Made by a program: the position numbers and the translations under genes
Shown here: positions 1 to 24,000 of the stretch, in pieces
Layout of the letters: each line of letters starts with the position of its first letter
Position numbering within the stretch: the stretch's first letter is position 1
From: Mucilaginibacter sp. Bleaf8
GTDB lineage: Bacteria; Bacteroidota; Bacteroidia; Sphingobacteriales; Sphingobacteriaceae
Length of the DNA: 24,000 nucleotides
Reading direction: 5' to 3'
Assembly: GCF_018390515.1 (NCBI RefSeq)
Contig: NZ_JAHBBK010000002.1
Location: 267,743 to 291,742 of the forward strand
Notes under the pieces: generated by a model
What the model was told of the DNA's origin: nothing
The model's database searches: none
The model's input: the letters and a program-made list of their open reading frames with translations, nothing else

Positions 1-84
1 AAAATATTTGGTGCATGCGGAATAGCATTGATAGGCGGCCTGTTCTATCATATGATAAAAGGGTATATTGAATTTGACGCTTAA
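1..84 (+). CDS. 3' end of an upstream ORF cut by the window edge; hydrophobic C-terminus, function unknown
   Basis: Frame 1 is open from base 1 to TAA at 82-84 (KIFGACGIALIGGLFYHMIKGYIEFDA*). The hydrophobic stretch suggests a terminal TM helix. Confidence 0.3.
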   Translation, partial: KIFGACGIALIGGLFYHMIKGYIEFDA

Positions 85-171
85 AGCTTACTTACCTTCA
101 AGATGTGCATATTAGAGCGGCGTATGCATAGGTGTAGTTTAGCTGTTATTTAAAGAAACAATTGAAGGAAA

Positions 172-981
172 ATGAACAAAGAGAAGAATTATATAGAAAT
201 TAACCGACAGTCCTGGAACAATAAAACCGACGCTCATTTGAAGTCGGAATTTTATGACCATAACAATTTTTTAAAAGGGAAAACGTCACTAAATAACATC
301 GAACTAGACTTACTTGGGGATGTAACTGGGAAAGAAATTTTGCATTTACAGTGTCATTTCGGGCAAGATACAATTTCATTGAGCAGACTTGGGGCAGAAA
401 CCACCGGGGTGGATTTTTCTGACAAAGCCATCGAAAACGCAAAAAAGATTGCAGAAGATACAAAGTCAAATGCGACCTTCATTTGTTGCGACATTTATGA
501 CTTGCCAAACTATTTGGACAAAAAATTTGACTTAGTTTTTACAAGTTATGGAACAATTGGGTGGTTACCTGACTTAGAAAAATGGGCGAAAATTGTTTCC
601 GAATATTTAAAACCTAATGGGCAGTTTGTTTTTGTAGAATTTCATCCAGTAGTTTGGATGTTTGACGATGTCTTTGAAAAAATCGGTTATAGATATTTTA
701 ATTCTGGTGCAATTGTGGAATCTGAAAGTGGAACGTATGCAGACAAAAGTGCCGATATAACACAAGAATATGTAGTGTGGAATCACGGACTGAGCGAAGT
801 AATTAATAACCTGATTAAAAGCGGACTTGAAATACAAAGTCTCGATGAATATGATTATTCACCTTATAACTGTTTTAACAAGACCATAGAATTTGAGCCT
901 AAAAAATATCGAATTGAGCATCTGGAAAATAAGATTCCGATGGTTTATTCGATAGTAGCAAAAAAGAAAAACAACAGCTAA
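172..981 (+). CDS. Class I SAM-dependent methyltransferase
   Basis: 269-aa ATG-initiated ORF. It has a Rossmann-type SAM-binding motif I-like segment ILHLQCHFGQDT, then the acidic loop GVDFS and FDLVFTSYG, arranged as in Methyltransf_11/25-type enzymes. Confidence 0.85.
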   Translation: MNKEKNYIEINRQSWNNKTDAHLKSEFYDHNNFLKGKTSLNNIELDLLGDVTGKEILHLQCHFGQDTISLSRLGAETTGVDFSDKAIENAKKIAEDTKSNATFICCDIYDLPNYLDKKFDLVFTSYGTIGWLPDLEKWAKIVSEYLKPNGQFVFVEFHPVVWMFDDVFEKIGYRYFNSGAIVESESGTYADKSADITQEYVVWNHGLSEVINNLIKSGLEIQSLDEYDYSPYNCFNKTIEFEPKKYRIEHLENKIPMVYSIVAKKKNNS

Positions 982-1014
982 CAATATTAAATTCAAGACT
1001 TTGGATACATATCA

Positions 1015-1430
1015 AAGTTTGCGCTTATCTAAATATTCTTTTAGGATCTTTTCTACGAGTTAATGAAAGGCCAGTACATCGGTACCGCTCTCCAGATTGG
1101 CGTCAATACTGCTTAAGTGTACTACTTTTTTAAGAACAGCTTCTGCATAATTACCAGCGAACTTATGTGCTTCAACCATTGAGCGTATTTCAGGATCAAA
1201 GTAGTTAAACTGTGGTCGCATGCAGTAAACGGCATCTGCATTAGTGAAAGTGTTGGTAAGAAAATTTACGTTTCCAGGGCGCCGATGGCTGCCTTCACGC
1301 CCAGCACTTCAATGTCTTTTGCCCTTGCTGGCTTGCTGCTGATTACCGTAACTGCGTGGCCCTGCTGAACTAATATTTGCGCAAGTGGTTTGCCAATATT
1401 TCCTAAAGAATCTGTTAATACAACCTTCAT
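1015..1430 (-). pseudogene. Frameshifted and truncated NmrA-like / NAD(P)H-binding oxidoreductase remnant
   Basis: Minus-strand ATG at 1430 gives MKVVLTDSLGNIGKPLAQILVQQGHAVTVISSKPARAKDIEVLGVKAAIGALET*. The glycine motif is degenerate (TDSLGNIG where GATGNIG is expected). Similarity continues in another frame (NVNFLTNTFTNADAVYCMRPQFNYFDPEIRSMVEAHKFAGNYAEAVLKKVVHLSSIDANLESGTDVLAFH*) and then stops early. No ORF of 60 aa or more survives here. Confidence 0.55.
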
Positions 1431-1526
1431 GGTATCTTATGTTTAATGTTTGATAAAAGGTCACTGATATGCTGATGTGTGGATTAGCCGATTAAAGCTT
1501 TGTGTTAGCTATTTAAAGGTTGTGCT

Positions 1527-2186
1527 TTAAGCATGTTCCGATAGGATAGGGGTTTTACCGATTAAAGAAGCGTCATCAATACAGTCTACCAGAAATTTGG
1601 CAAGCAGTGAGCGGCTGATATGAAACGGCGAAGGTGTTTTATGATAAGAGACGACCAACTTTTTAAGTTCGGTTCCGTTGGTTAATGCTACCGGCCTGGC
1701 TATGGTCCAGTCCAGGTCCGACTGCTGTAATAAAGTTTCCTGACGGGTGTGATCGGCAAATACGATTTTAAAATTAGTAATCCGGATTATCAGCCGCATG
1801 TACCAGGGTGCAAGATTAAACGAGTTGCCAGCCCCGATAGATGAAAGCGTGATGATTCTTCTGACATGATTCGCCTTCATGCTATCTATCGCGTTACGGA
1901 TGGTAGTTTCCAACACATGCGGCGGCTCGATTTTTTTGAAGCTGAAACTTTCTTTTTCTGACAGGGCGCTCAATGCGCTGATTACGGCATCGCAACCTTT
2001 CATCGCAAGCCGAACGTCGTTAGCGTCCGTAGGAGACCCTTTAATGACGGTCAATTGCGGAGATTGTACCTTTATCTTGTCCGGGCTTCTAACCAAAGCC
2101 ACTACCGAATAACCTTTTTCCAAGGCATAATTTATGACGAGGCCGCCGGTTCTACCGGTTGCACCAAACAGTAATATCTTTCTCAT
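1527..2186 (-). CDS. NAD(P)H-binding oxidoreductase (atypical SDR, flavin reductase/BVR-B-like)
   Basis: 219-aa ORF with an N-terminal Rossmann motif ILLFGATGRTGGLV. It is divergently paired with an HxlR regulator. Confidence 0.85.
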   Translation of the reverse strand: MRKILLFGATGRTGGLVINYALEKGYSVVALVRSPDKIKVQSPQLTVIKGSPTDANDVRLAMKGCDAVISALSALSEKESFSFKKIEPPHVLETTIRNAIDSMKANHVRRIITLSSIGAGNSFNLAPWYMRLIIRITNFKIVFADHTRQETLLQQSDLDWTIARPVALTNGTELKKLVVSYHKTPSPFHISRSLLAKFLVDCIDDASLIGKTPILSEHA

Positions 2187-2235
2187 GTAATCACCTTTTT
2201 ATTATATTTAGGTGTATGCAAACCTATGTATATTT

Positions 2236-2290
2236 GCTAACCAATGGTTATTACTAACCTAAAGGTTAGCACTAACTTTTCCGTTAGCAA
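2236..2290. promoter_or_regulatory. Candidate HxlR operator region in a divergent promoter
   Basis: Two inverted repeats, TAACC-N3-GGTTA (2238-2250) and TAACC-N4-GGTTA (2255-2268). They are nested inside an outer inverted repeat TTGCTAAC...GTTAGCAA, between divergent genes 1527-2186(-) and 2305-2652(+). Confidence 0.4.
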
Positions 2291-2304
2291 ACATTTACTT
2301 AAAC

Positions 2305-2652
2305 ATGAGCAAAAAGGAAGGAAACATTTGTACCCCGGCAGATTTACTGGCAGTTAAAGATGCATTACAAGTGCTTAGCGGTCATTGGAAACTGCAGATT
2401 TTGATCGTTTTGTTTAGCGGCCCCAAACGCTTCAAGGAAATCACCAGAGAAATTGAGGGTATCAGTGATAAGATGCTATCGAAAGAGTTAAAGGATCTGG
2501 AAGAGAACTCGCTGGTAAAACGAACAGTGCATGACACGTTTCCTCCAAAAGTAGAGTATGAGGTAACGAAACATACCGAATCCCTTGATAACGTGATCAC
2601 AGCGCTTAAGGATTGGGGGCGTGTACACAGGCGCGTGATTACGGGGAAATAA
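2305..2652 (+). CDS. HxlR-family winged-helix transcriptional regulator
   Basis: 115 aa. Family signature: LQVLSGHWKLQILIVLFSGPKRFKEITREIEGISDKMLSKELKDLEENSLVKR...PPKVEYEVT. Confidence 0.9.
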   Translation: MSKKEGNICTPADLLAVKDALQVLSGHWKLQILIVLFSGPKRFKEITREIEGISDKMLSKELKDLEENSLVKRTVHDTFPPKVEYEVTKHTESLDNVITALKDWGRVHRRVITGK

Positions 2653-2740
2653 GAAAGCTCAGCAAGTTGTAGGCTAATCAAGCAATCTCTCGTTGCTCCG
2701 CTTGTAGTATTTGATATAAGCTGTTTGCTTTTAGATAAGT

Positions 2741-2768
2741 AAGGCACCCAAAGTGAAATGGGTGCCTT
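2741..2768. terminator. Bidirectional intrinsic terminator hairpin between convergent genes
   Basis: 9-bp stem AAGGCACCC / GGGTGCCTT with a 10-nt loop, flanked by T-rich sequence (acttgtttta). It lies 8 nt from the stop of the minus-strand gene at 2776. Confidence 0.6.
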
Positions 2769-2775
2769 ACTTGTT

Positions 2776-3210
2776 TTACATTGGTTTTACATCTACGGAA
2801 GGAAGGCGCATGTCTTGAAGCTTAATTGTTTTACCGGACACACCCCAGTTGGTGTCTGGAACGTCTCTGATAATGATATATACAGGGGCAGGGGCATCAG
2901 GCACTACTGCTGCATGTTTGTGAATACAGGCCGTAAGGTTTTCAATAAGCAGTTGCTTGGCTGCCACATCTAGCCCACCTGCAAACGCATTAACCTCCAG
3001 GCTAATAACCTTGGTTTCTGTAGAACTACCGCCTTGGTAAACATTGGCCATTGCATATTCCTGTATATAAATCCAGCACGTGCTGCGAACAAAGGGGGTA
3101 TCCGGTAAGCCCTCCACTCGCAAGGCCAACGTAGTTAATTCGGCTGCCAGTTCGTTTTTAGCTGCTGCCGAAAAAGTTTCGGCCGGGAAATGCAGATACA
3201 TTAAAGGCAT
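2776..3210 (-). CDS. Tautomerase-superfamily protein (4-oxalocrotonate tautomerase-like, long form)
   Basis: 144 aa beginning MPLMYLHF, so Pro1 follows Met removal, the catalytic hallmark of the superfamily. Size and pattern resemble the Tautomerase_3 group. Confidence 0.65.
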   Translation of the reverse strand: MPLMYLHFPAETFSAAAKNELAAELTTLALRVEGLPDTPFVRSTCWIYIQEYAMANVYQGGSSTETKVISLEVNAFAGGLDVAAKQLLIENLTACIHKHAAVVPDAPAPVYIIIRDVPDTNWGVSGKTIKLQDMRLPSVDVKPM

Positions 3211-3228
3211 AATATATGATTGGGGAGA

Positions 3229-4071
3229 TTACCGGAAGTCGGTCGAAAGGGTAATTTCTTTATGCGCCTCAATGCCGTCTTTCAACATCTGTAACTTATA
3301 GTTAGCAAACTGTAATGAATCTGATCCTAATAGTAAACGAAGAGGCGCTTCGCTCAACTGAGCCACATTAATAATCACTTCGGCTACTTTCTCAGGATTG
3401 CCAATTTGCGTACCCGGTACATCTTCCTGATGCTTGCGACGCTCTTCCGCAAGGGCCGTGTAAGCAGCAACGGGGTTTTTAGGCGTAGCGATAGATCCGC
3501 TGTTCAAAAAATTGGTACGCACATAACCAGGTTCGATGATGGTAACCTTTATCCTGAAAGGCTGAACTTCCTGAGCCAAAGCTTCGGATATACCTTCAAC
3601 GGCAAACTTGGTTCCGCAGTAAATACCCCAACCGGCTCCGGCAATAAGGCCGAAAACAGAGGAAAGATTGAAAATGTGCCCGGATTGAGCGGCGCGCATA
3701 TGCGGTAATACAGCCCGAATTACGTTAAGCAAGCCAAATACATTGACATCAAAACTAGCCCGTACTTCTTCATTTGAAGATTCTTCTATACCGCCAATTA
3801 AGCCGTAGCCGGCATTATTTACCAGTACATCAATACCACCAAAGCGGGTTACAGCTGCGTTTACAGCTGAACGGACACTTTCTTCATTTACCAGATCGAC
3901 CTGTAAAGGTAAAAAGCCGGATGACGAGGTACCGACAGCGCTTTGAAGCGCTTGCAGGTTACGGGCAGTTGCTGCCACGTTATAGCCCAGTGCCAGTAAT
4001 TGTTTAACCAGTATAAGGCCAATTCCCTGCGATGCGCCTGTAATAAACCATGTTTTTGTTTGCTTGTCCAT
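3229..4071 (-). CDS. Short-chain dehydrogenase/reductase (classical SDR)
   Basis: Motifs TGASQGIG (cofactor), NNAG, and the catalytic YCGTK (YxxxK). The track ORF extends to 4104, but ATG at 4071 (MDKQTKTWFITGASQGIG) gives the normal SDR N-terminus. Confidence 0.9.
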   Translation of the reverse strand: MDKQTKTWFITGASQGIGLILVKQLLALGYNVAATARNLQALQSAVGTSSSGFLPLQVDLVNEESVRSAVNAAVTRFGGIDVLVNNAGYGLIGGIEESSNEEVRASFDVNVFGLLNVIRAVLPHMRAAQSGHIFNLSSVFGLIAGAGWGIYCGTKFAVEGISEALAQEVQPFRIKVTIIEPGYVRTNFLNSGSIATPKNPVAAYTALAEERRKHQEDVPGTQIGNPEKVAEVIINVAQLSEAPLRLLLGSDSLQFANYKLQMLKDGIEAHKEITLSTDFR

Positions 4072-4151
4072 TATCATAAAACTTAATAATACAAACTTAT
4101 GCACACGCGACCGATCAGCATTTAATCAAACCACAGGGATATTTGTGAGTT

Positions 4152-5093
4152 TCAAAGATGCGCCACCGATACGGTGCCTTCGCGGAAAGCAGAAGGGGAC
4201 GTTTTTTCTTTTTTATGAAAGAAAGACGTAAAAGCAGCCTGTTCAGAAAAGCCCAGCACATGGCTAATGGTTCGGATATCCCAATCGGTCTGCACCAATA
4301 ATGTTTTGGCCTCATACAGCAGCCTCTCCTGGATATGTTCCCGCAGTGTCTTGCCGGTTTGGCCTTTAACCAGGGTATTTAAATAATTTGGATGAACGTT
4401 AAGCTGACCGGCAAACTCTGTTGCTGTTTTAATTTTCACAACGGTATCGGGTCCATGCACCAAAAAGGCTGATTCTAACAGATGGAGAAAGCTGTGAATG
4501 TAGCGGTAACTTTCCGGAACAGGGGTATCGGCCAGCTTTTTTCCTGCTCTCTGCGCTTCCAGCAGTAGCATTTGCAGGTGCAGCAATATGGCCTGTTGCT
4601 TATCTTTATGGCTGCTGTTTTCTTCTTCAAGTATTAATTCAAAGTGCCGGTTAACCCGTGTCGAAGAACTTTCAGGCAGTTGAATTACTGCATTTGATGC
4701 TTTAAAATAGGGATAGGTTCTAAATAGCTGCAGTACATGCGCGGCGCTTTCGAAATAGGCCGGGTGAATGAGGCAAAAGTGTCCGCCCGTATCAACAGAA
4801 GTGTTTTGCCACGACATGATCTCATCAGGGTGCAAAAAGGCGATGTCCCCAGAATTCATGAAATACTGATGCAAACCAACGGTAAGCACTCCTGTGCCGG
4901 AAGTGATATGGAAAATTTTATAGAACTGCCTACGATTGGGCGAAATGTAGTCTTTTACCGGGTAGTTGTCCCGGTTTTGAATAATTAAACTGTTACCACC
5001 AAGGGCGTAATGCTCTACGCTGAGAAAGGGAATTTTGTAGCCGTCTTGTACAAATGCTTCTAAATCTAATCGTGGAATGGCTGATTTCTCCAT
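4152..5093 (-). CDS. AraC-family transcriptional regulator (cupin-like N-domain plus HTH_18)
   Basis: 313 aa. The C-terminal region FAGQLNVHPNYLNTLVKGQTGKTLREHIQERLLYEAKTLLVQTDWDIRTISHVLGFSEQAAFTSFFHKKEKTSPSAFR is a canonical AraC double HTH. Confidence 0.9.
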   Translation of the reverse strand: MEKSAIPRLDLEAFVQDGYKIPFLSVEHYALGGNSLIIQNRDNYPVKDYISPNRRQFYKIFHITSGTGVLTVGLHQYFMNSGDIAFLHPDEIMSWQNTSVDTGGHFCLIHPAYFESAAHVLQLFRTYPYFKASNAVIQLPESSSTRVNRHFELILEEENSSHKDKQQAILLHLQMLLLEAQRAGKKLADTPVPESYRYIHSFLHLLESAFLVHGPDTVVKIKTATEFAGQLNVHPNYLNTLVKGQTGKTLREHIQERLLYEAKTLLVQTDWDIRTISHVLGFSEQAAFTSFFHKKEKTSPSAFREGTVSVAHL

Positions 5094-5168
5094 GTATCGA
5101 AATTACAATTTTCCTGTTACTTAGTTATTGGAAAAAAGAAAGAAGAAACGCTGTTTTAACCAGAAAGA

Positions 5169-5185
5169 CCCCGGTTTAACCGGGG
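5169..5185 (-). terminator. Intrinsic terminator hairpin downstream of 5305-5736(-)
   Basis: CCCCGG-TTTAA-CCGGGG. On the minus strand it is followed by tctttctggtt. Confidence 0.5.
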
Positions 5186-5304
5186 CATGATTTAAAGATA
5201 AATTGAAGTGAAATATCAAACTTTAGCAATTTCCAGATGAGATGCCTACAGCTCGATTTGCATGTTCTATAGCTACGTCTAAAAGCTTAAACCCTGTATA
5301 TGAA

Positions 5305-5736
5305 TTACTTTTTAAGTTGTTCCACAATTGATGCAGTATCCAGCAAGTACCACATTTCGGTGAAAAGGCTGTTTTGTACCCTATACGAGGCAAACTCCGT
5401 AAAGGCGATCGACGAACCGGTGGGTTCTGCGCCAAAAAAAGTTTTTGCGGGAGTTCCTCTGTCTTGCAATCGGGCGGCTATACGTTCGCCATCCACAAAA
5501 AGGTCTTCTATCTGCCATATATAATCTGGCACAATATCGGTTAGCCATTGAAGACCAGCAAGTACATCTGCAGGTTTAGAAGACTGACCGTTTATTTTAA
5601 CCTCATCAGAGACCAACGTAGCCACCAAATCAAAATTACGTTCGTTTAGTGCTGCGATATAACGCTGGTAAAAAGCAGACAAGTCATTACTTGAGGATTG
5701 ATCAGGTGCGGTTGAATTGTTTTCTAAGCTGTTCAT
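5305..5736 (-). CDS. SnoaL-like / NTF2-fold protein (predicted ester cyclase family)
   Basis: 143 aa. The segment FYQRYIAALNERNFDLVATLVSDEVKINGQ and the later WQIEDLFVDGERIAARL resemble SnoaL-like polyketide cyclase folds. Confidence 0.7.
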   Translation of the reverse strand: MNSLENNSTAPDQSSSNDLSAFYQRYIAALNERNFDLVATLVSDEVKINGQSSKPADVLAGLQWLTDIVPDYIWQIEDLFVDGERIAARLQDRGTPAKTFFGAEPTGSSIAFTEFASYRVQNSLFTEMWYLLDTASIVEQLKK

Positions 5737-5781
5737 TTTTATGAAAATTTAAAATATGTGCAGCAAAGTTATTAGCCATTA

Positions 5782-5818
5782 GTTACTGAAATATACTATC
5801 ATTGTATTTTACAGTAAC
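5782..5818. promoter_or_regulatory. Candidate operator (inverted repeat) in a divergent promoter
   Basis: GTTACTG (5782-5788) and CAGTAAC (5812-5818) form an inverted repeat, followed by repeated GTAAC half-sites. It lies between 5305-5736(-) and the HxlR gene 5848-6177(+). Confidence 0.3.
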
Positions 5819-5847
5819 CATTTGGTAACTGGTATTTAAATCTCTGT

Positions 5848-6177
5848 ATGAAAGACCAAAATTTTTGCAATTCTCAGTGTCCGCTTACAAGAGCTATTGG
5901 CTCCATCGGGAATAAATGGAAACCGCTGATTGTTCACGTAATCAGGCGGAGAACGATCAGGTTTGGTCAGATCAGCGCGCACATTCCTCTAATTACCCGA
6001 AAAGTTTTAACCGAACAGTTAAAGGAGTTGGAGGAGGATGGCATCGTCAACCGGACGGCTTACAAAGAATTACCGCCCAGGGTTGAATACGCATTGACCA
6101 CAAAGGGTATGGCACTGCTCCCCATTGTGGATCAAATTCAAGACTGGTATGTTCAATTTGAAATGCAGCAGAAGTAG
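5848..6177 (+). CDS. HxlR-family transcriptional regulator
   Basis: 109 aa: CPLTRAIGSIGNKWKPLIVHVI...RFGQI...ITRKVLTEQLKELEEDGIVNR...PPRVEYALT. Confidence 0.9.
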   Translation: MKDQNFCNSQCPLTRAIGSIGNKWKPLIVHVIRRRTIRFGQISAHIPLITRKVLTEQLKELEEDGIVNRTAYKELPPRVEYALTTKGMALLPIVDQIQDWYVQFEMQQK

Positions 6178-6198
6178 CTTGTACTGCTAAAAGTATTA

Positions 6199-6230
6199 CC
6201 GTTTAACAGATCCAATACAGCTTTAAACGG
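6199..6230 (+). terminator. Possible terminator hairpin after 5848-6177
   Basis: 8-bp stem CCGTTTAA / TTAAACGG with a 16-nt loop, followed by ccttttactgtt. The large loop makes this weak. Confidence 0.3.
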
Positions 6231-6509
6231 CCTTTTACTGTTACAAAAAAACAACAATTCTATTTTAAGGCACTAAGTTTATAAAACGTCAATCTGAACC
6301 AGAAGGGGGAGACAAGTAAAGAAGCAGGCTGGTGACGCCTGCGTACACTCTGGTTTATGATTATGTCAGTAGAGCAGGCGTAATGGTGAAGGATTGGCAG
6401 AATCATTACATTGACTAATAATGACAGTTTTAACTCTTAAAACCAGTTGACGGATTCAGCATAAAAAATTGTAAGTGTAATTCGGATTGATAAGCAATTT
6501 ATTAACTGA

Positions 6510-6878
6510 TCAGGCCTTTTTTAGGTGCGCTATCATTTTATTACGGTGCTGCATCCCCCAATCCGAAATCGCGTCTATGACGGGCTGGAGCGAATAGCCA
6601 TACGGCGTAAGCTTGTATTCTACAGTGATGGGTTTGGTCTGCAATACTGTTCTGTTAACCAAGCCATTCGTTTCCAGATCCTGTAATTCTTTGGACAGCA
6701 TTTTGGCGGCAATACCATCGATGTAACCCTTTAACTCCATAAACCTTTTTGGCCCGAAACTGAGTGAACCGATGATCCTAATTTTCCATTTTCCGCTTAG
6801 CAATTCCATCGTGTCACGGATTGCGAGGTGATGATGCGCGCATGCATCTTGGGAGCGATCTTCTTTATCTTTTTGCAT
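6510..6878 (-). CDS. HxlR-family transcriptional regulator
   Basis: 122 aa: MELLSGKWKIRIIGSLSFGPKRFMELKGYIDGIAAKMLSKELQDLETNGLVNR...PITVEYKLT. Confidence 0.9.
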   Translation of the reverse strand: MQKDKEDRSQDACAHHHLAIRDTMELLSGKWKIRIIGSLSFGPKRFMELKGYIDGIAAKMLSKELQDLETNGLVNRTVLQTKPITVEYKLTPYGYSLQPVIDAISDWGMQHRNKMIAHLKKA

Positions 6879-6976
6879 AAATAGTTTCCTCTAGTTAACT
6901 GGTTTCCTTTAGTAAACCCATTACAAATATATACCAGACCGGTAATAAATTTGTCTGCATAAAAAAAATAGATATT

Positions 6977-7957
6977 ATGTCTTCAGAAAAAAAATGCCTT
7001 GAACGTAGCGATATTATAGCCCAAAGTCCGATTATCTCTGTTGCACCTATCAGATTATCGACAGCTGGGCGGGAACATGATCTGCAAGTGCGGGTATCTG
7101 CGCCAGTCATTGGGGATAATCTTCCCATCGTCCTTTTCGCACATGGTTTTGCTTCTTCAATGGATGCTTATGCACCACTCGTCCACTATTGGGCAGCACG
7201 TGGTTTTGTGGTTATCCAGCCTACGTTTCTCGATTCCAGAACCTTAGCGAGCTACCACCATACAGACCACCAAGAAGCCGTAAAAGCTTACCTGGCCAAT
7301 CCAAGGTCAGCTACGGCTTGGCGACAACGGGTAGCCGATATGAAGTGCATTCTGGATCAACTCAATTATATTGAAAGTGCTGTACCTGGTCTGGTAGGCC
7401 GCCTGGATCGTAGTTGTATCGCTGCCGCCGGTCATTCTTTCGGTGCACATACTGTTGGGATGCTGTTAGGTGCCAGAGTGATAAAACCTGACGGATCATT
7501 GGACGATGACATGTCAGACGTGCGTATCAAAGCTGGTATCCTGTTAAGTGCAGGCGGAAGCGGCGGCGATGCCTTAAGCCAGTTCGGCAAGAACCATTTT
7601 CCGTATCTTGAGCAAACTTTTACAGGATTGACCAAGCCAATAATGGTAGTTGCTGGAGATCAGGACCATTCCCCGTTAACGGTTCGCGGGCCGGAGTGGT
7701 TTACTGAGGTTTATCAACTTGCATCCGGGGCAGATACATTAATCACATTGTTTGGTGGTGAACACATGTTGGGCGGCATTTCCGGGTATCTGGTCAGGGA
7801 AACAACGGATGAGGATCCGGATCGGGTTGACGCGGTACGGTCGCTTTCCTGGGCTTATCTGAAAAGTATATTCGATGAGCAATCAACCGCTTGGGAAGCG
7901 CTAAGCAAGAGGTTTAGCGATCATGATCATCCGATCGGCCGGATTGACACTAAATAA
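6977..7957 (+). CDS. Alpha/beta hydrolase (dienelactone hydrolase / chlorophyllase / PAF-acetylhydrolase-like)
   Basis: 326 aa. It has the nucleophile elbow GHSFG (AAAGHSFGAHTVG) and an upstream VLFAHGF oxyanion-region motif. It is divergent from an HxlR gene. Confidence 0.8.
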   Translation: MSSEKKCLERSDIIAQSPIISVAPIRLSTAGREHDLQVRVSAPVIGDNLPIVLFAHGFASSMDAYAPLVHYWAARGFVVIQPTFLDSRTLASYHHTDHQEAVKAYLANPRSATAWRQRVADMKCILDQLNYIESAVPGLVGRLDRSCIAAAGHSFGAHTVGMLLGARVIKPDGSLDDDMSDVRIKAGILLSAGGSGGDALSQFGKNHFPYLEQTFTGLTKPIMVVAGDQDHSPLTVRGPEWFTEVYQLASGADTLITLFGGEHMLGGISGYLVRETTDEDPDRVDAVRSLSWAYLKSIFDEQSTAWEALSKRFSDHDHPIGRIDTK

Positions 7958-8314
7958 GTCCTAATGGACTTTCGCGGCTGGGCCGGGGTTCTACTCCACC
8001 ACAAATACTATGCAAAGTGCTAGGAGAAAAGCAGGTGACGGGGTGTTTACAAGGCTACAGAAGAGGTGGTTGAACTTTGCTGAATGCACTAAATTACTGG
8101 TTAATTTCGCCTCTAATATGCTTTAAAGTAAATTTAGGAGTAAGAATTGTTTATGATGCCGCTGTTGTTTTTGAATAAATAACAGCTGTTAGTTGATTCG
8201 AGTGAGCCTTCTGGAGCTTAGAATTTATCAGTACATGGGCATAATTAACTGAAAGGGCTTTCGATAAAAAACTCGAATTATATGTTGCTCGTGTAAACAT
8301 CTGCATTAAATAAA

Positions 8315-8647
8315 TCACAATATGGCAATACCAATAGTGGTATTTACAATACTCCGGATAACTTTAATCACTGCATTGAGCGCAGCTTCAACAGCAAGTA
8401 AACCCAAGCCTTCCTCGCTCAGTAGTAAAGTTTTGAAGGCTGATTTCTGCATGTCCGTCATCAATTGCGCTTTTTCCACCGAAATGGTTCCGTGAGCCGC
8501 CATTTCACTAATGTTGGTTATGTTTTGTGATAGCGTGGTTAGTGAACTAACAGCAAGCTCGCTAACCATGTCCCATTCATGTCCTAAGCTATCTTTTGCA
8601 GCCGGAATCATTTTTTCGAGAAGTGCCTGAGCGTCTAACAATGCCAT
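8315..8647 (-). CDS. Hypothetical small helical protein; last gene of the Reb cluster
   Basis: 110-aa ATG ORF, 12 nt downstream of the preceding co-directional gene. It has a hydrophobic C-terminal end (VNTTIGIAIL). I recognise no family. Confidence 0.55.
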   Translation of the reverse strand: MALLDAQALLEKMIPAAKDSLGHEWDMVSELAVSSLTTLSQNITNISEMAAHGTISVEKAQLMTDMQKSAFKTLLLSEEGLGLLAVEAALNAVIKVIRSIVNTTIGIAIL

Positions 8648-8659
8648 TACGTTGGGTAA

Positions 8660-9139
8660 TTATCTTATTTTGCGCTTTAAACCATTTTGCAATACAATCA
8701 TGCTGCGGAACTGCACACTGAATGCATTTTCAATAGTATTTATAACGCTGGTATCTGCTTTGGTATTGAGGCCAATTTGGTGTATCCGTTCCAAATCTTC
8801 TACACTGTTTTGCAGTGCGGTTAATTGTTGCACAATTAACGAATATTTAGGTAGAGTGCTGGAACGTATACTCAAATTTTCTATTCTGCCTTCTATTAAA
8901 TTATAAGTGGCTTTGAAATTTAGGTAAGCATTATCCTGTCCCTGGTTATTGATGAGATTTTTTTTGATAGTAACCAGTACCACAAATATTTCGCCCTGAA
9001 CTTCCTGAATACCATAATCTGTTACCTCGTCATAGGGGCCGATCAGCGTAACACTGCAACTAAGGGCAAGAGAGACAACTGCAGAAAAAATCAACGTCAA
9101 TAATTTTGTATGCTTAAACACAAGCTGGTTTGTTCTCAT
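8660..9139 (-). CDS. Putative lipoprotein
   Basis: 159 aa. It has a signal peptide with the lipobox-like LALSC|S (KLLTLIFSAVVSLALSCS). I recognise no family for the mature part. Confidence 0.7.
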   Translation of the reverse strand: MRTNQLVFKHTKLLTLIFSAVVSLALSCSVTLIGPYDEVTDYGIQEVQGEIFVVLVTIKKNLINNQGQDNAYLNFKATYNLIEGRIENLSIRSSTLPKYSLIVQQLTALQNSVEDLERIHQIGLNTKADTSVINTIENAFSVQFRSMIVLQNGLKRKIR

Positions 9140-9156
9140 GTCTCCACCTTAATTGG

Positions 9157-10008
9157 TTACAGCAACGCAAAAGTTTTTAGCGCTGTTGAGTTCCCATTAA
9201 AAATATCCAGGTCTACTTTATTAGCAGTACCCGTAGTAATGCTTCCGCCCGAATATTGCCATATGGTAAAATTGTTCCAGCGTGCAAAAAGCCCTGGCAA
9301 AGCAGATTGGTAAGCAGATACCCATAAAGGATAGACCGAAAAATCTGTAACGCCGTTGAAATACTCGAACCAAAACTCCTTCGATGTATAAATCATTGGT
9401 GTACGTCCGGTTTGTTTAGCGAGTTGCGTAAGGCAATCCTGTATCAATTCAACACAGGCAGTTTTATTGTTTAATATATATTGATTGAGCGACTGAGATT
9501 CGGACGTGTTGCTGCCAACCTGCCACTCGATATCAAGTACCGGCGGGAGGTTACCGGCAGCTGAAAAATCTATACCACATGATTCGAAATTAGCCATCTG
9601 CGCGCTTGCCGCATCCTGAAACGTTAAAAAATGGTATGCACCAAAAATCAGTCCTTGTTGCTTTATGGCAGCCATATTGCCTTTCAGCGTCGGATCTTTG
9701 AAACCGGCACCCTGACTGGCTTTGCAATGAACAAACTGTATATGCGGCGAAAGCTTTTCCCACTCAATGTCACTGTTAAAATGACTTATATCCATGCCTT
9801 GTGGTGCAAGGTGGTCAAGTATAGCCCATGTCTTAGGTCCTGCAATACCATCAGGTGTTAAGCCCTTGTCTGACTGGAATCGTTTTACAGCGGCCTCCGT
9901 ACCTGGCCCGAAATTACCATCAATAGTAAGCGGGTAATTTAAAAATGAAAGTGCGCGCTGAAGCAGTTGTACCTCGCTGCCGGTTGAGTTAAGGTTAAGT
10001 GTTTGCAT
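9157..10008 (-). CDS. Peptidoglycan-binding domain plus GH25 muramidase (lysozyme), no signal peptide
   Basis: N-terminal PG_binding_1 repeat (LQRALSFLNYPLTIDGNFGPGTEAAVKRFQSDKGLTPDGIAGPKTWAIL). GH25 motifs follow: GMDISHFNSDIEW, FVHCKASQG, GAYHF, LDIEW. The track start at 10050 is a TTG; the first ATG is at 10008 (MQTLNLNSTG). Neither start gives a signal peptide. Confidence 0.85.
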   Translation of the reverse strand: MQTLNLNSTGSEVQLLQRALSFLNYPLTIDGNFGPGTEAAVKRFQSDKGLTPDGIAGPKTWAILDHLAPQGMDISHFNSDIEWEKLSPHIQFVHCKASQGAGFKDPTLKGNMAAIKQQGLIFGAYHFLTFQDAASAQMANFESCGIDFSAAGNLPPVLDIEWQVGSNTSESQSLNQYILNNKTACVELIQDCLTQLAKQTGRTPMIYTSKEFWFEYFNGVTDFSVYPLWVSAYQSALPGLFARWNNFTIWQYSGGSITTGTANKVDLDIFNGNSTALKTFALL

Positions 10009-10053
10009 GATACGTTGTGCATTATGTTTTTTAATGATACGATAGTTCAAGAA

Positions 10054-11001
10054 CTAGCCGTAAAAATCAGATGAACCGCCGAAGTTTGCTTTTGATGAAT
10101 AATCAGTTTGTGCTTTTAAATTATCAGGAACGGGAACGTTTGTAGACGTCTCCTGAGTTTTAGCTACAGAATTGATTTTCATTTGCTTATAATCTTTTAT
10201 CGGTGAATTACCGCCGGCTTGCAAGTCAGCACCTGTAGACGTATTATCAGTTGGTGAGGCTTTTGCATCTGGTACAGGCTTAATCGTACTGTTGACTTCC
10301 GGTATGCTATTATTACCATCTGCCGGTTGATGACTTTTATAATTTGTTACTGTGTTAACAACAGGCTGTTGGTTTTTTTCATCGTTTTCCTGAGATCGCA
10401 TGGTTACAAATGTAGCGCTACTGATACCCATTAAGGTAAGTAACGTGTCGCTTAACTCAGGTAAAATACAGCCTTTAGTAATCTGTGCTACTTTATAAAG
10501 ATAAACAGCCATGCCAACAATAGTCCAGATTACGTGCTGAAAACGATGAATACTAATGCCACTATCATCTGATAGAATATCGTAAAAAAAGCCACCAGAC
10601 GGCGAATTCTGATGCCTGGGTCTATCATCGCCTATTTCGCGTTTATCTATGATCTTTGTGATAGCAGCCGTGCCTGAGAATATCCCAAGAACAACAAGTG
10701 CCGTTTGGTTTATCTTCGCTTCGGAGCAATCCCCTTCAAACAGGGAAAGGTATAGGTACGAGCAGGAAATAACCACCGTCCACAACCCCAATTGTACTTT
10801 GGATAAACTGTAAGGAGACGTTATGTTTGTTTTAATTTTAATTAAACTAATATTGGCGGCATTGATAATTTTTGGATCGCCGCTAACATCATCGCGAAGT
10901 AAAAGCGTCCATTTGCCCAGTAGGAAAAACGACAAGAGAATGGCGACTATACCTGCCATTGCCAGTAATGATTCTGGATTGGCAAAACCTATGAACAGCA
11001 T
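10054..11001 (-). CDS. Multi-pass membrane protein with a disordered polar C-terminal tail; function unknown
   Basis: There are about 4-5 hydrophobic helices (AMAGIVAILLSFFLLG, LGLWTVVISCSYLYLSLF, ALVVLGIFSGTAAI, VIWTIVGMAVYLY, LLTLMGISSATFV). A tail of about 110 aa rich in N/S/T/P/Q follows. The track start at 11007 is a TTG; the ATG is at 11001. The stop lies 3 nt from the lysozyme ORF. Confidence 0.75.
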   Translation of the reverse strand: MLFIGFANPESLLAMAGIVAILLSFFLLGKWTLLLRDDVSGDPKIINAANISLIKIKTNITSPYSLSKVQLGLWTVVISCSYLYLSLFEGDCSEAKINQTALVVLGIFSGTAAITKIIDKREIGDDRPRHQNSPSGGFFYDILSDDSGISIHRFQHVIWTIVGMAVYLYKVAQITKGCILPELSDTLLTLMGISSATFVTMRSQENDEKNQQPVVNTVTNYKSHQPADGNNSIPEVNSTIKPVPDAKASPTDNTSTGADLQAGGNSPIKDYKQMKINSVAKTQETSTNVPVPDNLKAQTDYSSKANFGGSSDFYG

Positions 11002-11098
11002 TTTCAAGAAACATTAAATTTGCTAAACTCCTTGTTATTATTGATAATAGCAGGTTTACGTTGAAAAGATTTTCAGTTAAACTGCTGGATGAAATACG

Positions 11099-11806
11099 TT
11101 ACTGCCCGTTATTTACGAAGTAACTAAGCAGATCAACATGCGCTTCATTAAGATCACTTAATAGCGTAGTAATATTTCCGAAGTCCGCATAACGCTGATT
11201 GAACCTGAACTGCAAAGTTGGCTTCACGTCGGAAGGTTGCGGAAATGTTTCGATACAAACATAGTTACCGTTTTGAAGGGGCACTTCTATCCACCAATGC
11301 GTTTCATTAGGGCCGTATGGTATTCCGTCTTCACCGGCATCGTCATAATGCATAACCAGCTTATAGTTAGGTGGCTGGTTTGGTTGTATATACCCTAGTC
11401 CAGTGCAAATGTTATTACATACCCAAGTCATGGCTTGTTCCCGGAACTGCCTCCAGTTAACCCAGTCATCCTGGCTATGTAGGGCATAAGGTTGAAACTG
11501 ATTTACGTATTGATGTGCCTGCATTAAGGTTTGTAAAATTTCCTCTTGCGACCAATAAGAAGCCGGATCTGGATTGATACCCAGCAATATGGTGTCAAAA
11601 GCGTTTGCGGGCCTGTGAATGATAGTAGATGTGTTTTGCTGGTTATAATTGATATTATCCAGTAAACCAAAAAGCGCCCATTTCCAACAGGAAACATTGT
11701 CAGGCATATACCCATCAGGTAAAGTAGCTACCTGTATGGTAGCCCCAGGGCTTGCCTGGACATAGTTATTTAAGACATTTATAATAGCTTGGGTTAGCTG
11801 TGGCAT
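11099..11806 (-). CDS. Hypothetical protein (235 aa), candidate Cys/His enzyme
   Basis: ATG ORF co-directional with the cluster. I recognise no family. Cys40-Trp41 (NVSCWKWALFG), His170 (NETHWWIEV) and Asn179/181 are spaced loosely like a papain-type C/H/N triad. That reading is speculative. Confidence 0.65.
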   Translation of the reverse strand: MPQLTQAIINVLNNYVQASPGATIQVATLPDGYMPDNVSCWKWALFGLLDNINYNQQNTSTIIHRPANAFDTILLGINPDPASYWSQEEILQTLMQAHQYVNQFQPYALHSQDDWVNWRQFREQAMTWVCNNICTGLGYIQPNQPPNYKLVMHYDDAGEDGIPYGPNETHWWIEVPLQNGNYVCIETFPQPSDVKPTLQFRFNQRYADFGNITTLLSDLNEAHVDLLSYFVNNGQ

Positions 11807-11934
11807 AAGGTTAATTTTTAAGGCATTTGTATGTTTTGCTGCATCGGCCTCAGCACTTGTGTTTATGTTTATTATTACTACAACCGTCGTTAAATTAAAA
11901 CATGTTGTGAATAGGCATGCAGTTCAAAAGTTGA

Positions 11935-12606
11935 TCAGTTAAACGGGTTGATTGGCCCTTGCGGAGACCCGAACATGGGCGTAACATACTGAAAATTGGC
12001 GGGCCAGGGGTTTTGATTGCCAAAAATATTTATTGGTAATAACGGAGGCAAGGTGCTCTGTTTGAATCCGTTAGTACTCGTGCTTTCGTTACCATATGGA
12101 AAAGGATAAACCAAACAGGTAGCACCCGATTTTTGCCATAGAATCTGAAACCCGTCCCTGGTAGCCTCTTGAACATATTCTTGAGAAACACATATGCCAA
12201 CGGCAATTCTACGGCCCATAACACCGCATCCTTTTAGTTTTTCAACGTCATTGCGTAAGCCTGGATTAAATTTCCACCGGTTTCCTGTCGATTCGCACTT
12301 CAACTCTACCAGGAGTATCTCCGGCGTGCCGCTGTCAAAAATCAGATCTGCTTTTTGATTCAACTTTGCAAAACCCGGACTTAGCATTGTTTTATTATTA
12401 TTCTGTAATAAATTGGCCGTTACAGTACCAGATACCGCCTCACGTGAAAAGCCTCTCGGCTGGAACGCCATTTTCTTTATAAACATAGATAGATCCGTTT
12501 GGGCCCAAGATTCCCAACCACCTCTAAGGTCAGAAAGTAAGGTAAAATCGCCGCCTTTAGCGTCACACCATCTGGTGACAATATCATAGAAGTTGTAATA
12601 ATTCAT
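11935..12606 (-). CDS. Hypothetical protein (223 aa) with a PD-(D/E)xK nuclease-like motif and a Pro/Gly/Asn-rich tail
   Basis: ATG ORF. The segment ADLIFDSGTPEILLVELKCES has an Asp followed 14 residues later by E-x-K on a hydrophobic strand. A candidate helix-1 Glu lies upstream in WESWAQTDL. Confidence 0.65.
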   Translation of the reverse strand: MNYYNFYDIVTRWCDAKGGDFTLLSDLRGGWESWAQTDLSMFIKKMAFQPRGFSREAVSGTVTANLLQNNNKTMLSPGFAKLNQKADLIFDSGTPEILLVELKCESTGNRWKFNPGLRNDVEKLKGCGVMGRRIAVGICVSQEYVQEATRDGFQILWQKSGATCLVYPFPYGNESTSTNGFKQSTLPPLLPINIFGNQNPWPANFQYVTPMFGSPQGPINPFN

Positions 12607-12614
12607 AGCCGTTT

Positions 12615-12842
12615 TTATTTAGATTGGTTTCCAAATTGCGACTGGCTAACCAGTCCGCTCGGTATTGGTGCGGTTGTTTTGATGAGCACTGACGGCGACA
12701 GGGTAATGTGATCAAATTTTTTTGCTTGTTCATCGTACCAAACACATACAACAAGGCCATTAGCTGGCCTGGATACAGACATTGCCGGCCCGCCAGAAAC
12801 CAGCTTTACCACGTCTCCTGGATTAAAAATAACCTGTGCCAT
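12615..12842 (-). CDS. Small DUF2158 (YodC-like) family protein
   Basis: 75 aa. The segment PGDVVKLVSGGPAMSV...CVWYD matches the GDxVxLKSGGPxMTV...C.W pattern of YodC/DUF2158 small proteins. This match is from memory. Confidence 0.6.
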   Translation of the reverse strand: MAQVIFNPGDVVKLVSGGPAMSVSRPANGLVVCVWYDEQAKKFDHITLSPSVLIKTTAPIPSGLVSQSQFGNQSK

Positions 12843-12872
12843 TTCGTTGTTTCATTTTGGGTGAGTAATTAG

Positions 12873-13286
12873 TTATGCCTGCTGCGTATTTATGCGGCTG
12901 ATGTCATTCATGGCATTATCAGTGTTTTGCACCGTTTGCTGGGCCGTTTGCATTGCGGCCTCAATGGTGGATGCCATGGTTTGCTGTACATTTGCCAACG
13001 ATGGTGTTGTTGGAAAAGTAGGCGTACCTGTAGCAGGTGCAGCAGTTGGTTGCGCAGGCTGTGTCTGTTCACTCATAATTTGTAAACTATCGGCCGTTAA
13101 TGATTTAAAGGCATTATCCACCTGCGCCTGCATGGTTTGCAGCGCCTGTTGTTGAATGGTCAGAATCTGCTGTTTCAAATCGCTTATCTGCTGCTGCATA
13201 TTTTGCCGGGCCTGCTGGGCCGGGGTTAGTTGTTGGGGCACGGAATTCCCTGCATCCATGCCGGGCGTATCTACTTGCTGTGTCAT
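12873..13286 (-). CDS. Gln/Thr/Ala-rich coiled-coil-like protein; function unknown
   Basis: 137-aa ATG ORF with Q-rich heptad-like segments (QQARQNMQQQISDLKQQILTIQQQALQTMQAQV) and a central Pro/Thr/Ala linker. It lies immediately downstream of the rebB array. Confidence 0.6.
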   Translation of the reverse strand: MTQQVDTPGMDAGNSVPQQLTPAQQARQNMQQQISDLKQQILTIQQQALQTMQAQVDNAFKSLTADSLQIMSEQTQPAQPTAAPATGTPTFPTTPSLANVQQTMASTIEAAMQTAQQTVQNTDNAMNDISRINTQQA

Positions 13287-13315
13287 GAAATGTAATTATT
13301 AAAATTTCCTGAATA

Positions 13316-13342
13316 GAGCAATACCGCTTTGCGGTATTGCTC
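13316..13342 (-). terminator. Strong intra-cluster hairpin (terminator or attenuator) after the rebB array
   Basis: Perfect 12-bp stem GAGCAATACCGC-TTT-GCGGTATTGCTC in the 95-nt gap between the last rebB-like gene (stop at 13382) and the next gene (start at 13286). An A/T-rich tract follows on the minus strand. Confidence 0.6.
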
Positions 13343-13381
13343 ATTAACGGCATTAAAGACGCATATCTGCTTGTTGAAATC

Positions 13382-13651
13382 TTATGAACCGAAGATTTGT
13401 TTAGTGCCAACCGCATCAGATGCGGTATCGATAGAATACAGCATAGTTACGCCCATAGTGGTGGCAGCCTGTGCGGTTATATTGCTTTGCTGCTGGCTGG
13501 TGGTGGCATTGTGTGCCGCATTGGCCAGCGCCTGGGCCGTGGCCTGGAATAAATTGCCCATTGCAATAGCAGGTGCATCACCCAGTACCTTGGTGTTTGC
13601 CTGGGTTACCGAATCGGTAATCTGATCGTTTACTGAAGTTGGAAAAGCCAT
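13382..13651 (-). CDS. rebB: RebB-family R-body ('killing trait') protein, copy 1
   Basis: 89 aa: MAFPTSVNDQITDSVTQANTKVLGDAPAIAMGNLFQATAQALANAAHNATTSQQQSNITAQAATTMGVTMLYSIDT. This matches the RebB family core as I recall it (VNSQITD[AS]VTQ.N.KV....PA.A...LYQ......A..NAV..QQQ.N....A.T.QGV...YS.DT). Confidence 0.8.
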   Translation of the reverse strand: MAFPTSVNDQITDSVTQANTKVLGDAPAIAMGNLFQATAQALANAAHNATTSQQQSNITAQAATTMGVTMLYSIDTASDAVGTKQIFGS

Positions 13652-13687
13652 GATAAGATTTTATTTAATGTTTAAATGATTGTATTA

Positions 13688-13975
13688 TTATTGCCCTAGT
13701 ACTTTACCCGGTGTGTAAATCTGCTTGGTGCCTACAGCATCAGAAGCTGTATCAATGGAGTACAGTGTGGTTACACCCATCGTAGTTGCTGCTTGTGCGG
13801 TTATATTGCTTTGTTGCTGGCTGGTGGTGGCATTATGTGCTGCATTGGCTAAAGCCTGGGCTGTTGCCTGAAAAAGGTTGCCCATGGCTATTGCAGGCGC
13901 ATCGCCTAGTACCTTGGTGTTTGCCTGTGTCACCGAATCGGTGATCTGGCTGTTTACTGCGGTTGGAAAAGCCAT
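13688..13975 (-). CDS. rebB: RebB-family R-body protein, copy 2
   Basis: 95 aa. It is almost identical in protein sequence to copy 1 over the first 85 or so residues and has a different C-terminal tail (YTPGKVLGQ). Confidence 0.8.
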   Translation of the reverse strand: MAFPTAVNSQITDSVTQANTKVLGDAPAIAMGNLFQATAQALANAAHNATTSQQQSNITAQAATTMGVTTLYSIDTASDAVGTKQIYTPGKVLGQ

Positions 13976-14002
13976 AAAATTTTATGTTTTACGTTAATAT
14001 TG

Positions 14003-14269
14003 TTATTGATAGATGTTCGTGGTGCCTACAGCATCAGAAGCTGTATCAATTGAGTATAAGGTGGTTACACCCGTGGTGGTGGCCGCCTGCCCGGTCATGT
14101 TAGTTTGTTGCTGCGAGGCCGTGGCATTATGGGCCGCATTGGATAACGCTTGCGAGGTAGCCATAAAAAAGTTACCCATTGCCATAGCGGGCGAGTCGCC
14201 TAATACTTTGGTGTTTACTTCTGATACCGAATCGGTGATCTGACTGTTTACTGCGGTTGGAAAAGCCAT
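14003..14269 (-). CDS. rebB: RebB-family R-body protein, copy 3 (subtype 2)
   Basis: 88 aa: MAFPTAVNSQITDSVSEVNTKVLGDSPAMAMGNFFMATSQALSNAAHNATASQQQTNMTGQAATTTGVTTLYSIDT. Confidence 0.8.
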   Translation of the reverse strand: MAFPTAVNSQITDSVSEVNTKVLGDSPAMAMGNFFMATSQALSNAAHNATASQQQTNMTGQAATTTGVTTLYSIDTASDAVGTTNIYQ

Positions 14270-14306
14270 GATTTTTACTGTTGTGGTTAATTAATCCGGT
14301 TAGTTA

Positions 14307-14573
14307 TTATGCGAAAATCTTTTTTGTACCCACCGCGTCAGACGACGTGTCTATAGAGTACAACGTGGTTATACCCGAGGTTGTAGCTGCCTGTGCAGTA
14401 ATGTTGGTTTGCTGTTGTGCAGCAGTTGCATTATGAGCGGCATTAGCCAGGGCTTGTGAGGTTGCCATGAAAAGGTTACCCATTGCCATAGCGGGCGAGT
14501 CGCCCAATACTTTGGTGTTTACTTGTGAAACTGAGTCGGTAATTTGATCATTTACTGATGTTGGAAAAGCCAT
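14307..14573 (-). CDS. rebB: RebB-family R-body protein, copy 4 (subtype 2)
   Basis: 88 aa. It shares the DSPAMAMGN.FMATSQAL signature with copy 3. Confidence 0.8.
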   Translation of the reverse strand: MAFPTSVNDQITDSVSQVNTKVLGDSPAMAMGNLFMATSQALANAAHNATAAQQQTNITAQAATTSGITTLYSIDTSSDAVGTKKIFA

Positions 14574-14611
14574 AATTGTTTTCTTTTAAGGTTATAAAAT
14601 GGTGTTAATTG

Positions 14612-14878
14612 TTAAGCGTAAATTTGTTTGGTGCCTACGGCATCAGACGATGTATCTATAGAATACAATGTAGTTACGCCCATCGTAGTGGCTGCTTGTG
14701 CCGTAATGTTGCTTTGTTGCTGACTGGTGGTAGCATTGTGGGCTGCGTTGGCTAAAGCCTGTGCCGTTGCCTGGAGCAAATTGCCCATTGCTGTTGCCGG
14801 TGCCAGGCCCAGTACCTGTGTGTTTGCTTGTGTTACCGAATCGGTGATTTGACTGTTTACTGCGGTTGGAAAAGCCAT
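14612..14878 (-). CDS. rebB: RebB-family R-body protein, copy 5 (subtype 1 variant)
   Basis: 88 aa. It is close to copies 1 and 2 but has LGLAPATAMGNLLQ. Confidence 0.8.
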   Translation of the reverse strand: MAFPTAVNSQITDSVTQANTQVLGLAPATAMGNLLQATAQALANAAHNATTSQQQSNITAQAATTMGVTTLYSIDTSSDAVGTKQIYA

Positions 14879-14904
14879 AGTTGTTTAATTTTAAGTTTAT
14901 GTAT

Positions 14905-15129
14905 TTAGATTTTTATCGAATAAATAAGTGCCACACCCTGGGCAGTTACTGCTTGCCCTAAGATATTGGCCTGCTGCTGGGCAACGGTGGCATTGTGTGC
15001 GGCGTTGGCCAGCGCCTGGGCCGTGGCCTGGTAAAAGTTGCCTATAGATATGGCAGGCGCGTTGCCAATTACCTCCAAACCTGCTTCTGTAATTGAATCG
15101 GTAATTTGGCTATTTACAGTTGATGCCAT
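14905..15129 (-). CDS. rebB: RebB-family R-body protein, copy 6 (short form, closest to the classical RebB core)
   Basis: 74 aa: MASTVNSQITDSITEAGLEVIGNAPAISIGNFYQATAQALANAAHNATVAQQQANILGQAVTAQGVALIYSIKI. It lacks the MAFPT N-terminus and the SIDTxSDAVGT C-terminus of the other five. Confidence 0.8.
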   Translation of the reverse strand: MASTVNSQITDSITEAGLEVIGNAPAISIGNFYQATAQALANAAHNATVAQQQANILGQAVTAQGVALIYSIKI

Positions 15130-15159
15130 TGTGCGTACTACTTATGTTTCCAAAATGAA

Positions 15160-15579
15160 TTAGTTGTTAGCCGGTACACCGCTGCTTGTGCTGCCTGCCT
15201 GATCAGACGTATTGCCGGGTGTTGTACTGGTAACTACGGTTGCCGTGGGCGTTGTTACTGTCTGAACAGTAGTTGAGGGAGTAGTATTACTTGTACCTGA
15301 CGTTGTTGTGCTGCCCGAAAGATCAGCAGGAGCAGGTGGCGCGGGCTTTGGTGGTGGCGACTGTATGCCCATTACCGAAAGTATGCGGGCACATGTTGAG
15401 GTGGTTGTGGCCGAGTTTAACATTTGTGCATTATGCTGTGCCGTTACTGCATTATGCATTGACATGCCTATAGTTTCGGCCATCACATTGTTCAACATGG
15501 CAACAGATTGTGAATTTGCAGTTCCGCGCAAAAGTTGCTGAACGTCGGTTATTGATGATAATATAAAATCGTTTGACAT
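15160..15579 (-). CDS. Divergent Reb-like domain fused to a Ser/Thr/Pro-rich C-terminal tail
   Basis: 139 aa. Residues ~8-70 (SSITDVQQLLRGTANSQSVAMLNNVMAETIGMSMHNAVTAQHNAQMLNSATTTSTCARILSV) align colinearly with the RebB core (ITD ... A.M.N ... HNA.T.Q....). A tail of about 70 aa follows (PPPKPAPPAPADLSGSTTTSGTSNTTPSTTVQTVTTPTATVVTSTTPGNTSDQAGSTSSG). Confidence 0.65.
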   Translation of the reverse strand: MSNDFILSSITDVQQLLRGTANSQSVAMLNNVMAETIGMSMHNAVTAQHNAQMLNSATTTSTCARILSVMGIQSPPPKPAPPAPADLSGSTTTSGTSNTTPSTTVQTVTTPTATVVTSTTPGNTSDQAGSTSSGVPANN

Positions 15580-15591
15580 ATGATTATTATG

Positions 15592-23075: not shown

Positions 23076-23165
23076 CAAAAGTAGAAGCTACTTAAGCGGT
23101 GTGAAAGGCGGATTCAAACCGAAAGTGGTGCAAATCAAACCAAGTGCAAGTATACCGGAGGTTGT

Positions 23166-24000
23166 TTATGAGCGGAACCGGTGAGGAGTCGTTTCGCTTT
23201 GCTTTTTAAAGAACTTGACAAAGTTAGAGGTATCTTCGAAACCCAGGCACCAGGCAATTTCCGAGATATTCCAGTCCGTATGCTTCAGTAGAGCCCTGGC
23301 CTCGGATGCTACCCGGCCGGCAATAAGTTGAGTAGTGGTTTTGCCGGTGGTTTCCTTCAAAACCCGGTTCAGGTGATTGATGTGTACGTTGAGCTGGTCT
23401 GCAAACTCAGCGGGTGTTTTCAATTGTATCTTCTGAACGGTTGATTCGATGGGAAACTGCCGGTCAAGTAATTCATTAAACAAGGAGGCGATACGTTGCC
23501 CGGCACTGAATCCCGGCACATCTATTTTTGTATGCGCCGGACGTAATTTGAGGCCCGTATGAATCAGTTCAAACACCTGGCTGCGCAGCAGATCATACTT
23601 ATAGGTATATTCTGAGGCAATCTCCCGGAACATGCGGTTGAACAATCCCATTACGCCATTGGCCTCTTCGTCTGTAATATCCAGAATAGGGGTTCCGCCG
23701 GGCTGGTAAAGTGGGTAATCTTTGATATGGCCAAAACCCTTCATATAATCCTCCGTAAATACGCAAAAGGCACCGGTGGGCTGTAGGTTTTCCGGCGTCC
23801 ATTTATAGGGAATCAGCGGATTGGCAAACATCAGCATGTTATGCTTAACTTCGTAAGTGTGATCTGCATATTCAACTAAGTGGGCACCTTGTATCAGCGC
23901 AATCTTGTAATAGTCTTTGCGGCTGTAGGGCATAGGGTACGCAGACTTAGGGCCCAGGTAGTCTTCCATCTTAAAAACATTAAAATGTCCCGTTTTGCGG
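23166..24000 (-). CDS. AraC-family transcriptional regulator; N-terminus probably runs off the window
   Basis: C-terminal HTH: FADQLNVHINHLNRVLKETTGKTTTQLIAGRVASEARALLKHTDWNISEIAWCLGFEDTSNFVKFFKKQSETTPHRFR. The frame stays open upstream of the ATG at 23969 (..TGHFNVFKMEDYL), which matches the usual N-terminal region of this Bacteroidota AraC subgroup. Confidence 0.85.
   Translation of the reverse strand, partial: RKTGHFNVFKMEDYLGPKSAYPMPYSRKDYYKIALIQGAHLVEYADHTYEVKHNMLMFANPLIPYKWTPENLQPTGAFCVFTEDYMKGFGHIKDYPLYQPGGTPILDITDEEANGVMGLFNRMFREIASEYTYKYDLLRSQVFELIHTGLKLRPAHTKIDVPGFSAGQRIASLFNELLDRQFPIESTVQKIQLKTPAEFADQLNVHINHLNRVLKETTGKTTTQLIAGRVASEARALLKHTDWNISEIAWCLGFEDTSNFVKFFKKQSETTPHRFRS

Follow-up and report, generated by a model that had tools for sequence, protein, structure and literature searches.

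A membrane-protein and muramidase gene module at the 3′ end of Bacteroidota R-body clusters, a candidate non-phage device for R-body release

R bodies serve as pH-driven actuators in synthetic biology, and to our knowledge the exit of these micrometre-scale cytoplasmic polymers has so far been explained only by an assumed bursting of the cell through their own extension. Chromosomal counterparts of phage lysis functions are exemplified by Cid/Lrg, multi-pass holin- and antiholin-like proteins under two-component control that are tied both to programmed death and to the activity of murein hydrolases, and we know of no case in which they are encoded beside endolysin-type genes or cargo clusters. 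In Yersinia entomophaga, a chromosomal holin/endolysin/spanin cassette acting in a cell subpopulation releases the Tc toxin (PMC10847048). For R bodies, the published view is that extension lyses the producer cell, which speaks against a dedicated lysis module (PMC8322103). Descriptions of Proteobacteria reb clusters do not mention muramidase, holin or lysis genes, and the 2013 reb survey holds one Bacteroidetes example only (PMC3583457, PMC8322103).

The locus described here comprises four co-directional minus-strand open reading frames at 8315-11007 of the window (the whole 24,000-nucleotide stretch analysed) in Mucilaginibacter sp. Bleaf8, confirming the coordinates of the initial annotation. 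They close a RebB cluster at its 3′ end and encode, in 5′ to 3′ order, a membrane protein, a PG_binding_1 plus GH25 muramidase, a lipobox lipoprotein and a 110-residue helical protein, with intergenic gaps of 3, 17 and 12 nt from the annotated starts. The features of the window that bear on the module are given below, where C0, C1 and C2 denote protein families.

8161-8186, no strand: palindromic hairpin with a 10-bp stem, 130 nt past the last gene; by its sequence a candidate end of the transcription unit
8315-8647, minus strand: 110-residue C2-family protein, modelled as a soluble three-helix bundle (AF2; hhalign against C2)
8660-9139, minus strand: lipoprotein with a 159-residue precursor, assigned as a divergent C1 member (lipobox; hhalign against C1)
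9157-10050, minus strand: PG_binding_1 plus GH25 muramidase of endolysin type, predicted to be cytoplasmic (Pfam, PHROG, no hydrophobic N-terminus)
10054-11007, minus strand: C0-family inner-membrane protein of 317 residues, candidate holin-like partner of the muramidase (transmembrane helices, family adjacency)
11008-11098, minus strand: 91-nt intergenic region upstream of the membrane-protein gene, alignable with Pedobacter psychrotolerans (L001) and metagenome contig L057
11099-16974, minus strand: R-body cluster carrying the module (RebB Pfam matches)
17267-18136, minus strand: AraC-family regulator at the cluster head, a candidate regulator whose position is kept in Pedobacter loci
20017-20823, plus strand: HisKA_3 histidine kinase (Pfam)
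20801-21496, plus strand: LuxR-type response regulator (Pfam)

The R-body cluster contains a Reb-like 108-residue gene, a 341-residue gene and a RebB-domain gene of 139 residues (E 1.8e-13), followed by six tandem RebB paralogues (13382-15129), two of which match the RebB family PF11747 at E 7.1e-29 and 7.6e-31, and by a Q-rich 137-residue gene, DUF2158, a 223-residue gene and a 235-residue gene, with the same gene order in Pedobacter and metagenome loci. A 31-nt repeat, D1, occurs in 11008-11098 and again upstream of 11099-11806, and by sequence the former region may be an internal promoter or regulatory site. The HisKA_3 kinase/LuxR pair is divergent from the cluster and is kept beside Pedobacter reb clusters. 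Methyltransferase, SDR, HxlR, AraC, SnoaL and hydrolase genes make up the flanks, and the window holds no capsid, tail, terminase or integrase genes, in agreement with the initial judgement that the module is not part of a prophage.

The module resembles the type 10 cassette of Y. entomophaga (PMC10847048, PMC10101115) in consisting of non-prophage chromosomal genes, in pairing a membrane protein with an adjacent endolysin-type enzyme that lacks a signal, in adjoining genes for an oversized cytoplasmic product and in having dedicated regulators nearby, and the outcome proposed from the genes is likewise the lysis of specialised producer cells. It differs in that C0, with its five helices, its core of about 205 residues and no phage members found, is not a recognisable holin, and in that a lipoprotein and a soluble three-helix protein are found instead of a spanin pair. 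Among type 10 components, an endolysin is present, a holin-like candidate exists by association only and a spanin is absent; the combination of non-prophage lysis genes with a large cytoplasmic cargo is present and is kept in 17/17 reb clusters read to their 3′ end. The order of membrane protein, cytoplasmic muralytic enzyme and lipoprotein gene is also that of the S-R-Rz/Rz1 genes of phage lambda, whose membrane protein shares a hydrophilic, cytoplasmic C-terminal tail with the predicted topology of C0. However, there is no sequence or profile similarity to lambda beyond the enzyme class, no i-spanin is present, and C0 differs in size and helix count and is not phage-borne. Cid/Lrg is similar as a chromosomal multi-pass membrane system with two-component control and a murein hydrolase link, and profile searches revealed no homology between it and C0. 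The TcdE/TcdL remnant in the PaLoc of Clostridioides difficile (PMC6200909, PMC12485765) likewise places lysis-type genes inside a cargo locus and is implicated in the release of very large cytoplasmic products, but TcdE clearly belongs to a phage holin family, which C0 does not, and C. difficile, being Gram-positive, needs no outer-membrane step, unlike the present host. In Caedibacter, Pseudomonas aeruginosa PA14 and further Proteobacteria, reb clusters likewise combine RebB paralogues, accessory genes and regulators in one operon (PMC3583457, PMC8322103), whereas the Bacteroidota clusters analysed here all end in C0, mostly together with a muramidase.

The muramidase matches PG_binding_1 (E 2.7e-20, 72.7 bits, cut-off 23) and Glyco_hydro_25 (E 6.3e-36, 124.8 bits, cut-off 27) in Pfam, as well as PHROG endolysin families (best E 7.6e-36), and its GH25 catalytic motifs, GMDISHFN and LDIEW, are intact. 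The open reading frame encodes 297 residues from TTG 10050 and 283 from ATG 10008. Pedobacter orthologues begin at the position of Met15 (MQTLSIGS...), so ATG 10008 is probably the real start, which would separate the gene from that of the membrane protein by 45 nt rather than the 3 nt initially reported. Either start gives a polar N-terminus, and the maximum 19-residue hydropathy of 0.84 indicates neither a signal peptide nor a SAR segment, upholding the earlier claim that a signal peptide is lacking. With no export signal, the protein would be made in the cytoplasm, and its domains and N-terminus together identify it as a predicted cytoplasmic enzyme of endolysin type. Identity to phage endolysins is about 30%, indicating that it is not a recent phage gene.

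The C0 protein of the window has five transmembrane helices according to both hydrophobicity peaks and the AF2 model, consistent with the multi-pass membrane protein first annotated at 10054-11007. In the AF2 model, which is weak (pLDDT 57), the helices span residues 11-42, 68-91, 101-125, 153-175 and 187-213, residues 214-317 are disordered, and a fold search with this model yielded no match. Two short outward loops carry one conserved cysteine apiece (GDC and KGC), a conserved inward loop reads IDKREIGDDRPRHQNSPSGGFFYDILSDDSGISIHRFQ, and the disordered, polar tail of 112 residues contains 10 K/R and 13 D/E and ends in FYG. The K/R distribution and the AF2 model suggest this orientation, in which the K/R-rich loops and the tail would face inward and the cysteine loops outward. 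With the window protein as the query for the family and its invariant columns, the invariant core comprises S67, L68, Q72 and W76, then G150, I151, S152, R155, F156 and Q157, and then P183, E184, L185 and S186.

Members of the C0 family share a conserved core of about 205 residues with five helices, range from 185 to 501 residues, show 40-60% identity between genera and in most cases carry an N-terminal lipoprotein-type signal. Outside Bacteroidota, the family occurs in only a few phyla. Searches of Pfam, PHROG and NCBIfam gave no match, including to any holin profile, and no relatives were found in 50,697 phage records (INPHARED) or in IMG/VR. C0 is a previously undescribed membrane-protein family, and these searches do not support the initial phage-style label if it is taken to mean descent. 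Holin-like features of C0 are its nature as an integral membrane protein, its signal-less endolysin-type neighbour and, on the inferred topology, its polar C-terminal tail, but holins usually have fewer than about 150 residues and 1-4 transmembrane domains, and C0, with 317 residues and five helices, exceeds both. The five helices, the core of this length, the good conservation, the lipoprotein-type signals and the lack of phage members make C0 unlike known holins and count against a holin-like role.

Examining the neighbourhoods of C0 in other genomes places it repeatedly beside cell-wall hydrolases. GH25, GH19 or GH108 enzymes lie within two genes of C0 in 20/56 genome loci and within three genes in 3 more, so that hydrolases from three unrelated families adjoin C0 or lie within three genes of it at 23/56 loci. 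Across about 1 Mb of C0 flanking sequence there are 27 hydrolase matches, 24 of them within three genes of C0. The neighbours include a GH108 plus PG_binding_3 enzyme (E 2e-24) and matches to PHROG endolysin families (2.4e-45 and 5.5e-40), with signal peptides absent from all C0-adjoining GH25, GH19 and GH108 enzymes. Pairs of GH108 and C0 occur in at least five different neighbourhoods, in either order, and on a further contig C0, a 315-residue PG_binding_1 protein, a lipoprotein and a 110-residue gene stand in a row. At about 11 close loci, C1-C2-C4-C0 stands with no hydrolase in its vicinity, and among the more distant C0 loci (L036-L056) the neighbouring genes are heterogeneous, so C0 has a role for which an adjacent hydrolase is not strictly required. 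Modules not linked to reb genes lie behind a kinase/LuxR-regulator pair, with C5/C3 upstream of C1-C2-C4-C0 and C4 being bestrophin-like. Gene adjacency makes C0 a credible functional partner of the muramidase.

Among Bacteroidota reb clusters readable to the 3′ end, C0 is present in 17/17, covering two classes. The hydrolase that follows it is GH25 in 15 of them and GH19-like in one (L008, with the GH19 motif FRGRGFIQTTGRMNY), while another, L058, has C0 and no recognisable hydrolase. Clusters terminated by C0 occur in the window, L057, L001-L005, L008, L058 and seven metagenome contigs. The FYG end is found in 16/16 Reb-linked C0 tails read (15 other loci and the window) and in 0/50 non-Reb C0, the Reb-linked tails being otherwise variable in length and sequence. 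Since the Reb-linked C0 proteins form one clade in the tree, this count reflects one event followed by conservation, not 16 independent ones. Comparison of gene order indicates that the recurrence of the arrangement in every related reb cluster examined is more than chance, and that C0 proteins are a constant element at the 3′ end of reb clusters in Bacteroidota.

The remaining two genes encode the lipoprotein with lipobox LALSC and the small helical protein noted initially, as sequence and AF2 confirm. The lipoprotein begins with an R/K-containing n-region, followed by a hydrophobic core and the lipobox LALS|C, whose cysteine is invariant among homologues; the mature protein has 131 residues, two prolines and no further cysteine. 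Close relatives number only three, each followed by the 110-residue gene. Profile comparison by hhalign links the lipoprotein to C1 (probability 74%, E 2.9e-5, 124 columns) and the 110-residue protein to C2 (probability 96%, E 2.1e-9, 106 columns), the lower probability making the C1 link the weaker one. The 110-residue protein belongs to a family of 293 cluster representatives, all of about 110 residues, and its AF2 model (pLDDT 94.1, pTM 0.85) has helices at 6-51, 57-76 and 83-105, with the hydrophobic C-terminal end buried in a soluble bundle and forming no membrane anchor; a fold search with the model gave no informative match. Both genes occupy the place after GH25 that C1-C2 hold in L057 and L002-L004, and the C1/C2 pair accompanies C0 even where a hydrolase is absent. 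Profile matches and gene position assign the lipoprotein and the 110-residue protein to the C0/C1/C2 module as divergent members.

Spanin roles for this pair were considered and rejected. The 110-residue protein as an i-spanin is at odds with the lack of any transmembrane domain or signal peptide, with its soluble bundle model and with the position of its gene after the lipoprotein. The lipoprotein as an o-spanin is large and proline-poor, has no extra cysteine, precedes its partner and matches no PHROG spanin family. Nor does its hydropathy profile reveal a C-terminal hydrophobic segment of the kind found in a unimolecular spanin (T1 gp11 type).

The reading we favour, to which we give about an even chance, is that the four genes form a distal module of the R-body cluster, a dedicated non-phage lysis or wall-weakening device for R-body release. 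C0 would give the muramidase regulated access to peptidoglycan, as a holin does, by making the inner membrane permeable or opening it, and its long cytoplasmic tail with the invariant FYG might couple the lysis step to some product of the reb cluster. The lipoprotein, presumably periplasm-facing, and the three-helix protein, presumably soluble in the cytoplasm, could act as accessory factors of C0, in timing or at the envelope. Lysis of R-body-laden cells would free R bodies, far too large for secretion systems, much as in type 10 secretion of Tc toxins; release through autolysis of a subpopulation is something we purely infer. A wider proposal, put forward tentatively and well short of even, would make C0 with C1/C2 a Bacteroidota-wide, non-phage, two-component-regulated system for programmed lysis or cargo release, founded on a novel family of holin-like proteins with interchangeable GH25, GH19 and GH108 enzymes, whose FYG clade was recruited by R-body clusters, coupling assembly to lysis. 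The cargo of other C0 members may then be P47/OrfX-like proteins, or different large proteins lacking a signal, whose genes lie just downstream.

Other explanations assign the membrane step, or the whole module, differently. The R body itself might act as the holin, its pH-triggered extension tearing the inner membrane and a waiting muramidase finishing the wall, with C0 and the lipoprotein/110-residue pair engaged in envelope signalling, stress handling or similar. Reports that extension lyses the producer and ruptures membranes (PMC8322103; bioRxiv 10.1101/029587) fit this account, as do the missing export signal of the muramidase and the position of C0 outside known holin families; we nonetheless consider it unlikely because it leaves unexplained both the C0 proteins beside signal-less GH19 or GH108 enzymes in reb-less genomes and the FYG end kept in all Reb-linked C0. 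General two-component-regulated control of autolysins or wall remodelling in Sphingobacteriia and Chitinophagia, following a Cid/Lrg-like logic and linked but not dedicated to reb, would accommodate the C1-C2-C4-C0 sets behind a hybrid kinase and LuxR regulator in many reb-less genomes, often with no hydrolase, and the lipoprotein/110-residue pairs that occur alone with no hydrolase nearby. It is distinctly improbable in view of C0 in all 17 reb clusters of two classes with the hydrolase type exchanged, the Reb-specific clade with its FYG end, and the tight packing of the module behind the reb genes.

The initial annotation had read the gene order as holin-like, endolysin and spanin-like; comparative genomics sustains the holin-like/endolysin half, and the spanin half gives way to the soluble bundle and the lipoprotein features. 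This bears on descent from a domesticated phage cassette of holin, endolysin and two-component spanin, for which the order of membrane protein, endolysin-type enzyme and lipoprotein and the match of the enzyme to phage endolysin families argue. We rate such descent as very unlikely, since C0, the lipoprotein and the 110-residue protein have no phage relatives among those found, the last is a soluble bundle with no transmembrane domain, the lipoprotein is large, proline-poor and ahead of its partner, and the enzyme shares only the low identity given above with phage enzymes. Membrane effectors and lytic enzymes are common in defence systems, and their pairing here, together with a match of the L013 C1 lipoprotein to the PADLOC model Csx23 (E 9.6e-12), might suggest an abortive-infection or defence suicide module unrelated to R-body export. 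The likelihood of this is slight indeed: a PADLOC search of the window proteins gave no match, the C1 profile does not match solved Csx23, no CRISPR or other defence genes lie near the module, and the association with reb genes is systematic.

If the favoured reading of a dedicated release module holds, the muramidase and its membrane partner at the ends of reb clusters would be the first genetically encoded step in R-body release. C0 would bring to the few known type 10 systems a holin-like component that is not of phage type and would extend them to Bacteroidota. It would also offer a way into about 50 chromosomal modules, so far uncharacterised, in which C0 is paired with endolysin-type enzymes. 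Given the use of R bodies as actuators, a release module matched to them could prove useful in practice. A minor feature of the C0 reading frame is that it begins with (M)KM, in a manner reminiscent of the S107/S105 dual start of phage lambda, though perhaps by coincidence.

On the minus strand, a single long co-directional run extends from an AraC regulator through the R-body (reb) gene cluster to the four genes under study. Intergenic gaps in this run are 3-38 nt, except for gaps of 95, 128 and 91 nt, with the 91-nt gap lying immediately upstream of the membrane protein gene. The features, in order of transcription, are as follows.

17267-18136, minus: AraC regulator, at the head of the cluster run
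After the AraC gene, minus: reb cluster with a Reb-like 108-aa gene, a 341-aa gene and a RebB-domain 139-aa gene
13382-15129, minus: six tandem RebB paralogues (Pfam RebB, up to E 7.6e-31)
After the RebB paralogues, minus: Q-rich 137-aa gene, DUF2158 gene, 223-aa gene, 235-aa gene, then the four genes under study
10054-11007, minus: membrane protein, family C0
10054-10062, minus: FYG, the final three codons of the membrane protein gene
9157-10050, minus: muramidase
8660-9139, minus: lipoprotein
8315-8647, minus: 110-aa protein

The muramidase carries PG_binding_1 and Glyco_hydro_25 domains, both far over Pfam thresholds, retains intact GH25 motifs and matches PHROG endolysin families. Its N-terminus is not hydrophobic whichever start is used, which upholds the initial annotation's statement that it lacks a signal peptide with either one. 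The enzyme class, a cytoplasmic location as judged from sequence, and the predicted membrane nature of C0 are shown by these data. The initial annotation also placed the muramidase 3 nt after the membrane protein gene. The membrane protein gene does directly precede it, but Pedobacter orthologues start at the equivalent of Met15, so the real gap is probably 45 nt. Looking up the exact muramidase sequence from its TTG start returned no record.

The membrane protein has 317 aa and shares 100% identity with KHS38_10100 of Mucilaginibacter sp. Bleaf8, which places the window in a Sphingobacteriaceae chromosome. It combines five hydrophobic helices with a polar, disordered tail of 112 aa. When 5.8 billion proteins were searched, 97 relatives emerged. 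Most belong to Pedobacter, Mucilaginibacter, Dyadobacter and Chitinophagaceae, distant ones come from other phyla, and not one of the 97 is informatively named or carries a Pfam domain. In the family alignment the core is strongly conserved and the tail is variable and of low complexity, and most members begin with a lipoprotein-type signal. By lysine and arginine counts, the tail would face the cytoplasm together with loops 34-67 and 120-152, and the two short loops, each with a conserved cysteine, would face the periplasm. The AF2 model is of low confidence (pLDDT 57), and its Foldseek comparison against the PDB was uninformative, with V-ATPase c-ring subunits as the best match (E 0.22). At the start of the reading frame (10999-11007), the codons TTG-AAA-ATG give (M)-K-M, and the Pedobacter locus L001 has M-Y-L-K-M; the lambda S holin/antiholin has a similar dual-start motif, though the likeness may be coincidental.

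Pfam, PHROG, NCBIfam and PADLOC gave no match to the C0 family, and no relative was found in 50,697 INPHARED phage records (tblastn) or in IMG/VR. C0 therefore belongs to no holin family described so far, nor is it carried by phages; its assignment to a phage holin family was dropped, and phage descent of the cassette does not hold. The accompanying statement that the genes are not part of a prophage within the window is borne out, as Pfam identifies no phage structural or integration genes in the flanks, where the neighbours are ordinary metabolic and regulatory proteins.

The main support for a holin/endolysin relationship comes from gene neighbourhoods. In total, 56 genome loci encoding C0 were fetched, their ORFs called and clustered, and their neighbours mapped; the locus scan used an alignment of 21 closer sequences, as a 29-sequence alignment contained no stretch conserved enough. 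Three unrelated endolysin-type enzymes adjoin C0 in these loci. GH25 with PG_binding_1 lies immediately downstream of C0 in five Pedobacter reb clusters. GH108 with PG_binding_3 (Pfam E 2e-24, PHROG endolysin E 5.5e-40) is the immediate neighbour of C0, on one side or the other, in eleven loci spread over five or more distinct neighbourhoods. In six loci, a GH19-type enzyme (PHROG endolysin E 2.4e-45) precedes C0 or lies at most three genes away. Hydrophobic N-termini are absent from all of these C0-linked enzymes, and 24 of the 27 hydrolase matches across roughly 1 Mb of flanking sequence occur within three genes of C0. A metagenome contig provides a fourth arrangement, in which a C0-like gene is followed by a 315-aa PG_binding_1 protein, a lipoprotein and a 110-aa gene, and locus L043 contains the same four families together in another order. 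Repeated pairing with signal-less muralytic enzymes that can replace one another is the pattern that a holin-like partner classically shows in genomes. The association has exceptions: about eleven of the close loci carry C0 with its C1 (lipoprotein), C2 (helical protein of about 110 aa) and C4 (bestrophin-like) neighbours in the order C1-C2-C4-C0 and no hydrolase, and a Pfam census of 78 C0 neighbours in loci lacking a recognised hydrolase uncovered no hidden peptidoglycan hydrolase families. Neighbours are heterogeneous in the distant loci L036-L056, and the Pfam census shows no hydrolase there either.

Within Bacteroidota reb clusters, the position of C0 is fixed. It occupies the 3' end of all 17 clusters readable that far, which include the window, its closest relative L057, Pedobacter L001-L005, L008 (a Chitinophagaceae MAG), L058 and seven metagenome contigs retrieved via the 341-aa cluster protein. 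GH25 follows C0 in 15 of the 17. In L008, the gene after C0 contains the GH19 catalytic motif FRGRGFIQTTGRMNY, with weak support (local HMM E 4.6e-8; PHROG endolysin E 1.3e-4, motif only), and L058 has no recognisable hydrolase. All 16 reb-linked C0 tails read (the window and 15 other loci) end in FYG, compared with none of 50 non-Reb C0 proteins; the observation draws on C0 genes in L001-L005, L008, L057, L058, L065-L073 and the window. The preceding tail of about 50 to 110 residues is otherwise poorly conserved. Reb-linked C0 proteins form one clade in a neighbour-joining tree, indicating that FYG arose once and was then conserved, not many times independently. That it persists at the extreme C-terminus of a predicted cytoplasmic tail that otherwise drifts suggests a specific interaction within the cell, the place of R-body assembly.

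Both final genes fit their initial description: the product of the first has a lipoprotein signal of textbook form that ends in LALS|C, and the second encodes a 110-aa protein modelled as all-helical. The window lipoprotein has only three close relatives, each with a 110-aa gene downstream, and the 110-aa family comprises 293 cluster representatives, all of about 110 aa. In L057 and Pedobacter L002-L004, C1 and C2 are the two genes after GH25, and in many non-Reb loci the C1-C2 pair lies upstream of C0. Local HMMs gave no match between the window pair and C1/C2, and single-sequence comparison to profiles did not decide the matter; family profiles were needed. Profile-profile comparison linked the 110-aa family to C2 (probability 96%, E 2.1e-9, 106 columns) and, less firmly, the lipoprotein family to C1 (74%, E 2.9e-5). 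Together with the C1-C2 position, these links identify the window pair as divergent C1/C2 members and part of the module, and the linkage of C0, hydrolase and C1/C2 is conserved.

The holin-like and endolysin portions of the proposed holin, endolysin and spanin order are thus backed by the recurrent adjacency, and the spanin portion is not. The 110-aa protein has no transmembrane domain or signal, and its model (pLDDT 94) is a compact three-helix bundle with a buried hydrophobic C-terminal end; the fold search matched it to nothing more specific than generic helical bundles (best E 0.39). The mature lipoprotein (131 aa) has two prolines, no additional cysteine and no C-terminal transmembrane domain, its gene precedes the 110-aa gene, and the pair also occurs where no hydrolase is present. 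The spanin reading was accordingly rejected, and both proteins are treated as accessory factors of C0. The C1 lipoprotein of L013 (8254-8697) matches a PADLOC model named Csx23 (E 9.6e-12); the C1 profile does not match the solved Csx23 among PDB sequences, and PADLOC matches none of the window proteins, lipoprotein included.

In the proposed mechanism, C0 would open or permeabilise the inner membrane, allowing the muramidase to reach the wall, the FYG tail would tie this step to a reb-cluster product, and the resulting lysis or wall weakening would free the R bodies. Comparative genomics is its entire basis, and we regard it as about evenly poised between right and wrong. Its main rival follows the published model in which R-body extension itself does the breaching (PMC8322103), so that the muramidase would only complete the job, but this leaves the C0-hydrolase association in reb-free genomes unexplained. 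Among described systems, type 10 secretion comes closest in logic to C0-assisted release, an example being the Yersinia entomophaga cassette that releases Tc toxin via lysis of specialised cells (PMC10847048). The literature search turned up no paper that connects R bodies to endolysins or holins, or that treats Reb in Pedobacter, Mucilaginibacter or Chitinophaga; reb-cluster papers in the searchable literature make no mention of lysis genes, and a 2013 reb survey knew a single Bacteroidetes case.

Promoter scans were at background and yield no operon map, with 27 sigma-70 matches against 26.6 in shuffles and chance-level counts for the Bacteroidetes-type TTTG...TAnnTTTG; Rfam gave zero matches. 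A 31-nt direct repeat (77% identity; 11008-11098 and 11922-11952) occupies the distal cluster's two largest intergenic gaps, upstream of 11099-11806 and of the membrane protein gene. The repeat as such is not kept in relatives, the region upstream of the membrane protein gene can be aligned with its equivalents in L001 and L057, and the repeat-containing region 11008-11098 may be an internal regulatory site. Strong strand composition bias at 13000-15500 (GC skew 0.14-0.19, AT skew about -0.2) overlaps the six RebB paralogues and probably reflects their biased amino-acid make-up. Just upstream of C0, the 223-aa protein (11935-12606, minus) and its paralogues (clusters C32/C33 in L002-L005; L058 8849-9971) share W..GGWE.W.Q followed by D-x(10-20)-(V/I)ELK, a motif that looks like the PD-(D/E)xK nuclease type; Pfam matches none of them. 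Three HxlR-family regulators (2305-2652, 5848-6177, 6510-6878) and two SnoaL-like proteins (5305-5736, 22513-22971) form ordinary chromosomal context, and a HisKA_3 kinase and LuxR regulator (20017-21496) lie beside the reb cluster.

Many reb-free modules (L006-L019, L027, L031, L034, L051) have a bestrophin-like membrane protein (PF14023, E 4e-44) between C2 and C0, and stand behind a propeller-type histidine kinase of about 1030 aa and a LuxR-type regulator. In seven Pedobacter loci, the GH108-C0 pair lies downstream of a carbamoyltransferase, an Asp/Arg beta-hydroxylase-like protein and a PhyH-type dioxygenase (loci named for this context: L020-L024, L029, L032, L033). Two reb-free loci, L007 (5285-7462) and L016 (10729-15900), encode Clostridium_P47 (PF06597)-like proteins (E 9.1e-32) after C0, the latter with three paralogues, and in L011-L013, L015 and L025 the genes after C0 encode proteins of 560-1250 aa that lack a signal peptide and any Pfam domain. 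Both groups are possible alternative cargoes.

What the first reader, a model, noticed from the sequence alone, without database searches (positions are those of the whole stretch)
13382..15129. Six tandem rebB paralogues: proteins nearly frozen while codons have drifted, in three subtypes
Seen in sequence: copies 1 and 2 differ at only about four residues over their first 85 or so codons. Their DNA nevertheless differs at dozens of mostly third-codon positions; for example ccgcatcagatgcggtatcgatagaatac in copy 1 aligns with cagcatcagaagctgtatcaatggagtac in copy 2. The copies fall into three subtypes. Subtype 1 (copies 1, 2, 5) has GDAPAIAMGNLFQATAQ. Subtype 2 (copies 3, 4) has GDSPAMAMGN.FMATSQ. 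The short copy 6 lacks the MAFPT N-terminus and the SIDTxSDAVGT C-terminus. Inference: the duplications are old and under strong purifying selection rather than homogenised by recent gene conversion. That suggests either a defined multi-subunit stoichiometry in the polymer or selection for high dosage, with codon divergence limiting recombinational collapse of the array.
Basis: seen in the sequence. Interest (0 to 1): 0.7.

Follow-up and report, generated by a model that had tools for sequence, protein, structure and literature searches.

The report
Six-gene R-body subunit array
This is the structural-gene array of an R-body locus (R bodies are coiled protein ribbons that spring open and puncture membranes) in a Mucilaginibacter soil or leaf bacterium; its six old, tightly conserved subunit genes follow the normal pattern for this gene family and are not an oddity.

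Summary
Six intact RebB-family genes (PF11747, E 1e-25 to 1e-31) lie head to tail on the minus strand at 13382-15129. Copies 1 and 2 are 93% identical in protein but differ at 52 bases, 41 of them at third codon positions (dS about 0.8-1.6, omega 0.03-0.07).

One stated detail is wrong: copy 5 lacks the quoted subtype-1 motif. The six copies fall into five classes, not three.

The window matches Mucilaginibacter sp. Bleaf8. The locus also holds three more Reb-like ORFs, a conserved 341-aa protein, an AraC regulator and a downstream lysis-like pair.

- **Duplications are old.** Copies match their positional orthologues in Pedobacter.
- **Classes recur widely.** The same long classes (E, G, Q, B) appear in 45 of 81 arrays from several phyla.
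- **Selection is strong.** Against a closer relative, omega is 0.006.
- **The pattern is generic.** 67 other arrays show the same frozen-protein, saturated-codon picture.
- **Codon divergence looks neutral.** Codon sharing is never below random expectation.
- **Conversion is not absent.** Three short patches (27-50 nt) exist, and copy 3 is a mosaic.

Verdict: a new member of a known kind, of modest interest.

The parts
17221..17228 (-). TAAATTTG, a match to the Bacteroidota -7 promoter motif, 17 nt upstream of the first Reb-like ORF. Candidate operon promoter.
   Evidence: the only minus-strand match between the AraC gene and the array. The motif count over the whole window is not above chance, so this is only a candidate. 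Sequence context.
17267..18136 (-). AraC-family regulator (two HTH_18 stretches) directly upstream. Probable regulator of the locus.
   Evidence: Pfam HTH_18 E 1.6e-38. Found next to reb genes in 11 Bacteroidota loci.
17049..17204 (-). 51-aa Reb-family ORF with a Cys-Cys motif (secondary Reb protein).
   Evidence: PF11747 E 7.8e-8, 32.7 bits against a cut-off of 24. Conserved at the same place in Pedobacter, Chitinophagaceae and Flavipsychrobacter, with relatives in proteobacterial loci.
16648..16974 (-). c8, a 108-aa distant Reb-like protein (below the Pfam cut-off).
   Evidence: PF11747 E 2e-3, 18.6 bits. tblastn relatives in 70 of 80 reb loci, 81-85% identical in Pedobacter.
15592..16617 (-). 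341-aa protein conserved in R-body clusters, function unknown, embedded in the operon.
   Evidence: No Pfam, NCBIfam or PHROG match. Relatives in 45 of 80 reb loci including Xanthomonas, Stenotrophomonas and Desulfatibacillum. 100% identical to hypothetical protein KHS38_10160 of Mucilaginibacter sp. Bleaf8. The AF2 model (pLDDT 72) is helical with a C-terminal sheet and has no PDB fold match.
15160..15579 (-). c7, 139 aa: a RebB-like N-terminal domain followed by a Pro/Thr/Ser-rich tail (secondary Reb protein).
   Evidence: PF11747 E 1.8e-13 over residues 9-69. Relatives in 72 of 80 loci.
14905..15129 (-). c6, class S: short 74-aa RebB without the MAFPT start and the C-terminal domain. First primary copy transcribed. 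Resembles RebD.
   Evidence: PF11747 E 1.3e-25. The class is monophyletic in 60/60 bootstraps. Shares the GQAVT motif with Caedibacter RebD and is 47% identical over 59 aa.
14612..14878 (-). c5, class Q: 88 aa, with Q21 and L25 in place of the K21...D25 pair.
   Evidence: Best dN match is the same-position copy in P. psychrotolerans. The class recurs in proteobacterial arrays.
14307..14573 (-). c4, class B: 88 aa, with S16, V18, M36 and S39.
   Evidence: S16 and V18 go with the [MIV]36..S39 motif in both Bacteroidota and Proteobacteria.
14003..14269 (-). c3, class B (SEVNTK subtype): 88 aa. A mosaic with conversion patches shared with c4 (14171-14220 = 14475-14524, 49/50 identical) and with c2 (14020-14050 = 13726-13756, 31/31).
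   Evidence: Orthology is ambiguous by dN.
13688..13975 (-). c2, class E: 95 aa, with the C-terminal extension TPGKVLGQ.
   Evidence: Tail-extended copies recur in Vibrio, Pseudoalteromonas, Xanthomonas, Stenotrophomonas, Brevundimonas and a cyanobacterial MAG.
13382..13651 (-). c1, class G: 89 aa ending in FGS. Last and most conserved copy. Shares an exact 27-nt run with c6 (13521-13547 = 15005-15031).
   Evidence: 98% identical to the Pedobacter orthologue. Identical protein in L081 despite 33 nt differences.
12873..13286 (-). 137-aa Gln-rich ORF immediately downstream. Present at the same position in relatives but fast-evolving.
   Evidence: No family match. 41-44% identical in Pedobacter. 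Strongly diverged even in L081.
10054..11007 (-). 317-aa protein with hydrophobic segments consistent with a membrane protein, immediately upstream of the muramidase. Candidate holin-like partner.
   Evidence: Hydrophobic segments. Syntenic in five Pedobacter loci and L006.
9157..10050 (-). GH25 muramidase with a PG_binding_1 domain and no signal peptide (endolysin-type). Candidate lysis function for R-body release.
   Evidence: Pfam GH25 6e-36 and PG_binding_1 3e-20. PHROG endolysin 8e-36. No hydrophobic N-terminus. A GH25 gene lies near reb in 14 of 80 loci, including Gammaproteobacteria and SAR324.

Best explanation
The six ORFs are the primary structural subunit genes of an R-body (reb) locus in Mucilaginibacter sp. 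Bleaf8 or a near-identical strain (Sphingobacteriaceae). They sit in one minus-strand operon. The inferred transcription order is: 51-aa Reb-like ORF, c8, the 341-aa accessory protein, c7, then c6-c5-c4-c3-c2-c1, then a Gln-rich ORF. An AraC-type regulator lies upstream, and a membrane-protein plus GH25 muramidase pair lies downstream. The six copies represent five old classes: S (c6), Q (c5), B (c4 and c3), E (c2) and G (c1). The four long classes are the same set found once each in the common E-G-Q-B array of proteobacterial reb clusters. Here the two halves are swapped (Q-B / E-G), B is duplicated, and a short RebD-like S copy is added. Shown: each copy is kept by very strong purifying selection while synonymous sites have randomised with age, apart from a few short conversion patches and a constrained 5' end. 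Inferred: the classes co-assemble into one alpha-helical polymer ribbon with non-interchangeable roles (for example core, edge or tail-bearing subunits). Extra copies within a class add dosage. The ribbon unrolls on a trigger and ruptures membranes, as in Caedibacter and Pseudomonas.
For: - Family: PF11747 full-length matches for all six copies; 47-57% identity to Caedibacter RebA and RebB.
- Operon: 26-38 nt A-rich spacers and no minus-strand terminator-like site between 13286 and 16974.
- Source organism.
- Age: dS between copies is 0.6 to saturated. Same-codon use matches random expectation for most pairs. Positional orthology with Pedobacter holds for 5 of 6 copies and by position-wise clades with 93-100% bootstrap. 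The same layout occurs in Pedobacter, and related class sets in a Chitinophagaceae MAG and in Flavipsychrobacter.
- Constraint: omega 0.006 against L081, with 3 amino-acid changes in 330 codons and 100 of 108 nt differences at third positions. Meanwhile the neighbouring Gln-rich ORF and the 341-aa protein diverge to about 40-60% identity.
- Classes: 33 of 81 arrays read E-G-Q-B and 45 of 81 contain all four long classes. S16 and V18 travel with the B motif in both phyla.
- Precedent: two RebB-type paralogues are present at similar levels in purified P. aeruginosa R bodies, and RebD is absent (PMC8322103). A single Vibrio nigripulchritudo reb cluster is reported sufficient for R-body production (PMC13430693).
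Against: - No R body has been seen in Mucilaginibacter or Pedobacter. No paper in the library links them.
- The protein NJ tree does not recover cross-phylum monophyly of classes B, Q or E (0-2 of 60 bootstraps). The shared class signatures could therefore be convergent, or the background could have been homogenised.
- The class rules partly use the same positions that define the classes.
- The 80 comparison loci were chosen by similarity to c2, which favours arrays that contain an E copy.
- Copy number within classes varies from 6 to 9 genes in Bacteroidota, which argues against a strict gene-count stoichiometry.
- The AF2 monomer model is of low confidence (pLDDT 58), so nothing structural supports distinct roles.
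Confidence: 0.8

Rival explanations
1. Dosage only: the copies are functionally interchangeable and are kept because an R body needs very large amounts of one kind of subunit.
For: c1, c2 and c5 are 89-93% identical in protein. Copy number within a class varies between relatives: B occurs 1-3 times, there are seven G/Q-type copies in Flavipsychrobacter, and arrays hold 6 to 9 genes. One array (L062) has a recent duplicate with dS 0.08.
Against: Class-specific residues and tails are kept at the same array positions across genera and recur across phyla. 33 of 81 arrays carry exactly one each of E, G, Q and B. Each copy is constrained separately at omega about 0.006, including its class-specific residues.
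Confidence: 0.2
2. Concerted evolution: protein similarity among the copies is maintained mainly by gene conversion rather than by purifying selection on old, independent genes.
For: Three identical tracts of 27-50 nt exceed expectation. Shared synonymous states and residues in c3/c4 and c3/c2 are absent from the Pedobacter orthologues. Columns 79 and 82 carry lineage-wide residues shared by all classes. The window's t2/t5 and t3/t4 copies do not resolve with their orthologues in the nucleotide tree.
Against: Synonymous sites are at or near saturation for most pairs, and codon sharing is at the random level. Orthologues, not paralogues, are the closest relatives at nonsynonymous sites for 5 of 6 copies. 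Pedobacter copies group by position with 93-100% bootstrap. The tracts cover only about 10% of the array.
Confidence: 0.1
3. Adaptive codon divergence: synonymous differences were selected to deprive RecA of identical sequence and so stabilise the array.
For: The longest exact match between any two copies is 31 nt. This is close to the minimal length for efficient RecA-dependent recombination (established knowledge, about 23-27 bp in E. coli).
Against: The same-codon fraction is 0.33-0.61 against 0.40+-0.06 under random codon choice. No pair is significantly below expectation (minimum z -1.4), and six pairs are more than 2 SD above it. The first 12-22 codons are kept alike in all copies and genera, the opposite of what this hypothesis predicts. 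The same saturation is seen in 67 arrays of all phyla, so age alone explains it.
Confidence: 0.05
4. These RebB-family proteins do not form R bodies in this organism; they build some other assembly or have another role.
For: R bodies have not been reported in Sphingobacteriaceae. The authors of the 2026 survey stress that physical presence is unconfirmed for most taxa (PMC13430693).
Against: The copies are 74-88% identical to copies in Vibrio, Marinomonas, Xanthomonas and Stenotrophomonas arrays, and R bodies or R-body production are documented for members of these genera (PMC3583457; PMC13430693). The full accessory set is present: c7, c8, the 51-aa ORF and the 341-aa protein.
Confidence: 0.1
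5. Dual coding: the long plus-strand ORFs that overlap each copy (for example 13329-13625 and 14013-14243) are real genes and explain the constraint.
For: Plus-strand ORFs of 41-98 aa overlap every copy.
Against: Third codon positions of the minus-strand frame are nearly saturated, which an overlapping coding frame would not allow. The antisense ORFs follow from the Ala/Thr/Gln-rich codon content of the RebB genes.
Confidence: 0.01

Closest known systems
Proteobacterial reb clusters whose RebB copies are closest to these (Vibrio, Marinomonas, Pseudoalteromonas, Xanthomonas, Stenotrophomonas); probably the 'group 1' synteny type of PMC13430693, though I did not test that assignment against the paper's seed sequences
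   Same: Primary RebB copies are 74-88% identical to c2. The same four long classes occur: tail-extended E, G, K21/D25-less Q, and B with S16/V18/[MIV]36/S39. Also shared are a RebB-plus-Pro-rich-tail protein, a small Cys-containing Reb protein and the ~340-aa accessory protein. Paralogues show the same high dS and low dN.
   Different: The order here is S-Q-B-B-E-G rather than E-G-Q-B. The accessory genes lie upstream rather than downstream of the array. B is duplicated, and a short 74-aa S class is added that was found only in Bacteroidota loci. The spacers lack a Shine-Dalgarno sequence.
Pedobacter reb arrays (P. psychrotolerans, Pedobacter sp. R20-19, P. terrae, Pedobacter sp. PF22-3, P. 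alluvionis)
   Same: The locus is syntenic from the two-component genes through AraC, the 51-aa ORF, c8, the 341-aa protein, c7, the array and the Gln-rich ORF to the GH25 muramidase. RebB copies match position for position at 89-98% identity.
   Different: Three of the species carry a seventh copy, an extra B. Flanking proteins are only 41-85% identical. dS to the window is saturated. The window's c3 carries two conversion patches that the Pedobacter orthologues lack.
Caedibacter taeniospiralis pKAP298 RebA, RebB and RebD (the type R-body system)
   Same: Same Pfam family. c1-c5 are 47-57% identical to RebA and RebB over about 75-80 aa. c6 is short like RebD, shares its GQAVT motif and is 47% identical over 59 aa. 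The genes are clustered.
   Different: Caedibacter has two long copies plus RebD, on a plasmid, with longer charged C-terminal tails and a lineage-specific RebC (PMC3583457). Here there are five long copies plus one short copy on a chromosome-sized contig (989 kb), and the accessory genes are different.
Pseudomonas aeruginosa PA14 reb cluster (RebP1, RebP2, RebD, RapA)
   Same: Adjacent RebB-type paralogues that are both incorporated in the polymer at similar levels. The short RebD is not detected in R bodies. The locus is controlled by a dedicated regulator (PMC8322103).
   Different: PMC13430693 assigns it to a different Reb group (group 2 with S4/RapA). It has two primary copies rather than six. 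Regulation is by RcgA and FecI2 rather than an AraC-type protein.

Membership tests
RebB family (Pfam PF11747, 'Killing trait') | Significant full-length match to the family profile above the curated cut-off | tested here: met
   All six copies score 89.7-106.6 bits against a cut-off of 24 and cover profile positions 1-64/68. c7 (50.8 bits) and the 51-aa ORF (32.7 bits) also pass. c8 (18.6 bits) does not.
RebB family (primary Reb proteins as described in PMC13430693) | Signature motifs: QITD, the central NAxxNA...QQQ block, and the KxxxD/E pair; small size; essentially Cys-free | tested here: met
   QITD and QQQ are invariant in all six copies, and none contains Cys. K21...D25 is present in c1-c4 but replaced in c5 (Q...L) and c6 (E...N).
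reb gene cluster (R-body locus) | At least three reb homologues clustered side by side, with secondary Reb proteins | tested here: met
   Nine Reb-related ORFs lie within 13382-17204 on one strand. The same architecture occurs in 80 loci.
'Group 1' reb synteny type (PMC13430693) | Group 1 primary genes co-occurring with secondary groups S1, S2 and S3 | tested here: inconclusive
   The nearest relatives are Vibrionales, Alteromonadales and Xanthomonas-type arrays, which the paper places in group 1. c7 fits the description of S2 (Reb-like with an extended Pro-rich C-terminus). I did not have the paper's seed sequences, so I could not assign groups formally.
R body (the structure itself) | SDS-insoluble coiled ribbon that unrolls on a trigger such as low pH | not testable with these tools
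   No experimental report for Mucilaginibacter or Pedobacter was found. There is no solved structure of any RebB relative. The AF2 monomer is one long helix at pLDDT 58.
Caedibacter-type reb operon (rebA-rebB-rebC-rebD) | Presence of RebC | not tested
   RebC is reported as specific to Caedibacter (PMC3583457). It is not in the PLSDB gene table for pKAP298, and I did not search for it.
RebD-like short class | Short Reb protein lacking the C-terminal domain and not needed for or incorporated in the polymer | tested here: inconclusive
   c6 is 74 aa, lacks the tail and shares GQAVT with RebD. However, its identity to RebD (47% over 59 aa) is no higher than its identity to RebA or RebB (43-46%). 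Incorporation cannot be tested here.

The most novel reading that the evidence does not exclude
The R body of Sphingobacteriaceae, and by extension of the proteobacterial clusters with the same class set, is an obligate heteropolymer of four to five anciently distinct RebB classes (S, Q, B, E, G). Their identities predate the spread of the locus between phyla. The conserved neighbour pairs (Q-B and E-G) would reflect pairwise subunit contacts or an order of assembly. A dedicated holin-like protein plus signal-less GH25 muramidase would lyse the producer cell to release the loaded ribbon.
Probability: 0.25. Interest if true: 0.55.

Novelty: new member of a known kind. Interest (0 to 1): 0.3.

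Why it matters
R bodies are among the largest single-protein machines made by bacteria and are being developed as pH-driven pistons, yet their subunit composition and atomic structure remain unknown. This locus adds no new kind of system. The comparison does give testable pointers. The multiple RebB genes in such clusters are not mere repeats: they form a recurring set of classes, each under very strong selection (omega about 0.006). This tells experimenters which genes to delete or co-express, and it argues that structural work should expect a heteropolymer. It also flags a conserved 341-aa accessory protein of unknown fold and a possible lysis module as candidates for assembly and release functions. 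It extends likely R-body production to Mucilaginibacter and Pedobacter, which are common soil and plant-associated Bacteroidota.

Tried and rejected
- **Source and relatives of the 341-aa ORF.** The exact-sequence look-up found nothing. The pattern-based genome scan with it also found nothing, although tblastn later showed relatives in 45 loci. That negative was a sensitivity limit of the 8-mer patterns.
- **Phylogeny.** The nucleotide NJ tree could not place the window's c5/c2 and c4/c3 with their orthologues, because dS to Pedobacter is saturated; I used dN instead. The cross-phylum protein NJ tree gave no support for class monophyly, so I do not claim that the classes are proven ancient.
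- **Scripts.** Two timed out and were rewritten.
- **Families and signals.** NCBIfam gave no names. PHROGs hit only the endolysin and DUF2158, so there is no sign of a prophage. Rfam found nothing in the window. The sigma-70 promoter scan was at chance level and is not suited to Bacteroidota.
- **Accessions.** An accession recalled from memory for pKAP298 was wrong. The right record was found by tblastn.
- **Hypotheses rejected.** Dual coding by the antisense ORFs and adaptive codon divergence; see the rival explanations.
Full report
**What is there**

The region 13382-15129 holds six complete minus-strand ORFs of 74-95 aa, separated by A-rich spacers of 26-38 nt with no Shine-Dalgarno sequence. 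All six match Pfam RebB (PF11747) over the whole domain, with E 1e-25 to 7e-31. The repeat finder sees the same units at 71-82% DNA identity with a period of 294-324 nt.

One stated fact is wrong. Copy 5 does not carry GDAPAIAMGNLFQATAQ; it reads GLAPATAMGNLLQATAQ.

**The locus is larger than the finding**

Upstream in the direction of transcription lie:
- a 51-aa Reb-family ORF at 17049-17204 (PF11747 32.7 bits, above the cut-off);
- a 108-aa distant Reb-like ORF at 16648-16974;
- a 341-aa ORF with no family match at 15592-16617;
- a 139-aa ORF at 15160-15579, with a RebB-like N-terminal domain and a Pro/Thr-rich tail.

An AraC-type regulator lies before them. A Gln-rich 137-aa ORF follows the array. 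Further downstream come a DUF2158 protein, unknown ORFs, a protein with hydrophobic segments, and a signal-less GH25/PG_binding_1 muramidase of endolysin type.

No minus-strand terminator-like site lies between 13286 and 16974. The only minus-strand match to the Bacteroidota -7 motif in the upstream gap is TAAATTTG at 17221-17228. A single operon is therefore likely but is inferred.

The 341-aa protein is 100% identical to hypothetical protein KHS38_10160 of Mucilaginibacter sp. Bleaf8. This identifies the source as that strain or a near-identical one.

**Testing the central claim**

A codon-aware alignment gives the following for c1 against c2:
- 83/89 identical residues;
- 52 nucleotide differences, split 6/5/41 over codon positions 1/2/3;
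- dN 0.055;
- dS 0.8-1.6 depending on the method;
- omega 0.03-0.07.

Across all 15 pairs, dS is 0.6 to saturated. Omega is about 0.03-0.2 among the five long copies.

I also drew codons at random from the array's own usage while keeping the protein sequences fixed. The fraction of identical residues encoded by the same codon is 0.33-0.61, against an expectation of 0.40+-0.06. Most pairs are therefore fully randomised at synonymous sites.

**Age and orthology**

- The closest genomes found are five Pedobacter species with a syntenic locus.
- Two of them have the same six-copy layout, and three have a seventh copy.
- At nonsynonymous sites, five of the six window copies are closest to the copy at the same array position in P. 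psychrotolerans. c3 is ambiguous.
- Pedobacter copies cluster by position, not by genome, with 93-100% bootstrap.
- Related class sets appear in a Chitinophagaceae MAG and in Flavipsychrobacter.

The duplications therefore predate at least the divergence of these genera. dS between the window and Pedobacter orthologues is itself saturated.

**Strength of selection**

A closer relative carries c4 to c1 at 88% DNA identity (Logan contig L081, found because it encodes an identical c1 protein). Over 330 codons there are 108 nucleotide differences, 100 of them at third positions, and only 3 amino-acid changes. That gives omega 0.006.

In the same comparison the adjacent Gln-rich ORF has diverged heavily. 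The 341-aa protein has its nearest other relative at 61% identity. Each copy is thus individually under very strong constraint.

**Is this unusual?**

No. I located RebB ORFs in 80 loci from Bacteroidota, Gamma-, Alpha-, Beta- and Deltaproteobacteria, Cyanobacteria and Verrucomicrobia. I then computed paralogue statistics for the 67 arrays with three or more copies.

Mean protein identity is 0.63-0.83. Median dS is 0.5 to above 3 or saturated. Only one array holds a recent duplicate. The window (0.75, 1.55) is typical.

Clustered multi-copy reb genes have been described since 2013 (PMC3583457). A 2026 survey covers Bacteroidota and notes that multiple copies of one group are common within a cluster (PMC13430693).

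**Classes**

Rather than three subtypes I see five classes:
- **S** (c6): 74 aa, no MAFPT start and no tail.
- **Q** (c5): Q21 and L25 in place of the K21...D25 pair.
- **B** (c4, c3): S16, V18, M36 and S39.
- **E** (c2): C-terminal extension TPGKVLGQ.
- **G** (c1): ends in FGS.

The four long classes recur in proteobacterial arrays. With simple rules, 33 of 81 arrays read E-G-Q-B, 12 read E-G-B, and 45 contain all four. The Sphingobacteriaceae arrays read S-Q-B-B(-B)-E-G. S16 and V18 travel with the B motif in both phyla.

S forms a clade in 60 of 60 bootstraps. It resembles Caedibacter RebD in length and in a GQAVT motif.

There are three caveats:
- The protein NJ tree does not recover cross-phylum monophyly of B, Q or E.
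- The rules partly reuse the defining positions.
- The loci were selected by similarity to c2.

**Gene conversion and the codon-divergence idea**

Three internal exact tracts exceed the randomisation expectation at P<=0.001:
- c4/c3: 49 of 50 nt identical (14475-14524 = 14171-14220).
- c3/c2: 31 nt (14020-14050 = 13726-13756).
- c6/c1: 27 nt (15005-15031 = 13521-13547).

In the first two tracts the window copies share synonymous states and residues that the Pedobacter orthologues lack: GDSP instead of GDAP, and DTAS instead of DTSS. c3 is therefore a mosaic, which also explains its ambiguous orthology. The same residues are present in L081, so these events predate that split.

Conversion thus occurs in short patches but does not homogenise the array. 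No pair shares codons significantly less often than random (minimum z -1.4). There is therefore no sign that divergence was selected. Age is sufficient to explain it.

The longest exact match between any two copies, 31 nt, is near the minimal length for RecA-dependent recombination. The array is therefore stable as a consequence of its age.

**How it most likely works**

- *Established for the family.* RebB-type proteins polymerise in the cytoplasm into a coiled ribbon. On a trigger the ribbon unrolls into a long tube and ruptures membranes. In P. aeruginosa two paralogues are present at similar levels in purified R bodies, and the short RebD is not (PMC8322103).
- *Shown here.* The gene content, the order, the class structure and the strength of selection.
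- *Inferred.* The classes co-assemble with distinct roles. Duplicated B copies add dose. The AraC protein regulates the operon. The membrane-protein plus GH25 pair lyses the producer.

**Verdict**

This is a real feature and a correct observation with one error of detail. It is a new member of a known kind. Interest is modest.

Noticed in passing
window 17049-17204 (-): A 51-aa Reb-family ORF (PF11747 32.7 bits) with a CLSVCCK motif sits between the AraC gene and c8. It is conserved in Bacteroidota loci and has Cys-containing relatives in proteobacterial reb loci. Primary Reb proteins are described as essentially Cys-free, so a conserved Cys pair in this small partner stands out.
   Followed up: partly
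window 15592-16617 (-): A 341-aa protein embedded in the operon has relatives in 45 of 80 reb loci across phyla. It has no Pfam, NCBIfam or PHROG match and no PDB fold match (AF2 pLDDT 72: helical with a C-terminal four-stranded sheet). It is a candidate R-body assembly factor of unknown fold.
   Followed up: partly
window 9157-11007 (-): A protein with hydrophobic segments is followed directly by a signal-less GH25 plus PG_binding_1 muramidase of endolysin type, co-oriented downstream of the reb operon and syntenic in Pedobacter. A GH25 gene lies within 10 kb of reb genes in 14 of 80 loci, including Gammaproteobacteria and SAR324. No other phage genes are nearby. This is possibly a lysis module for R-body release.
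   Followed up: partly
window, first ~12-22 codons of c1-c5 (for example 13586-13651, 13910-13975): Synonymous sites are constrained at the 5' end. ATGGCTTTTCCAAC is identical in all five long copies. Excess codon homozygosity is 0.26 in codons 2-12 and falls to 0.03 downstream across 35 Bacteroidota genes. A weaker form of the same gradient appears in Proteobacteria (0.14 and 0.12). This is probably selection on translation initiation or mRNA structure.
   Followed up: partly
window 13652-15159, the five spacers between c1-c6 and the c6-c7 spacer: All intergenic spacers (26-38 nt) are A/T-rich and G-poor, with no Shine-Dalgarno-like sequence. This fits Bacteroidota-type translation initiation.
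   Followed up: no
L081 617-930 (Logan SRR27955496): In the closest relative, the orthologue of c2 has a one-base deletion near codon 16, so the called gene starts at an internal Met (65 aa). This is either a real pseudogene of the E class or an assembly error.
   Followed up: no
alignment columns 79 and 82 of RebB copies (window c1-c5: D79, G82): All long classes in Sphingobacteriia and Chitinophagia carry D79 and G82, while all classes in the proteobacterial arrays mostly carry T79 and A82. Lineage-wide residues shared by every paralogue point to slow concerted evolution or to co-evolution of contacting subunits.
   Followed up: partly
window 12873-13286 (-): A Gln-rich 137-aa ORF always follows the last RebB copy in Sphingobacteriaceae, but it evolves fast (41-44% identity to Pedobacter, and strongly diverged even in L081). 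This is in sharp contrast to the frozen RebB genes next to it.
   Followed up: no
window 14880-14904 and 17210-17234: The c6-to-c5 spacer is 80% identical over 25 nt to the leader just upstream of the 51-aa ORF, which contains the TAAATTTG promoter-like motif. This could mark an internal start of transcription before c5, or it could be chance (a two-copy short repeat).
   Followed up: no
window 13329-13625 (+), 14013-14243 (+), 14727-14852 (+): Long antisense ORFs overlap each RebB gene. They are a by-product of the Ala/Thr/Gln-rich codon content. Saturated third positions in the RebB frame rule out dual coding.
   Followed up: yes
window 13422-15066 vs Azospirillum plasmids: Parts of the array match Azospirillum RebB genes at about 80% DNA identity in a megablast search, despite the phylum-level distance. 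This shows how slowly nonsynonymous sites change in this family.
   Followed up: no
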